From Candidatus Latescibacterota bacterium (GTDB lineage Bacteria > Latescibacterota > CBDEFO01): 64,000 nucleotides of DNA. The translations under genes were made by a program, and so were the position numbers. Shown here piece by piece: positions 1 through 64,000 of this stretch; the stretch's first letter is position 1, and every line of letters begins with the position of its first letter. The stretch covers positions 1,376,001-1,440,000 of the forward strand of contig OZ252149.1 of NCBI GenBank assembly GCA_965248755.1, read 5' to 3'. The notes under the pieces were generated by a model that made no database searches, was not told where the DNA came from, and was given only the letters and a program-made list of their open reading frames with translations.

Positions 1-285
1 TTCCTTCACCTCCTCTTTTGTCTGGTCGTGTATCCCAAGCGCAGATTCGAACACCGATCCCACAGGCCCGCCGACCTCCCTGCACGACATAATAGCTCCG
101 TCTATATCGCTTCGGGACAGAGCTGCTCTTATCTTGAGCATCAAGCTCCCTGTATTGGTGCTCGCCTTTCTCAGAGCCAAGAAACGTTCGACCACCACAG
201 CGATCATAATCATCGAGCATAAGACCAGTGGAATCGTGAGCCATCCGCCTTTGGCGGCAATCGCCAATAAGTTCAGTTCCTCCAT
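1..285 (-). CDS. MotA/TolQ/ExbB proton channel family protein (N-terminal part, runs off the window)
   Basis: Manual translation from ATG at 285 (GGAGGA RBS at 291-296): MEELNLLAIAAKGGWLTIPLVLCSMIMIAVVVERFLALRKA. The GGW..PL..CS....V..ER pattern is typical of ExbB/TolQ. Not in the ORF track. Confidence 0.85.
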   Translation of the reverse strand, partial: MEELNLLAIAAKGGWLTIPLVLCSMIMIAVVVERFLALRKASTNTGSLMLKIRAALSRSDIDGAIMSCREVGGPVGSVFESALGIHDQTKEEVKE

Positions 286-313
286 TTATTTCCTCCAGGT
301 TTTTTTCACTTAG

Positions 314-542
314 CCCGAATAATTCACAAGAAAAGGCCGTGTATTAATTAAGCGATTGTATTATATTATAGTTATACCGTTTAACGACCTTCGATGTCAT
401 TGCGAGCCGAAGGCGAAGCAATCTCGATTCTGTGGTAGATGTAATACTCTCCGGCTCTCATAGGAGATCACTATAAAACCTTAAGATTGCTTCGTCGCTT
501 TGCTCCTCGCAATGACTCCACCAAGTTTATGAATTAATCGGG
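314..542. mobile_element. MITE with imperfect terminal inverted repeats and 4-bp target duplication TTAG
   Basis: TTAG|CCCGAATAATTCACAA ... TTATGAATTAATCGGG|TTAG. Same TIR family as 54638-54800. Contains a REP pair. Confidence 0.75.
396..516. repeat. Inverted pair of CGTC-type REP-like palindromes
   Basis: GTCATTGCGAGCCGAAGGCGAAGCAATCTC (396-425) and AGATTGCTTCGTCGCTTTGCTCCTCGCAATGAC (484-516). Related copies at 32656, 47842/47896 and 57700/57755. Confidence 0.8.
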
Positions 543-630
543 TTAGAAGGCTAATACGCTAATAATGAATGGTGAGGGTTAGGAAGTACGTAGGGATATG
601 GGGATGCCCTGTTTACTGTCTACTAGTTTA

Positions 631-2274
631 CTACCAATTCCCCCTTACTCCTCCGTAGATCGCCAAGTCAGGCATATCATATCCTTCCCATACTTGATAT
701 TCCTCATCTAAAAGATTTTCGCCCCTTACAAAGACGGCAATATAAGAGCCGATGGTCTTGGAGGCCTCAATGCCGAGCAAAAAGTAAGAGCCCAGGGCTT
801 TCTCCGGCGAGATCGATGTGAACCTCTCATCTATCCACCGCGCGCTGACAGTGCCGTTGAAGCCCGAATAAGGACCGACGCTTAAGGAGCCTCCGAGCTC
901 CAAATCGGGAACATAAGGAACATCTCCAACGAGACCAGATGTGAACTCGGTGTCTCTAAAGAGTAGATCAGAAGAGAGCCTAAAACGCTCTGTCACATCT
1001 AGATCGAGCCGAGCCGAGGCCCATTTAGTCTCGATTGTACCGTCCTGACTCGTCGTCCAAAGCCTGACCTTGACCTTACTCGTATCCTCCCAGACTATAA
1101 AACGTTCTTCCTCCTGAAATCCCAAAGAGGCGTTGAAGTTCAGCTTATCCCCAATTGTCACCTCCAATCCCACCTCGCCGTTTGTCTTTATATCCGAAGA
1201 GATAGGAGCAGCCAAAGGATCTATAAACTGATTGAGCGAATATGCCCCGAAGAAATGCCCCCGTTTAACTTCAGGAGCGTAGCGGCCATAGACTCTGAAC
1301 TCCTTTGTGGGTTCGTAGTCGAACTGTGCGAACGGATATACCTTATTTTCTGACTCTCCTAGATCGGCATCGGACACAAAGAGAGCAGCTCCTCCTTTTA
1401 CACCCACTCCTACCTTCGAACTGTAACCTGCTGTGGCCTGAAACCTGAAAAACTGATTATCCCCATCTTTCGCATCCAGAACTCCTGTCCTGTCCAGAAA
1501 ATCTCCGGCGTATTCTAAATCCACATCGAATCTTAATCTGTCGATAAATTTATCAAAGCTCAAAGACGCTTCGAGCGTATTTTCACCTATGTCAATATCG
1601 CCTACGTCATCGGACAGACGATTCAGCGTCAGAAAAACCTCTGCCTCCAGATCTGCCGCTTTGTGAAGCTTCGGCTCTATCCCTATTTTGAATCTCCTTA
1701 CGTCCCTTTCTATGACTGGCGACGTCTTCCAAAGTTCGCTTGAGCCATCGTAGAAATCGACTTTAATCAAAACATCAGAAAGCCGAGATGGAGAGATCAG
1801 AACTTCCAAGGAAGCATCGTCTCTCCTGTAAGATGAATTGTCGACGTGCCCCCCGCTCAACACATTGTCAAAGTTGAAAAGGAGTGCCGCTTTCTCGAAG
1901 GTGTTTGCGTAAGCCAGTCCCGCCGCAAACGATGAAAAGTACCCTCCCTCGCTGTAGCCCCGGCCCGTTTTATTCCTTCTAGTCGGGAGTTCCTGTGTCA
2001 CGGACATTTTGGGCAAAAACTCCCTGCTTTTGATTGCGCCTTTTCCCCTGAACCTGTCTTCGAGACGACTGGGGAAACTGAACCCGACCGACAGCTCTCT
2101 CTTATCACCCGTTATTACGAAATCTATGCGCTCCACTCCATAGACCTCCATGCTCGGGAGTTCCAAGGACGGCAGGTCTTCTTTCTGCTCTGCCGCTCTG
2201 GATAGGGGGACCATAATTGTCAAGATCAACGCCGCAACGAAAATAACCCCCGTGAACCTGCAGTATCCTATCAC
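631..2274 (-). CDS. Outer-membrane beta-barrel, TonB-dependent-receptor-like
   Basis: Signal peptide, amphipathic beta strands, C-terminal VFVRGENLLDEEY...IYGGVRGNW ending in Trp. Operonic with the TPR protein and ExbB. Confidence 0.7.
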   Translation of the reverse strand: MIGYCRFTGVIFVAALILTIMVPLSRAAEQKEDLPSLELPSMEVYGVERIDFVITGDKRELSVGFSFPSRLEDRFRGKGAIKSREFLPKMSVTQELPTRRNKTGRGYSEGGYFSSFAAGLAYANTFEKAALLFNFDNVLSGGHVDNSSYRRDDASLEVLISPSRLSDVLIKVDFYDGSSELWKTSPVIERDVRRFKIGIEPKLHKAADLEAEVFLTLNRLSDDVGDIDIGENTLEASLSFDKFIDRLRFDVDLEYAGDFLDRTGVLDAKDGDNQFFRFQATAGYSSKVGVGVKGGAALFVSDADLGESENKVYPFAQFDYEPTKEFRVYGRYAPEVKRGHFFGAYSLNQFIDPLAAPISSDIKTNGEVGLEVTIGDKLNFNASLGFQEEERFIVWEDTSKVKVRLWTTSQDGTIETKWASARLDLDVTERFRLSSDLLFRDTEFTSGLVGDVPYVPDLELGGSLSVGPYSGFNGTVSARWIDERFTSISPEKALGSYFLLGIEASKTIGSYIAVFVRGENLLDEEYQVWEGYDMPDLAIYGGVRGNW

Positions 2275-5200
2275 TGTCCCTTTTCCAAGCTTTTCAGTTT
2301 AGTTTCCGCTTCCTTGCCGAATTTATCTCCCTCATGTCTTTTGAGAACATCCTTATATTGCTTCTTTGCGTCCTGGGGTCTGTTCAGATTTTCGTAACAT
2401 TGGCCTGTTTTAAGCTGTCCCTTTACGACCCATTCCTCATACGCAGGATATACATATTTTACCCTAAGGTAGTTCTCCAATGCCATTTTATATTTCCCCT
2501 TCATAAACTCAATGTCTCCAAGGAGATACTGGGCCTGGGACGCCAAATCGTCCGATCTTCTCTTTATCACCTGTGCTGCAGAGTCGGCAGCCTTATCGAA
2601 TTCTCTTTTGTCAATATAAAGCCTTGCAAGCTCCAATCTGGACCTATCGGCTGTTATGTGATTCGCGTTTCTGTCTATAGCCTCTAAAAACGCTGTCGCA
2701 GCCTCTAAAGGTCTGTTCATACGGGTGTACGCAAGCCCCAGACTGTAGCCAGCATCAAATGCGGACTCACTTTTCGAATATCTCCTGACTGTAAGCTTGA
2801 AGATCCTTATCGCACGGCTGTAATTTCCTTTGTTAAAGTATATCTCCCCCATTTCGTAGAGGGATCGCGGGGCAAGATCGTGATCGCGATGTTCATCTGT
2901 TATCACATCGAGCGAACCGATCGCCTTATTAGGTTGATCCAACTGAACGTAAGACCTCGCTATCCAGTATAAAGCATCCGGCACAAGTTCGCTTTCGGGA
3001 TATTTGGATACGATTGCTTGATATTGATCTATCGCCTCCCCAAATTTATTTACGCTGTAGTAGTAATCTGCCTTTGTCAGGTACAGATTCTCTGCGATCT
3101 TTTCCTCGGGATGCTCCAGGACAAACTTGTCCACAAAGTTCAGGGCGTCGCCCACTTCTCCCCCGCTGAAGTAGCTGTGCCATATTCCCATCACAGCGTC
3201 CCCGAGGTGATCGCTCTGGGGATAGTCCGAGGCGAGCCTCTTATATGCCGCGATCGCCTCATCTAACTTTCCCTGGTTGTAAAGCGAATTTCCTATTTCG
3301 TACTGCGCCCTGTGGGCTAGTTCGCTGGGAGGAGAAAACTGGATGACCTTTTCAAACTCTAATATAGCCCCGTCGAAGTCCTCTTGTCTGAAGTATGCCC
3401 GACCTATCATATACTGCGCGTCGTCTATTAACTTCGACTTGGGAAACTGAGTTATGAGCCTCCTGTACACCGATATGCTCTCTTTTAGCCTATCCAGACG
3501 AAAATTGCACTGACCTATTTGAAACACAGCCTGCTGGATGAAATCCTTGTCTCCTGACACCACTACTTTCCTGTACGCCTCTAATGCGGTCTCAAATTCC
3601 CCGGTGCTGAAATATGAATCGCCAATGCGGAACAAGGCGTCTTCAGATAGTTCCCCCTTGGGTGACATTTGGACCACCTTCTTGAAGCTATCTATGGCAT
3701 CTCTGGGCTTCCCTGCCTTGAAATGAGACCAGGCAAGACCATACAGCGCCTCAATCGCCTTAGGGCTTTCGGGATGTTTCTGCAAGAGCGCGCTGTAACC
3801 CTGGGCAGATCCCTCAAAGTCTTCCAGGTAATACATAGATTCCCCGATTAAGAATTGAGCATTCTGTGCCAGCTTATGATCGGGATACTCAGAAAGCAAC
3901 ATTCTGTGCAGGGTTACGTTGTCCCTGTACCTCTTCAACTTATAAAGGCACCATCCCGCTTGAAAGAGGGCAACAGGATGTCTGTCCGACTCAGGAAACT
4001 TATCTATAACCGTTCTGTACGGCCCCAGAGCTTTCTCAAATTCTCCCGCGGCTACGTAGCTTTCACCGATCATCGAATATGCCTGTGGGAGGAGTTCGCT
4101 CTGGGGGAATTGGTGGATAATCTTTGAAAAGCGCGCTATAGATCGCACATACTGCTTTGCATCGAATTCCATTAAGCCCATCTCATAGATCGCATCGTCA
4201 GCCAAATCGCTTTGAGGATAGTCCACTACCACCTTTTTCAGGGCCGTGAAAGCCGCCTTTATGTCCCCGTCCAGTATGAAGACTGTCCCCATGTGGAAAT
4301 ACGCCTTGTCCAGAAGATCGGAGCTTGAGAACCTTGAGACCAGTCTTCCGAAGGATTCTGCCGCCATCCGGTAGTTTTTCTCCTCAAAGTAGGACCAGCC
4401 AGTAGCATACAGGGAGCGAGGAGCGGGCAGAGAATCAGGAAACTCGTCATAGAGGACTTTGTAGTAGTTCCTTGCACGGGGGTATTCCCCAAGCTGATAG
4501 GAGGATTCTCCCATTACATAGTATCCCTCTGCGACTATATTCTCCTCAGATATGATATTTATTACCCCTTCAATAGCCTCGATCGAACCTTCGTAATCCC
4601 CCATTTCAAAGAGGGATTCTCCCATTTTGAATCTACACATGGATACCGGTTCGCTGGTGGGTAACTTTTCCACAACTTCTAAATAAGCTCTCACAGCCTT
4701 TTCGTACTGTCCCAATTCCTGATAGGTCCATCCCAGCGAATAGAGGGCGTAAGGAGCGACAGCGCTGTCCAGATAGCTATCCGCTACAATCTTATAGTAT
4801 TGAGCAGCCGATTCCAAGTCGTTCAGATTATAGGAAGACTCGCCGATCCAGTAGTTGGCATCTGCCGTAAATTCACTTTGAGGGAATTGAGCGATTAAAT
4901 TTCTGAAGGTCTTTATAGAGTTGTCATAATCGCTCGTCCTGAAAAAGCACTGTCCTCTCCTGTAGAAGGTGTCGTCCGAGAGCTTGTCCTTTTTGAAATC
5001 TAAATTGAACTTTTGATATACATGCAGCGCTCGTTTGTAATTTCCCAAGTTGAAATAGCATTCTCCTATCAAGAACCTGGCACTGGCAAGCTTATCGCTT
5101 TTGGAATAGTTTCGGACAAACTCCCTGAGCTTTTCGATAGATAACTTATAGTTCCTGTCCTTATAGAGACCGTAAGCAAACTTGTAGTCGTTGTCTTCTC

Positions 5201-5282
5201 CAGCGCTGAATTGAGGTGCAGCCTCTGAAGAGGTGAACAATAGAGTCAAAACTGTAAATATGAGTACCATACAATCTTTCAT
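2271..5282 (-). CDS. Large secreted tetratricopeptide-repeat protein (BamD/CpoB-like TPRs)
   Basis: Over 20 TPR-like units (A.Y..G..Y...G....A...F.....P.S) after a signal peptide. The ORF track starts at 5309; ATG 5282 is more likely. Confidence 0.9.
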   Translation of the reverse strand: MKDCMVLIFTVLTLLFTSSEAAPQFSAGEDNDYKFAYGLYKDRNYKLSIEKLREFVRNYSKSDKLASARFLIGECYFNLGNYKRALHVYQKFNLDFKKDKLSDDTFYRRGQCFFRTSDYDNSIKTFRNLIAQFPQSEFTADANYWIGESSYNLNDLESAAQYYKIVADSYLDSAVAPYALYSLGWTYQELGQYEKAVRAYLEVVEKLPTSEPVSMCRFKMGESLFEMGDYEGSIEAIEGVINIISEENIVAEGYYVMGESSYQLGEYPRARNYYKVLYDEFPDSLPAPRSLYATGWSYFEEKNYRMAAESFGRLVSRFSSSDLLDKAYFHMGTVFILDGDIKAAFTALKKVVVDYPQSDLADDAIYEMGLMEFDAKQYVRSIARFSKIIHQFPQSELLPQAYSMIGESYVAAGEFEKALGPYRTVIDKFPESDRHPVALFQAGWCLYKLKRYRDNVTLHRMLLSEYPDHKLAQNAQFLIGESMYYLEDFEGSAQGYSALLQKHPESPKAIEALYGLAWSHFKAGKPRDAIDSFKKVVQMSPKGELSEDALFRIGDSYFSTGEFETALEAYRKVVVSGDKDFIQQAVFQIGQCNFRLDRLKESISVYRRLITQFPKSKLIDDAQYMIGRAYFRQEDFDGAILEFEKVIQFSPPSELAHRAQYEIGNSLYNQGKLDEAIAAYKRLASDYPQSDHLGDAVMGIWHSYFSGGEVGDALNFVDKFVLEHPEEKIAENLYLTKADYYYSVNKFGEAIDQYQAIVSKYPESELVPDALYWIARSYVQLDQPNKAIGSLDVITDEHRDHDLAPRSLYEMGEIYFNKGNYSRAIRIFKLTVRRYSKSESAFDAGYSLGLAYTRMNRPLEAATAFLEAIDRNANHITADRSRLELARLYIDKREFDKAADSAAQVIKRRSDDLASQAQYLLGDIEFMKGKYKMALENYLRVKYVYPAYEEWVVKGQLKTGQCYENLNRPQDAKKQYKDVLKRHEGDKFGKEAETKLKSLEKGQ

Positions 5283-5637
5283 AGAGACCTTGCGGACATT
5301 CAGGGGCACACTAATGTATCTGCCTTCTCAATACGGACAACTCAGAGGCGAACCGCTTCGTGGGTTGTTGCCGGCTCCTCGTCTGCCCTGCCCGCATTGT
5401 GGGTTGCTGCCACATCTCCTGCCCACTGCCACAGGCGTTCACCCCCACACAGAAATGAAAAAAAGCAAGGAAAAAACTCTTGCCGCTTGATCCTGAAGAT
5501 AACGGCTTTGGCATCTCCCTGCTTATTCTGTTATCAGTTTAAGGACAACCGCTTTGTCCTTATGAGGATAAAGGGCAATCGAAGTCAACTCCCCTCGGAA
5601 TAGATAGCAGCCCTATGCCTATCCTGCGGTGAACACT

Positions 5638-5973
5638 TTAAGAATCTGAACCCAACACAGATTCAACTTTATCCACCAACTGCTTCTTCGGAACAGCGCC
5701 TATTATCTGATCTGCTACTTTGCCGTCTTTGAAAAAGAGCAGTGTAGGTATGCTTCGAATATTGTACTTCATCGCTGTGCTCTGCTCCGAGTCCACATCT
5801 ATCTTACCGACTTTCAGCCTTCCACTGTACTCTTGGGCTAATTCTCCAACAATAGGAGACACCATGCGGCAGGGACCGCACCACTCAGCCCAGAAGTCTA
5901 TCAACACCGGATGTGAGGATTTCAAAACTTCCTCCTCGAAATTGTCATCGGTCAAGACTATCGGTTCTCCCAA
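5638..5973 (-). CDS. trxA: Thioredoxin
   Basis: DFWAEWCGPC and SIPTLLFFKDG motifs. TTG start at 5973 after an AAGGCGGTG RBS-like sequence (ORF track starts at 6027). Confidence 0.95.
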   Translation of the reverse strand: MGEPIVLTDDNFEEEVLKSSHPVLIDFWAEWCGPCRMVSPIVGELAQEYSGRLKVGKIDVDSEQSTAMKYNIRSIPTLLFFKDGKVADQIIGAVPKKQLVDKVESVLGSDS

Positions 5974-6190
5974 CTTTTTCACCGCCTTTCCATAAACTTT
6001 GTCTGTCTGAACAAGCTCGATATACACTCATATTTAGTATACAAGGTTTTCATCCTGATGTCAAGATCAAAACCTCTGTACTCATAGAATCTACTCTATA
6101 ATACAAAAATGGTTTGCTTTAGTCAAAGCGGTTTTATATATTACAGTTGCGAAAGCGGAACAATTTGGATAATACAGCACGGAGGGATCA

Positions 6191-6652
6191 ATGACAGAAA
6201 CTGAAACGATGGTAGGTGTTCATCACGTGAGCTTCACTGTGAGCAAACTGGAGCGAGCAGTTGCCTTTTATCGGGACATCCTGGGGATGGAAATGATACT
6301 CCAGCAGGACGCAAGCAGTGAATATGTTAAGAAGATTGTCGCTTTTCCCAACGCCTATTTGAGGCAGGCTTTTCTAAAATTGCCCGGCCAGTCCCATATA
6401 TGTTTAGAGTTGATAGAATACGAAGAACCGAAGGGAACTCCCGTAGACATGAAAACATGCAATCCCGGAAGCGCTCACCTGTGCTTTATTGTTGACGATC
6501 TGTTAAAGGTTTACGACGATCTGAAGAGCAAAAACGTTCGTTTTAAGTCGGAGCCTGTCACTATCGATGCGGGCACAAATAGGGGAGCACATGCTGTCTA
6601 TTTCCTAGATCCTGACGACATTACCCTGGAGTTACTTCAGCCTCCAAAATAA
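6191..6652 (+). CDS. VOC/glyoxalase family protein
   Basis: HHVSFTV, LELIEY, HLCFIVDD and YFLDPDDITLELLQ metal-binding motifs. GGAGG RBS. Confidence 0.9.
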   Translation: MTETETMVGVHHVSFTVSKLERAVAFYRDILGMEMILQQDASSEYVKKIVAFPNAYLRQAFLKLPGQSHICLELIEYEEPKGTPVDMKTCNPGSAHLCFIVDDLLKVYDDLKSKNVRFKSEPVTIDAGTNRGAHAVYFLDPDDITLELLQPPK

Positions 6653-6669
6653 GTGGACAGTAGTGGTTA

Positions 6670-7032
6670 TTAGTCATATGAAATCGGAACGCTTCCCTTG
6701 GGTATTTGATTGATCTTGCATGATAGCTCTTTGATGATCTCAGGCTCTTGGTCCTTTTCAAAATGGATGTATAACTCTTGTTCTTTTGGATTCCGTTCAT
6801 CCACGAAAAAGCATTTGATGTAAGAGGAGTGAGGAAACACTTTCTCATCTAAGACCTCCTCGATAGAATCAATCGGGGATAAATGCTTTGTCTGTCTGTA
6901 CCGTGTCCTGTTGAACCTATCTTTCAACATAGACTTGAAAAAAAATCTTGCTTCGTTTGGATCCTTCTGTTTGGGGAGTGTAACCGTTGTATCGTTGGGA
7001 TGCAGTTTAGACCATTGAAATCTCTGATACAC
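6670..7032 (-). CDS. Hypothetical protein, possibly the 3' part of a frameshifted gene beginning at 7133
   Basis: 120-aa ORF overlapping a 69-aa upstream ORF across a T8 run (6938-6945). Carries an in-frame mini-hairpin repeat. Confidence 0.35.
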   Translation of the reverse strand: MYQRFQWSKLHPNDTTVTLPKQKDPNEARFFFKSMLKDRFNRTRYRQTKHLSPIDSIEEVLDEKVFPHSSYIKCFFVDERNPKEQELYIHFEKDQEPEIIKELSCKINQIPKGSVPISYD

Positions 7033-7225
7033 TTCTTGTAGGCTTTCAAACCCGGTTCTGTTCCAGAACCTTCCGGCAAACTAAGAACTGCCGCCTTTAT
7101 TACATGAGCACATGTCCAGCGTTCTGATTTCATCTGATATTTAACCGTTACGCAGCGGTATTCAGTGGAAGGAACTTTCCCGATGTTGAAGCAGGTTCGT
7201 ATTCCCGCATGATTGCCCCCGAGGA

Positions 7226-7402
7226 TTGTTCGTGGAACACACGCATAATTGGATCAATCGCTTCCGACGTGTGCTAATTCGATGGGAAAAGAAGGTGGCG
7301 AACTACTCAGCTTTCCTCCATCTGGCGTTTGCCTACGTCTCGATGCGTGCTGCACAAGCTCCGGAGGAAGGCCAATCCTTACTATGGTTTTCGGATAGGC
7401 TC
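7226..7402 (+). mobile_element. IS5-family transposase C-terminal remnant with right end
   Basis: VEHTHNWINRFRRVLIRWEKKVANYSAFLHLA matches the VER...W...RRL..RYE..A.NY signature. Followed by the IR-like TTTTCGGATAGGCTC. Confidence 0.8.
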
Positions 7403-7831
7403 ATGGACGGTTTGGGCAAGAATTGAATCTATCACAATCCAGGTTGTCGTTTTCGGATTAGTAAGCTCTACCTTTAACACATTCTCTCCTTCAGGTCAAC
7501 AGAAATTCTGACTTTTCTTTGATTTTTCTGGCCTTTTGGCAAATTTCTCCCTTTACCCCTGCCTCGGCGGCACAAGCGGCAGGCGCAACTATAGCCAGAA
7601 GCCACGTGAGAGGAACAGCACCACTGATTTACTCCTGAACACGAGGCGGATGACATGCACCGCCACCAACCCTCCGAGAGCGTCCTGCTATCAGTCAGGG
7701 TTCTTGGCCTTGGACCTATGCACAGAGGAGGGTCATGAGCGGAATATTAGAGATCACAACTGCGCCGAGACCATCCGATACGCGGAGAAGACCCCGGGCT
7801 AGAACCATAAGCGTCCTTAGTGTTATTCTCT

Positions 7832-9817
7832 TCAGAAGACCCCGAGCGGATTGAGCCTCATCCCTGTGAAGTAATCTATCGTGAGCCACGTCGCTGCCAC
7901 GACCATCTGCCCTAAGATCAGACCCAAAAAGAAAGGTCGAGTCTTTCTGAATACTGCAGCGCCGCCGTACTTGATTATGATCACCTTGAAGAACCACGCC
8001 AAGAAGACATTAAGCCACATCTGATTTATTAAGTAAACGGGACTGATCACGTAGCCGATGGGATGGATAGGCCACCATATAAAGCGGTATCGGAGAAAGC
8101 TCAAAAGGCCCATAACAGATGCCCCTATGCCGGTGGCTATCCATCCTCCGATGTTGGGAGTAAGGGCCCCTGCTACCCTTGAGGTTATGTAGTCGAACGG
8201 TTCTCGCGGAGCCCCGCCAAAAAACCAGGAGTAGAGGTTGATTCCGCCTTCCTGGTATGCAATTTTTAAGACCATCCACATCGATCCTGCCAGGCTCACG
8301 ACGATGGAAAGCATCATCGCCCAGAAGAGCGGCCTTCTATTACCTTGGACCACATTGATCAACTTGAGCCCGTTGGCGCACGAAGCCATGACGAACGTCC
8401 TCAACTCACCGTGCCAGGCGTGTGTGTACGCCAGCGCGACCAATCCTTTAGGTCCTAAAACTGTGGTCCCAAGCCCCGATACCACGAAGTCAGAACCCAG
8501 TATAGGCGGCCGCATATCAGGCATCCCTCCCTCTGATACTACCCGAGTCATTCCTATAAAGATAACAAAGGCAACAAAGACGAATATGGGGACGATCCAG
8601 AGGGGCATTCCGGTAGTCCACAGCCAAAAGCCTATAAAAAGGAGCCCTAAAACCATGCCGAAGAAAGCGGTCCGGTAAGATAGAATCTCGTCCGAGTCGT
8701 CCACGTTTGGGTCGTTCTTGAATGCCTTCCTGAGGACGCCCTTTAGGTGCTCCCGACCTGTCCACAGTCCTAACATGACAAAGACTATTATAGCTCCCAT
8801 GCCCTGATGGAGCAGGTACGGTGACGAGGCCCAGGTGTAAGCATAGAGGCTCATTATCTGGGGGCTGTGGAAACCTATTATTTTGAATATGCCGTGCTCC
8901 ACGTTGGCCAACAGGGAGAAGGACCAAATCGCAAGGGCGATGTCGCGGGGTATAAGATAGACGAATCCTATAATATGAAAGCGGAGATCGAAATGAATGT
9001 TGATTGCGTTGCGAAACATGGACATATTGGCGAAAAGGTCTATATCTGGAACGAACGGATAGTACCCATGGAGGGCATCTACACTGTCTATGACAAAAGG
9101 GATGGCAAATCCAAGCCACATAACGGGGCTTTTGAAAAATGGCGCAAGATAACCACTCTTATCGTCCCTTATCATTTCCATAGGTGTCTGAATCAGCGGA
9201 TAGATCACCCTTTCCCTCTCTACCCACTGCCTCCTTAAGATCACCATTATGCATATCATCACAAAATAAAGGACAATGGCAAAGGAAGACCAGTACAAAA
9301 GGGGCCTAATCCACATCCCCCAGGGTATCGTCTCTCCCGCAGGAAGACCTTCGTAGAAATATTTAATATACTCTGGATCTCGAGGGGAAATCCAGTCAGG
9401 GATATACGGATGGATCAGATTCACCCAGTCGTTCTCAGGTGTAGCGTAGTAGTATACACCCACGATTGCCGGAAGTAGGTGTTCGGTGAGGCCTACAGCC
9501 ACTATGGACGAAGCTACGATCATCATAATGTAGATCGTAACTAACTCGGTGGATTCAAACTCGATTCCCCTTTTGGTCAGCTTCAAAAGGGTGTTTACTA
9601 TCCCTACGAAGATAAATAGAAGGAAGAGAGCTCCACCGGTGCTGAACGTACCAGCCATCCAGGAGCCCATGATCAGGGAATCGCTGTATGGGGCGGCTAT
9701 GGATATGAAAAACGAGAGTCCTGCTCCCACAACGAAAGATCTAACGGTAAAACGTCGAGGCGGTCTGTCCTGGCTAACGGTACGATCAGTCTTGAAATCC
9801 TCAGTCCTTGTCCCCAT
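7832..9817 (-). CDS. DUF6785/DUF6784-type polytopic membrane protein (putative OPT-like peptide transporter), copy 1
   Basis: LRRQWVERERVIYPL and WWPIHPIGY motifs, many TM helices. ATG 9817 gives 661 aa, the same length as copy 2. Confidence 0.75.
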   Translation of the reverse strand: MGTRTEDFKTDRTVSQDRPPRRFTVRSFVVGAGLSFFISIAAPYSDSLIMGSWMAGTFSTGGALFLLFIFVGIVNTLLKLTKRGIEFESTELVTIYIMMIVASSIVAVGLTEHLLPAIVGVYYYATPENDWVNLIHPYIPDWISPRDPEYIKYFYEGLPAGETIPWGMWIRPLLYWSSFAIVLYFVMICIMVILRRQWVERERVIYPLIQTPMEMIRDDKSGYLAPFFKSPVMWLGFAIPFVIDSVDALHGYYPFVPDIDLFANMSMFRNAINIHFDLRFHIIGFVYLIPRDIALAIWSFSLLANVEHGIFKIIGFHSPQIMSLYAYTWASSPYLLHQGMGAIIVFVMLGLWTGREHLKGVLRKAFKNDPNVDDSDEILSYRTAFFGMVLGLLFIGFWLWTTGMPLWIVPIFVFVAFVIFIGMTRVVSEGGMPDMRPPILGSDFVVSGLGTTVLGPKGLVALAYTHAWHGELRTFVMASCANGLKLINVVQGNRRPLFWAMMLSIVVSLAGSMWMVLKIAYQEGGINLYSWFFGGAPREPFDYITSRVAGALTPNIGGWIATGIGASVMGLLSFLRYRFIWWPIHPIGYVISPVYLINQMWLNVFLAWFFKVIIIKYGGAAVFRKTRPFFLGLILGQMVVAATWLTIDYFTGMRLNPLGVF

Positions 9818-9910
9818 AAATGGACGGTCCTCATCGCTTTGACGCGATATATAAGCTACTATGGAATGCACCAGTTGCTTGTATTTGCAGGTGTCTTGGC
9901 GTTATTTTCT

Positions 9911-11896
9911 TCAAAATTGCCCGAGCGAATTGAGCGTCATCCCTGTGAAGTAATCTATCGTCATCCACGTCGCTGCCACGACCATCTGCCCTAAGATCAG
10001 ACCCAGAAAGAAAGGTCGAGTCTTTCTGAATACTCCAGCGCCGCCGTATTTGATCAGGACCACCTTGAAGAACCACGCCAAAAATACGCTAAGCCACACC
10101 TGATTTATTAAGAAAACGGGGCTGATTACATAGCCGATGGGATGGATAGGCCACCATATAAAGCGGTATCGGATAAAGATCAAAAGGCCCATAACAGATG
10201 CCCCTATGCCGGTGGCTACCCATCCTCCGATGTTGGGAGTAAGGTCCCCTGCTACCCTTGAGGTTATGTAATCGAAGGGTTCTCGCGGAGCCCCGCCAAA
10301 AAACCAGGCGTAGAGGTTGATTCCGCCTTCCTGGTATGCCATGTTTAAGACCATCCACATCGATCCTGCCAGGCTCACGACGATGGAAAGCATCATCGCC
10401 CAGAAGAGCGGTCTTCTATTCCCTTGGACCACATTGATCAACTTGAGCCCGTTGGCGCACGAAGCCATAACGAACGTCCTCAACTCACCGTGCCAGACGT
10501 GTGTGTACGCCAGTGCGACTAATCCTTTAGGTCCTAAAACTGAGGTCCCAAGCCCGGATACCACGAAGTCAGAACCCAGTATAGGCGGCCGCATATCAGG
10601 CATCCCTCCCTCCGATACTACCCGGGTCATCCCTATAAAGATAACAAAGGCAACAAACACGAATATGGGGACGATCCACAGGGGCATTCCGGTAGTCCAC
10701 AGCCAAAAGCCTATAAAAAGGAGCCCTCCAGCCATGCCGAAGAAAGCGGTCCGGTAAGATAGAATCTCGTCCGAGTCGTCCACGTTCGGATCGTTCTTAA
10801 AAGCCTTCCTCAGAACGCCCTTTAGGTGCTCCCGACCTGTCCACAGTCCTAACATGACAAAGACTATCATAGCTCCCATGCCCTGATGGAGCAGGTACGG
10901 TGACGAGGCCCAGGTGTAAGCATAGAGGCTCATTATCTGTGAGCTGTGGAAACCTATCATATTGAAAATGCCGTGCTCCACGTTGGCCAACAGGGAGAAA
11001 GACCAAATCGCAAGGGCGATGTCGCGGGGTATAAGATAGACGAATCCAACAACATAAAAGCGGAGATCGAAGATAATCCGAGTTGTGTTGTGAAGTATGA
11101 ACATGCTAGTGGAAAGGTCAATATCCGGAACGAACGGGTAGTAGCGATGGAAAGCCTTTGCGCTGTCTATGAAAAAAGGGATGGCAAATCCAAGCCACAG
11201 AACGGGATTTTTGAAAAATGGCGCAAGATAACCACTCTTATCGTCCCTTATCATTTCCATAGGCGTCTGAATCATCGGATAGATCACCCTCTCCCTCTCT
11301 ACCCACTGCCTCCTTAAAATCACCATCATGCATATCATCACAAAATAAAGGACAATCGCAAACGAAGACCAGTACAAAAGTGGCCCCATCCACATCCCCC
11401 AGGGTATCGTCTCTCCCTCAGGCAGACCTTCGTAGAAATATCTAATATACTCTGGATCTCGAGGGGATATCCACTCGGGGATATATGGATGGATCAGATT
11501 TACCCAGTCGTTCTCAGGGGTAGCGTAGTAGTATACACCGGCGCTGGCAGGAAGGAGGTGTTCGGTGAGACCTACGGCCACTATGGACGAAGCTACGATC
11601 ATCATAATGTAGATCGTAACTAATTCGGTGACTTCAAACTCGATTCCCCTTCTGATCAGCTTCAAAAGGGGGTTTACTATCGCTACGAGAATAAATAAAA
11701 GGAAGATTGCTCCACCGGTGCTGAAGGCGCCAGCCATCCAGGAGCTCATGATAACGGAATCGCCGTATGGTGCGGCTATGGATATGAAAAAGGAGAGCGC
11801 TGCTCCCACAACAAAAGATCTGACGGTAAATCGTCGTGGTGGTCTCTCCTTCTTAACGGCATAATCGGTATTGAAATCCGTAGCTCTTATCTCCAT
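9911..11896 (-). CDS. DUF6785/DUF6784-type polytopic membrane protein, copy 2
   Basis: Near-identical tandem paralogue of 7832-9817. Confidence 0.75.
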   Translation of the reverse strand: MEIRATDFNTDYAVKKERPPRRFTVRSFVVGAALSFFISIAAPYGDSVIMSSWMAGAFSTGGAIFLLFILVAIVNPLLKLIRRGIEFEVTELVTIYIMMIVASSIVAVGLTEHLLPASAGVYYYATPENDWVNLIHPYIPEWISPRDPEYIRYFYEGLPEGETIPWGMWMGPLLYWSSFAIVLYFVMICMMVILRRQWVERERVIYPMIQTPMEMIRDDKSGYLAPFFKNPVLWLGFAIPFFIDSAKAFHRYYPFVPDIDLSTSMFILHNTTRIIFDLRFYVVGFVYLIPRDIALAIWSFSLLANVEHGIFNMIGFHSSQIMSLYAYTWASSPYLLHQGMGAMIVFVMLGLWTGREHLKGVLRKAFKNDPNVDDSDEILSYRTAFFGMAGGLLFIGFWLWTTGMPLWIVPIFVFVAFVIFIGMTRVVSEGGMPDMRPPILGSDFVVSGLGTSVLGPKGLVALAYTHVWHGELRTFVMASCANGLKLINVVQGNRRPLFWAMMLSIVVSLAGSMWMVLNMAYQEGGINLYAWFFGGAPREPFDYITSRVAGDLTPNIGGWVATGIGASVMGLLIFIRYRFIWWPIHPIGYVISPVFLINQVWLSVFLAWFFKVVLIKYGGAGVFRKTRPFFLGLILGQMVVAATWMTIDYFTGMTLNSLGQF

Positions 11897-12235
11897 CTAC
11901 AGGTCTTACTGAGGCAAAAAAGAATGAACAGCCACGACCTTCCAGATAAACTGCTGTCCAATCAATGGCGGGCGTTTGGGAGGGCTTTATTATTGTCCAG
12001 AGCTTCTTAATACACCCATACAGAGAACATAACCACGCATCTCAGCGATATCGCTAGAATAACTTATCTACGAGGATTCAGTTCTTATACTTTCGACACC
12101 ATAAGATATTGGGGTGACCCACCCGGTTACCTGGGAAACCATAAAAAAATCGCGCTCTATGCCCGGAGCAGTGACCCTAAGTGCTGGAACATAGAGCGCC
12201 AGGATCACGTGGATATCGAACTGTCGGGGAGCAGA

Positions 12236-13081
12236 TCAGACCACCGTATTTTCCACTTCGTAGTAGTGGTTGACTCCCGGGACCTCCCTCATGCCGTGCC
12301 ATACGCCCCTGAAGAGGGTCTGTCTCTTTGCTGGCATGGCCTGAATCACTTCGAGCGGCGGGCGACCCTTGCCCCATTTGGAGTTGACCGTGTCGTAGCA
12401 GGTAAACAAACACAGCCGGTCCCGCTCCTCGTTGTTCCACAGCGTTCCGGAATGACACAACGACTCCGTAAAGATCACGGCCGACCCAGCCGGGCAGGTG
12501 TAGGTCTCCCACAACTCGCTGTCGCGGTCGCTGACTTCCTCAGGCCTTGAAAAGGCTGCCTTGTGGCTGCCCGATAGAAAGAGGGTCCCGCCGTCATCCG
12601 GAGCCACCTCGTTGAGTTCCCAAACTACCCGCGTCAGACCCGAGTGCACCTTGCCGGGCAGCATCTGGTATATGTGAGAGTTGCCGCGGAAATTAAAGTA
12701 ACCGCCACCGCCGTGGGGTGCATAGTTGTCGTTCCCGGCCTGGCGGTGGCTCGTATAGGTATGGTCGTAGCGGAAGCCGTAACACTCTTCGGTAGCCAGG
12801 GCTTGGCAGGAGAGAACTTCGTTGAGTACGCCCACCACAGCGGGATGATCCAGCAACACCTGTGACGGTCCACCGTGGTTGTCCCTCTCGTGTGGTGGCA
12901 GCTCATCTCGCTGCTTCAGGAATTTTATCTGATGTTCGCGAATGAGTTGGAGTTGCTCCTCGTCGAGCAAGCCGGGCAGGGCTATCCAGCCTTTGATATC
13001 GAACGTGTACCTCTGCCCATCTGTCATCGGAATGACCGGAAGACCGTCAGCGTTAGTAGTGGGAAGCAGCAATTCGGACAT
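12236..13081 (-). CDS. Phytanoyl-CoA dioxygenase (PhyH)-like Fe(II)/2OG enzyme, HxG variant
   Basis: F..KGW.ALPGLL, DDGGTLFLSGSHK, AGSAVIFTESLCHSG and a distal Arg. First iron motif is PHGGG. ATG 13081 follows GGAG. Confidence 0.85.
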   Translation of the reverse strand: MSELLLPTTNADGLPVIPMTDGQRYTFDIKGWIALPGLLDEEQLQLIREHQIKFLKQRDELPPHERDNHGGPSQVLLDHPAVVGVLNEVLSCQALATEECYGFRYDHTYTSHRQAGNDNYAPHGGGGYFNFRGNSHIYQMLPGKVHSGLTRVVWELNEVAPDDGGTLFLSGSHKAAFSRPEEVSDRDSELWETYTCPAGSAVIFTESLCHSGTLWNNEERDRLCLFTCYDTVNSKWGKGRPPLEVIQAMPAKRQTLFRGVWHGMREVPGVNHYYEVENTVV

Positions 13082-13378
13082 GGTTATCTCCAGTAGTTTG
13101 TAAATCACATTGTTGTAGGTGCCAATTCTTATTGGTGGTTCCGGGAACTACCATCGCCTTTGTCCTTCCTTTTTCTTGTCTTAGCCATCACTTGCTCCTT
13201 TTTTGACAGTTACTTCAAGATGTTCTTCTCCTGTCCCTACTCTGCCTGCGCTCATCCAAACGTGAGCTCTGAAACCTTGAACTTGATGAACTGGCTTCCC
13301 GGAATCTTGTGTTCTGACGCGCTAAAGCGGTTCGAGAGCCTCAGGATTGAGCCTTGAGGTTCGAATTGTGAACACTCC

Positions 13379-14692
13379 TCAGCCATTTAGCCCGTCGTAG
13401 AACCAAGAGATGGGCAAGCCCACACAGATACCTGTTCTCATACCTCGCCACTTTGCGGCGGGCAGGTCATAACCCATCTTGCCATCCTCTTCAATCATAT
13501 AATAGGCTCGCTCTATGCACAGGTAGCGGATGATGACTACATCCTTGCAGATAGACACTAACGGATATCTTCCTTCGAGATTGTTCAGAGATATCCGGGG
13601 TGAGTGTTCCATAGCTCTATAGTACCGGATGGGTGGAGGCTCGACGTGGGTGATGTCGCTTTCTTTCAGGCAGACGATGTTCCTTCCACGGTTCCATGTG
13701 GCCCCGCCGTCTTTGCTGATGGCACAGGATAGGCGGTGACGCTGCAGTCCCATCTCAATCTCATCTGCAGATGCCTGGTTCCAGATGACCAACAGATCAT
13801 CGGTTCCGGGGATCCTGACCAGCTCCGCTGGCGCCCTTGAGGAAGCCAACGTTGTGGGCTCTGGCTGTGACCAGCTTGTGCCGTTGTCTTGAGACCAAGA
13901 CTGATATAGACGTCCCAGGGGCGTCCTCAGAATCATCATGAGATGTTCTGGGCTGACCTCAGCAACCACAGGCTCCTCGCAGGAATAGTGTCCGCCGGCA
14001 CTATAATCCAGGGTTACAAAGAGTTGTCCGCCATGCTCCCCAATCCCCATTCCCTCGTTTGTCTGCCAGGTCTCACCCTCGTCATCGGAATAGTAGACCC
14101 AGCAATAACACATATGGTTTTCGAAACCGTGGTAACCTACCAGAACGGTGCCGTCGCCAAATAGAGCCCGACCTTTCTGCCGAAGAAGGTTGCCGATATG
14201 AGTGTAGACAGAAACGACTATACGGCCCGTGCTGGTGACAATAGCCCCGTACATCGCTGCTTTGTCAGATGGCTGTGAGACCCTTATGGGCTTGGACCAA
14301 GTCTTTGCCTCGTCATCGGACCGGAAAAACCAGTTACCTACTCCAAATTCTTGATCGGATCGCCCCGCAAAGAATCCACCGATGCCACCCGACTTCAACC
14401 GTACAAGACTCTCAGCATACCCCTCCATCGACTGCCCCTCTGCATCGAGCATGGGTTCAGGTTCGCTCCAGGTCTTTCCGCCATCAGACGAAGTGGCCCG
14501 ACCCAATAGAGAGTTGGTGGCTACAATGTAGTTTCCACCGCTTTGGGCCGAAACATTCAGTAGGCTCCCGTCCTTCAGTTCGATCATGCCTCCTTCGTGT
14601 GGGATATGACCGACATGGAGGAACAAGCTCTCTTTGGGTACACATGAACGAACTTTGCTTACGAAGTCCGGATCTATATTTGCATTCTGCAT
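13379..14692 (-). CDS. Sialidase-family / BNR Asp-box beta-propeller protein
   Basis: Five Asp-boxes (SSDGGKTW, SDDEAKTW, SDDEGETW, SQDNGTSW, SKDGGATW). AGAGGAG RBS before ATG 14692. Confidence 0.85.
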   Translation of the reverse strand: MQNANIDPDFVSKVRSCVPKESLFLHVGHIPHEGGMIELKDGSLLNVSAQSGGNYIVATNSLLGRATSSDGGKTWSEPEPMLDAEGQSMEGYAESLVRLKSGGIGGFFAGRSDQEFGVGNWFFRSDDEAKTWSKPIRVSQPSDKAAMYGAIVTSTGRIVVSVYTHIGNLLRQKGRALFGDGTVLVGYHGFENHMCYCWVYYSDDEGETWQTNEGMGIGEHGGQLFVTLDYSAGGHYSCEEPVVAEVSPEHLMMILRTPLGRLYQSWSQDNGTSWSQPEPTTLASSRAPAELVRIPGTDDLLVIWNQASADEIEMGLQRHRLSCAISKDGGATWNRGRNIVCLKESDITHVEPPPIRYYRAMEHSPRISLNNLEGRYPLVSICKDVVIIRYLCIERAYYMIEEDGKMGYDLPAAKWRGMRTGICVGLPISWFYDGLNG

Positions 14693-14789
14693 ACTTACTG
14701 TCTCCTCTTTATATTTACTGTCTGCTTGTTGTCCTTTTAAGCAAACTTTCTGGACCACTTTACTTTATTGGATCATCAACCCCGCTTGG

Positions 14790-14891
14790 CCATCACCTGA
14801 TTCGCCGTCAGCCCGCAGATGTGGCCACCGCGGCGCGTCGTAACTACGTCACGCCCGTCACAAAGCGGCCAATGTTCTGCGGTTGCGCCAT
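14790..14891 (-). pseudogene. Flavin reductase-like N-terminal fragment (frameshifted)
   Basis: IGRFVTGVT / VTTRRGGHICGLTAN across a frameshift matches the GRF.TGVTVVT...G.TAN motif. AAGGAG upstream. Confidence 0.6.
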
Positions 14892-15054
14892 TGCGTCAAA
14901 GGCCGTTCTCCTTTCCACGTTCTTGTGTTCAGATTGTCGGAAGTTCCGCCCTGATTCTATCACATTCCTAAAGAGCCTCAAGGAACTGCTCTTCAGTCAC
15001 CGGTGCCATCTACATATATTCCTTTAAAAGAATAATCCGCGTGTATTCTTACGT

Positions 15055-15888
15055 CTATCGCATGTGCGGAGGCTCCATCACTGCACGCTGCTGCTCTGTC
15101 ATGTCCAGAATATAGTCGGGGAACGAAATTTCGTAGTCGCCAGCGCTGAAAGCCTGAAACCCAGGACTGAACTTGTAAAGCAGCGCGCGCCGCTGGTGCT
15201 TTCCCTTCCACGGCAGCGCGCCGTGCGTCAGGGTCTCCGTGAAAATTACCGCGTCGCCCGCTTTAACGTTGGCCTCCATTACATACTGCTGATACTTCTC
15301 ATAAAACTTCAAGCTCTGCGGGCAGGGGAGGTTCGCCTTGTGGCTGCCCGGAATGAACGCCAGTCCGCCATCTCCCGGCCCTTCGTCTGCCAACATAAAC
15401 TCCACAACTGTTAGCCCGCAGTAGATGCACCCGTTCTTGAAGGAGTAAGCCTCCGAAAAGCTGGGGCTCTCTACACCACCGCCGTGCAGGCGGTGGCCCT
15501 CGGTGCCTTGGTCCATCGCAATTACGCCTGGCCCATGATCCAGCCGATAGCCCTCTCCCAGGATGCCATTGAAGTAGGGCACGATGCGCGGGTGCACCAG
15601 AATGTCCCGGAACGGTTCACACCATGGACGCTCCCATGCCAGCATTCCACCAATATCCTTCCGGTGTGAAGTACCTCCCAATGTCTTAGACTCAAACGCT
15701 AGCGATCTGGGGTACTCCGTAAGTTGGTCAATGTGGTGGTCGATGGCGGCGTTGCAGGACTCCACCTCCTCGGGCGTCAGCACCTCTGGGATGATGAGAT
15801 AGCCCGTCAGGTCGAACAAATACTTTTCGTCGTCGGTCATGACACTCCAGCTCCTTATCGGCTTCAAGATAGGTATGTTATCCCTCAC
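15055..15888 (-). CDS. PhyH-like Fe(II)/2OG enzyme, HxG variant
   Basis: YLFDLTGYLIIPEVL, GDGGLAFIPGSHK, AGDAVIFTETLTHGA...RR. First iron motif is LHGGG. Confidence 0.85.
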   Translation of the reverse strand: MRDNIPILKPIRSWSVMTDDEKYLFDLTGYLIIPEVLTPEEVESCNAAIDHHIDQLTEYPRSLAFESKTLGGTSHRKDIGGMLAWERPWCEPFRDILVHPRIVPYFNGILGEGYRLDHGPGVIAMDQGTEGHRLHGGGVESPSFSEAYSFKNGCIYCGLTVVEFMLADEGPGDGGLAFIPGSHKANLPCPQSLKFYEKYQQYVMEANVKAGDAVIFTETLTHGALPWKGKHQRRALLYKFSPGFQAFSAGDYEISFPDYILDMTEQQRAVMEPPHMR

Positions 15889-16003
15889 TGTCTAAACTTC
15901 TGCTGGCACAGCACTACTCAGGCTGAATTCGCGCCGGGCAAGCATCTACCGGACCAAAAGACTGTAGCTTGTGTTCAGTATTATTCTTGTCCGTTGATCT
16001 TCG

Positions 16004-16219
16004 TCAGTCTTGCTCTGCAAGCTTCACATACTTTCCGTCGTGGAAGATAAGCGGTTGGCCGTCGCTCACATAGCCCGTTATGATCTTTCCAATGAAGAAG
16101 TCATGGTCGCCGCCCCGCAAAACTTCGACCACCTGACAATCTACGAACGCCAGTTCCTCTTGGATGATCGGGTAGATCGGAAGCGTGACCAGGATTATGG
16201 TCTTCGTGCTCTCGAGCAT
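16004..16219 (-). pseudogene. Flavin reductase-like C-terminal fragment
   Basis: PIIQEELAFVDCQV....GGDHDFFIGKI.....QPLIFHDGKY (GDH motif). N-terminal half missing. Confidence 0.75.
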
Positions 16220-16949
16220 GACTGAACCGATCCGCGATGTTGTTTGAACTTGTGGGAAATCTCCTTTCCAGGGGAAACCAGCCGCGGCATGGCGCGTGTC
16301 CCATACAATGCCCCTCCCCCTTTTGAGACAGCGGACAGATTACTATGCTCTGGGTGATAAAGTACGGAACTTTCAAGATTTGTCAAGAGAAAAGGAAGTA
16401 TCATAAACAGGAAGTTTATGCGAACGATGAGTTTATAGCGTGGGGCCCTTTGGTTGGATAGTTCGGTATACCGATGCAACCGAGGGAACTGGACTTTGAA
16501 CAATCGAACCAGTTTCTTAAACCGGATCTCGGGTTTCTCTACAGGATATTGAAAAGCTCTCCGCCGGTCTGATAAAACTACGGTTTTTTCAAACTGGAGT
16601 CATCTCTCAAGTTCCTTACCGTATACCATTACACCAATCTGGTTGATACCCTCATTACGACTTAACCTTGGGTACTCTTATGTAGGGATACTCTATAAGG
16701 GATTCCATGTAAAGCTGTTTCCGGCTCCCAAGATGTCACCTGAGAGATGCTCGGCTAACAGGCTATACACAGCATCTTTGTGGGGTGGAGGAATAGGCCA
16801 AGTGACGGAGACAGATCGAAAGAAGGCAAATGCTGTCTGGCCCTGACTGTGGTAGTGTGGCCGTTCATTTCCGCCCATTCGTAGGATCGGTTCCCACTTT
16901 ATAAAACGCTTGAAATGTAAGACTTCTCTTTGCCTGATCTCCAGACCGC

Positions 16950-17810
16950 TTAATCTCCTGGAGGAGAAACGTCCACGGGTACCCAGATATTCGGGTCAAA
17001 AGGAGCCAGGTAGTAATCGACGAAAAAGTCCGCGTTGCGGTTCAACTCTGTCTGGCCGCTGTTCGCCCAGAAAGCGTAGTCAGTTGGGAGGTTATCGCTG
17101 TCTATAACGGCAAAGCCTACTCCGATTATGGTGCCCTCTTCATAGGTATGTATTACGCTGTCATCAACACTCCTAAAATCTATATCGTCAAATCCCATGA
17201 AGTATGTCTCCACATTCAGCGTTCCTGGTCCGCCTGCTTCACCTTGAAAGGTCCAGCGCAGGTCGGCATAAGGAGGCAAGCCGGCCCACGAGGCCGTCCC
17301 CCAAAACCAGATCGGATCCTCTCTTTTCAGAAAATAGTGATAGTTTTGCGCCTGAGCTGAGTTGTACCTGTCGGGATCCAGATCGAGATCTTGCATGAGC
17401 TGGTACTGTCCTCCGCTGTGGTCAGCATCGATGACCCACTCGAGCATCTCGTAAATGTCTTCTGATACTTGGTAAAGAGAGACATCGTCGTACCTATCCT
17501 CCATCGTATATATCAGGTTGGTCACCGGACTCCATCCTACGATTATCCTTTCGGCAAGGCTAGAGGAGTCCGGATCCCCCAGGCCCCTGACAGTCTCTAC
17601 CAGATCGTTGTGCGTCACCCAGAGCGAATCAGGAACGTTAGCCCATTCGCTGAGGTCACCGTCTACCTTAATGTTCTGGTACTTATCGGTGCCAATAGGC
17701 ACCTGGACAGCAACGAAGGTCCTATCTGACCGCAGATGAGCAGAACCCGTGCTGATCGTAAACAGCACAGATACTAACATCGTGAATATCGCAATGTTTT
17801 TGTCTGTCAT
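16950..17810 (-). CDS. Secreted protein with a DOMON/CBM9-like sugar-binding domain
   Basis: Signal peptide, IKVDGDLSEW, and IGVGFAVIDSD near the C-terminus. Confidence 0.6.
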   Translation of the reverse strand: MTDKNIAIFTMLVSVLFTISTGSAHLRSDRTFVAVQVPIGTDKYQNIKVDGDLSEWANVPDSLWVTHNDLVETVRGLGDPDSSSLAERIIVGWSPVTNLIYTMEDRYDDVSLYQVSEDIYEMLEWVIDADHSGGQYQLMQDLDLDPDRYNSAQAQNYHYFLKREDPIWFWGTASWAGLPPYADLRWTFQGEAGGPGTLNVETYFMGFDDIDFRSVDDSVIHTYEEGTIIGVGFAVIDSDNLPTDYAFWANSGQTELNRNADFFVDYYLAPFDPNIWVPVDVSPPGD

Positions 17811-17859
17811 GATATCCTTTCATTGAGAATGATTCACCGACAAAAAGGTACACGATTCC

Positions 17860-18030
17860 CTTATAATATCCTTCGGCGATCCACTTGGCCCCTGCCTCCG
17901 GCCCTGAGGCAGTCGTTCCGAACGGCGCCCCCTGGTTCGGGCACAGATCTAGGATCCCACCCATCGCCTTTTTGAGATACGGGTGATCGTATTCACCGGG
18001 ATAGCCATCCATATAGAAGAGTGATAGGGT
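17860..18030 (-). pseudogene. HpcH/HpaI aldolase C-terminal fragment
   Basis: LS...GYPGEYDHP.LKKAM......GAPFGTTASGPEAGAKWIAEG resembles HpaI-family C-termini. Boundaries approximate. Confidence 0.5.
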
Positions 18031-18235
18031 CCCACATACGCAACGTCCAGGTAGTGATGCAGGCATCGCCTGACCATTCAGCCGAGCAGGCAGTCGCCGG
18101 ATTTGAGTCTGCGCTTGAAGGATCGCCCGAGGGAGTAGGATCGTTTGTGCAGGTACTGCAGCCGTTACTTTCGAGACCGTGGGTTTATGCGTCCATTGAA
18201 AACCTGGTTCAGCTCGGCAGAGAAAACCGGCAGTA

Positions 18236-18328
18236 CGTCATGCTGAGTCCTGCCCTGAGCAAAGTCGAACGGACAGCAAAGTATCTAACTCATCAAGGTC
18301 CAGATAGTTGGCTCTGCTCAGGATGTCA
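18236..18328. repeat. Degenerate CGTC-type REP pair (GTCATGCTGAG ... CTCAGGATG.CA)
   Basis: CGTCATGCTGAG[TCCTGCCCTGAGCAAAGTCGAACGGA]CAGCAAAGTATCT followed by AGATAGTTGGCTCTGCTCAGGATGTCA. Confidence 0.55.
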
Positions 18329-18365
18329 AGCGCCGAGGCGCTTGCTCCCAGCTCCATTAGATCCA

Positions 18366-19490
18366 TCATTCATAGAGCCACCGCGTCGGATGCGTCAACC
18401 ATATTGGATCCAGGCTACCCGCAGGTGAGCTGACGCGAATGAAAATGTAAAGATTCTCACCGTCGTCGCTGAAATACACCTCATGATAGTGCAGATGCAT
18501 AAAGTCATCAGGCAGTTCGCCCAGGATCTCATCAGGGCCGCTACCCCCACGGACCATTGTCGCGAGGGGCGGAGGCTCAACGCGCGTGACCGACTCCACA
18601 CCGGGACTCTGGACAAGGGTCTTGAAATTGTCCCAGGTCTGGCCGTCGTCCCTCGAGATGGCCACGGAAAGCCTCCCGCGACGATAGCCGGCTTTGATCT
18701 CATCAGCCGACATCTGGTTCCACACGAGCACCAGATCCCCTGTGTTGGGAATTCGGTTCAAGCGGCAGGGGGAGTTGGACATCGCAAGGTCGGTCGTCTC
18801 CACCTTCGTCCAGGCTTTGCCACCGTCAGCGCTGCAACTCTTCAAAATCCGGGCGCAAGTCGACCGCATGAAGCACAGCAGGCGGCAGCCTTTCAGTTCA
18901 GCAACGACTGGCTCCTCACAGCTCCAGTGCCCGAGGTGACCGTCTTGAAGGTAGCCCATCAGGAAGCCCTTGGAATGCTGCCAGGTCTGGCCATCATCGT
19001 CTGAGAAATTCATATAGCTTCCAGCCATCTCCGGGACATGAGTGTGTGTCTCCAGCGGGATCTTCTGACCTTTCCAGATGGCATAACCGCCACGCTGCTG
19101 GCGAGTATAGTCGGGGTGCTCGCCCTTCATTTCGAGGTAGAAGGGGATCACGATCCGGCCCCGGTAGTCTCCCTGCTGGATCTGGATGGCGGCGTTCTCG
19201 AGTGACGTGGGTTCGACCGTGCCAACGTCGGAGCTGAACTGGTCTCCTTTGATCCAGGTCGCGCCGCCGTCGCAAGACGTGTACGAGTGCCACTGATCGT
19301 ACTTAAAGAGCCTTCCGGAGTTCAACTTCAAGAACGTACCCTGTTCCTTTAGTTCTCGTGGGCGCTCGGTTCCTGGCCTCTCCCCAGAAGGTAATTGCGT
19401 AGGGGTCTGACTGCTCAATGTGCTCTCCTTCCCGTGTCGAAAAGATGACTGCCCAGAAAATAACAGCAACCTGATGAATGTCCGGCACAC
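18366..19490 (-). CDS. Sialidase-family / BNR protein, paralogue of 13379-14692; N-terminus uncertain
   Basis: Asp-boxes SCDGGATW, SDDDGQTW, SADGGKAW, SRDDGQTW. Shares SCEEPVVAE and WNQ.SADEI with the other copy. Confidence 0.8.
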   Translation of the reverse strand: MCRTFIRLLLFSGQSSFRHGKESTLSSQTPTQLPSGERPGTERPRELKEQGTFLKLNSGRLFKYDQWHSYTSCDGGATWIKGDQFSSDVGTVEPTSLENAAIQIQQGDYRGRIVIPFYLEMKGEHPDYTRQQRGGYAIWKGQKIPLETHTHVPEMAGSYMNFSDDDGQTWQHSKGFLMGYLQDGHLGHWSCEEPVVAELKGCRLLCFMRSTCARILKSCSADGGKAWTKVETTDLAMSNSPCRLNRIPNTGDLVLVWNQMSADEIKAGYRRGRLSVAISRDDGQTWDNFKTLVQSPGVESVTRVEPPPLATMVRGGSGPDEILGELPDDFMHLHYHEVYFSDDGENLYIFIRVSSPAGSLDPIWLTHPTRWLYE

Positions 19491-19620
19491 AATGTCCAGG
19501 TGGCTATGACTTATGCCGTGCCCTTGGTCATTGGAGCTTAGAGGTTGGATATTCGGCCATACACGTCAATAGCTGGGATTTAGTAGCTTCCTCCGAAATA
19601 CAAATGTTAACTATCTTAAC

Positions 19621-19985
19621 TTAAGATATTTTGGACAACCCGATGATCTCCCACGCCTCCTCGGGTGAGGCTATCTCTCGTCCCACTTCACGTGCGATGC
19701 GCACCGCCTTTTCCACCAGTAAGACGTTGGTTGTGGCCAATGTGCCGTCTTCCAGATAGGGACAATCCTCCATCCCGACCCGCACATGACCACCAAGGAG
19801 GATCGCGTGGGTTACGATTGACCAGTATGCCGGAGGATCCATGCAGCTCATGTTCCAGTTGGCGCGCAGCGGCAGATGGTCAACCATGTATTGCAGACCT
19901 TTCGCCGTCGGTGGGGGGTCCACCCCTGTCCCGGCCAGCCAATGAACAGGGTAAGCCATTGGGGGTCTGCCAGGAGGTCTGGCTC
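19621..19985 (-). pseudogene. 3-keto-5-aminohexanoate cleavage enzyme (BKACE/DUF849) C-terminal fragment, frameshifted
   Basis: AILLGGHVRVGMED...TNVLLVEKAVRIAREVGREIASPEEA. Frameshift at the G6 run near 19913-19918. Confidence 0.8.
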
Positions 19986-19989
19986 CTGC

Positions 19990-20177
19990 TCACGAACTCC
20001 CTCGGCGGTCCAGAAGTCTGCCTGAGGACTCATGTGCGGCTCGGGAATCGGCAAGAACGGGGGTGCGACCTCGAGACCGATGTCGATAGCCTGGTACCCG
20101 ACTTCTGCCAACACGTCGATTGCCTCTTCTACGCTGTACATACACAAGAGCCCCGAATTGCAGCTTAGACCTTGCAT
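19990..20177 (-). pseudogene. Sugar phosphate isomerase/epimerase N-terminal fragment fused to the BKACE remnant
   Basis: LSCNSGLL..YSVEEAIDVLAEVGYQAIDI is a typical xylose-isomerase-like TIM barrel start. Confidence 0.6.
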
Positions 20178-20272
20178 TTGAACATCCCTTCATCCTATGT
20201 TGAATGTCGCTGAAATAAGATCGAGTAGTTTAGTAAGTAAGGCACGGTCATTGCTCTATAGGTTGGGTCCTA

Positions 20273-20309
20273 TGTTTACGATTTTAACACATTTTCTCCT
20301 TAATGGCAA
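20273..20309 (-). promoter_or_regulatory. Sigma70-type promoter overlapping a TGTT(A/T)A-N5-TTAACA palindrome
   Basis: TTGCCA-17 bp-TAAAAT on the minus strand. Near-identical to 29005-29041. Confidence 0.6.
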
Positions 20310-20439
20310 AAGAATTGTAGTGCCCACCTGTAAAGATGATCGTTATTCCGTGGATGCGCCGCGTTCGAAGGGAAAAAGGTAAGCCTTCTATTTTTCATCA
20401 GTATTTGGATCTTATCGCAGCCACAAGCTGAGCCAGTGA

Positions 20440-20560
20440 GCATAACGGCTAAGTTCAGCGGCGGACCTACAACTACGCTCCGCCACCTATACAGCGTCTC
20501 ACGGAAAATACCATGTCATGTGTCTACCCTCCCGCCCGTCCGCTGGAGCGAGTGTTAGGG
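20440..20560 (-). mobile_element. Integron attC site (121 bp)
   Basis: Minus strand: CCCTAAC-ACTCG-CTCCAGCGGAC ... GTCCGCCGCTGAAC-TTAGCC-GTTATGC, showing R'', L'', L' and R' boxes. Lies 10 bp after a stop codon. Confidence 0.85.
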
Positions 20561-20570
20561 CCGCGTGTGT

Positions 20571-21041
20571 TCATAGCCACCGACCGACAGGTGCCTTGTA
20601 ACGCAAAAATCCCTCACCAAATTTGGCCTCCAGGTGACGTTCCTCTCCACGCACCGCCCACAGATCCATCACAAGGAACACTGGTGCCGCCAAGATTAAG
20701 ATCCAGCCATTGTTAAGGAGGATTCCAATGCCCAAGTACAAAAGCGTCAACGATACATAGGAAGGATTACGCGAGAACCGATAGGGTCCCTCCGTAATCA
20801 GAGCCGAGGCCGGCTTCCGTACGTCGAACGGCGTACCCCCTCGACGAAAGCGCCTGAGGACGGGCGCAATTATTAGCCCACTAACGAGAATAACAACCGA
20901 CCCGATAACGTATCTTGAGGAGCCTGATAAAGGCGACAGAGGCCATAGAGAATTAAGCACGAATCCTACAGCGAGCGCCGCAACGTAAATTACTGGCGGC
21001 GGGATACGGATTCCAGGCCCGGATGATGCTTCCACGTTCAT
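20571..21041 (-). CDS. Isoprenylcysteine carboxylmethyltransferase/PEMT family membrane protein (gene cassette)
   Basis: GPYRFSRNP.Y and EERHLEAKFGE..RY...V.RWL motifs. Flanked by attC sites. Confidence 0.9.
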   Translation of the reverse strand: MNVEASSGPGIRIPPPVIYVAALAVGFVLNSLWPLSPLSGSSRYVIGSVVILVSGLIIAPVLRRFRRGGTPFDVRKPASALITEGPYRFSRNPSYVSLTLLYLGIGILLNNGWILILAAPVFLVMDLWAVRGEERHLEAKFGEGFLRYKAPVGRWL

Positions 21042-21063
21042 AAAGTTCTCGTGCTGGTGCGCG

Positions 21064-21123
21064 CCCTATCGTCCTGGGCATCACCTTCGTGCGAAGCACG
21101 TCAGCTGCATGCCGTTGTTAGAT
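21064..21123 (-). mobile_element. Integron attC site (60 bp; R' mutated to GATAGGG)
   Basis: Minus strand: ATCTAAC-AACGGCATGCAGCTGA-CGTGCTTCGCACG-AAGGTGATGCCCAGGAC-GATAGGG. R'' contains the TAA stop of the upstream ORF. Confidence 0.75.
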
Positions 21124-21429
21124 TGCACTGTCGTTCCAGTTCCCATCGTCGTACGAGCGCTGAACCCGAAACAATCGGTCGTACAGTCCGTCCAGCGCAC
21201 TCCGCAAAGCCTTGTCTTCGGTGTGGTTTGCCTCCGCCGCGATATACCCGAGCATGTCCTCCAGATCATCCAGCGTGTAGTCACCCACGAGGCCCCTGCC
21301 ACTCGAAGCGGGCCGCAACCTCTTCACATACTCGGGATCTCCAAAGGTGTGGTCGAGCAGCAAGCTCCGATCGCGGGCCGTCATCCGAACAGCGATCCTC
21401 TCGTCGGGATGGATCTTCCGTCGACTCAT
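21118..21429 (-). CDS. Hypothetical protein (gene cassette)
   Basis: 103 aa with a GGAG RBS, bounded by GTTAGAT and ATCTAAC. Confidence 0.75.
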   Translation of the reverse strand: MSRRKIHPDERIAVRMTARDRSLLLDHTFGDPEYVKRLRPASSGRGLVGDYTLDDLEDMLGYIAAEANHTEDKALRSALDGLYDRLFRVQRSYDDGNWNDSAI

Positions 21430-21443
21430 CCATGCTCCAGTTA

Positions 21444-21470
21444 ATCTAACCAGGGCTTATACAGTTTTCT
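21444..21470 (-). mobile_element. attI/attG-like cassette insertion site
   Basis: ACTGTATAAGCCCTG-GTTAGAT. The core is the exact complement of the cassette's R'' ATCTAAC. No intI visible adjacent. Confidence 0.6.
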
Positions 21471-22263
21471 ATGCTAAGAACCTATGTACAGCTATTCGAG
21501 CTATATAAGACCCTACTGAAATATTAAGAAAAAACCTGTAATATTAAGAATATCATTCGGTTGAGTCATAATTATCATAAGTTGTCTAGGAATTATATAC
21601 AGACTGTATAAAACCCCAATTTGCAAAATACTTGTCGCTCTGTCAAGACATCCTATGTCAAATGAAAAGTCGTCAAAGAGTAAGAATTAATCTATGACAG
21701 CAAGAGAGCGGTATGGAATCTCCAAATTCTCTGCTTTTTTGATCTTTTCGAAATCTGGGCACACTCCACGTTAGACTTTGGCTTTTCACACTTAATCACC
21801 CCGCTTCTTCGTCTCTAAGCTGCATATGTCCTTCCATTGGCGAGGATATGCACTGATGAATTTCCATATCGGTCCTCGCATCTTCTCAGTTCGTGGCTGG
21901 TAGACTTGGATCGTCTTAAAGCGCTCGTTTATTGGGAAAATGATTCTTATATCTTCGTGCGAAGATAATGAGCCAGTTTGAAACCGCAGCTGGATTGGGG
22001 ATTTTTCAGACAGTTTGAGAGGCAGAACTCCTCGTCTGACACGGTAGATTCTGCCAGTTTCAGAATTCGCACAAGATTCCTTTTTTTTTTACACTCGCAC
22101 TGTGTCCGAATCTCAAGCTTTCTTCTTCATATCAGATGCGTCTTCCGATGTCGATCAGCGCCATCGTTTGGCTCGGTACTCCGATCGTCTTTGCAGGAAT
22201 TAGCGGATGGGGCCTGATTCAGAATTTCCTGGCAGCGCATAGGATCTAAACTGTGAGTGTCGC

Positions 22264-23382
22264 CTACCTAAACCAGTCATAATTGAGCCTCAGTGAGCGG
22301 TCTTCAAGCGGCAGGTCGACGCGCACGCTCCCCTGGGCTGCAGACTGCTTCAGGGCGATTTCTACCTCGAAAGCCACAGCGACCCTTCTGCCGGAGTTTT
22401 TGGGCTCATCAAGCTTTCCTTCCAGGCAGTCCAAGACATCCGCAACCCCGTAAACAGCACCAAGTGGCCCTTTCATCTGAGATACCATCTGGGGCTCCGG
22501 CCACGGTATCTCCACCCGGTGTCTGCCAGCGGGGGTATCTATGTCCTGCCACAGTCTCCATATCCCGCTGTGGACAAGCTCTCCGGAAGATCCGGACACG
22601 CGGACAGAAGGCGCCCCCTTTCGGAAGTGAACGACGAGGCCGTCTACGGTTCCCACCATCCCTTCACCCCTGAACTCATCGCTGCCCGATTCGGTTCGCT
22701 CCTGGTCCCCAACGCCGAAGGCCCAGGCAGGAGCGCTTTCCACAAAGTACGACCACTGCTGATTCTGGGAAATTGGAACACCTGGCGCCTCGATGGAGAT
22801 GACATCGCCTATGGCCCCACTTGTAACCAGTTCCTTTGCCCTGCCAAAAGAGGGATGATTGGTGATGAGAGAACCACAGCAGAGAGGCACACCGGCATCC
22901 ACGCACGTCTTGACCATCCGGTCGGCCTCCTCAAGAGTGTGCGCCATGGGCTTTTCCGTCATGATCCCCCTGGCGCCGCGCTGGACGGCCAGGCAGGTCA
23001 GGTCGGCGCGGACGTTGGTATTGGTGGAGACGATTACGATGTCCAGCTTTTCCTTCTGGAGCATCTCCTCCGCGTCCGTGTAGAGAGCCTTGACGCCGTA
23101 GCGCTCCTCAAAGGCCTTTAACCGCTTCCGGTCGCGGTCTGCACCTGCCACTAGATCAACATCCGACCGATCCCACAGAGCCTCTGCGTAGGTGCTGGGC
23201 ACACGCTCCTTGCCAGGGTGATCGTGGTAGTGGAATTTCCGGTGGATGTCAAGTTCAGGCGTTGGACGATCAACATCGTCGATGTCGAAGCGGTCGGAGA
23301 TGCGTTCAGCCATGTCGTAGAGCATTCCCATCCATCCCAACCCGATAATTCCCGCGCGATAGTTTGCCATGGTAACCCTCAT
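22264..23382 (-). CDS. Gfo/Idh/MocA family oxidoreductase, copy 1
   Basis: GIIGLGWMG Rossmann motif and TEKPMA. Confidence 0.9.
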   Translation of the reverse strand: MRVTMANYRAGIIGLGWMGMLYDMAERISDRFDIDDVDRPTPELDIHRKFHYHDHPGKERVPSTYAEALWDRSDVDLVAGADRDRKRLKAFEERYGVKALYTDAEEMLQKEKLDIVIVSTNTNVRADLTCLAVQRGARGIMTEKPMAHTLEEADRMVKTCVDAGVPLCCGSLITNHPSFGRAKELVTSGAIGDVISIEAPGVPISQNQQWSYFVESAPAWAFGVGDQERTESGSDEFRGEGMVGTVDGLVVHFRKGAPSVRVSGSSGELVHSGIWRLWQDIDTPAGRHRVEIPWPEPQMVSQMKGPLGAVYGVADVLDCLEGKLDEPKNSGRRVAVAFEVEIALKQSAAQGSVRVDLPLEDRSLRLNYDWFR

Positions 23383-23474
23383 TCTCTCCTTCGTAAGACT
23401 ACTACTATGATTTCGTGGGTGAGGCTTGATTCAGAAACTCTGTCGGCCAATAGGGTCTAAGTTGCCTGTATTGC

Positions 23475-24593
23475 CTACCTATACCAGTCGTAATTGAGTC
23501 TCAGTGAGCGGTCTTCAAGCGGGAGGTCGACTCGCACGCCCCCCTGGACTGCAGACTGCTTCAGGGCGATCTCTACCTCAAGAGCCACGGCGACCCTTCT
23601 GCCGGAGTTCTTGGGTTCATCAAGCTTGCCTTCCAGGCAGTCCAAGATATCTGCAACCCCGTAAACAGCACCAAGTGGCCCTTGGATCTGAGATACCATC
23701 TGCGGCTCCGGCCAAGGCATCTCCACCCGCTGTATGCCAGCGGGTGTATCTATGTTCTGCCACAGCCTCCATATCCCGCTGTGGACAAGCTGTCCGGAAG
23801 AGCCGGAGGCGCGGACAGAAGGTGCCCCCTTTCGGAAGTGAACGACGAGGCCGTCTGCGGTTCCCATCATCCCTTCACCTCTGAACTCATCGCTGCCTGA
23901 TTCGGCTCGCTCCTGCTTCCCGACGCCGATGACCCAGGTAGGAGCGCTGTCCACAAAGTAGGACCACTGCTGATTCTGGGAAATTGTAACAGGGTGGGCT
24001 TCGATCGAGATGACATCTCCTATGGCCCCACTTGTGACCAGTTCCTTTGCCCTGCCAAAAGAGGGATGATTGGTGACGATACCACCGCAACAGAGAGGCA
24101 CACCGGCATCCGCGCACGTCTTGACCATCCGGTCGGCCTCCTCAAGAGTGTGCGCCATGGGCTTCTCCGTCATGATCCCCTTGGCCCCGCACTCGACGGC
24201 CAGGCAGGTCAGGTCGGCGCGGACGTTGGTATTGGTGGAGACGATTACGATGTCCAGCTTTTCCTTCTGGAGCATCTCCTCCGCGTCCGTGTAGAGAGCC
24301 TTGACGCCGTAGCGCTCCTCAAAGGCCTTTAACCGCTTCCGGTCGCGGTCTGCACCAGCCACCAGATCGACATCCGACCGATCCCACAGCGCCTCGGCGT
24401 AGGTGCTGGGTACACGCTCCTTGCCAGGGTGATCGTGGTAGTGGAATTTCCGGTGGATGTTAAGCTGAGGTGTTGGACGATTAACATCGTCGATGTTGAA
24501 GCGGTCGGAGATGCGATCGGCCATGTCGTAGAGCATTCCCATCCATCCCAACCCAATAATTCCCGCGCGATAGTTTGCCATGGTAACCCTCAT
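23475..24593 (-). CDS. Gfo/Idh/MocA family oxidoreductase, copy 2
   Basis: Same length (372 aa) and near-identical to copy 1. Confidence 0.9.
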   Translation of the reverse strand: MRVTMANYRAGIIGLGWMGMLYDMADRISDRFNIDDVNRPTPQLNIHRKFHYHDHPGKERVPSTYAEALWDRSDVDLVAGADRDRKRLKAFEERYGVKALYTDAEEMLQKEKLDIVIVSTNTNVRADLTCLAVECGAKGIMTEKPMAHTLEEADRMVKTCADAGVPLCCGGIVTNHPSFGRAKELVTSGAIGDVISIEAHPVTISQNQQWSYFVDSAPTWVIGVGKQERAESGSDEFRGEGMMGTADGLVVHFRKGAPSVRASGSSGQLVHSGIWRLWQNIDTPAGIQRVEMPWPEPQMVSQIQGPLGAVYGVADILDCLEGKLDEPKNSGRRVAVALEVEIALKQSAVQGGVRVDLPLEDRSLRLNYDWYR

Positions 24594-24671
24594 TTTCTCC
24601 TACGGAGGACAACTATTATGATACGGATACTATACTCTGATTTCTTCCCAGAAGGTTGTTCCGCGATAGAA

Positions 24672-26186
24672 TTAATCGGGGGACAACGACTCCGCTGGAT
24701 AGCTCAGGGTTGACGCATACGGACCGTGTTCCACGACGATCTCCACGTCTTCAATTATCACTCCTCCTGTGAACCCATCGGGTCTCCTATCCAGCGACAC
24801 CTCTAACAGATTCTGGCCTTTCTGCGGGCGTTCCCCTTCCAGGCGGAATTCCAACAACTGACCGGCGTAAGGAACGTTACTATCTGTGATCTTATGTGTT
24901 CCACCGAAGGTGCGCGTGCAAGTCTCATGAGACAGAGACCTCCCGTTCAACAGTATCGTAAGGTTGTCCGCCGTCACCAGATTACTCACGTTGATCTTAA
25001 GTCGTACTTCACGCACGCGTTCAGAAGATCCTTGCATATCATCTGATATATAGAACGGGATCTTATAGCTTATGTTCGGGTCAGCAGACGGGATTTGGAT
25101 CGGCAGTGCCGCATCGTAGACAAGCCCGGAACCTGCCGCATTTTCGCAGCGCCTCGGCAGGACATAGTGCTTTTCCCCTTCTTTTGATAGTTCAGGATTG
25201 CCTATCTCCGTGAGAATTCTGCGTTCTGAATCTCCTAATGGCCACTTCAAGAACCAGGTGTAGAGACCATCGGCGCCTCGATCCCAGAAGTTGCCCGCAG
25301 CAGCCCGCATCATCTCAGGCGTGGCGTACTTTCTGAGGTGAGATCCTACACTCTCGTCTTCTGACCAGGGTTGAAGCACTGGGTAGACAGATGCGCTGTC
25401 GTTTTGATGAGCCGATTGAATGAGCCAATCGATGGGCATGTCAGGGTCGAGTATAAAGTAGCCGTACAAAAACGGCACCACAAAGTCAACGATTCCCTCC
25501 TCAAACCACGTGCGCACATCCAATCCCGCCTCAAGACACATCTTTTCGGTGGGGAATACTCGAGCACCGATCTGACCGGGCTTGCCGGGCCTGTTCCGGA
25601 CCATGTGAGAAATCTTACCGATGTACTCTGTCATCAGCGGTGTGTGCTTTTCCGCTTCATCGGGCTTGAAGAAGAACGAGGGAGCGCAAAAGTCCAGCTC
25701 GACTCCCTCTACAGAATATTCTGTGGCGAGTTCCTCAAGGACTGCGAACTGATGATCGCGCGCCTCTGGATGAGCAAAGTTCAGACAGCCCTCCATCGGC
25801 CCGGGAACGCCGATCTGATAGCTTGGGTCGCTGCCACTGAATGCTCCCATGCGCAGGCTTGCGAAAAAGTCTATACCTGCCCCATGCGCCCTGTCGATGA
25901 GCACAGTTAGTGGGTCGAGGCCCCTGTCAATAAGGCTCTGCATATTCTCACATGCGCGCCACGCATACGCATCTTTGAATGGGCGCTGCTTTGCGCCCCA
26001 GCTTAGTCCAACCTTGGATGGGTAGAAGAGTCCTCCGCTTGAGACGCCGTAGCTGAATGTGTCAACGGCAGTGCCTGCCACTTCGTCAATCGGTCTCCAG
26101 GCGTCCTCCAACTTCATGGGCGGCTCGAAGGCGTACAGGTAGTAATGTCGCGCATCATTAAAGTAGATCGTTCGACGTCGTCTCAT
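24672..26186 (-). CDS. Putative glycoside hydrolase-like TIM-barrel protein (GHL10/DUF187-like)
   Basis: IYFNDA, FFASLRM, LNFAHPEARD and EGVELDF motifs, plus a C-terminal beta-sandwich-like region. Confidence 0.6.
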   Translation of the reverse strand: MRRRRTIYFNDARHYYLYAFEPPMKLEDAWRPIDEVAGTAVDTFSYGVSSGGLFYPSKVGLSWGAKQRPFKDAYAWRACENMQSLIDRGLDPLTVLIDRAHGAGIDFFASLRMGAFSGSDPSYQIGVPGPMEGCLNFAHPEARDHQFAVLEELATEYSVEGVELDFCAPSFFFKPDEAEKHTPLMTEYIGKISHMVRNRPGKPGQIGARVFPTEKMCLEAGLDVRTWFEEGIVDFVVPFLYGYFILDPDMPIDWLIQSAHQNDSASVYPVLQPWSEDESVGSHLRKYATPEMMRAAAGNFWDRGADGLYTWFLKWPLGDSERRILTEIGNPELSKEGEKHYVLPRRCENAAGSGLVYDAALPIQIPSADPNISYKIPFYISDDMQGSSERVREVRLKINVSNLVTADNLTILLNGRSLSHETCTRTFGGTHKITDSNVPYAGQLLEFRLEGERPQKGQNLLEVSLDRRPDGFTGGVIIEDVEIVVEHGPYASTLSYPAESLSPD

Positions 26187-26546
26187 TGGTGATCTCCTCT
26201 CCTTGTCGATTCCCCACCAGCCTATGACTTAATTCAGTATGGTGACTCCTCCGCTACAACCTGAGAAAAATGGACTCCAATTGTGACATCCTCTGCTATG
26301 TTACCCTCACTTTCTCGTTCCTTATACGATACATTATGCTACAGACTATTGCCCCCAGATTCCTTCCCAAGAAGCTCTTCGCCGATAGAATCAATGACAG
26401 AATCAATCGGGGATGGCCAGCACCGCGCGACACCCAATTGATGTTCGACTTTCTTGGGGCCGTCTGCCGTTTCTGTCTCTTATACACACGGAGCGCACAC
26501 TGCGCCGCCTACTTGCAGTCAAAGAGGCGACCCAGCCGGCGTCTTT

Positions 26547-28922
26547 CTACGCGTTCTCCGGCCGCGTCGCAGCGAAAATATCTTCACCATCGGTATTCTC
26601 TCCAGCCGAGAAGGTCATTGAAATCCCCACGCTGGAATCTCTGCCCGCTTCTATTACCCTACCGACAAACCCATCCGGGCCACAGAGCGTGCTTAAGTCC
26701 TGTCCGGCCATCGCTGCCGGCATCGCCCACAAGAGCATATTTTGATTGTAATCGGTTCCGAACGTCCGTTCGCCCGTGTCACAGCGAATAAGGTTAGGTA
26801 GATCCCATGGATGCGGATGTCTTATCACATTGTTGTAGAGGCACTTGCGTACGATCTCGAGCCCGGTTTCGCGATCCCCCTTGTAGATGTAGGTCATTCC
26901 CACAAGGTAGGTTTGCGGGGGAAAGATTCCGTAGCTGGTCAACTGGGGTGTCCCATCGGCGTCGGCAAAACCGACGGCGCCGCCAATCTCGACCAGACAG
27001 GTTCGCTTGATGGTTGTCAGCCCCTGTTCCACCCGCTCGGCACGAAATACGCCAGGCAGACCGTGGAGGTGGTTCGCCCACTCGCCGTCAAATTGGCTTG
27101 CCATAATCTCATCAGAGATCTTTCCCCGCTCCGGATCGCTATAGCGAAGATAGGACAGGGTCTTATCATTCCACAGATTCTCTTCCAGCGCTCTACTCCC
27201 CTGATCGAACCACTGTTGGCACTGATCGGCAAACTTCCTGTCTTTCATCTTCTCCGCCATGCGCTGAGCTATCTTCAGATTCGACAGACGCAGGCCGGCC
27301 ACGTGAGCACACATGCCATACCAGTCCATATGCTCGTACCAGTGCTTTGGGGTTCCGCTGAACTTTCCGCCGGCCGGATCGAACGTGACGCTGATGACGC
27401 CCTCCGGCCCGGGAACCTGGTTCATCGTCCAGGTGGTGCTCTTTTTCACGGCAGCGTAGAACTCGGAAACAACGGTGTCATCCGCCGTGCATTGCCAGAG
27501 CCGATCCACCATATCCACAAAACAGACGCCGTTGAGCGGGGCCTGATACTCATAGAGAGAAAATCGAGGTATCAGCTCCATTCCAACGCCAAGTGCGAAG
27601 GGAGGAGCCCCGTCCTCCCGCATAAACTCTGTAAAGCCCTTTAGGGTTGACCTGGACAGTTCGGGGAAGAAGTAATTGAGGGGCAGGTTGCCATACCAAC
27701 TGCAGGGAATACACTCGATGTTGGCACACGAACGAGGGCTCTCGTATTGTCCATAGACACCGCCTGGGAATCTTGAATCGCCCAGGGGAGGCTGGGGCAG
27801 CGCCCAGATACTGGTCTCGGTCATCAGGCAGAGGTGGTTGATCAGGGAGTCGCTCAGCCAGCCGGGAATCTCCCGCTCGCCGTAGATCGCGCCTTGCCAG
27901 GCAAGGATCCTCTTGAGAAGCAGAGCATGCCCCGCTGCCAGGCGTCGGGCAACGTCCAGGCTGTTACGATACCGAATGGTGTACATTTGCCGGTAGCAGT
28001 TGCCCTTTTCGCCCTGCCATTGGGGAGCATACCAGGCAAGCACAACGCGAGCGGTTCTTGCTTCATCCGGTTGCAGATCGAAGTCAATCGCAAGAGATGC
28101 GCCCGGATCGTCGGCTGGCGCCGCAGGCTGTTGGGACGAAATCTTAGTCCAGGCAGCCCCGTCCGCGCCGAGACTCCCTCCCAGACGCGGGGCCTCCTCT
28201 CCGATCACACCCAGCACGTAACCTACATCTCCCTCACCGGTCACCTGCACTCCACGCACTCCTTCCACCACATCTTCCCGCCGAAACCGCTTTGTGCCCG
28301 CCTCCACTTCGGTTGGCCCAGAGAAGTCGAAGGCAACCGTTCCCTGACAGCGCGTTCCCGACGTGTTGCGCAAGTGAATCTCGAAGATGGCGCCGGGTAT
28401 ACTGGAGGCGGCCAGGTCACCCGGGATAAAAGGCGCCCATGCGCGTAGGCCCACACTCACCGGAGCATCCGTCTCGTATTCCAGATCGGCCACCGGATAG
28501 TGACCCCAGTAATGGATCTCTCGGGCGCACTTTACGCCTTCTATCGGAGATGTCTGCACTGTCCAGTCTTCATCAACCACCTTGTTGGCAGCGCGCGGTC
28601 GCGTACACGCCTGCAAGGCGCCACCCCTTATTACCTTCTCCGTCGCAAGGACCCAGACCTCCTCACCCACGGACAGACCCAACAGGGGCGAAAAGCGGGG
28701 TTTCTGACGCGGGACAAACGAGTTGAATATCGTGTTAAACCCTATGACACCTGATCCGTCAATGTCGAGACACCCCGTACCTATTCCGCCCACCGGCACC
28801 CCGCAACAGGGTGGCCGCTGGTTTCGATAGATCACTCCGCAGACCGGCTCGGAGAACCCCAGAGCGGAGAATTCCGTCCACTCCAGTTCGGTAAGATCAG
28901 TGGGGAACAATTTCTGGAACAT
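26547..28922 (-). CDS. GH116 family glycoside hydrolase (GBA2-like)
   Basis: GVPVGGIGTG, YWGHYPVADLEY, WAPFIPGDLAASSIPG and IMASQFDGEW motifs. Confidence 0.85.
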   Translation of the reverse strand: MFQKLFPTDLTELEWTEFSALGFSEPVCGVIYRNQRPPCCGVPVGGIGTGCLDIDGSGVIGFNTIFNSFVPRQKPRFSPLLGLSVGEEVWVLATEKVIRGGALQACTRPRAANKVVDEDWTVQTSPIEGVKCAREIHYWGHYPVADLEYETDAPVSVGLRAWAPFIPGDLAASSIPGAIFEIHLRNTSGTRCQGTVAFDFSGPTEVEAGTKRFRREDVVEGVRGVQVTGEGDVGYVLGVIGEEAPRLGGSLGADGAAWTKISSQQPAAPADDPGASLAIDFDLQPDEARTARVVLAWYAPQWQGEKGNCYRQMYTIRYRNSLDVARRLAAGHALLLKRILAWQGAIYGEREIPGWLSDSLINHLCLMTETSIWALPQPPLGDSRFPGGVYGQYESPRSCANIECIPCSWYGNLPLNYFFPELSRSTLKGFTEFMREDGAPPFALGVGMELIPRFSLYEYQAPLNGVCFVDMVDRLWQCTADDTVVSEFYAAVKKSTTWTMNQVPGPEGVISVTFDPAGGKFSGTPKHWYEHMDWYGMCAHVAGLRLSNLKIAQRMAEKMKDRKFADQCQQWFDQGSRALEENLWNDKTLSYLRYSDPERGKISDEIMASQFDGEWANHLHGLPGVFRAERVEQGLTTIKRTCLVEIGGAVGFADADGTPQLTSYGIFPPQTYLVGMTYIYKGDRETGLEIVRKCLYNNVIRHPHPWDLPNLIRCDTGERTFGTDYNQNMLLWAMPAAMAGQDLSTLCGPDGFVGRVIEAGRDSSVGISMTFSAGENTDGEDIFAATRPENA

Positions 28923-29004
28923 CCTGAACTCCCTTCGGTATCTTAAATCAGAGACAGCAATAATTAAAATTTGGCAGCTTGTGCTACCAACACCGAAAAA
29001 GAAC

Positions 29005-29041
29005 TGTTAACGATTTTAACACATTTTCGCCTTCATGTCAA
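29005..29041 (-). promoter_or_regulatory. Sigma70-type promoter with an overlapping TGTTAA-N5-TTAACA operator-like palindrome
   Basis: TTGACA (29036-41)-17 bp-TAAAAT (29013-18), about 85 bp upstream of GH116. Confidence 0.7.
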
Positions 29042-29292
29042 AGCGATATTCTCCAAGTTCTCTTTTTTCGATCTTTCGGAAATCTGGGCAAATCCCACCG
29101 TACACCTCATGTGTTATTCTTAAACTAATCATCCTCGGCTAAATTTGATCGCTTGAATTTTACCTTACATCTTATTTCTTCATTTTGAATCAACCAGTTT
29201 CTTCGTTTCTGATTCTAAACCGCATATCTCCCCGTCACATTGGCGGAAGTATGCATCTTCTCGTTGAAACCACAAACAACAGTAGCTTTTAG

Positions 29293-30808
29293 AAGCCTTG
29301 TGAAATAGTTATCTTGTAGGTAGCGTCTGAAACGTCTATTATGGGTCAAACAGTAGCATATCGTATCGTTTTGCTATGGAATAAGCAAAATAGTCTCATC
29401 AGAGTTCTGGTCAGCAAGGAATAGAAGCTGTTTGAAGAACAGGATGCACTGTCTTTGACAGACAGGGCACATATAGACGCTTTTCTCCTTCTTATGAAGT
29501 ATACAAGCCTCTTGAGATTCTGCACTGTTGCAACAAGATTTAACTGTTCATTCAGTGAGGCCAATCCCCTGTAACGGGCTCGGCCCATACCGTGCTGTTG
29601 TTTGGCTTCAGCAAAGATATGTTCACTGCGTTTGCGGAGCTTCTGGGAGAGTCTGTAGTCAGATGTCAATGAGATAGATCGTGCATAATTCCTGGCCTTT
29701 GCCTCTCGCACTTTCTTATCTCGCTTGGCCTGAATATGTGCGAAATTTGTCTTGTTTTTCCAAGTAGGAATTGGCTCAATCTCTTCACCTGATCGCAGAG
29801 GAATGTGGGGTGTGATTCCCCAGTCAAGTATATCAGCGATAAAACCACCAGAACCGTAACCGGTATCGGCAGTAAGTGTCTGAATGCCTTCGGGCATAGT
29901 GTATACTTCAAGATCATCAACCATCTTAAGGGCACTTTCAGCCTCGGCTGTCGCCTGTGTGCCCTGTGTCTCAAGGATTACTCTACTTTTTGTGTCGATG
30001 AGATCATGACCCATAAACGAAAGAGAAGCCCCCGTGCCTTTTGACTTTTTGTATAAGAGAGCATCGGGGTCTGTAGTCGAACGGTGCGTCTGGTTCGTCC
30101 ACTTTTCACCATGAAAGTCCTTATCGTGAGAATGCCCAGACCTATCTTCGGCCTGTACCTTATCACCTTCAAAACCCATTTCCTTTAGGTAGTCATCAAG
30201 AGAAACAGGAGGCTCTATCGGCTCAATACTCTTCACCGAAGCATTCGCTCGTATCTGAGTGCCATCAACACTTAAGTGTTTACCGCTCACAAGACCGACA
30301 TCTATACAGCGCTGGACTACCTGACGCATTATCTGTTCAAACAATCCACTAGATGCCCACTTGTGATTGCGAAGCTTGTTGATCGTGCTTCTGTCTGGAA
30401 CCTCATCCTCAAATGTCTGATGACAAAACAACCTATATGCCGCATGCATCGCCACTTCCTGACAAAGCCGATTCTCACTCAAATTATACAAATAGCCGAT
30501 AAGGATCATTCGAATAACTAATTCAGGATCAATACCGGGTCTGCCATTATCAGAGCAATAACAATCTGACACAACGTCTCATACAAATGAAAAATCAACC
30601 GCTTTATCAATTTGACGGAGAATATGGTCTTGGGGAACTAAATCCTCCATCTGAAAATAGTGAAATATCAGATTTGTCTGTTCCTTCTTTTGTGGCGTCA
30701 TTATTTCCTCCATGTATAATATTATCAATGATATAATATAATACATGGAGATTTCTCCGTCAATGTGTTTATACTATTTGTTCGATTTAAGGGTTTTTCA
30801 CAAGGCTT
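29293..30808 (-). mobile_element. IS1182-family insertion sequence
   Basis: 13-bp perfect terminal IR AAGCCTTGTGAAA / TTTCACAAGGCTT enclosing the transposase. Confidence 0.85.
29346..30701 (-). pseudogene. IS1182 transposase with in-frame TGA at codon 41
   Basis: MTPQKK...EDLVPQDHILRQIDKAVDFSFV*DVVSDCY..GRPGIDP, with DDE motifs VDGT, ADTGY and EHIFAEAK. Stop at 30579-30581. Confidence 0.85.
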
Positions 30809-30908
30809 ATAAAGGTCAAGGTGTTCTGTACCCTTTGTGCAGCCGACACTTACATCACAGAAGATGCTTCGGTAGTGTTCGCCTGAAAATATGGAAACCA
30901 CACATTTG

Positions 30909-31622
30909 CTAATAGAACAGAAAGTTGAGGGCGGATATCAGGATAAACGCCATTATCGAAAATCTGAATGTCCGTTCGTTCAATCTTCCCACTATAAACT
31001 TTCCTAACATGACTCCCAATGCGCCTGCAAAAGCCGCTATTGTGCCGATGATTAAAACCTTCTCATCGTAGAGTCCAATTTGAGAGTATATAAATATCTT
31101 CGGAATCATCATAGATAACGCAATCGCTCCGAGTGTTCCTACTAAAGATTCTTTCGTGAGTCCGTACGCCAAAAGGAAAGGTGCCGTAATCGGTCCAAAC
31201 GTGTGCATAATCCCCGAGATGTATCCCGCAGGAAGAGCCGCAAGCGTAAGTCCGCCAGCACCCACTCTAAAATCCCTTCCCATTTTCATCGTTTGAGACG
31301 CAACGTATAAGACCAACAGAGAGCCGACTATCCTTTTCAGAACTTCTGAGGGTAGATATGCCAGGGAATAAGCCCCCACTATGCTCCCGAAAATGCTCCC
31401 TGTCAAGGAGACCCCTAACGCCTTCAAATGCAAATCTTTGCGAAATGCATACGTCCTTACGGCGTTGGTGAATACTAAGGCGATAGCTACCACGGCCACG
31501 GCCTGCTTTAAGTCCATAAAAGCAGCTACGATAGGCAGCAAAATTATGGCATCTCCAATTCCGATGGTGGCGCCGACGCCGGAAGCTAAGAAACTGCCTA
31601 TGGAGATTATGGCGATTTCCAA
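30909..31622 (-). CDS. Sulfite exporter TauE/SafE family membrane protein
   Basis: GIGDAIILLP and G.ISGI....GP..APFLL internal repeat, about 8 TM helices. Confidence 0.8.
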   Translation of the reverse strand: MEIAIISIGSFLASGVGATIGIGDAIILLPIVAAFMDLKQAVAVVAIALVFTNAVRTYAFRKDLHLKALGVSLTGSIFGSIVGAYSLAYLPSEVLKRIVGSLLVLYVASQTMKMGRDFRVGAGGLTLAALPAGYISGIMHTFGPITAPFLLAYGLTKESLVGTLGAIALSMMIPKIFIYSQIGLYDEKVLIIGTIAAFAGALGVMLGKFIVGRLNERTFRFSIMAFILISALNFLFY

Positions 31623-31632
31623 AGAGTCCCTT

Positions 31633-32604
31633 TCATGTTTGCTCGATACTTTCTAATTCCCGATCAGATACAAACGTGTTACGATTGAGAAGAAGTACGA
31701 TAGCCCCAAGTGCAACGGCGAACCACAGGGTGCATATTCTGATTATTAGGGTGGATGCAGCGGCGATGTGTCTGGGGAGGCTCAAAAGCACAATAAGCAG
31801 ACACGCCATGCTACCTTCAGTCGTTCCTATGCCGCCGGGGAGCATGGTGATCGCGCCGATGAGGGTGGAGAAAGCGTAAATGAAGAAAGTACCAAGAGTT
31901 GACGGCAGAACATCGAAGGCTATAAGTGTAAGATAGAGGCCGAAGCATTCGCAGGACCAGGCTGCTACGCTCAGAACTATGGGCCAGAGCAGATTTCGGA
32001 ATGTCACCATTATGTACGTGCTCTCGTAAGCTACCTTCATCTTTCCACCCATCCGGGATATAATTGGTATCCTCTCGAAAATCGCAATCAAAGGTAGGGC
32101 AATCCTTCTGCTTCCTACTGCTACGAGCAATATAAGCGTAAGCGCAGAGCTTATTATTAGTACTCTGGCTCCGTATTGAAATGCAAAGACTCCGACTGAG
32201 GATATGATTAGCAGGGAGATGAAGTCGGTGAGCCTTTCGGCTACGATTATGGGAGCCGTTACGCTCATGGGCGTCCCGTTGAGCCTCTTGACCAAGTGGG
32301 CTTTGAGGACTTCGCCAATCTTACCCGGAGTGACGGACATTAAGAGCCCCGCCATAAAGACGGATAAGCTGTCCATTTTGGGGAGGAGTACATCAAGTTT
32401 GGAAAGATAAAAATCCCATTTGAAAAATCTGAGGGCGTAATTAAAAACAGAAAACAGAAGGATCAGTGGAAGGTATATCCAGTGGAAGGCCTGAAAGGCT
32501 ACTATTATCCTGTGATAGTCAAAGTGGAGGCTAATAGCGATAAAGACTATCACTCCCAAGCACAAGGATAGGGCGATCTTTCTTTTGAGTCTTCGAAACA
32601 TCAT
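31633..32604 (-). CDS. Lysylphosphatidylglycerol synthase TM / UPF0104 flippase-like protein
   Basis: TPGKIGEVLK, ERLTD and LPGGIGTTEG motifs. The ORF-track extension to 32757 is repeat-derived. Confidence 0.85.
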   Translation of the reverse strand: MMFRRLKRKIALSLCLGVIVFIAISLHFDYHRIIVAFQAFHWIYLPLILLFSVFNYALRFFKWDFYLSKLDVLLPKMDSLSVFMAGLLMSVTPGKIGEVLKAHLVKRLNGTPMSVTAPIIVAERLTDFISLLIISSVGVFAFQYGARVLIISSALTLILLVAVGSRRIALPLIAIFERIPIISRMGGKMKVAYESTYIMVTFRNLLWPIVLSVAAWSCECFGLYLTLIAFDVLPSTLGTFFIYAFSTLIGAITMLPGGIGTTEGSMACLLIVLLSLPRHIAAASTLIIRICTLWFAVALGAIVLLLNRNTFVSDRELESIEQT

Positions 32605-32655
32605 TATTAAGTAGACACAAACATAGACAGTATACCGAGGGGAAAGAGTCAGACC

Positions 32656-32823
32656 GAGATTGCTTCGCTGGCCCCTTGCTTTGCTCGGGGCTTCAGCTCG
32701 CAATGACCAAGAGTCCGAATCCTGGAAGCAATCCCCGATTGAATCTATCGGGGACAAGGGAGGGCAGGAGGTGCCTGTCTACCCCAGATTGAATCCCCGA
32801 TTGAGTCTATCGGGGACCGGGGG
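32656..32823. repeat. Cluster of a CGTC-type REP and CCCCGAT mini-hairpins
   Basis: GAGATTGCTTCG...CTCGCAATGAC (32656-32707), TCCCCGATTGAATCTATCGGGGA (32732-32754) and a nested copy (32782-32823). Confidence 0.75.
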
Positions 32824-34275
32824 CTACTGTCTACTTGGTTTTAGTCTCCACAGGTATACGATCAACACTGCGCCGAACGTGATCGTAATGATAGGAAGTA
32901 CATATCTTATGTTAAAGAGGGAATCCCGGCCGCCAATTTCCCGGTATTTCTTTCTGGCAAAGAGCGTCCATTCTAATATGCTCCTGTTCCTAAATTCGGC
33001 ATCTTTCCACTTCCTGCGGGCAAGGTCAAATAATTCGTCTTCGCTAAGGGGCATACGGGAGAGTCTTTCTCTTGATTCTTCCTTGGGCGGTCCATCCTTC
33101 AGGATAGATTTCCAGGCCCTTACCAGATCGCCGTGCGAATCTATGATCATTACTCCGATAAGGTCGTTGAGTATGCTCCATCTTTCCGATCCTCTGCCGG
33201 AGTCGTAGGTTAGACTCGACTTCATTTCGAAGGGGTTTATATAGACGGAGTTGTAGGCCTTATTTCGATCATAGAGTTTTGGGGTGACGGCAAGTCTGTT
33301 GAGTTGAAAGTCCATCGGGCCACCGGGAGTGCCTTTTTTGTAGAACCAGATCTTCTGTCCCTTCTCCGAAAGGACAAAGTCAATGAACTTCCCCGCAATC
33401 TTTGGGTTGGGTGCTCCCTTTAGCATGGCTATTCCGTCGGGATTGACGACTGTGAGCCCCTCGGGCATTACGTAGCCAATTTTGTCCCGTCCGACCCGAT
33501 TAATTGTGGACGTAGCGTAAAAGTCTATAGCCAGGCCGTACGCCGCATCACCTGTGGACACCTCTTTTAGCGTCTGCCCTGAGCCCTTCACAAAGTTTCT
33601 TACGTTGGCCCCCATACAGGTTATGACCTGCCATCCCTTATCCCATCCGTAGGCCTGGAGGATGATCTCGTACATCATATGGACGCTTCCGCTATTTCTG
33701 GGATCTGCGGAGCTTACCCAGGTCAAAAGGGGAGGATCTGTCAGATCCTCCCACGCCTTGGGTTCAGGCAACTTCATTATATCTAGTACTTTTTTGTTGT
33801 AGATTATACCGAATCCAGCAAGGGCGGCGCCGTACCATTTGTATTGGGGGTCATATACGGGGACCCCGGCGACAGTCTTCCCCACTCTGTCTAAGATCTT
33901 ATCGGGAACCTTATATGGCTGGAGGAGTTCCAGTCGGGCAAGTTCCCAAAAGGGATCGGTTCCCCCGCCGAACAAGAGATCGACACCGATCCCATCGGGG
34001 TTTTGGGAAAATTCGGACTTGACAAATTTTAAAATGTCGGAGGTCCCTCCCACATCGAGCCATTCTATCTCTATGCCCTCATAAGCCTCTTTGAACGCCC
34101 TTTCAAATTCGTGCTCTATCCCTTCCCAGTGAGGGGAAATTATGATTATTCTCTCCTTAGAAGACGAAATATCCGCTCCAGAAAGAGTAAACGCAAGCGC
34201 GGTGAAGAGGGCAATGTGGAAGATGTACGTATTCACACGATAGATTAAGTAGAGGGTAAGCCTAAGGCAGCGCAC
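32824..34275 (-). CDS. ABC transporter substrate-binding protein (Fe3+/thiamine-like class) with a C-terminal TM helix
   Basis: IISPH, DLLFGGG, ADPRNSGS and VNPDGIAMLKGAPN motifs. Start uncertain. Confidence 0.8.
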   Translation of the reverse strand: MRCLRLTLYLIYRVNTYIFHIALFTALAFTLSGADISSSKERIIIISPHWEGIEHEFERAFKEAYEGIEIEWLDVGGTSDILKFVKSEFSQNPDGIGVDLLFGGGTDPFWELARLELLQPYKVPDKILDRVGKTVAGVPVYDPQYKWYGAALAGFGIIYNKKVLDIMKLPEPKAWEDLTDPPLLTWVSSADPRNSGSVHMMYEIILQAYGWDKGWQVITCMGANVRNFVKGSGQTLKEVSTGDAAYGLAIDFYATSTINRVGRDKIGYVMPEGLTVVNPDGIAMLKGAPNPKIAGKFIDFVLSEKGQKIWFYKKGTPGGPMDFQLNRLAVTPKLYDRNKAYNSVYINPFEMKSSLTYDSGRGSERWSILNDLIGVMIIDSHGDLVRAWKSILKDGPPKEESRERLSRMPLSEDELFDLARRKWKDAEFRNRSILEWTLFARKKYREIGGRDSLFNIRYVLPIITITFGAVLIVYLWRLKPSRQ

Positions 34276-34399
34276 AAGCAGGACGAAGCAGTCTAATGGA
34301 GAATTGCTTCGTCCACTTCGTGGCTTGCCCCCGATTGAACCCCCGATAGATTCAATCGGGACTCAAGGGATAGGAGGAGGTACTCTGTCTACTGTTCTG

Positions 34400-35383
34400 T
34401 TATTCCAGGTCTTTGCGCGCGGCAATAGCCTCTTCTTCGGGCTTTTCTTCGCGTTCTTTTTCCATCTTCTTTATCAGCCTTTTGTCGAACTCCCTGGCGG
34501 CGTGATAGCCATGTATCTTCTCCACGTAGTTCAGGGCTATAGATTCGGATATTACGGTGACGTTCTTTCCCGGATAGACAGGGACAGTGACCACAGGAAC
34601 CTCTATATCCAAGATGGTAGTGGCCTTATCATCAATGCCTGTCCTTTCGTATTGTAAATCCTTGCTCCAATCTACAAGTTGAACCTCGACTTCGATCCTC
34701 TTTTGCAACCTTATGCCCCTAATGCCAAACATACTCCTTATGTCTATTAATCCTACGCCTCTTATCTCCATAAAATGGCTAAGGGTCGGATCACAGCTTC
34801 CCACAAGTATGCCCTGGTCCTTTCTGGTGACAGTGATTATGTCGTCGGCAACTAACCGATGTCCCCTTTCGACAAGGTCCAGAGCTATTTCGCTTTTGCC
34901 TATTCCGCTCCTCCCTGTAAAGAAGAGCCCCACACCATAGACGTCCACAAGCGATCCGTGCCGCGTTGTCTGAGGAGCCAGAAGGTCGTCCAGGTAGAAG
35001 TTGAAGAGGTGGCTAAATTTGGTCGTTCCAAGGGTCGTCTTCAAAAGAGGAATGTCAGTCTGGTCTGCCAGTTCGATCATAAGCGGCAGTGGATCGTTGT
35101 TGTCAGTGAGCACAACGCAGGGGAGATCAAATTGATATATAGTCTTGAGTGCCTCACTCCTGTCGTATTCGGAGACTTTACTTAGGTAGAGCATCTCCGT
35201 GTTACCTATGACCTGGATTCTATCGTAGGTGTAGAGGTCTATAAAGCCGGTAAGCGCCAGGCCCGCACGATGTATCTCAGTCGTGTTCATCTTCCGCCAA
35301 AGCCCGTCTTTACCGGCCAGAAGCTGGAGTCTCAACCTTCTGCCATATTCCTCAAGTACATAACCTACCCCGACCTCTGTCAT
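34400..35383 (-). CDS. hprK: HPr(Ser) kinase/phosphatase
   Basis: HGSLVDVYGVG, GRSGIGKSE, LVADD and MEIRGVG motifs. Confidence 0.95.
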   Translation of the reverse strand: MTEVGVGYVLEEYGRRLRLQLLAGKDGLWRKMNTTEIHRAGLALTGFIDLYTYDRIQVIGNTEMLYLSKVSEYDRSEALKTIYQFDLPCVVLTDNNDPLPLMIELADQTDIPLLKTTLGTTKFSHLFNFYLDDLLAPQTTRHGSLVDVYGVGLFFTGRSGIGKSEIALDLVERGHRLVADDIITVTRKDQGILVGSCDPTLSHFMEIRGVGLIDIRSMFGIRGIRLQKRIEVEVQLVDWSKDLQYERTGIDDKATTILDIEVPVVTVPVYPGKNVTVISESIALNYVEKIHGYHAAREFDKRLIKKMEKEREEKPEEEAIAARKDLE

Positions 35384-35419
35384 ATACGAACACCGCCTTG
35401 AATTTTTGGAAAAACTGAT

Positions 35420-35769
35420 TTACTCATCTTCATTTGTGTTCTCCGAGTCAAGAGAATCCATCAGTATTGACTCTTTGTCTATGCGCTTTGATCTTATCTT
35501 ATCGTGCAATTTCTTCAACTGGCGCTTAAGCTTTTCCACTGCGCCATCTACCGACGCGCCCATATTGTCCGATTGGTGAGTCGCCACCAGCTATGTTTGT
35601 AGACGTTTACTGCTATCTCCACAGAGTGCCTGTGCTTCTCCACGTTCATTGTTACATTGCAATCTATTATGCCGTCGTAGAACTTCTCCAATTTGGCTAT
35701 TTCAGCGTTAATATGTTCCCTTAACGAGTCAGACACGGCAAAGTGTCTTGCCGTGACGTTCAAGCGCAT
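35420..35769 (-). pseudogene. hpf: Ribosome hibernation factor HPF/RaiA with a 1-nt deletion (pseudogene or sequencing error)
   Basis: MRLNVTARH... continues in the shifted frame as LVATHQSDNMGASVDGAVEKLKRQLKKLHDK...*. Span is 350 nt, one short of a codon multiple; break near 35591. Confidence 0.85.
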
Positions 35770-36046
35770 CTATTCCCCCCGTTCCCAATGTGTATTTGAG
35801 CGTTAATACTGCCTACATTATATAACTTAAGATAACTTGTAACTGAAGATATGTCAACACCTTTTTTCCTTAGGGATTTCGCGATGAAATAATGTTGTAT
35901 CGGAATCATAAGATGACTTTGGGCGAGAGATTGCATTATAATTAATCATTTGACTTTACCTATTTTCTTTATTATCTTTTTATATCAAAGTGGTCTATTT
36001 TGAGAGGATGAGAACCATAATTTAACCTTAAACATGTGGAGGCATA

Positions 36047-36709
36047 ATGGGACGCTTTTACGATGAGGCTCTGATTCCTGATGAAATGAGAAGAAAGTTT
36101 GATGTCTACGACAGGATAAAAGAAATAGGGATCGACCTCGGCACGTTTGAGGAAAAAGTCGGATCTATTGCAGGGGCAGGACTTGCTGGAGCCATTTTTT
36201 CGGAATCCGGACTGGTCTATCTTTCTGGTGCGGGCGGAGGCACCGTGTCAATGTTGGATCACGAGGAATTGATAAAGTTGGGTCAGGAGGGGGGAAGAGA
36301 GGCAGCAGATCAGCACATCAGCACTCTTCACTGGGCTATAACTTGCGGCGGTGAGGGAGGAGACCTCAACGATATCCTCTACACCGTCAAGGTGCTTGGC
36401 ATGGTAGCCTCACCCGCTGCGGCAGCATTTCTCAGCGCCCCAGCTGTGATAAACGGTTACTCGTTCAGGCTGCACTCTGTATTCGGCGGAGGTCACTCAG
36501 ATTATGCTCAAGATGGGATCGATCCAGGAGGCTTCTCGGGTGTGCATGCCAGAAGCGCTGTGGGAGGCTTCGCTGGAGGATGGTCGGTGGAACCTGAAAT
36601 AATCGTTGCAATTCCTTCGGAGTTGGCAAAGGGCATAATCAAGAATAGAGGTTGGATCTTTCCTCTTCCACCCAATGTGCTTAAAAAGGTATTAAAGTCC
36701 CGCAGTTAG
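36047..36709 (+). CDS. Hypothetical protein with RidA/YjgF-like features
   Basis: LVYLSG, VKVLGMVAS, VINGYS, HARSAVG and VEPEIIV motifs. GGAGG RBS. Confidence 0.65.
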   Translation: MGRFYDEALIPDEMRRKFDVYDRIKEIGIDLGTFEEKVGSIAGAGLAGAIFSESGLVYLSGAGGGTVSMLDHEELIKLGQEGGREAADQHISTLHWAITCGGEGGDLNDILYTVKVLGMVASPAAAAFLSAPAVINGYSFRLHSVFGGGHSDYAQDGIDPGGFSGVHARSAVGGFAGGWSVEPEIIVAIPSELAKGIIKNRGWIFPLPPNVLKKVLKSRS

Positions 36710-36716
36710 ATAGTTC

Positions 36717-36741
36717 TGGCCGGGTTTGAAAAGCCCGGCCA
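36717..36741. terminator. Hairpin between convergent genes
   Basis: TGGCCGGGTTT-GAA-AAGCCCGGCCA. Confidence 0.6.
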
Positions 36742-36744
36742 TCT

Positions 36745-37770
36745 TCATTTTGAGCTTGTGCAAAGTCTCCTTACAAGTGTCTCGACAGATGTCTTTTCGC
36801 CTCTTCTTGTCCTTCCTCCCTTAAGCTCGCTATCAGCTTGGAGGAGGAGCTCGGTGTCCTCCAAGAGTTCATCCTCAAGGAAGTTTTTAGCCTGGGCTAA
36901 GTAATTCTTTACAAAATACGGGTGAACTCTGAGCTTTTTGGACAGTTCATCAGGTGGAAGCCCTGACCCCTCCAATTTCTGGACCTTCAAGAGGATCATA
37001 AGATGCCGAAAGATAGCCGCTACGATCCTTGTGCCCTTTTCTCCCTTTGCAGACATTCTCCCGGCTATGAATAGGGCCTTTGACGTATCCTTTTCCCCTA
37101 TTGCATCCGTAAGGTCGAAAATGCTCTCAGATCTGGAATACCCGACCACATCTTCCACATCCTTTTTGTCTATCTGAGGCCTGTCGCTCACAGAGATCGA
37201 AAGTTTTTCTATCTCATTGGAAAGATCACCTAAATTGCTCCCAGCGCTCTGGTGAAGTAATCTGACGGCGTCAGGAGATATTTTCTTGTTACACCTTTTG
37301 ACTCTCCCCACTATCCATCCGGGAATGCTCCTGTCGTAGAGAGGCTTAAACTCGACTGCTGTGCCTCTCTTTAGAAGCTGGGAAAATACCTCCCTGCGCG
37401 TATCGGTCTTTCCTCCAGCTACATCCATTTTCCCCCCGACCAAGATAAAAGATGTAGTCTCCGGAGGATCTGAAATCATCGGCAGGAGTGCTTGGGCCAT
37501 CTTTTGAGACATCTGCTCGCACCTCTTGAGTACCACCACCCTTTTAGGAGACATCAGTGGGAACGAAGTAACGGCGTTGACCACAGTCTCCGGTGCTGTC
37601 TCATCGGAGTAAAAGACGCTCAAGTTGAAATCTCTGTTTGAGGGGGCAACTATAGACTCGACAAGTAAGGAGAGTGTCTCATCCCTTTGAAACTCACCCT
37701 GACCGTATAACAGGTAGAGCGGAGAAAAATCCCTCCGTTCGGTGTGCGCTAAAAGCTGTTTGTAGTCCAT
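36745..37770 (-). CDS. holA: DNA polymerase III subunit delta
   Basis: YLLYG.GEF, FNLSVFY, PLMSPKRVVV, NEIEKL, IFDLTDAI and ADSELK motifs. Confidence 0.9.
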   Translation of the reverse strand: MDYKQLLAHTERRDFSPLYLLYGQGEFQRDETLSLLVESIVAPSNRDFNLSVFYSDETAPETVVNAVTSFPLMSPKRVVVLKRCEQMSQKMAQALLPMISDPPETTSFILVGGKMDVAGGKTDTRREVFSQLLKRGTAVEFKPLYDRSIPGWIVGRVKRCNKKISPDAVRLLHQSAGSNLGDLSNEIEKLSISVSDRPQIDKKDVEDVVGYSRSESIFDLTDAIGEKDTSKALFIAGRMSAKGEKGTRIVAAIFRHLMILLKVQKLEGSGLPPDELSKKLRVHPYFVKNYLAQAKNFLEDELLEDTELLLQADSELKGGRTRRGEKTSVETLVRRLCTSSK

Positions 37771-37800
37771 AAGAAAGTAAAAGGATACAGCGCTGGGGCA

Positions 37801-38823
37801 TCAACTCTTTCTACGTCCGAGCATTAGCTCATGGGCCCTGCGGTACATCGCCAACGCGTCTTTGGGCTGATTCTTTCTGTCGTAGAGCACCCCCAAATAC
37901 CAGTACGCCCTGCCGTTGTTCGGATCGCTCTCCAAAAACTTCTGGAACGATTGTATGGCCCTGTCGTAAAGTCCCTTGTGGAGATGGGCGGCTCCGAGAT
38001 AATAGTAGGGCTCAAAGAAGTTTTTCTCTATGTTAATGGCCCTTTGAAGATCAAGTATGGCCCTGTCGTAGTGACCTTTTTTGCACAGCAGGACTCCCAT
38101 AGTGTAGTGTGCCCTGAAGCTTCCCGGTTCTATCTCTATTACTTTGCTGAACTCTGCTTCAGCCTCTGTAAAGAGACCACTCTGCCAGTAGGTTGTCCCC
38201 AAGTTGTAGTGAGCGTCCAGATTGTTGGGGTCTACAGTCAGGACCTCTTTGAATTCGCTGGCAGCCTTGTTGTAATCTCCTAACTGCTCGTAGACCAATC
38301 CCAGGCCGTTTCTGGCCTCAACATTTCTGGGCTCTCTTGTAAGGATATATTTGTACTTTTCAACAGCGGCCCAAGGATCTCTCTTTTGGGCGTCCTCTTT
38401 TACCTCTTTCTTATATCTTTCTAATTCGTCTTCCATCTTTTCTAAAACGCCCTTCTGCCCTTCGAAATCCGGGGGAGTTTCAGATGCAGAGCCCTCACTG
38501 ACAAAGGCTTGTTCTGGCAGGTCGTCCACCTTTCTTTGAGATAGGCTCTCTTCTATCTTATCTCTGAATTTGGAGTACGGCTTGAAATGGGGTTTTGGCT
38601 TCATCTGGGAAGACTGATCCAGTGCATCCTTAGACTGTTTGACCCGTATGGAAGGTCTAAACGTCCCGAATCCCCTTAGTTCAATCTTTTCTCCCTTCTC
38701 CAGCGCCACACTAATCTCAGATAGTACTCCTTCCAGGACTCTGCTTACATCCTCCCTGGACAGGGAATATCTCTCCGAGATAATGCGTGCTATATCGTCG
38801 TTGTTTAGCGAGTTCCTTTCCAT
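37801..38823 (-). CDS. HU/IHF-like DNA-binding domain fused to TPR repeats
   Basis: N-terminal KIELRGFGTF...PHFKP, then about 5-6 TPRs. Confidence 0.85.
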   Translation of the reverse strand: MERNSLNNDDIARIISERYSLSREDVSRVLEGVLSEISVALEKGEKIELRGFGTFRPSIRVKQSKDALDQSSQMKPKPHFKPYSKFRDKIEESLSQRKVDDLPEQAFVSEGSASETPPDFEGQKGVLEKMEDELERYKKEVKEDAQKRDPWAAVEKYKYILTREPRNVEARNGLGLVYEQLGDYNKAASEFKEVLTVDPNNLDAHYNLGTTYWQSGLFTEAEAEFSKVIEIEPGSFRAHYTMGVLLCKKGHYDRAILDLQRAINIEKNFFEPYYYLGAAHLHKGLYDRAIQSFQKFLESDPNNGRAYWYLGVLYDRKNQPKDALAMYRRAHELMLGRRKS

Positions 38824-38886
38824 TTAGGTAATTCCTCTTTGGGTGGACTGTTGTCAGGACACCTACTCTCCCTGACTGTCTGCTAT

Positions 38887-39051
38887 TTATGAATCTGACT
38901 CTTCTATGTCTTTAAACTCCGCGTCCTGTATCTTTGAACTGTTCAGGTCTATTCTTTTTCTTTTTCTCCTTTGGGATTCATTCCTCACGATCCTGACAAG
39001 ATTGTAGACAAGTATCAGCAGGATCCCCAACATTAACAACTTGAAAAGCAT
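38887..39051 (-). CDS. Small single-TM hypothetical protein (54 aa)
   Basis: MLFKLLMLGILLILVYNLVRIVRNE...KIQDAEFKDIEESDS with an AAGGA RBS. Below the ORF-track cutoff. Confidence 0.7.
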   Translation of the reverse strand: MLFKLLMLGILLILVYNLVRIVRNESQRRKRKRIDLNSSKIQDAEFKDIEESDS

Positions 39052-39088
39052 CTGTTAGTCCTTTTGACGACAACGTGTATCTGTTTTG

Positions 39089-39553
39089 TCATTCCAATCC
39101 TTCACGGCTCTTGATCTCTATCTGTTCAGGTCCTCTCATGAAGAGGGCCGGAAAGGAAAATCTGGCGGCCACAGCTCCAAATGCGTCGGCAATAAAGTCG
39201 AAGATAGAAGCGACTCTCCCGCGTACGAACATCTGATGGATCTCATCTGAAGCTGCCCATATCACGGTCACCAATAGAGCCAATGTAAGGGCTCTTTGTC
39301 TGAACTCAGAATGTCTTGCCTTGTAGAATGCTGTAGAAACCAAGATACCCAATATGCAGAACTCCAAAAAATGGGCCGCTTTGTCGATGTTCCATATTCT
39401 GATAGAGGGGGTGTACTCCTTGGGTATGGATGAAGCGATAAATATTGCGGTCGCCCATAGAATAGCGGGGAGCTGGTATTTGACAAAACTGTACTTTGGA
39501 GCTGAGATGCTATCTTGATCAGCAGGTGAATCTGGTTTCTTTATCTCCGTCAA
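39089..39553 (-). CDS. VanZ family membrane protein
   Basis: DKAAHFLEF, DEIHQMFVRGR and DFIAD motifs. Confidence 0.9.
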   Translation of the reverse strand: MTEIKKPDSPADQDSISAPKYSFVKYQLPAILWATAIFIASSIPKEYTPSIRIWNIDKAAHFLEFCILGILVSTAFYKARHSEFRQRALTLALLVTVIWAASDEIHQMFVRGRVASIFDFIADAFGAVAARFSFPALFMRGPEQIEIKSREGLE

Positions 39554-40562
39554 CTATGTCTCCTATTATATAGGCTTTTTCCTTGTTATCTTCCAAGACC
39601 TTAAGGACATCACTAGCATAATTTTTGGAGACCAACAGGCCTAAGCCAATTCCCATATTGAAGGTGCGAAACATTTCGTCCCAAGCTACATTTCCTACCC
39701 TTTGAAGGAGGGAGAATATAGGCGGAACATCCCACGATTTTGTGTCTACGAGCGCTGCCACCCCATCGGGAAGGATCCTTGGGATGTTGTCTTTTAGTCC
39801 TCCTCCCGTGATGTGGGCGATGCCTTTGATGCCGTCCTCTTCTAAGAGTCCCCATAAGGGTTTGAAATAACATCTGTGAGGCTTGAGGAGTTCCTCTTTA
39901 AGCGTCGTTCCTAACTCTTCTACAAAGTCGTCAATCTCAAGCCCTGCCACTTCGAACAACAGCTTCCTTGCCAGGGAATATCCGTTGGTGTGCAGACCGT
40001 CGGAGGCTATGCCGATTATCTTATCGCCCTTCTTAATAGCCGAACCGTCTATTATCTTCTCTTTCTCGACGATCCCCACTATAGTCCCCACTAAATCGTA
40101 CTCATTCTGCTCGTAGAAATCTGGCAACTCGGCGGTCTCGCCTCCTAAGAGGGCACAGCCTACCTGCCTGCATCCTTCCGCTATTCCTTCGATCACGCTT
40201 TTGGCTACATCGGGGTCGAGTTTCCCCATAGACAGACAGTCCATAAAAAAGAGGGGTCTTGCCCCCTGGGCAAGTATGTCGTTGACGCAGTGCGCTACAA
40301 GGTCTCTTCCGACGGTGTTGTGGATTCCGGTCAAGAAGGCTATCTTGAGCTTGGTTCCGACGCTGTCTATGCTCGCAACCAACACCGGCTCTTTGTAGCT
40401 CTTTACGTCTAACGCCAGAAGTCCGCCGAAATTCCCGACGTCGGATAGGACAGAGGGACCAAATGTGGAGCGTACGGCCGATTTCATTCTCCCTATGGCA
40501 TCATCTTGGGCGGAAATATCCACTCCGGCGTCTCTATAGCCGAACGTCCGCTTTTCCCCCAT
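39519..40562 (-). CDS. purM: Phosphoribosylformylglycinamidine cyclo-ligase
   Basis: YRDAGVD, DSVGTK, GGETAE, GLHTNGYSL, AHITGGG and TFNMGIG motifs. Confidence 0.97.
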   Translation of the reverse strand: MGEKRTFGYRDAGVDISAQDDAIGRMKSAVRSTFGPSVLSDVGNFGGLLALDVKSYKEPVLVASIDSVGTKLKIAFLTGIHNTVGRDLVAHCVNDILAQGARPLFFMDCLSMGKLDPDVAKSVIEGIAEGCRQVGCALLGGETAELPDFYEQNEYDLVGTIVGIVEKEKIIDGSAIKKGDKIIGIASDGLHTNGYSLARKLLFEVAGLEIDDFVEELGTTLKEELLKPHRCYFKPLWGLLEEDGIKGIAHITGGGLKDNIPRILPDGVAALVDTKSWDVPPIFSLLQRVGNVAWDEMFRTFNMGIGLGLLVSKNYASDVLKVLEDNKEKAYIIGDIVDGDKETRFTC

Positions 40563-40567
40563 ATCTC

Positions 40568-41158
40568 CTATTTCCCTCCTCTGAAGCCTCCGCCGCTGAA
40601 GCCTCTTGTCCTACCTCTTCCAAGGCTCCCCTGTCTTACGGTTCTGCCGTAATATCCGGAGCGTTGATACCTGTAGTCGTACCTTGGATAGCCCCCGTAG
40701 TAGCCGTACTGGCCTCTGAACATGCTGCTGATCATCCACATGGTCAGTATATCCCCCGCGCCGATGTAGCTGTGGCGGCGGTAACGGTCGGTGGCGACTA
40801 GCCTCTGGGAAGACCTCTCAGCTTCGAGCTTGAAGACGAGCATGTCCGAACCTGGACTATATCCTGACATTCTGTCCCTGTCGACAAAGCCCACGATGCT
40901 ACCGTCTTTTTGCTCTCTGACCTCCACACGCCCCTGGCCCTTGTAGAGACCTTTAGCGTTGATGTCGTTCTCAAAGCTTCTGAGATCCCTGCTGTCCCGT
41001 TTGACGAAGTCCTTGTAGAGTTTCAAGACCTCTTCAAGATCTACATCTGCCGCTGCGGCTCCGGACGCCCCGGGTCCTCCATCCAGTGCGCAGGACAGTG
41101 TGGCCAATGCAGTCAAAAGGACCGCTGTCAAAAAGATCTGTGATTTCAAAGTTTTCAC
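40568..41158 (-). CDS. Putative lipoprotein with a Gly/Arg/Tyr-rich tail
   Basis: Lipobox-like TLSC; C-terminal RGFSGGGFRGGK. Confidence 0.65.
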   Translation of the reverse strand: MKTLKSQIFLTAVLLTALATLSCALDGGPGASGAAAADVDLEEVLKLYKDFVKRDSRDLRSFENDINAKGLYKGQGRVEVREQKDGSIVGFVDRDRMSGYSPGSDMLVFKLEAERSSQRLVATDRYRRHSYIGAGDILTMWMISSMFRGQYGYYGGYPRYDYRYQRSGYYGRTVRQGSLGRGRTRGFSGGGFRGGK

Positions 41159-41161
41159 TCC

Positions 41162-42325
41162 CTATAGTTTAGAGGTCGCCTTCTCCATCCTTTGGAGGGC
41201 TTCCTTTATGTTCTCAACGGAGTTGGCGTAGGAGAATCTGAGATATCCGTCTCCATATTCCCCAAAGGACGTGCCTGAAAGACACGCCACGCCTGCTTCA
41301 TGTAATAGATAGTCCTGGAGCTTTTCGGAGTCCATGGGAAGTTCCTTAACGTTGGGAAAGACGTAGAAGGCCCCGTGTGGACTCAGACAGCTTATCCCTT
41401 CGATGCTGTTTAGCCCTTCTACTATGGCGTCCCGCCTTATCTTAAACTCGGTGACCATCTTCTCCGATTCATCCTGTGGTCCAGTTAGCGCCTCTATTCC
41501 GGCTATCTGGGTGAAACTGGCAGTGCAGGAGTTGCTGTTGACCATAAGCTTTGCGACCTGTTCTGCGAGAGTTTCGGGCATAGCTCCGTAGCCCATTCGC
41601 CATCCGGTCATAGCGTAGGTCTTGGAGAATCCCTCCAGAAGGATCGTCTTATCCTGCATGCCGGGAATAGACAGAATGCTTTCGTGTTCGCCACGGTAGA
41701 GGATTCTGCTGTAGACTTCATCCGTCAGGACTATGATGTCCCTTTCAAGTGCGATCTGTGCTACGGCTTCGATATGCTCCTTTGAGAGGACTCCGCCCGT
41801 AGGATTCTGAGGCGAGTTCAAGATTATCATTCTGGTCTTATCGCTGACTCTGTCCCTTAAGTCATCTACGGAGAAGCTGAACTCTTTCTCCTCCAAGAGC
41901 GGAAGCGGAACGGGCTTTGCACCGATGAAGTTTATGACCGATTCGTAGATGGGGAAGCCCGGATTCGGATAGATCACCTCCTCGCCCGGGTCGACGCAGG
42001 CCATGATACAGAAGAACATTATGGGCTTGGCGCCGGGCGTCACTACGATCTGATCTGGATTGCAGTCCACACCCCTGGTCTTTTGGACCTCTTCTGCTAT
42101 GACCTCCCTCAATTCGGGCAACCCAGCAGATGGCCCATAGTGAGTATAGCCGTCGTCAATGGCTCTTTTTGCCGCCTCCTTGATGTTGGACGGAGTATCG
42201 AAGTCCGGCTCACCAATCTCCAGATGAATGATGTCCTTCCCCTGGGCTTCCAGCTTCTTGGCTTTTGCCAGGACTTCAAACGCAGTCTCCGTCCCGAGTC
42301 TGCTCATACTTTCGGCTAAGTGCAT
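41162..42325 (-). CDS. PLP-dependent class I/II (aspartate-type) aminotransferase
   Basis: GEPDF, NSPQNPTG, DEVY and FSKTYAMTGWRMG motifs. Confidence 0.95.
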   Translation of the reverse strand: MHLAESMSRLGTETAFEVLAKAKKLEAQGKDIIHLEIGEPDFDTPSNIKEAAKRAIDDGYTHYGPSAGLPELREVIAEEVQKTRGVDCNPDQIVVTPGAKPIMFFCIMACVDPGEEVIYPNPGFPIYESVINFIGAKPVPLPLLEEKEFSFSVDDLRDRVSDKTRMIILNSPQNPTGGVLSKEHIEAVAQIALERDIIVLTDEVYSRILYRGEHESILSIPGMQDKTILLEGFSKTYAMTGWRMGYGAMPETLAEQVAKLMVNSNSCTASFTQIAGIEALTGPQDESEKMVTEFKIRRDAIVEGLNSIEGISCLSPHGAFYVFPNVKELPMDSEKLQDYLLHEAGVACLSGTSFGEYGDGYLRFSYANSVENIKEALQRMEKATSKL

Positions 42326-42388
42326 TCTTCCTCTCCCCTGTTTACTTTTGCGCAGATTTGGTTTTTGCCTATTTGATGGTTTTTATTT

Positions 42389-42460
42389 GCCTAACGACTA
42401 AGCTGATCTCCCGAAATGGCGCACAGTGGAATAGCAATCGGGTGCAGCGCATTGTCAGCC
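42389..42460 (-). mobile_element. Integron attC site (72 bp)
   Basis: Minus strand: GGCTGAC-AATGC-GCTGCACCCGATTG ... TCGGGAGATCAGC-TTAGTC-GTTAGGC, 2 bp after the TIR gene stop. Confidence 0.75.
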
Positions 42461-42462
42461 GA

Positions 42463-43541
42463 CTATGTGGAGATCTTCACAATACCAAAGCCAATAAGCT
42501 CGTTAAGGATATCCATAGTTCTTGATTCCAAGTCATCCTTTTCGAAAGAAATGTACCCAAGATCTCCAAAATTCGCAGGGAAGTCTACGTCTGTTTCTTT
42601 CATTATTACAATGCGATGATCATACAAGTATCCTGACGCGCCAAGCTCATAAACAACATTCTCGCTTGGACGGAATATTGTTTTTCCATCCTTGTCCGTA
42701 AGTTTTTCATCAGCAGTAAAGATCAAAATCGCACAGTTACATGACTTCATTACCTCTCGTACTTTCCCGCTTATCGGACGCCCAAGGTTTGGTTCTTCCA
42801 TAGCTACTTTATGGGGGATCTTGAATTGTTCTAGAATCTTCTTTAGCTGCTCTAAAGGTTTCTTGTTTTTTCCGTGAGCAATAAAGATGGATTGTCCAAG
42901 TGGCTTATCTCTTGTTTCTTGAACCCGAGCAAGTTCCACAGGCGTTTCTGATACCTCCTCCTCTTCATCTACATCTGGTCCTTCTATTAGTGGTTCTACT
43001 GATTTATGGGCCTGCCCTTTGTGTCCTATGAAGTCGATCAGCGCTTCAGCAGCAAAACTGAAACGGGTAGGATTGCCTTTCCTGCCAGGAATTAGTGTTC
43101 CCAGTTTAGCACCGGCGGTAACATGAAAAAAACAAATGGCTTGGTTCTTGATGCTTGATTCATTTTCTCCCACTTCTTCGCGAAAATGATCGTGCCAATG
43201 TGCAGCGACATCTAACGTGGTCAGTGAGTCTTCGTGTCGATGCGCGACCCTTTCAACAATCGCTGAATATGCAGGGATCTTATGAACCACATTGAGAAGG
43301 ACTTGAGTGACATGATCCTCTCTTTCAACAAGTTTCCTCCCCGCAGGACTTAGCTTGAGACGACCATCTTCTTCTTCGCTAATGAGATCCCAGAATTTAA
43401 GCGCTGCGAGCTTGCGACCGTCAAGCCTCTTAGAATTAAGCACAGTCTTAGCTTCCTTAACAGTGGCCCCGGTTGGTTTCGTTGCCAAATATTTGCAAAG
43501 CTCGGTTATGTCCTCAAGAGTAGTTCTTAAGGAAGTGCCAT
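42463..43541 (-). CDS. CAP12/Pycsar-type TIR-domain protein with an N-terminal helical/wHTH-like region (gene cassette, apparent 1-nt deletion after codon 4)
   Basis: IFIAHGKN, AILIFTAD, RPSENVVYELG and FPANFGDLGYI motifs. The AAGGAGG-preceded ATG at 43541 reads MALP* and is one nt out of frame with LRTTLED. Confidence 0.8.
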
Positions 43542-43709
43542 AGCTCTTCCTCCTTGCTACAATAATTTCTAGTTCCCTAACCAAGATTATACAGTCAGCA
43601 TAAACTTGACAACATAGACTATCTTCTTGTGGATGAACTTCCTGAGCCTCTTCTCGTTAGAGATTGACAGTAAGATTGCGATTGCCATCCTGTCTTTTCT
43701 TGATCCTAC

Positions 43710-45470
43710 TCAGTCTTTTAGGCTGACGCATATCTCGGCATCGGGTTCCAGATCGAAAAAGAGGACCAGGTGAAACTCACCATCCGTATTCCTGGCCAGC
43801 AGAAAGTCCTTCGCGTTCGTTTCAACCCGGCCGGGATTCTCGGCCAGCGCCCTGGGCACGTCCCACAGCGCTATGGCGTAGTCCTTGAAGCTGGCTGTGG
43901 TCAGCATTTTCAATCGAATCGGCAGGCCGCCGTCGCGCGACCACTTGGATGGAGCGACATCCACGTCCGGCGTCTCCACGTGGCTGATGGCGCTGCCGAG
44001 CGGGCCGACGGTCTGATCGGTGTAATCGAACCACCAGATTGGATTCGGGCTCTCACGCTCGAAGCGGATCTGGCGCTTCTGGTCCTCGACGATTAGATAC
44101 TCGCACGACAGCGGGTCCTTGTATCGGCCGTCCCTTCTTCGCTCATCCATTATGGTGGAGATGCGCGTCAGCCACGGGATCCGTTCGCGCGGGACGAGTT
44201 CACGCACGACGGTCCACTTGGTCAGCCACCATACGTCATAGTGCAGGTGATCCGTCTTGCTGCTGAACACGGTGCGCGGCGTCACCTTGAAATGCCGGCG
44301 ATAATAGTCGGCGATGTCAAGTGAGCGGGCAAAGACGAGCTTGTACTCTTTGGTGAATTCGAAAAAGAAGTGCCGCTGGTATTGTTCCACAAACCGGAAC
44401 ATCTGCTCGCCTTCGTAACCCTCCCTAAAGAGAGGGTTCGACACGTCGTAATGCTTGGTGACGCCGTCATACAGGGGAACAAGGAACGCCGGGTGTCCGC
44501 TCATCTCCACCAGGTTCCTGGCTTCTTCCATGCCCGGCACGAGGCATTTGAGCGCGACGTCCCACTGCCCCTCCGACATGCCGTAGTGATAACGAACCGG
44601 CCCCAGAAAATGGTAGCCTCCGCAGAAGTCCCACTGATGCACAACCACGGAGCCATTTTCGCTCTGGTCAACCTTTCGGCAATCCACTTGTGAGGCGAAA
44701 TAGGGAAACTCCGGCATTCCCAGCCACGGCTTGTCGTTGGCCTGCCGCAGGCCAAAGTGACTGTTCACACCCAGACGCTGAAGAGTCTCCACGTAGCCCG
44801 GGTCCAGGTCGTGCCACATCTCGATCCGAGCGGTGCGGGCGTCGTTGGCGTCCGGCAGCAGCGACCGGACCTTCTCCAGCATCTGCCCATAAAGCAGCTC
44901 GCGATGGTCGGACGTCATGGTAGCTTCACTGCGGGCCAGCGGGGTATCGGGCAGTACGGCAGCGATGGCGTCGCCGAAACGGCGGTGGTTCTCACGAAAA
45001 CGTTCAAAGAGCGGGTCGTTCTCGTCAAACCGATCTATCGGAAGCCGATAATCCAGCGGCACGCCGGCCCCGTGCAGAGTCGGATTTGGCTCCAGTTCGA
45101 GGAACGAACTAAAACGTATAACGATCCAGTCGTCTTCGATTACCGAGAAATAGCGGTAGAACGATTCGCCGGCGGCGCGCCAGCGCGCTATGTAATTGCC
45201 CGGGCGCCGCGGCTGATACGTGACAGTCGCGCGCCCGTTCTGGAAATCCAGCTCGACTCTCTCCGATTCCAGCGTCTCGAGCCAATCCAGATCTCCACCA
45301 GCAGTGAACTTTTTACCTGGATTAGCCCGCTCGAGGTATTTCGGGAAGATCACCAGGTCGTCCGCGGACATCCCGATCGGAAGGAAGAAGTGGAATTCTA
45401 TCTGCTCGCCCAGTTTTAAGAGCCTGGAGCCGGTCGTCCACTGCGGCATATTCAACAGCTTCTCGTTCAT
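43710..45470 (-). CDS. Hypothetical protein (586 aa, high GC)
   Basis: Long ORF with no motif I recognise confidently. Confidence 0.75.
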   Translation of the reverse strand: MNEKLLNMPQWTTGSRLLKLGEQIEFHFFLPIGMSADDLVIFPKYLERANPGKKFTAGGDLDWLETLESERVELDFQNGRATVTYQPRRPGNYIARWRAAGESFYRYFSVIEDDWIVIRFSSFLELEPNPTLHGAGVPLDYRLPIDRFDENDPLFERFRENHRRFGDAIAAVLPDTPLARSEATMTSDHRELLYGQMLEKVRSLLPDANDARTARIEMWHDLDPGYVETLQRLGVNSHFGLRQANDKPWLGMPEFPYFASQVDCRKVDQSENGSVVVHQWDFCGGYHFLGPVRYHYGMSEGQWDVALKCLVPGMEEARNLVEMSGHPAFLVPLYDGVTKHYDVSNPLFREGYEGEQMFRFVEQYQRHFFFEFTKEYKLVFARSLDIADYYRRHFKVTPRTVFSSKTDHLHYDVWWLTKWTVVRELVPRERIPWLTRISTIMDERRRDGRYKDPLSCEYLIVEDQKRQIRFERESPNPIWWFDYTDQTVGPLGSAISHVETPDVDVAPSKWSRDGGLPIRLKMLTTASFKDYAIALWDVPRALAENPGRVETNAKDFLLARNTDGEFHLVLFFDLEPDAEICVSLKD

Positions 45471-45517
45471 GATTGGCCTACTTCTATTCTTCCACTCCTA
45501 ATCTATCCTTCAGCGTT

Positions 45518-46531
45518 TTACTCGTCCTTCCTGGTAAGGCTCGCTGCATAATCATCCAATTGGTAAGCATCCATCCAATTCCCCTCGGGCATAGGTTCTT
45601 CAGGCATCACGTATTTTAGGAGCTGGACTGCCTTGGCCAGCGAGTCGTCAACGGTCAGGTAGGGCTCCTCGCACTCGATGCTCAGAGGGCCATCATATCC
45701 GACTCGACGCAGCGTCGTGATGAAGTCGCGCCAGAATAACTCGCCATGACCATAGCCGAGCGTGCGGTAGCTCCAGGAACGCTTGTCCCACTCGTCGTAG
45801 TAGGCGCTGGAGGCGATGCCGTCGCGGGCTACGAGTCTGGGGTCCAGGGCGACATCTTTCACGTGGCAAGTATAGACCGCATCGGCGATCGTTTCGATAA
45901 ACACGATCGGATCTATGCCCTGCCACCAGAGGTGAGATGGGTCCAGGTTCATGCCGATGGTCGGCCCGACCTCTTCGCGGAGCCGAAGGAACGTCTGGGT
46001 GTTATAGACCGCATCACCAGTGTGTGGCTCGATACACAGCCTGACGTCGTACTCGTCAGCAATTTTGGCGGCCTGCTTCCAGTACGGGATGATCTTTTGA
46101 TCCCACTGCCAATTATAAGCATCCTTCCACATGACAAAGGCGGAGTTGATAATCCAGTTGGGAGTCTTGTCATCCGGGCCGCCCCCTGGTGTTCCGGCGA
46201 GCAAGCTGATGTGGTGAATGTCCAGCCAGTTAGCGATCTTGCAGGTCGCCACCAAGTCTGCATGAGCCGCATCCGCGATCTCTTTGTTTGGGTGGATGGG
46301 ATTGCCATGGCAGCCAAAGGAACAGATCCTCATTTCGCGCTCCTCGAGGCTGTGCTTGAACGCATCGAACACCGATTGGTCCGCTGCAAGCTGAACCGGG
46401 TCATAGTGAACTTTGGGAATGTGTCCTCCGCCGCAGGCCTCGACCAAATGGATGTCGTGGCGCTTTGCCGAATCCAACATCTCTTCCCAGGACCGCTCAA
46501 GCATGCTCGCTGCCATAAGTGAGAGTTCCAT
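45518..46531 (-). CDS. Sugar phosphate isomerase/epimerase (xylose-isomerase-like TIM barrel)
   Basis: CHGNPIHP, IEPH, NLDPSHLWWQG, HVKD and LSIECE motifs. Confidence 0.9.
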   Translation of the reverse strand: MELSLMAASMLERSWEEMLDSAKRHDIHLVEACGGGHIPKVHYDPVQLAADQSVFDAFKHSLEEREMRICSFGCHGNPIHPNKEIADAAHADLVATCKIANWLDIHHISLLAGTPGGGPDDKTPNWIINSAFVMWKDAYNWQWDQKIIPYWKQAAKIADEYDVRLCIEPHTGDAVYNTQTFLRLREEVGPTIGMNLDPSHLWWQGIDPIVFIETIADAVYTCHVKDVALDPRLVARDGIASSAYYDEWDKRSWSYRTLGYGHGELFWRDFITTLRRVGYDGPLSIECEEPYLTVDDSLAKAVQLLKYVMPEEPMPEGNWMDAYQLDDYAASLTRKDE

Positions 46532-46672
46532 GCCCTTCTCCTCTAATGTTCTGTCAAGCTCATTTTGACGGGTAGATTGCTAACCATCCGAAGTCAATTT
46601 CTTTCTGAGAAATACGCCGACCCGCCAGAGGGTGGTCAGATACAGCCTACGCGATCCGTGCCACTGCGGCGC

Positions 46673-46777
46673 GCTTGCCCAGTTTCAGCAGCCTGGAGCC
46701 GGTCGTCCACTGCGGTATCTTCAACAGCTTCTCGTTCGTGATCCGCCTACGCCTCCCCTTCCACTCCTATTCTATCC
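46673..46777 (-). repeat. Second copy of the 5' end and leader of gene 43710-45470 (copy 1 at 45404-45509)
   Basis: Shared AGCCTGGAGCCGGTCGTCCACTGCGG..TTCAACAGCTTCTCGTTC..CTTCCACTCCTA. Start codon mutated ATG to ACG. Confidence 0.85.
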
Positions 46778-46914
46778 TCCGAACTATGATTATACGGTCC
46801 GCACAAACTTGCCAAAGTAGGCTGTCTCTTCTCTATAAACTTCCTGAGCCTCTCGTCGTTAAGGAGTCTCAATCCTTGAATTTCGATATTCCATCGTCCG
46901 GCGCAATCTCAGCT

Positions 46915-47331
46915 TTAATAAAGATCCATAACCATCTTCCCATCGTGCTCAGGGTTGGGAATCAGGGCTTGTTTTTTTGGATCTGGTTGAAGATCCAGGT
47001 TTTCTAAAGGGATGTATCCCACAAGCGGGGGAACGTCCTCCGGAAGTTCCATCACATCTACCGTGCAGGTCCTATCCATAATGGTCAAGCGTGCTCCCTG
47101 AAACACTTGACGCTCGACAGTTCCATTAGCTGTCCTTGCTCCTGGAGTTCCCAGAGGAGTCAGCCCCAAATCTGAGATAACTTTTGCGGGCAGGCATAGA
47201 AGCGTTGTCCCAGTATCTACTAAGGCTTCCAGTTCGACAGACCGAATCTGCTCAGGCTCTAACTCTCCGCGCTCGGTGAGCATCACGTCCATTAGATTTT
47301 CGACTCTGATCTTAATTGTAATTCGTCCCAC
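46915..47331 (-). CDS. Clan AA (retropepsin-like) aspartic protease
   Basis: ALVDTGTT and LVGYIPLE motifs. Confidence 0.85.
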   Translation of the reverse strand: MGRITIKIRVENLMDVMLTERGELEPEQIRSVELEALVDTGTTLLCLPAKVISDLGLTPLGTPGARTANGTVERQVFQGARLTIMDRTCTVDVMELPEDVPPLVGYIPLENLDLQPDPKKQALIPNPEHDGKMVMDLY

Positions 47332-47426
47332 GAACTGTTGTCTCCTGCATCATTATCTAAGGTATGCGAATTTAGCTAACAGGGAGGCGCACCGGGTTAG
47401 CTAATAGCGTGCAAGTAGGTAATTAC

Positions 47427-47720
47427 TTATGGCAGCTCACCAATGATCTTCCGGTATTCATCCTCTGTGAAAGCCCGAAGGGTTTCGGTTCGGACATTGC
47501 CTGCCGAGGCAGTAACCAATGCCAGCTTGGCTATCGTTTCATCGTCCGGCGCTTCACAGACGGCGATCATATCATATTGACCAATCGTCATGTAGAAATC
47601 TTTGAATACCACACCCGCATCTTGGAAAGCCTTTCTGGCCGCATCGACCCGGCTGGGGCTATCCTTGATGTTTTGTATCCCTTGCTCCGTCCAGTTGAGC
47701 AGCATGATATAGGTTTTCAT
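47427..47720 (-). CDS. GYD domain protein
   Basis: WTEQG, GQYD and GNVRTETLRAF motifs. AAGGAGG RBS. Confidence 0.9.
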   Translation of the reverse strand: MKTYIMLLNWTEQGIQNIKDSPSRVDAARKAFQDAGVVFKDFYMTIGQYDMIAVCEAPDDETIAKLALVTASAGNVRTETLRAFTEDEYRKIIGELP

Positions 47721-47841
47721 TTGCTACCTCCTTTCAATATTTTCTGAGGCGCCTCCCTTCAGAGTACTACCTCGTTGAACTAATGCCAGGCTAAATCTTC
47801 TACTTCCCACCAGAACACATGTCAGTCTCCAGCCCAGAATC

Positions 47842-47923
47842 GAGATTGCTTCGGAGTTTCACCCGTCGCAATGACCTTGCTTGTTTCGTCCTTCAGTCAT
47901 TGCAAGCAAAGCGAAGCAATCTC
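47842..47923. repeat. CGTC-type REP pair
   Basis: GAGATTGCTTCG...CGCAATGAC and GTCATTGCAAGCAAAGCGAAGCAATCTC. Confidence 0.8.
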
Positions 47924-47933
47924 AACGCATCCT

Positions 47934-48368
47934 TCATTTTTGCTCTACAATCACTATGGCTACTTTTGCGACTCCAGTCCTTATCATCCCTACCTCCTGG
48001 GCAGCGGCGTATGAAAGATCGAGTATCCTACCTTTCACAAACGGTCCCCTGTCGTTTACCCTGACGGTAATACTCATACCGTTCTGGAGGTTGGTAACCT
48101 TAATTACAGTCCCAAAGGGGAGCTTCTTGTGCGCTGCTGTTAAGGCGTACATATCGAATATTTCACCGTTTGCCGTCGTCCTGCCGTGAAATTTCTCTCC
48201 GTAGTAGGAGCACATACCCGTCTGGTAAACATTTTTGGGGATCGCAACTGTTTTATGACGCTTATCCTGAGAATCTTTATCCGCGCGGTAGATCGGATTC
48301 GGATCGCACCCCAACAAGGCGGCGGCTATGGAAAATGTAATTAAGAGAATGTAAAAAGCTCGAAGCAT
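47934..48368 (-). CDS. rlpA: Septal ring lytic transglycosylase RlpA family lipoprotein
   Basis: Lipobox LLGC; SYYG..FHGRTTANGE, TAAHKKLPFG and VNDRGPF motifs. Confidence 0.92.
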   Translation of the reverse strand: MLRAFYILLITFSIAAALLGCDPNPIYRADKDSQDKRHKTVAIPKNVYQTGMCSYYGEKFHGRTTANGEIFDMYALTAAHKKLPFGTVIKVTNLQNGMSITVRVNDRGPFVKGRILDLSYAAAQEVGMIRTGVAKVAIVIVEQK

Positions 48369-48380
48369 ATATCCCCATGT

Positions 48381-48578
48381 TCAAAGTGATGTGAGGGTCG
48401 TCTTTCCCTTTCGCTTACGCCTTATAAAGCTCAATCCGAACCAGATGAGTATAAGGGCGGCTGATAATTTAATAGAGAACCAGATGACTCCAACTAAGAA
48501 GATAGCCATTCCGAATACGCCTTTAAGCAGGATCAGTATCCCTAAAAGGACTAGCACTATCCCGAGAAATTTTTTCAT
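48381..48578 (-). CDS. Small membrane protein
   Basis: 65 aa, hydrophobic, ATGA overlap with pyrD, GGAGG RBS. Confidence 0.7.
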   Translation of the reverse strand: MKKFLGIVLVLLGILILLKGVFGMAIFLVGVIWFSIKLSAALILIWFGLSFIRRKRKGKTTLTSL

Positions 48579-49540
48579 CTTTGCACCTCCTCAAGCAGCT
48601 CGGACGGGCTCAGGCTACCTTCAACGTCAACCTCAAGCGTTCCGACTATATCGGATATTCGCTCAATCTTGTTCTCCTGACAGTACTCCACTATTCCTTC
48701 TGCTATTATGGCAGAAATATTAGGCTGTCTGAAGTTTGCACTCCCGACCTGGACGGCGGATGCACCTGTTATCATAAATTCTAAGACGTCCTCGGCAGAA
48801 GTTATCCCGCCTATGCCGATTATGGGGATCTTTCTTGTCTCTGCCACTTTCCACACCATAGCTAACGCCACAGGCTTTACGGCGGGTCCTGAAAGCCCCC
48901 CTGTTACCGTAGAGAGCTCCGGCTTTTTCGTCTTCAGATCGACAGCCATACCCACAAGCGTGTTTATCAGTGAGACCGCATCGGCTCCGGCATCTTCCAC
49001 CGCTTTAGCGATGACCCCAACGTCGGTGACATTGGGCGTCAGCTTCCCTATGACCGGGATGTCGGTGGCTCTCTTTACGCCTGAGATGAGTTCGTAAGCC
49101 AGATTCGGATCGCAGCTGAAGGACATCCCTCCCTCCTTGACGTTGGGACAGGACATATTTACCTCTACGCCGTCTATTCCGGGACAGTCATCCAGTCTCC
49201 TGGCAAGTTCTACAAACTCATCTGTGCTCTTGCCGACGATGTTTACGATGACGGCTGTGTCCGCAGCGCGCAAAAAGGGCATCTTGTCACTGATGAACCC
49301 CTCTATCCCTACGTTTTGTAGGCCTATGCTGTTCAGCATTCCTGAAGCTGTCTCAAAGACCCTCCCCGGAGGGTTTCCTCTTCTCGGTTCGAGGCTTTTG
49401 GACTTGGTTACGACCCCGCCGATCTGCGACAGGTCCATAAATCTCGAGAATTCCTGACCGTAGGCAAACGTGCCTGAGGCGACCAGCACAGGATTTTTTA
49501 GACTTATACCTCCTACCTCCACCGAAGTATCTATGTTCAT
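48575..49540 (-). CDS. pyrD: Dihydroorotate dehydrogenase B, catalytic subunit
   Basis: ASGT, NSIGLQN, NMSCPN, KLTPN and GGLSG motifs. Confidence 0.95.
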   Translation of the reverse strand: MNIDTSVEVGGISLKNPVLVASGTFAYGQEFSRFMDLSQIGGVVTKSKSLEPRRGNPPGRVFETASGMLNSIGLQNVGIEGFISDKMPFLRAADTAVIVNIVGKSTDEFVELARRLDDCPGIDGVEVNMSCPNVKEGGMSFSCDPNLAYELISGVKRATDIPVIGKLTPNVTDVGVIAKAVEDAGADAVSLINTLVGMAVDLKTKKPELSTVTGGLSGPAVKPVALAMVWKVAETRKIPIIGIGGITSAEDVLEFMITGASAVQVGSANFRQPNISAIIAEGIVEYCQENKIERISDIVGTLEVDVEGSLSPSELLEEVQR

Positions 49541-50352
49541 ATTGAGGGGAACACCTCTTCTCCGTCAAATACCGGTCCTTCCGTGCATACCCTCTGGTAT
49601 AGGTCTCCTTCTGAGCCGGGTACTTCCGCGATACATCCGAGACAGACGCCCAGCCCGCACCCCATCTTCTCTTCGATTGAGGCCTGACACGGGACTCCAT
49701 GTTCACAAGCTATATGGGTGACCTTTTCCATCATACGCTCGGGACCGCAGGTGAAGACAACAGTCTCATCGTTCCGATCCAGAAACGGAGCCATGAAGTC
49801 TGTCACAAGGCCCTTCTGTCCTACAGATCCGTCCTCTGAGGAGATGAACACCTTTGCGCCAGTGGAGTCTAAGTCGGGGTAGAGGAGGCTTTTATATCTG
49901 ACCCCGGCAAGTATAATAGGCTCCCTTCCATCCCGGATCATTTTTTCAGCTAAGATTACCAGGGGAGCCACACCTCTTCCTCCTCCGACCATAACCCCTC
50001 GTTTACACCTATCGGTTATGCGAAAACCGTTTCCGAGGGGACCGAGGGCCTCTACAGTATCGCCGGGCTCTTTGATAGAAAGTTTCCTTGTGCCCCTGCC
50101 TATGTCCTCGTAGAATATTTCGACCCACCCCTGGTCATCATCCTTGCGGCAGACACTAAATGGGCGTCTCAAAAGCATCTCGTAGCCGTCGTCCACCAGG
50201 ATATGAATGAATTGCCCGGGCTCTGTCCTTTCGGCTATTTGGGGAAGATGGAATCTGGTAAGGAACAGTCCAGGCCCCACCTTCAGGTTCAAGGTCACTT
50301 CGCCCCGCTGAATTAGAGGGCCTCTATCTGTCATTACCTCCGACATTAACAC
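49537..50352 (-). CDS. pyrK: Dihydroorotate dehydrogenase electron transfer subunit
   Basis: LRRPFS, GPLGNGF, CGP and MGCGLGVCLGC...VCTEGPVF motifs. Confidence 0.95.
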   Translation of the reverse strand: MLMSEVMTDRGPLIQRGEVTLNLKVGPGLFLTRFHLPQIAERTEPGQFIHILVDDGYEMLLRRPFSVCRKDDDQGWVEIFYEDIGRGTRKLSIKEPGDTVEALGPLGNGFRITDRCKRGVMVGGGRGVAPLVILAEKMIRDGREPIILAGVRYKSLLYPDLDSTGAKVFISSEDGSVGQKGLVTDFMAPFLDRNDETVVFTCGPERMMEKVTHIACEHGVPCQASIEEKMGCGLGVCLGCIAEVPGSEGDLYQRVCTEGPVFDGEEVFPSI

Positions 50353-50615
50353 TATATCTTTCTTGCTCTTAAGCGTACTTCAAAAGAAGACTAAACATAG
50401 ACAAGCTTGTGTATAATATACTAACTGTATACTGCAAAAGCAACTCTTTATTGCTATGAGGAATAATATTCTCACCGCTTTCGGGATACAGTGGAAATAT
50501 TCTTGACATCAGCATTGATGTATCGTATCTTCCTAAAAAATGAAAGCCCTCAGGGCACTTAAGGGCTAATGCTAACAAAGATATACTTCAATTGCATCGG
50601 AGTTGAAAAATTCCA

Positions 50616-50879
50616 ATGAATCCCCGGCTTACAGATACCCGACCAGAGGCGGAGAAGATACAAATTGAGATCCTTCGAAGTATGCCCGCTTATCGAAAGT
50701 TTGCTCTTGTGGATAGTATGTGGCAGACCACACGGGAGTTGGCGCAAGCAGGTCTCCGGAAAAGGCATCCCCAGGCTACAGAAGAAGAGATACGCTATCG
50801 CTGGGCAGCATTGGTTCTGAACCGAGAGACAATGATAAAAGCCTATGGATGGGATCCATCCAAAGAGGAACATCGATGA
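50616..50879 (+). CDS. Small protein, putative antitoxin partner of a nucleotidyltransferase-like gene
   Basis: DT.PEA..IQ.EILR.M and AGLRKRHP.A.EEEI motifs; ATGA overlap with the downstream gene. Confidence 0.7.
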   Translation: MNPRLTDTRPEAEKIQIEILRSMPAYRKFALVDSMWQTTRELAQAGLRKRHPQATEEEIRYRWAALVLNRETMIKAYGWDPSKEEHR

Positions 50880-51451
50880 CTCCCGAAGCTATCACAATCA
50901 CTCTACAGGTTATCGAAGCTCTGGAAGAGCTGAATATTGACTATCTCATAGGCGGATCTTTCGCCAGCACTCTGCATGGCATGCCTCGGGCAACTATGGA
51001 TGCGGACTTGGTGGCCGACCTAAGATTTGAACACATTCCCTCGTTCGTCGATCTCCTACAAGAAGATTTCTACATGGATGCCAAAGTGATTAGAGATGCC
51101 ATTAAGAACCGTGGCTCCTTTAACCTAATACATCTGCTTTCAGCCTTCAAGATAGATATCTTTATCCTTGGGAAGAGACCGTTCGATCTTTCTGAGTTCT
51201 CTCGGCGCAAACTTGAGCAGATCCTGAGCGAACTTCCACGTTCAGCCTATGTGAAAATCCCAGAGGACGCTGTGTTGAGCAAATTAGAATGGTTCAAGAT
51301 GGGTGGGGAGCTATCGGAGCTTCAGTAGAGGGATATTCAAGGGATTCTCAAAGTTCAAGGTCCAAAGATAGATATATCCTATCTGAAAAGGTGGGCAAAG
51401 GAGTTGGGACTTTCTGATCTGTTAGAACAGGCACTTACTGAAAGTCTCTGA
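50876..51451 (+). pseudogene. Nucleotidyltransferase-fold (TA-like) protein with an internal TAG
   Basis: GGSFAS..HG.PRATMDADLV and PED.VLSKLEW. SELQ*RDIQGIL continues in frame for 40 codons; stop at 51326-51328 where Trp is expected. Confidence 0.8.
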
Positions 51452-51557
51452 AAACCTATGTAATTGGGGACAGTCTATGTGCCTAACTGTTTGGGAGAAG
51501 AAATAGCATGCCCTTATTGAAAACGGTTAGACTTTGCAGCTCGCCATGGTCACTGCT

Positions 51558-54452
51558 CTATTTAAACGGTTCTCCAAGCGTAATAATTTCAACCTTTGCT
51601 GCCTGTCCATCAGGATCAGAAGATTCGCAATCGAATGTAACGGTATTAGAACCAGCATAAACTGTCGGAATATCCCCCTTCGTACCATTTTCAGCAGTGG
51701 TAAAGCCAGAGGAATTAAAGGCGCGAAATTGCCGGGAACCTGAATACTCAAGATAATCTTCTGCCTCAAGGGTAAAGGGGAAAGCGATGGTTTGAGAGCC
51801 AATGGTGATCTTGGGATTTTTAATTGCACTCGATTTTTCCTTTAATGCCTCAAGTTGGGTGAAATAGCATGTGACGCTCTTTAGGGAAGGAATATTTGTA
51901 AGAAATACATAGACCCGTCCAACCTTGCCATAATTAAAATGCCTGATCGACCAGTAATTGCTGTACGGATAGTGGAAACTATACACCTCGCCTTTCGCCG
52001 GTTCAGGAATTACAACATATTTCCAACCTTTAAAATCGAGCTTGACCCACCAGTCCCTTGCCGCCCATCTACTTATATCTTCAACTACAAAATGCAAAGG
52101 TACACCGCTTCCATCACCGTAAACCCAAGTCCCCATGGCGCGATTTTGAGTAATGTCTAAAACGTCATCCATTATTATCTCTACGCATCCCCATCCATCA
52201 GGATTATCAGAATTATTTGTAGCAGTCACTTTAATACTCTGATCGCCGATCTTCACCTGCTCGTCTGACAACGATAGTCCAAACACTGTGCTTTCACTGT
52301 TTCTCCCCTGTCCCCTCGGCCCCTGGGGCGAAGTCTCAAGGTTGAATTCCCCTGGCTTGATGAGAACCTTGTTTTCAGGATCGCCATATTCGGCAAGTCT
52401 TGGCATAGATGTAATGGAGACAAGCAGAGGTTGATTGTCAAATGTATTTTCGAATACCCACGAATTATTATCGCCATCAATCTTATTAATATAAGTTTCT
52501 GGTCCATATATGATTTGTCGGGCAACCATGTTTCCTTCACTATCCTTATCAAGCGTAAACTCTTTCCCCTTTTCTTTCATCTTTTTTATGGCATTTTCAG
52601 AGAAATAATTATCCAACTTGAGGTCTTCCCAATTTTTCATTATCCCGAAGATTTCCTTAGTTCTGCCATTAGCCTTGAGCGATGCGAAATACGTCTCAAG
52701 GGACATAGCACAATCGTACGCACAGCTTTTGGAATATGCGTATTCAATTTCCCTCGGTTTCGTCGCATCCCGATCATTTTGTTTGCCAAAAAACCCAAAC
52801 CAGCCAAACTCATAAGGCTGCAGGTTTATAGCGTTCGACTTGGAATGATCTATCGACACAATACCAAAATGTTCAATTATGCCCCTGGTGACAAAATCAG
52901 TAGTATTTCCCCTTGAGAAAATGTGCCATGACCAATTACTGATCGGTCCGTGGGTCCAAAGCATCTCCCGCTTCGTATAATTGTATAATTTACTCACTGA
53001 CAGGTTATTAATATACCACATAGGTTCTTTCCCATAAAAACGGAGGTTTTCTCCGATTCCGTCAGGGTAATTCATATCAAATCCGAAATAATCTATAACC
53101 CATGCCATCTTTCTTGCAACTCTGTCGTACAGGTCAGATTGGACATCCGGTTCAAAATGACCGATGAATTCTGCAAGATTTTCGATTTCCGCGCCTTCTT
53201 CATGTTTGACAGGATGAGTACCGTAAGCCCCCCTTATACAGCCAACAAACCCATATGGGGAAGTAATCTGTATATCATCATAGGTGATTATCTCATTATC
53301 AATCTGCAACTCTCGACCGTAATGCCTGTGTTTCCCCGCTTTATCAAGAAGCCCTATGGGAGAGGTTGTCGTAGGAATAAATGTCTCAAATTCTTCTATA
53401 TCTCTTTCTAGTATACGTTTGTTCTCCCATCTCTTGAGAAGACCCGGATCTGGTATTGGATGCACTAAAGAATCAGTCTTTGAAATTATTCTATCGAGAA
53501 AATGGACACCTGCCTTAAGCCCGGCGGCATGAATTTTGTCCACTGCTCTTTTCAGTCCAGCCTCTCCATTCGGGAAATTTTGTCTATTTATCAGATATGA
53601 TCCATGCGAACTGGACCAGGTGCCATCATAAACCATAATGTACCCGAACCCACCTTCCAAAGCGTAATCAACTACTTCATCAATGCTATCTTCAGAATAA
53701 TCAATAAAAAGATATGACTGACGAATTTCTTTTGCCTTTCTTGCCCATACTCCATTTAAGGTCGGATGAGGTAAACCATTTTCAACCTCTACCTGTTCAA
53801 CAATATCCAGGATTTTTTCTGTAGGACATCCGATCAGCGCAATTTTCCCTCCTTCTAACCTGACACGACTATCACACCAGGCGACAAGACTATTTGAAAG
53901 TGCTGCTTCTTTAAAAACATTCCTCGTTGCACCTGATATCGTTTCGATGTTAAGAGGAATAATACATCCTGCAAAATCCTCATCCCTTGTACAGGTCAAA
54001 GTTGTACTCATGAATTCTGCATTTGTAAGAGGAATATTCGCCAATTGAAATTCGCTCACACTATGATCATTGATCGAAATTAATTCGAATGTTATGTAAC
54101 TTTGCAAAATGCGTACATGGATTCGTGCGCAAATATCAGTAATACCAAACGTAACAAATAAAAAATTGTTTTCATATTCGACCTTTGTTGCACCGATATA
54201 ACCGCTCCCCATGTTAATTGACATAAAATTTGATTTTAAGTTCTTATCGAGGTAATCCCTCCCCGAATTTTTGTCTATAAAAGATTTGTTCAATCCGTCA
54301 GTCCCTATCACATAAGAGACAAGATCGTTTTCGAAAATAATCTTATTATCCGAAATTTTTGGTGATAGATATTCTGTCATGAGTGGATATCCTCCAGCAT
54401 CTAAAAATAGAGCTGAAGTAATGACTGCAGTGATTACAATTTTTCTATACAT
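51558..54452 (-). CDS. Large exported protein, probable glycoside hydrolase-like TIM barrel with accessory beta domains
   Basis: Signal peptide; YDGTW, NFPNGEAGLKRAVDKIHAAGLKAGVH and FDMNYPDG motifs. Visibly AT-richer than the flanks. Confidence 0.6.
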   Translation of the reverse strand: MYRKIVITAVITSALFLDAGGYPLMTEYLSPKISDNKIIFENDLVSYVIGTDGLNKSFIDKNSGRDYLDKNLKSNFMSINMGSGYIGATKVEYENNFLFVTFGITDICARIHVRILQSYITFELISINDHSVSEFQLANIPLTNAEFMSTTLTCTRDEDFAGCIIPLNIETISGATRNVFKEAALSNSLVAWCDSRVRLEGGKIALIGCPTEKILDIVEQVEVENGLPHPTLNGVWARKAKEIRQSYLFIDYSEDSIDEVVDYALEGGFGYIMVYDGTWSSSHGSYLINRQNFPNGEAGLKRAVDKIHAAGLKAGVHFLDRIISKTDSLVHPIPDPGLLKRWENKRILERDIEEFETFIPTTTSPIGLLDKAGKHRHYGRELQIDNEIITYDDIQITSPYGFVGCIRGAYGTHPVKHEEGAEIENLAEFIGHFEPDVQSDLYDRVARKMAWVIDYFGFDMNYPDGIGENLRFYGKEPMWYINNLSVSKLYNYTKREMLWTHGPISNWSWHIFSRGNTTDFVTRGIIEHFGIVSIDHSKSNAINLQPYEFGWFGFFGKQNDRDATKPREIEYAYSKSCAYDCAMSLETYFASLKANGRTKEIFGIMKNWEDLKLDNYFSENAIKKMKEKGKEFTLDKDSEGNMVARQIIYGPETYINKIDGDNNSWVFENTFDNQPLLVSITSMPRLAEYGDPENKVLIKPGEFNLETSPQGPRGQGRNSESTVFGLSLSDEQVKIGDQSIKVTATNNSDNPDGWGCVEIIMDDVLDITQNRAMGTWVYGDGSGVPLHFVVEDISRWAARDWWVKLDFKGWKYVVIPEPAKGEVYSFHYPYSNYWSIRHFNYGKVGRVYVFLTNIPSLKSVTCYFTQLEALKEKSSAIKNPKITIGSQTIAFPFTLEAEDYLEYSGSRQFRAFNSSGFTTAENGTKGDIPTVYAGSNTVTFDCESSDPDGQAAKVEIITLGEPFK

Positions 54453-54637
54453 CAGATTCAGCCTCTTTTTATCTCGTTATCTCGCTTATTTGAAGGAGAT
54501 TTTTATAAAATGGGTTTTACATTTGTCAGATGCTCGATATCTCTTCGAGTTTTGGCAATAATTAAAATTTGTCCTTCTACGACTAACTTCGGAAACCAAC
54601 TGTTGGCAGTTTAACAACTTCTCAACTTACTTACTAA

Positions 54638-54800
54638 CCTGGATTATTCATAAATTCTGATGGACCTGTGATAAGCTACTGTCAATACTGGACTTTTAAT
54701 TTTCGGTCTCATTTGAAAAGCCAGCGGATTCGCCAGTCAACAACCTGTTGTATAACAGTGACTTATGTAACATTCGAGGCAAGTTTGTGAATAATCCGGG
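54638..54800. mobile_element. MITE with TIRs and 4-bp target duplication CTAA
   Basis: CTAA|CCTGGATTATTCATAAATT ... AGTTTGTGAATAATCCGGG|CTAA. Confidence 0.75.
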
Positions 54801-54805
54801 CTAAA

Positions 54806-54858
54806 TGGTCGGGGCGACTGGATTTGAACCAGCGACCACTGGCCCCACATGCCAGTGC
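54806..54858 (-). repeat. Duplicated 3' 53 bp of tRNA-Pro (att-like site)
   Basis: Matches 57525-57577 with one mismatch, in the anticodon loop. Confidence 0.92.
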
Positions 54859-54965
54859 AAAATTTTTGGCAAAAAGCCTCCAGGAAAGTGTTCAATTCTT
54901 GAGGTGAAGTACAAATACGACTTGATGTAAGAGAGGGTCAGTCTCCCAGGCACAAGGGAGGTAGC

Positions 54966-56152
54966 TTATAAAACTTCAGGAATTGCTATAAGAGAAGAGA
55001 CAAGCCACGGCTTTCCTGCCAATTCCTCGATGGGAATGTATTCGACATCGAAACCCAAGCGCCGTGGGCCCATCCGCTCAAGTCCTCTGGATGTTCGCCA
55101 GGCGTCATCCAATGTCTTGACACCGATCACCACGGCCGTTCTTCCCGGCGTGACGTTGCCACGCGTCGTTGGGGGCAGACCCCTGGTCGGGTCCACCAGG
55201 ATGATCAAATCCGGGGTGGTCGCTACTACACGGCCGTCCAGCCAGCAGAGATGTTGCTCGTTTCCACCCAGATGCGAATACCTGTCCGGTGAACTACCCG
55301 CTGCCCTTTAGGTAGTAATTCAAGTAGCGGAAAGTGTACGTCTCGCGACTCTCCCACTTCACATCGGTCGCCTGTCCCTAGAATAGTAACCAGCCGTCAA
55401 TAGCGTGCAAGATGGTTACGACCGGCTTGCCCTGTTCCCTTCCTCTGCGGATGGCTTGTCCCAGGCGCAACGACACACTGAAACTGTTCCGCACCAAGAA
55501 CCGCTTGGCCATTCTGCTGTGCAGTAGGTAGCCTGCCGTGCCGATGCCACCCCCATAGGTTACGACACTAAGTATTCGACCAACGCGATCCGCCATCGCC
55601 GTGCTTGCCTCCTCCTTAAGGATGAGAGTGTTTCCTCAGCGGTCCACAAAGGCTGCCGGACAGAAAGTGCACCCGAATATCTCGGGCTTCATCATCTGTA
55701 CCTCGGGGAGGCTCGGCCTACGTAGTCACCATCGACGATAGGCACGCCGAGTCGCGCTGCGGTGGCAATAGGCTAAGCGGTATTGGAGCTGTCCAGTTCG
55801 GTCGAGACCAAAGCACCCACTTTCACTCCGGCGTATTCCTCTAACTTACGGACGGCTGCCATCATGTAATCTGTGGGACCGTGAGCGACTCTGGTCAGAC
55901 CTAACTCGGCCAGTTCCTCCGACGGCGGTGGAGTCCAGGATCACGGCCGCTGAGGACAGTGGTTGTCACCGTCCAGAGATCGTCCGGCAGGTTGTCTATA
56001 TCTGGGATCTCTATCCTTCCCCGAGCCTTCAGTTCCTGTTCCAGCATCTCGACACCGTCAGAGGCCTTGCCACCCCCGCCCCCGGTGGCGAGGAAGGTCA
56101 GGCCACACACAAAGTCCTTCACATCCTGCTGGTTAGTCAGCGTCAGTGCCAC
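54966..56152 (-). pseudogene. DUF917 family protein, fragmented
   Basis: GLTFLATGGGG start, then PDLIILVD...G.P and GPRRLGFDVEY in several frames with stops. Confidence 0.75.
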
Positions 56153-56209
56153 CGGATGCTTCCTCCTCGTTCTTCATCCCTGAGCACATCTGGTCTTAGT
56201 GACAGCTAT

Positions 56210-57448
56210 CTATCCCGGCGCCTCAAGATGCCGAAGCAATTTTTCATGCTGCTCCCTGAATGGAGTGGAATCCTTGTCTGCCTGGGCAATCGCCTCCTCA
56301 GACAGCCCGGACTCGTTGACGACGGTAGCAAATCTAACCAGCTGGCTGAGTTTATTCCAGACCAGAGGGAGGAGTTTCCGTTCTCGGGCATAAGGGCTGA
56401 AACCACAGTTTGACGTCAAAATGATATGCTCTATGGAGACGTATTCCATGACGCTCTTGAGCCTGCGAAACATGATATCCAGAGTCTCCAAAGTGTAGTC
56501 ATTGGAATAGATAATTCCAAATAGCAGGCGAGCTTCATCCGGGAAATGTTTCAACGCCTCCAAATCCGCCGTTGTATCGTTGAGAGCTACGCTGAACTGG
56601 TCACACCGAAGTGTCTTTATGATTCTTTCAAGAAGTCCAGCCTCGCTCCATGGAATACTTTTGTGATCAATGGATCTGCAAACATGTAAGGCTGAGGCCG
56701 CTGAGCTCATGTGAGAGAAGAGTTGGTTTGAAGAATTGATGAAGAGATCGACCTCTCTCTCCAAGTTGAGCAGCTGCCGGAGTCGGGAGTCGAGCAACAT
56801 CAGGAGGCGATCATCGTCGAATTGAATCACCTCGATACCCAAGCGCTCACAGTCTTCAATAATGGGCTTATAGTGTCTTACGATGTCATCCAAATACTCT
56901 TCTTGAGTAGAATAAGCATCTCGGGAAAAAGTGGGATGCCAGCTTGCGCGCATGATCTGGTAAGGTGACGGCATGGTCAGCTTCACTACTTTTGAAGCGT
57001 ACTTTTTCATCACTTGGGCTTCTCGATGGAAGACACTATTGCCCATGTCGCCGCTCTTTCTTGCTAATTTATCGACGATAACTGCACCATATTTGAGCCA
57101 AGCGGGGTTAGCTCCATAGGCCTTGGGTCGCTCCCAGACCCTGTAAGCTTGGCCGACGTGGTGGTCCCAATAACGGCCGTCGTCCAACAGGGTGGGCACG
57201 TTAATACCCGTTGGCATGTATCCATCGAAGCAATCGTAGAAAACCGAGAAATAGCCTGATCTTTGTATCTCTCCGTCGTTGACGATATCCAGGCCGAGGC
57301 TCTCTTGTTGCAGGATAATCTCCTTAGCCTCCTCCTCCAGGACGGCTAACGCTCTTGGGTTTCGATACACATTTTCGTAGTCTCTGAACTGGTCCAGAAC
57401 CTCATCGCTCCTGGGAAGGCTACCCAGCACACTGGTTTGCAGAGTCAT
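56210..57448 (-). CDS. Cobalamin-independent methionine synthase II (MetE C-terminal-like) family protein
   Basis: VLGSLPR, GLDIVNDGE, IQFDD, LHVC and NCGFS motifs. Confidence 0.85.
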   Translation of the reverse strand: MTLQTSVLGSLPRSDEVLDQFRDYENVYRNPRALAVLEEEAKEIILQQESLGLDIVNDGEIQRSGYFSVFYDCFDGYMPTGINVPTLLDDGRYWDHHVGQAYRVWERPKAYGANPAWLKYGAVIVDKLARKSGDMGNSVFHREAQVMKKYASKVVKLTMPSPYQIMRASWHPTFSRDAYSTQEEYLDDIVRHYKPIIEDCERLGIEVIQFDDDRLLMLLDSRLRQLLNLEREVDLFINSSNQLFSHMSSAASALHVCRSIDHKSIPWSEAGLLERIIKTLRCDQFSVALNDTTADLEALKHFPDEARLLFGIIYSNDYTLETLDIMFRRLKSVMEYVSIEHIILTSNCGFSPYARERKLLPLVWNKLSQLVRFATVVNESGLSEEAIAQADKDSTPFREQHEKLLRHLEAPG

Positions 57449-57524
57449 TCGTATTGATCACTTCCTGGGATTTTATTTCAAGTCTTGGAGCCAGCAGAGG
57501 GCCCCCCTGAGCTATGGGTGGGAA

Positions 57525-57601
57525 TGGTCGGGGCGACTGGATTTGAACCAGCGACCACTGGCCCCCCATGCCAGTGCGCTACCGGACTGCGCCACGCCCC
57601 G
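57525..57601 (-). tRNA. tRNA-Pro(GGG)
   Basis: CGGGGCGTGGCGCAGTCCGGTAGCGCACTGGCAT-GGG-GGGCCAGTGGTCGCTGGTTCAAATCCAGTCGCCCCGACCA; cloverleaf with encoded CCA. Confidence 0.97.
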
Positions 57602-57699
57602 ACTGGTGAAACTATAATACATCTGAAACGATTTGTCAAGGATATTCTCCCTTTGGCCAGAGCTATTTAGTTTTCTCGGAGAAGCACTGGAAAGCCTTT

Positions 57700-57782
57700 G
57701 AGATTGCTTCGGGGTGAACCCGCTCGCAATGACCCAAAGACAAAGCTAATCAGTGTAATTGCAAGCGAAGCGAAGCAATCTC
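57700..57782. repeat. CGTC-type REP pair
   Basis: GAGATTGCTTCGGGGTGAACCCGCTCGCAATGAC and GTAATTGCAAGCGAAGCGAAGCAATCTC. Confidence 0.8.
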
Positions 57783-57863
57783 AATTCTGTTGTTGAAACG
57801 ATCCTAACGTCCAAACGAAAACAACTAAATGACCCTGCCCTTTGGAGGATGAACGGTCATCTT

Positions 57864-60233
57864 TCAGTCCAGCATGGTCTCGACTTCTACTTTATTCTCC
57901 CAAATCTTAATCGTCACCGCTCCACTTTTGTCCGTCCTGTATATCTTCGCCCCAGAGCTTTCGTATCTCTCTAATACATCAGCAGATGGATGACCGAACC
58001 TGTTCTTTTGCCCCACAGATACTACAGCTATCCGCGGATTGACCGATCGGATAAAGTCTTCGCTCGAAGATGTGGACGACCCGTGATGCGGAGCTTTCAC
58101 AATAGTAGAAGAGAGGCGATCCTTCCATCTCAAAAGCGATTTATCAGTTGCGTTTTCGACGTCGCCCGTCAAAAGCAGAGATTTCCCCTTGTAAGTCAAC
58201 CTCATCACTAAAGAGCTATTGTTCAGACCAGAGCTTGCCTGTGCGTAATCTGATACAAATTCCAATGTCGGATGAAGGACTAAGGCCCCGATTCCCAGAC
58301 CGGCAAGGCTGTCTCCGGAAGAGGCGTAATGCCTCTTGATCCCCTTTATTTCGAGGATCTCTTCGAACTGGCTCCACATCTTAGAATCATGGACCTGACC
58401 GCTCTCCAACAGATGCTGCACATCGAAATTCCGCAGAACGGGCAGCAACCCTCCTATATGATCGCTGTGCGGATGAGACACAGCGACTACATCTATCTTA
58501 TCTACACCTCGATGTCGAAGGAAAGAGGCGATAGTTGATCTACCAAAAGACCTCTTCTTTGGACCTCCGTCCATAAGCATAACTTTTCCGTTCGGGAACT
58601 TGATGAATATTCCATCCCCCTGACCGACGTCTAATAAGACTACTTCCAGTCTCTCCTTCTCCCATGTCCCTTTCCAGACATAGACGTTGGCTACTATCAG
58701 AATGAGAAAGAGTGCGATCTTTCTTGCGCGAACAGACTTCCATCCGAATGCTATTATGCATAGGATCAGATAATAGCTCAAAAAGAAGAACCAGGAGGGA
58801 CTCTGAACTGTTGCAGAAGAAAAAGAGAAACTTGAGAGGAAATAGGCCTCCGATAACATAACTTTGAGGATTAACCAGCCCACGGCGTTGAATATTGTAG
58901 CTATTAGATGGAGCCAGGGGCCGAAAATCACAGATACAAGGCCTGAAGCTATGACTCCTATAGCTGTGGGGACTATGACGAGGTTAGCAATCGGAAAGAT
59001 GAGTGATACTCGATTGAAGTTAGAAGCTACTATTGGAGCAGTTCCTAAGTAAGCAGCTATACTCACTATAAATATGCCTATGATCCATTCAATCCACCGA
59101 TGAGATGAAGTAGCTTCAGGCCGAAGGTTCAACATCATACCGTAAAACAAAAGTATAAAGAGCAGAGACAGAAACGATAATTGGAATCCAGCATCGAAGA
59201 GGCTTTGGGGCCACACCATAAGGATAATCAGCGCTGAGACTCCGAGACTGTTGACAGACTCACTGTTCCGCTCCAGTGCAAAGGCTAGTATAATAAGCGA
59301 GAACATAATGGAAGCCCTTAGGACAGATGGCCTGAAATCTAATATCAGAACGTAGAGACACAATATAAGGATTACGATGGCAGAAGCCCATCTGCGCGGG
59401 AGAAAGAAACTGAATATAGTTAGAAAAAAACCGGCTATTATCCCGACATGAAGCCCCGAAATGGCTAATATATGTCCTGTCCCTGAAGCGATGAAAGCCT
59501 CTTTGATCTTGTCTGAAAGTTCTCCTCTCTCGCCCAAGATTAGGGACTTCATAAGTGCGCGGGGATCTCCTAAAAGATTCCTTTCTATCGATTCTCTAAT
59601 ATGCCTTTTAAGCGGATAGACTATCTTTGAAAGGATGAAACTCCCTTCTCCTTCCGAGATATCCAGGATTTGATCGTCATCGTTGATATAGACCGCGCCG
59701 AAGATGCCTCTCCTTAAGAGATACTTGCCGTAGTCAAACTCTCCAGGATTCCTTGCGGGGCGAGGACGGTTTAGTTCCCCCTTCAGGACAATTCTATCTC
59801 CGTATCCTATATAGTCTGCGTCGGTGCTCAGAACCAGCAAGACATCTCCCTGAACCTGATAGGAGACTCCGCTATGTTCGACATCGGAGACCTTCATTAC
59901 GACCCTGGTATTCCACTTCCTTTCGTCAGGCTCACCGCCTATCGTTACTTTCAAGATGACTTCGCGGTCGAAATAAGGGAATTTGGAGATGTGGTCTGGG
60001 GGGAGTAGACGAGTCTTTGTCTCATAGCGCAAAGTTCCGCCGAGGGCCAACATCAAGAGGAAAATTGCACTAATGGGAAGTTTTCCCGATCTTTTGAAGA
60101 TCGTAAAAAGCAAGCACAGCAGAAATAGTACGACAAAGGATATAAAAAGAGGAAGAATGGGAGGGTTTGCGTAGTAGCCAAATAAAATGCCGCAGCTTAA
60201 CGCCGCGGCTGATATAAGAGCGGGTCTTCTCAT
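57864..60233 (-). CDS. comEC: DNA internalization competence protein ComEC/Rec2
   Basis: RNPGEFDY, HILAISGLHVG, LDVGQGD, SHPHSDHIGG and HHGS motifs. Confidence 0.95.
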   Translation of the reverse strand: MRRPALISAAALSCGILFGYYANPPILPLFISFVVLFLLCLLFTIFKRSGKLPISAIFLLMLALGGTLRYETKTRLLPPDHISKFPYFDREVILKVTIGGEPDERKWNTRVVMKVSDVEHSGVSYQVQGDVLLVLSTDADYIGYGDRIVLKGELNRPRPARNPGEFDYGKYLLRRGIFGAVYINDDDQILDISEGEGSFILSKIVYPLKRHIRESIERNLLGDPRALMKSLILGERGELSDKIKEAFIASGTGHILAISGLHVGIIAGFFLTIFSFFLPRRWASAIVILILCLYVLILDFRPSVLRASIMFSLIILAFALERNSESVNSLGVSALIILMVWPQSLFDAGFQLSFLSLLFILLFYGMMLNLRPEATSSHRWIEWIIGIFIVSIAAYLGTAPIVASNFNRVSLIFPIANLVIVPTAIGVIASGLVSVIFGPWLHLIATIFNAVGWLILKVMLSEAYFLSSFSFSSATVQSPSWFFFLSYYLILCIIAFGWKSVRARKIALFLILIVANVYVWKGTWEKERLEVVLLDVGQGDGIFIKFPNGKVMLMDGGPKKRSFGRSTIASFLRHRGVDKIDVVAVSHPHSDHIGGLLPVLRNFDVQHLLESGQVHDSKMWSQFEEILEIKGIKRHYASSGDSLAGLGIGALVLHPTLEFVSDYAQASSGLNNSSLVMRLTYKGKSLLLTGDVENATDKSLLRWKDRLSSTIVKAPHHGSSTSSSEDFIRSVNPRIAVVSVGQKNRFGHPSADVLERYESSGAKIYRTDKSGAVTIKIWENKVEVETMLD

Positions 60234-62738
60234 TTACTTAATAACTATCGATTCCCCCGTCTTACCCAGAATCTCGTTTCTCCACGAAGACGTATGCTTC
60301 AAGCTGGAATCTTTCGGAAGCTGAATTCTATAGAGTTCATCCATAGTGCCAGACGTCAGCGCGCTTTCTATTACTTTACCCCAGTAGCACTTTCTTTCAG
60401 GATCAACCTCGCACATACCGTCCAATGTGGTTCCGCCGCAGGGTCCATTTATCAGGCTCTTGTAGCAGCCCCAGGAGGGTTCCGGGCAGATGTACTCCAA
60501 CTCCGCGATGCGGCAATCGCCGCACATCTCACAGCCCAAAGTCTCGGTCTTTATAGCTCTCTCCATAAACTTGACGAATCTGCCCGCTCCGTGGCTTTCC
60601 GACTCTCTCAAAGACCAATCCAAGAATTCATAGCCTATCGCCCCCGGCTCGAAGAATGCCTTGTGGATCAGTTCCATGCTCTTCTTTCGCCCCTCATACG
60701 AACTGCGGTCTGCAACTTGATAGGGTCCATCCTCCAGTAGATTATCGTCCCCTTCCCGAAACAAATAGAATCCCCATGGAGGGGCAAACTCCATCTCTCT
60801 TTTCCCGTCGCCAGCTCTGTACTCCTCGTAGTTCTCCCTCCAGTCCCCTGCGCCTAATTCTTTTGAAAGCTCTATAATCTCAGAAAGATCGTCAAAGTCG
60901 GTGATCCCACCTATATATATGCCTTCGTAATCGAGACCCCTTACTAATATGTCCATAAGCAGAGCAGACCTGCGAAAGCTCATCTTCCTGTCGTACTCGG
61001 CTAACTCCTCGAAGCCCATTCCCTTGATCCTGTCGCTCTCCTCCTTGGCTACGAACCCCCTCCTGTGTTTATTTCTGAGATCGTCCGAGACATGCGCCCC
61101 CGGAATACCGCCTCTATTCAGATACGACGCCGCGTCGGGGGTCAGGACATATACGTTTCCGAAGACAGGGACATCCGATATCCCCGCATTTTTCATATAG
61201 AGCTTAAGCTCGTGAAACTTCTTTACATCGTAGCCCACCTGGGTTATGAAGAACTTACATCCGACCCTCCACTTTTTCCACATCTTGATATACTGGCCCC
61301 AGACATCCGCTTCAGTGTACTTGAACGGCGATACACCCGTCCCGGCAAAGAGATTGCTCAGGGGCTTTTCAATTCTGGGCAGGAAGCTCGGGAAATCGAG
61401 ACCACGGCCAAGACACCTTATGGCTAACAGGAGACCCACAGCGTCTACATCGAACACGGCCTTCCCCGCCTTCGTATAGTCCCCTGTCACCGGGAATATG
61501 TTCTCGATTCCATGTTCATATAAAGATACGATTCTCCTTATTAAGCTGTCCCTGTCCTCGCTCTTGCAGGACATGATAACCATCGGCTGATGCCCCATCA
61601 GTCTGCCTATATCCGAGGCTATCGTGTCCGGATTGGGCTGTCTGTGGCCGCTTGGTGAATCTGTCAGGCTCACCGTAATGTTGGAACCTTTGGCCCTCTC
61701 TGCAAAGGTATAGAGATTATCCAACTCCCCCTCAGAGGGGACCATCTCAACTCCATAGGAGATTTTGCCCTCGGTATATAGATCTCTTTTCAAGAGGTTA
61801 TCTATGAGCTTCCTCGGTTGGCTTCTCTTCCTTCTGGGAGACGACTTGCAGAAGTCGACCAGAGCCGCAAGGGCATCCTCTTCTCCAGAATCTATCACAG
61901 ACCTTATTAGACTCAAAAGTCTTCCATCTACCAGGTCCTTCCCTGTTATCTTAGTTGCGTCCACAAGAGCCGCGTCCAGACCGTACTCCATAGCGACTCT
62001 GAGATAAGCCTTTTCTACGCTCAATCTTCTCGGCAATCCCTCGGAACAGCTAGAAAGATCAAGGGCGACGTGGAGACCCGACATACCTTTATCTTCAACA
62101 ACCATTTTGATTCCCTCAAGGCCCATTCTTGTAAATCCCAGGTAGTCGGCCCCTATGGGACCTATGACAGGATCCAGGAATATCTGGTCTGGACTGAAGC
62201 CCGATTCGGTCGCCCTTTGGAACAGATAAGTTGCAGTTTTGTGATACGATTCTGCCACTGCTATTTCTGTGCGTCCCGACGAACTGCCGTCTATCTTTTC
62301 CAGAAGTGTCCCCATTACCGAAAAGCTATAGCGATCCCTGAGGGATAGAAGGTCCAGGCTCGATATCGAAACAGGTCCCAAAAGTGGTGGGTTTAACGAA
62401 TTTTGGCTGCAGTAGATTTCCAACGCATCTGTGAGAAGATTTACATCTGAGCTTTCAATGTAGAGCGGAGCGGGCTTTGTGACCTGTTTTGTCATATCCA
62501 CAATCTTGGACACCCCTTGAAGGGCGCGCTTTGTCCCCTCTTTTCTATCCGACCTAAACGAGTCCACGTTTACAAGCAGATAATCTGCTCCGGCTTCTAT
62601 CTGTTCGTTTATCACATGCAAAACATGCTTTCTGCCTTCATAGACATCCAATTTATCGTCGCTGAATAGCTTTTCGACAGAATTTCGAACTGCTCTGAGG
62701 CCGCAGTGAAGAGAATTACCGATTTTTATAAGAGGCAT
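60234..62738 (-). CDS. Fusion protein: pterin-binding (MetH/AcsE-like) + methylenetetrahydrofolate reductase (MetF) + Cys-rich MetV-like domain
   Basis: IFLDPVIGPI and GLDAALVD; then VTGDY and FFITQVGYD; then CEMCGDC...CP...C.KSLINGPCGG...CEV...CYW. Confidence 0.8.
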   Translation of the reverse strand: MPLIKIGNSLHCGLRAVRNSVEKLFSDDKLDVYEGRKHVLHVINEQIEAGADYLLVNVDSFRSDRKEGTKRALQGVSKIVDMTKQVTKPAPLYIESSDVNLLTDALEIYCSQNSLNPPLLGPVSISSLDLLSLRDRYSFSVMGTLLEKIDGSSSGRTEIAVAESYHKTATYLFQRATESGFSPDQIFLDPVIGPIGADYLGFTRMGLEGIKMVVEDKGMSGLHVALDLSSCSEGLPRRLSVEKAYLRVAMEYGLDAALVDATKITGKDLVDGRLLSLIRSVIDSGEEDALAALVDFCKSSPRRKRSQPRKLIDNLLKRDLYTEGKISYGVEMVPSEGELDNLYTFAERAKGSNITVSLTDSPSGHRQPNPDTIASDIGRLMGHQPMVIMSCKSEDRDSLIRRIVSLYEHGIENIFPVTGDYTKAGKAVFDVDAVGLLLAIRCLGRGLDFPSFLPRIEKPLSNLFAGTGVSPFKYTEADVWGQYIKMWKKWRVGCKFFITQVGYDVKKFHELKLYMKNAGISDVPVFGNVYVLTPDAASYLNRGGIPGAHVSDDLRNKHRRGFVAKEESDRIKGMGFEELAEYDRKMSFRRSALLMDILVRGLDYEGIYIGGITDFDDLSEIIELSKELGAGDWRENYEEYRAGDGKREMEFAPPWGFYLFREGDDNLLEDGPYQVADRSSYEGRKKSMELIHKAFFEPGAIGYEFLDWSLRESESHGAGRFVKFMERAIKTETLGCEMCGDCRIAELEYICPEPSWGCYKSLINGPCGGTTLDGMCEVDPERKCYWGKVIESALTSGTMDELYRIQLPKDSSLKHTSSWRNEILGKTGESIVIK

Positions 62739-62940
62739 CTGGAGTCCCTTTGCTTCTATTTACACGGACCGCTTTTTTGCCTGCTGAGAATTTCTGATCC
62801 GATGTTGGTACAAAAAAATATATGCAACACAACTTTGAAAGTCAATATATAAGTGATACCATTCACGTCATTTTGAACCGAATTACGATCGAATATCCAA
62901 TGTTATAGGCGGAAAAAATATCAAACTATTCAAAAAATAC

Positions 62941-62969
62941 TTGACATATACAGTTAAGTAGCTTATCTT
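62941..62969 (+). promoter_or_regulatory. Sigma70-type promoter of the csp gene
   Basis: TTGACA-17 bp-TATCTT. Confidence 0.7.
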
Positions 62970-63088
62970 ACTGTACGCTTTCAGCGGTTGGAGCAAGGTC
63001 TTGTCTGAATCGATTTTAGTGAGGACAGGATTGGCAAGAGTTCATAAGCTCCATCCTTGAAATTCCAAGTAAAAAGGGGGTGATTTAT

Positions 63089-63292
63089 GTGCCTATCGGT
63101 AGGGTGAAGTGGTTCAATGATAGCAAAGGTTACGGCTTCATTGAACAGGATAATGGAGAAGATGTTTTTGTCCATTTCTCAGCTATTGAGCAGGACGGAT
63201 TCAAGACTCTAAGCGAAGGACAAGAAGTCGAGTTTGAGATCGTACAAGGTCCCAAAGGGCTCCAAGCGTCTAATGTAGTCAAACCCGCATAG
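63089..63292 (+). CDS. Cold-shock protein (CspA family)
   Basis: VKWFN..KGYGFI (RNP1) and VFVHFSAI (RNP2). GTG start after AGGGGGTG. Confidence 0.97.
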
Positions 63293-63309
63293 GATTTGAA
63301 TTAGCCTTA

Positions 63310-63620
63310 TTGAGAGGATAACACTGTTTCATAAAGTGGTATCGACCAAACCTGAAGAGGTTGCTTGATAAGGTCTCCACCATAAAGCTGCTGTCACAGA
63401 TGGTGAGAGAAAGCTTTGTGGAACGTCTACTCTTATAGAGAACTGAGCACGGCTGCACGACCTTGAAAAATTGTGTAGCGATGCTTACAAAAGTAGCAGA
63501 AAAGCCGGTGAGAGATCGGCAGGTCAGAAGTGGTCGTTACTGCAAAATCATCGTGTAACCGACATTTGATGAAATTCAGACTGAAGGAACGCGGCCTTAG
63601 CATCTGGCATTCATAAATTC
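63310..63620 (+). ncRNA. Candidate large structured non-coding RNA downstream of csp
   Basis: At least eight hairpins plus long-range and pseudoknot pairings found by eye, no plus-strand ORF, and an intrinsic terminator directly after. Confidence 0.65.
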
Positions 63621-63621
63621 T

Positions 63622-63657
63622 TCCCCGTTCAGGATAATTCCGGACGGGGATTTTTTT
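63622..63657 (+). terminator. Rho-independent terminator
   Basis: TCCCCGTTCAGGA-TAAT-TCCGGACGGGGA-TTTTTTT. Confidence 0.85.
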
Positions 63658-63868
63658 GTGCTCAGGATGACCGATCTGGATAGGAGTTTTGCCCTTTAGA
63701 GCGGCAAGGTCATCGTGAAGAAGAAAAGGTGCTACAGCTGGTTTCCCAGCGATCGTACCACCTTCCTGATGGTCAGTTGACGGTAGGTTGTCAGGCCTCA
63801 ACCTCTGCCAATCATTTGGGAATAGGTTGAGTAGTCTTTGTGTCAAAGGACTACGGATCAACTTAGAA

Positions 63869-64000
63869 TCACTCAGACGATCCGACACTGACTGACAATT
63901 GCCCGTCAAAGACGTCCGGCCAGAGGATGAGCCGATCCTGCGGGATAGTGCGCGATGCGAGTTTCCTGGCAGTGAGGTTTTCGTGGTATGAGTTTTGGAA
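63869..64000 (-). CDS. Possible C-terminal end of a gene entering from beyond the window
   Basis: Open frame FQNSYHENLTARKLASRTIPQDRLILWPDVFDGQLSVSVGSSE*, convergent on the terminator region. Confidence 0.35.
   Translation of the reverse strand, partial: FQNSYHENLTARKLASRTIPQDRLILWPDVFDGQLSVSVGSSE

Follow-up and report, generated by a model that had tools for sequence, protein, structure and literature searches.

The window, the whole 64,000-nucleotide stretch of DNA that was analysed, comes from a complete 4.54-Mb genome, probably of the phylum Latescibacterota, whose class contains one other species among the genomes compared. Close to its right-hand end lies csp, a gene for a small cold-shock domain protein, which is followed by a long structured non-coding region that we refer to as the tail. 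The parts of this transcription unit, together with its downstream neighbour, are the following.

62941 to 62969, + strand: sigma-70-type promoter, TTGACA-17-TATCTT, with 10 of 12 matches, the best of nine promoter-like sites.
62976 to 63088, + strand: 5′ leader of about 113 nt with a Shine-Dalgarno-like GGGGGUG, read from the sequence and forming hairpins in the whole-transcript fold.
63089 to 63292, + strand: csp, encoding a 67-aa cold-shock domain protein from a GUG start (Pfam CSD, E 4.9e-30).
63293 to 63621, + strand: the tail, a long structured non-coding 3′ region recognized from its fold, ORF content, contigs, divergence and terminator distance.
63622 to 63657, + strand: intrinsic terminator, a 12-bp bulged stem at 63622-63650 (p 0.98) followed by U7 at 63651-63657.
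63716 to 64000, + strand, continuing past the window to about 64852 in genome coordinates: broken copy of a BNR-like gene, outside the element.

Judging from the promoter, the csp transcript would start near 62976. The encoded protein corresponds to the 67-aa database protein P0001, its stop codon occupies 63290-63292, and the gene is single-copy (one tblastn match in the genome), making it the only Csp of this organism. Csp proteins are RNA chaperones and can act as antiterminators. A sub-threshold match to the cspA thermoregulator RF01766 (50.6 bits, E 2e-11, cut-off 78 bits) extends over the leader, the coding sequence and the first 54 nt of the tail only. Within the tail itself, a promoter-like site at 63310-63337 matches at 9 of 12 positions, a level that shuffled sequences also reach (mean 2.3 sites). 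The BNR-like copy beyond the terminator, labelled by inspection and not from a family search, has in-frame stops and a frame change, shares 42-51% amino-acid identity with its intact downstream neighbour, and diverges by 9.6% from the sister species. On the other side of csp, the 834-aa protein encoded at 60234-62738 on the - strand combines an MTHFR domain with a C-terminal DUF5981, its N-terminal 320 aa being without assignment, and its gene is located upstream of a ComEC-type gene, tRNA-Pro and a cobalamin-independent synthase-like gene.

The long gap behind csp is real and unusual. The initial annotation had placed the first clear terminator about 330 nt past the gene, and indeed a strict hairpin-plus-U test finds none earlier, the first site lying 355 nt after the csp stop; a looser test adds a non-canonical site at +120. 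Because its hairpin stem is bulged, the terminator is overlooked by a simple scan. Other csp genes have their terminator at a median of 51.5 nt after the stop (92 of 108 loci with a detectable site), and at no more than 100 nt in 84 of these 92. Within the same phylum, 26 of 28 csp loci end 38-65 nt after the stop, which argues that the tail was gained in this lineage.

No credible plus-strand ORF occupies the interval, as the initial annotation had also noted: frames of at least 20 aa on the + strand are only 25-32 aa long. These small frames were rejected as genes, no Shine-Dalgarno sequence being seen for them, and the frame at 63481 has two silent and two replacing variants. An antisense ORF of 158 aa, whose conservation as a protein would have spoken against a non-coding element, has no Pfam match and is 56 aa long in the sister species. 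A search for a protein remnant in the tail by tblastx against its own genome found none (best other match E 0.25), and an origin as a MITE or repeat was discarded, the tail being single-copy in the genome. One 15-codon frame at 63569-63616 resembles the start of helix-turn-helix genes matched by chance in two relatives; no Shine-Dalgarno sequence was seen for it and its second codon is altered in the sister species.

Contigs from RNA-labelled runs, of which 4 of 18 were analysed (four studies with one run apiece: a sponge, two seawater and a vent study), cover 62992-63607, with starts at 62992-63038. In three of the four runs a single contig bridges the csp stop and the tail (X5, 62992-63607; X6, 63038-63563; X7, 63005-63508), these bridging contigs being 503-636 nt long with long arms on both sides of the stop codon; run X1 covers the span of csp and tail in two pieces. 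The tail is probably co-transcribed with csp, for which the bridging contigs are a hint and not proof. Assembled contigs give no information on strand or expression level, nor do they prove transcription or a single transcript, and DNA may be present. The flanks at 62700-62963 and 63624-64000 have no cover in any of the four runs, and in X1 and X6 contigs end at the same position, 63563; the runs compared being RNA-labelled ones only, these ends and uncovered flanks were not taken as transcript ends. Depth along the contigs is flat across csp and tail and therefore does not separate a UTR from a processed RNA.

The interval is densely paired, as the initial annotation described it, and folds better than shuffled controls. 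The tail with its terminator folds at z -4.6 (0 of 100 shuffles) and without it at z -4.1 and -3.45 in two shuffle sets, near the values of the same genome's RNase P (-3.0) and tmRNA (-3.0). Yet 2 of 65 random 325-nt windows fold at z -3.45 or lower, and the adjoining pseudogene stretch 63660-63990 folds at z -3.4. The predicted fold is multibranched, and its hairpins, together with two arms of a candidate fold-back onto the start of csp, are listed here.

63317 to 63343, + strand: hairpin H1 (p 0.45-0.55 alone, 0.74-0.83 in the whole transcript); its end pair G-C is G-U, A-U or A-C in relatives.
63349 to 63362, + strand: hairpin H2, with a GAAG loop (p 0.55 alone, 0.8 in the whole transcript).
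63380 to 63421, + strand: hairpin H3, a nested 16-bp interrupted stem (p 0.98-1.0); its one stem variant retains pairing.
63430 to 63440, + strand: small hairpin H4 (p 0.41-0.7).
63444 to 63487, + strand: hairpin H5, 15 bp plus an internal loop (p 0.9-0.98); one variant retains a pair and two break one.
63504 to 63520, + strand: hairpin H6 (p 0.95), with a loop variant only.
63552 to 63593, + strand: interrupted hairpin H7 (p 0.74-0.8); one pair is broken in the sister species.
63082 to 63105, + strand: candidate fold-back 5′ arm, the start-codon region including GUG, from the whole-transcript fold.
63594 to 63619, + strand: candidate fold-back 3′ arm, just before the terminator, which alternatively closes the tail on 63297-63301.

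Besides these, a long-range stem 63336-55/63524-43 competes with H1, H2 and H4, and both of its variable sites retain pairing; a possible closing stem 63297-63301/63609-63613 reaches p 0.59 in isolation. Five stems of the initial annotation recur in the ensemble, namely 63317-63343 (p 0.45-0.55), 63349-63362 (0.55), 63430-63440 (0.49), 63444-63487 (0.9-0.98) and 63504-63520 (0.95). The other pairings it proposed were not confirmed. The H-type pseudoknot proposed at 63378-63417 loses its bases to a nested helix, 63380-89/63412-21, that holds them at p 0.98; CACCAU and AUGGUG are complementary, yet there is no loop 1 and the variant 63402 G>C breaks the pairing. The suggested GCUGC/GCGGC pairing is broken by 63390 G>A in three of five variant sets and is outcompeted by the nested helix. 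Neither the GUUAC/GUAAC stem nor the long stem 63564-63618 appears above p 0.15, the ensemble preferring 63552-63593 to the latter, and the multiloop closure CGACCA/UGGUCG falls from p 0.47 in isolation to below 0.2 in the whole transcript.

The tail differs from its sister-species counterpart at 9-10 of 325 sites, about half the divergence at fourfold sites (6.3% over 18,707 sites, a set that may include some shadow ORFs; binomial P 0.007). Its divergence is also below the median of 5.4% for 73 intergenic stretches (P 0.03), 11 of which are as conserved as the tail, and below that of the adjoining pseudogene (Fisher P 1.6e-5). In the sponge, seawater and vent relatives represented by RNA-library contigs the tail is 95-98% identical; among the substitutions listed for run X5, at least 14 fall in 315 nt of tail and 8 in 204 nt of csp coding sequence. 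Judged by these divergences, the tail sequence is under moderate constraint. Pooling the sister species with the four runs yields at least 17 variable tail sites. Eight of the 17 listed lie in core stems, which make up 42% of positions, and stem sites are thus not depleted in variants. Four of the eight keep pairing, all by transitions, 55% of which would do so by chance; one gives a mixed outcome that includes a single compensatory change, and three break a pair. No covariation signal was found among the 17 sites listed, and the structure is without comparative support.

Homologues of the tail were sought widely. By blastn its only genome homologue is that of the sister species (2 of 168 phylum genomes including its own, both of one genus), where the csp locus is present twice (L002 and L004 of G001, 99.9% alike, one copy on a contig of 25 kb and the other where a contig ends), probably as an assembly or strain duplicate. 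The same searches in 61 and 168 phylum genomes returned nothing outside the genus beyond chance matches of 18-35 nt, mostly within coding sequence. Two covariance models, R1 (63343-63536) and R2 (63490-63621), each built from only two to three near-identical sequences, were both run against 151 phylum genomes (149 others) and matched nothing beyond the genus. Nor did R1 find one in 5, 7 and 151 genomes of other groups or on 29 of 74 viral csp loci, or both models behind csp of other phyla (best 80 of 596 GTDB csp loci); phage and plasmid collections likewise gave no homologue. One gapped pattern gave 72 matches in metagenomes, all chance, in a search from which very near records may be left out, and five patterns in viral contigs gave no homologue among the matches listed; exact-pattern scans miss diverged copies, and these are therefore weak negatives. 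Csp identity itself falls from 97-100% directly to 89% or less (22 matches); with this gap in the sampling of middle-distance relatives, the absence of homologues is not decisive. Two relatives have tandem csp genes (L031 and L033) with spacers of about 200-350 nt and a common short hairpin before the second gene; these spacers are unrelated to the tail.

Known RNA families do not account for the tail either. Against Rfam 15 (4227 models) there is no family match, the best scores in 63293-63620 being 10-17 bits (E 1.2-8.1), and a further scan gave terminator-type chance matches only there, and no riboswitch. The initial annotation's judgement that the tail is none of tRNA, tmRNA, RNase P and SRP RNA holds, since all of these are found elsewhere in the genome; to the 6S RNA model (RF00013) the tail has no match, and its fold is multibranched. 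The further suggestion of an ornate, pseudoknotted, ribozyme-like RNA or an orphan large-RNA class is not supported: there is no Rfam match, no homologue outside the genus and no covariation, and both proposed pseudoknots fail. The Bacteroidales-2 motif, which had been offered as one such class, is probably included in Rfam, of which no family matches the tail; its name is absent from the main text of PMC5737381. The raiA motif (RF03072) was found nowhere in the genome at E<=1. Nor is a place among the large ornate RNAs of the OLE, ROOL, GOLLD or raiA type supported, given an occurrence in 2 of 168 phylum genomes, both of one genus, with relatives at middle distance unsampled, the lack of covariation among the 17 variable sites listed, and the failure of both proposed pseudoknots. 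A hammerhead reading of CUGAAGA at 63352 was likewise rejected, with no fitting stem II by inspection and no Rfam match. The tail does resemble the raiA motif, ROOL, GOLLD and OLE in exceeding 200 nt with a multi-stem fold, and raiA RNAs in following closely behind a same-strand upstream gene, as far as these are described in PMC5737381 and PMC12286853. Unlike raiA and ROOL as presented there, which occur in at least two phyla and are defined by covariation, it is limited to one genus and shows neither covariation nor a supported pseudoknot nor a match to any model. The literature consulted describes no csp-linked long 3′ RNA for this lineage, and the supplement of PMC5737381, with its 224 motifs, could list one.

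Our preferred explanation, held tentatively and at somewhat less than an even chance, is that the tail is a long structured 3′ UTR, specific to this lineage, through which the stability or translation of the csp mRNA is set. Gene and tail lie between one good promoter and one terminator, consistent with a single 680-nt csp mRNA running from promoter 62941-62969 to terminator 63622-63657, whose genus-peculiar tail would act in cis. The hairpin array may alter ribonuclease attack on the message and so set its half-life. When the final 60 nt have been transcribed, 63594-63619 could fold onto the region around the start codon, 63082-63105, and thereby reduce initiation; Csp, as an RNA chaperone, could open this helix in a feedback. 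Bacterial 3′ UTRs are reported in PMC7049690 to undergo rapid, species-specific turnover, and the narrow distribution of the tail fits such turnover. Against the proposal, the regulation known for csp mRNAs acts through their 5′ end (PMC13271884), and control by a long tail is not known.

The fold-back part of this proposal is doubtful and rests on modelled folds. In the whole-transcript fold the candidate helix has 18 bp (8+4+6) at p 0.9-0.95, and variants at 63094 and 63095 in X5, X6 and X7 would, in a position-wise reading, add two pairs to it; these variants may be incidental because they also give the common Csp residue Val. The predicted extent of the helix is equalled by 5 of 69 shuffled tails, a 20-nt duplex test finds it weaker than 97% of shuffles, and in both copies of the sister species its p falls to about 0.3. 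It would make opening the start region costlier by only 0.4-2.7 kcal/mol, and the computed accessibility of that region (0.26-0.32) barely changes between 4 and 37 C in equilibrium folding, itself a poor test of thermoregulation.

Known systems offer partial parallels. In the icaR mRNA of S. aureus, as described in PMC3868564, the UCCCCUG motif of a long 3′ UTR was shown experimentally to pair with the Shine-Dalgarno sequence, and the csp message would similarly have a long 3′ UTR with a 3′ segment able to pair with its own translation-start region. Unlike that of icaR, the csp-tail pairing is predicted, AU-rich and statistically insecure and covers the start codon and first codons; the two are likened by description, not by sequence. 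The B. subtilis hbs mRNA, as described in PMC5737220, carries a 14-bp pairing between its 5′ and 3′ UTRs that controls nuclease access and masks an RNase Y site. It too is the mRNA of a small nucleic-acid-binding protein with 5′/3′ pairing, here predicted, but the hbs pairing sits in the leader and the csp tail is a multi-hairpin domain. With RF01766 and with the cspG and cspI thermometers, as these are outlined in PMC13271884, the locus shares a csp mRNA and a structured leader of about 110 nt; unlike a member of RF01766 it scores below the cut-off, with identities that by inspection are mostly coding, and the model ends in a terminator just past the stop where here 330 nt intervene.

The same observations bear on three other explanations. 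The tail could be a separate ncRNA of some 320 nt that is transcribed together with csp, excised by a ribonuclease and active in trans with Csp as chaperone or partner, in effect the initial annotation's idea shorn of its pseudoknots. Its size and folding are like those of its own genome's RNase P and tmRNA, the stem at 63297-63301/63609-63613 could close it upon itself, the substitutions listed for run X5 leave it about as conserved as the csp coding sequence, and variable sites preserve the long-range stem 63336-55/63524-43. We regard this as possible, if unlikely, since no homologue outside the genus and no Rfam match were found, covariation is lacking, and stems are broken at about 95% identity. 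In its bolder form, which we consider unlikely, the tail would be the first of an undescribed class of large ncRNA, confined to a thinly sampled marine bacterial class; it would be freed from the csp message and then be folded or bound by Csp, its homologues missing for want of genomes.

Alternatively, the tail might be a weakly constrained insertion, what is left of a gene or mobile element that came to lie between csp and the terminator; it would simply be read through, and its folding would be incidental. The short ends of other csp genes in the phylum, and hence a gain in this lineage, fit this account, as do variants that ignore stems and the random windows and pseudogene that fold equally well. 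We nevertheless think it rather improbable, given a divergence about half the fourfold rate, retention at 95-98% in relatives from sponge, seawater and vent, and the lack of both a second genome copy and, by tblastx against the own genome, a protein remnant. Far less credible is a leader or attenuator of the downstream gene, with the terminator read through under some signal or by Csp antitermination. A same-strand gene copy does begin about 60 nt past the terminator, and Csp proteins have the required ability; but that gene is broken and drifting, no Rfam riboswitch matches, and complements to the terminator 5′ arm are only 6 bp long, and a possible anti-terminator pairing is altered at 63590 in the sister species.

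The tail is thus real, probably transcribed, moderately conserved, genus-restricted, and structured over 330 nt; on present evidence the element is confined to one genus and its structure is not proven. The csp messages are textbook examples of 5′-end control, and their usual end is some 50 nt past the stop codon. Were the tail a 3′ UTR, as we tentatively prefer, a sevenfold longer conserved tail would add a 3′-end layer to cold-shock control, possibly with chaperone feedback of Csp on its own message. Were it a processed RNA, it would represent a class of large RNA not described before, for which Csp is an immediate candidate as partner.

Several observations concern 6S RNA in this phylum. 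No 6S match was obtained anywhere in the genome, nor with a profile of six 6S-like phylum sequences. We rejected the tail as a 6S stand-in, on the missing 6S match and on its multibranched fold as against a rod of about 180 nt with a central bubble. Between zapA and an rny-like gene (L502, 1780-2320), the usual place of 6S RNA, lies a 540-nt GC-rich intergenic stretch with many hairpins and no Rfam match, of which a 161-nt part alone folds no better than shuffles; the stretch may hold a 6S RNA that has diverged, or some other RNA not yet described. Six sub-threshold, rod-like 6S-like RNAs occur in two further families of the phylum (L503-L508, 23-43 bits), five of which adjoin a gene that by inspection is dnaG-like.
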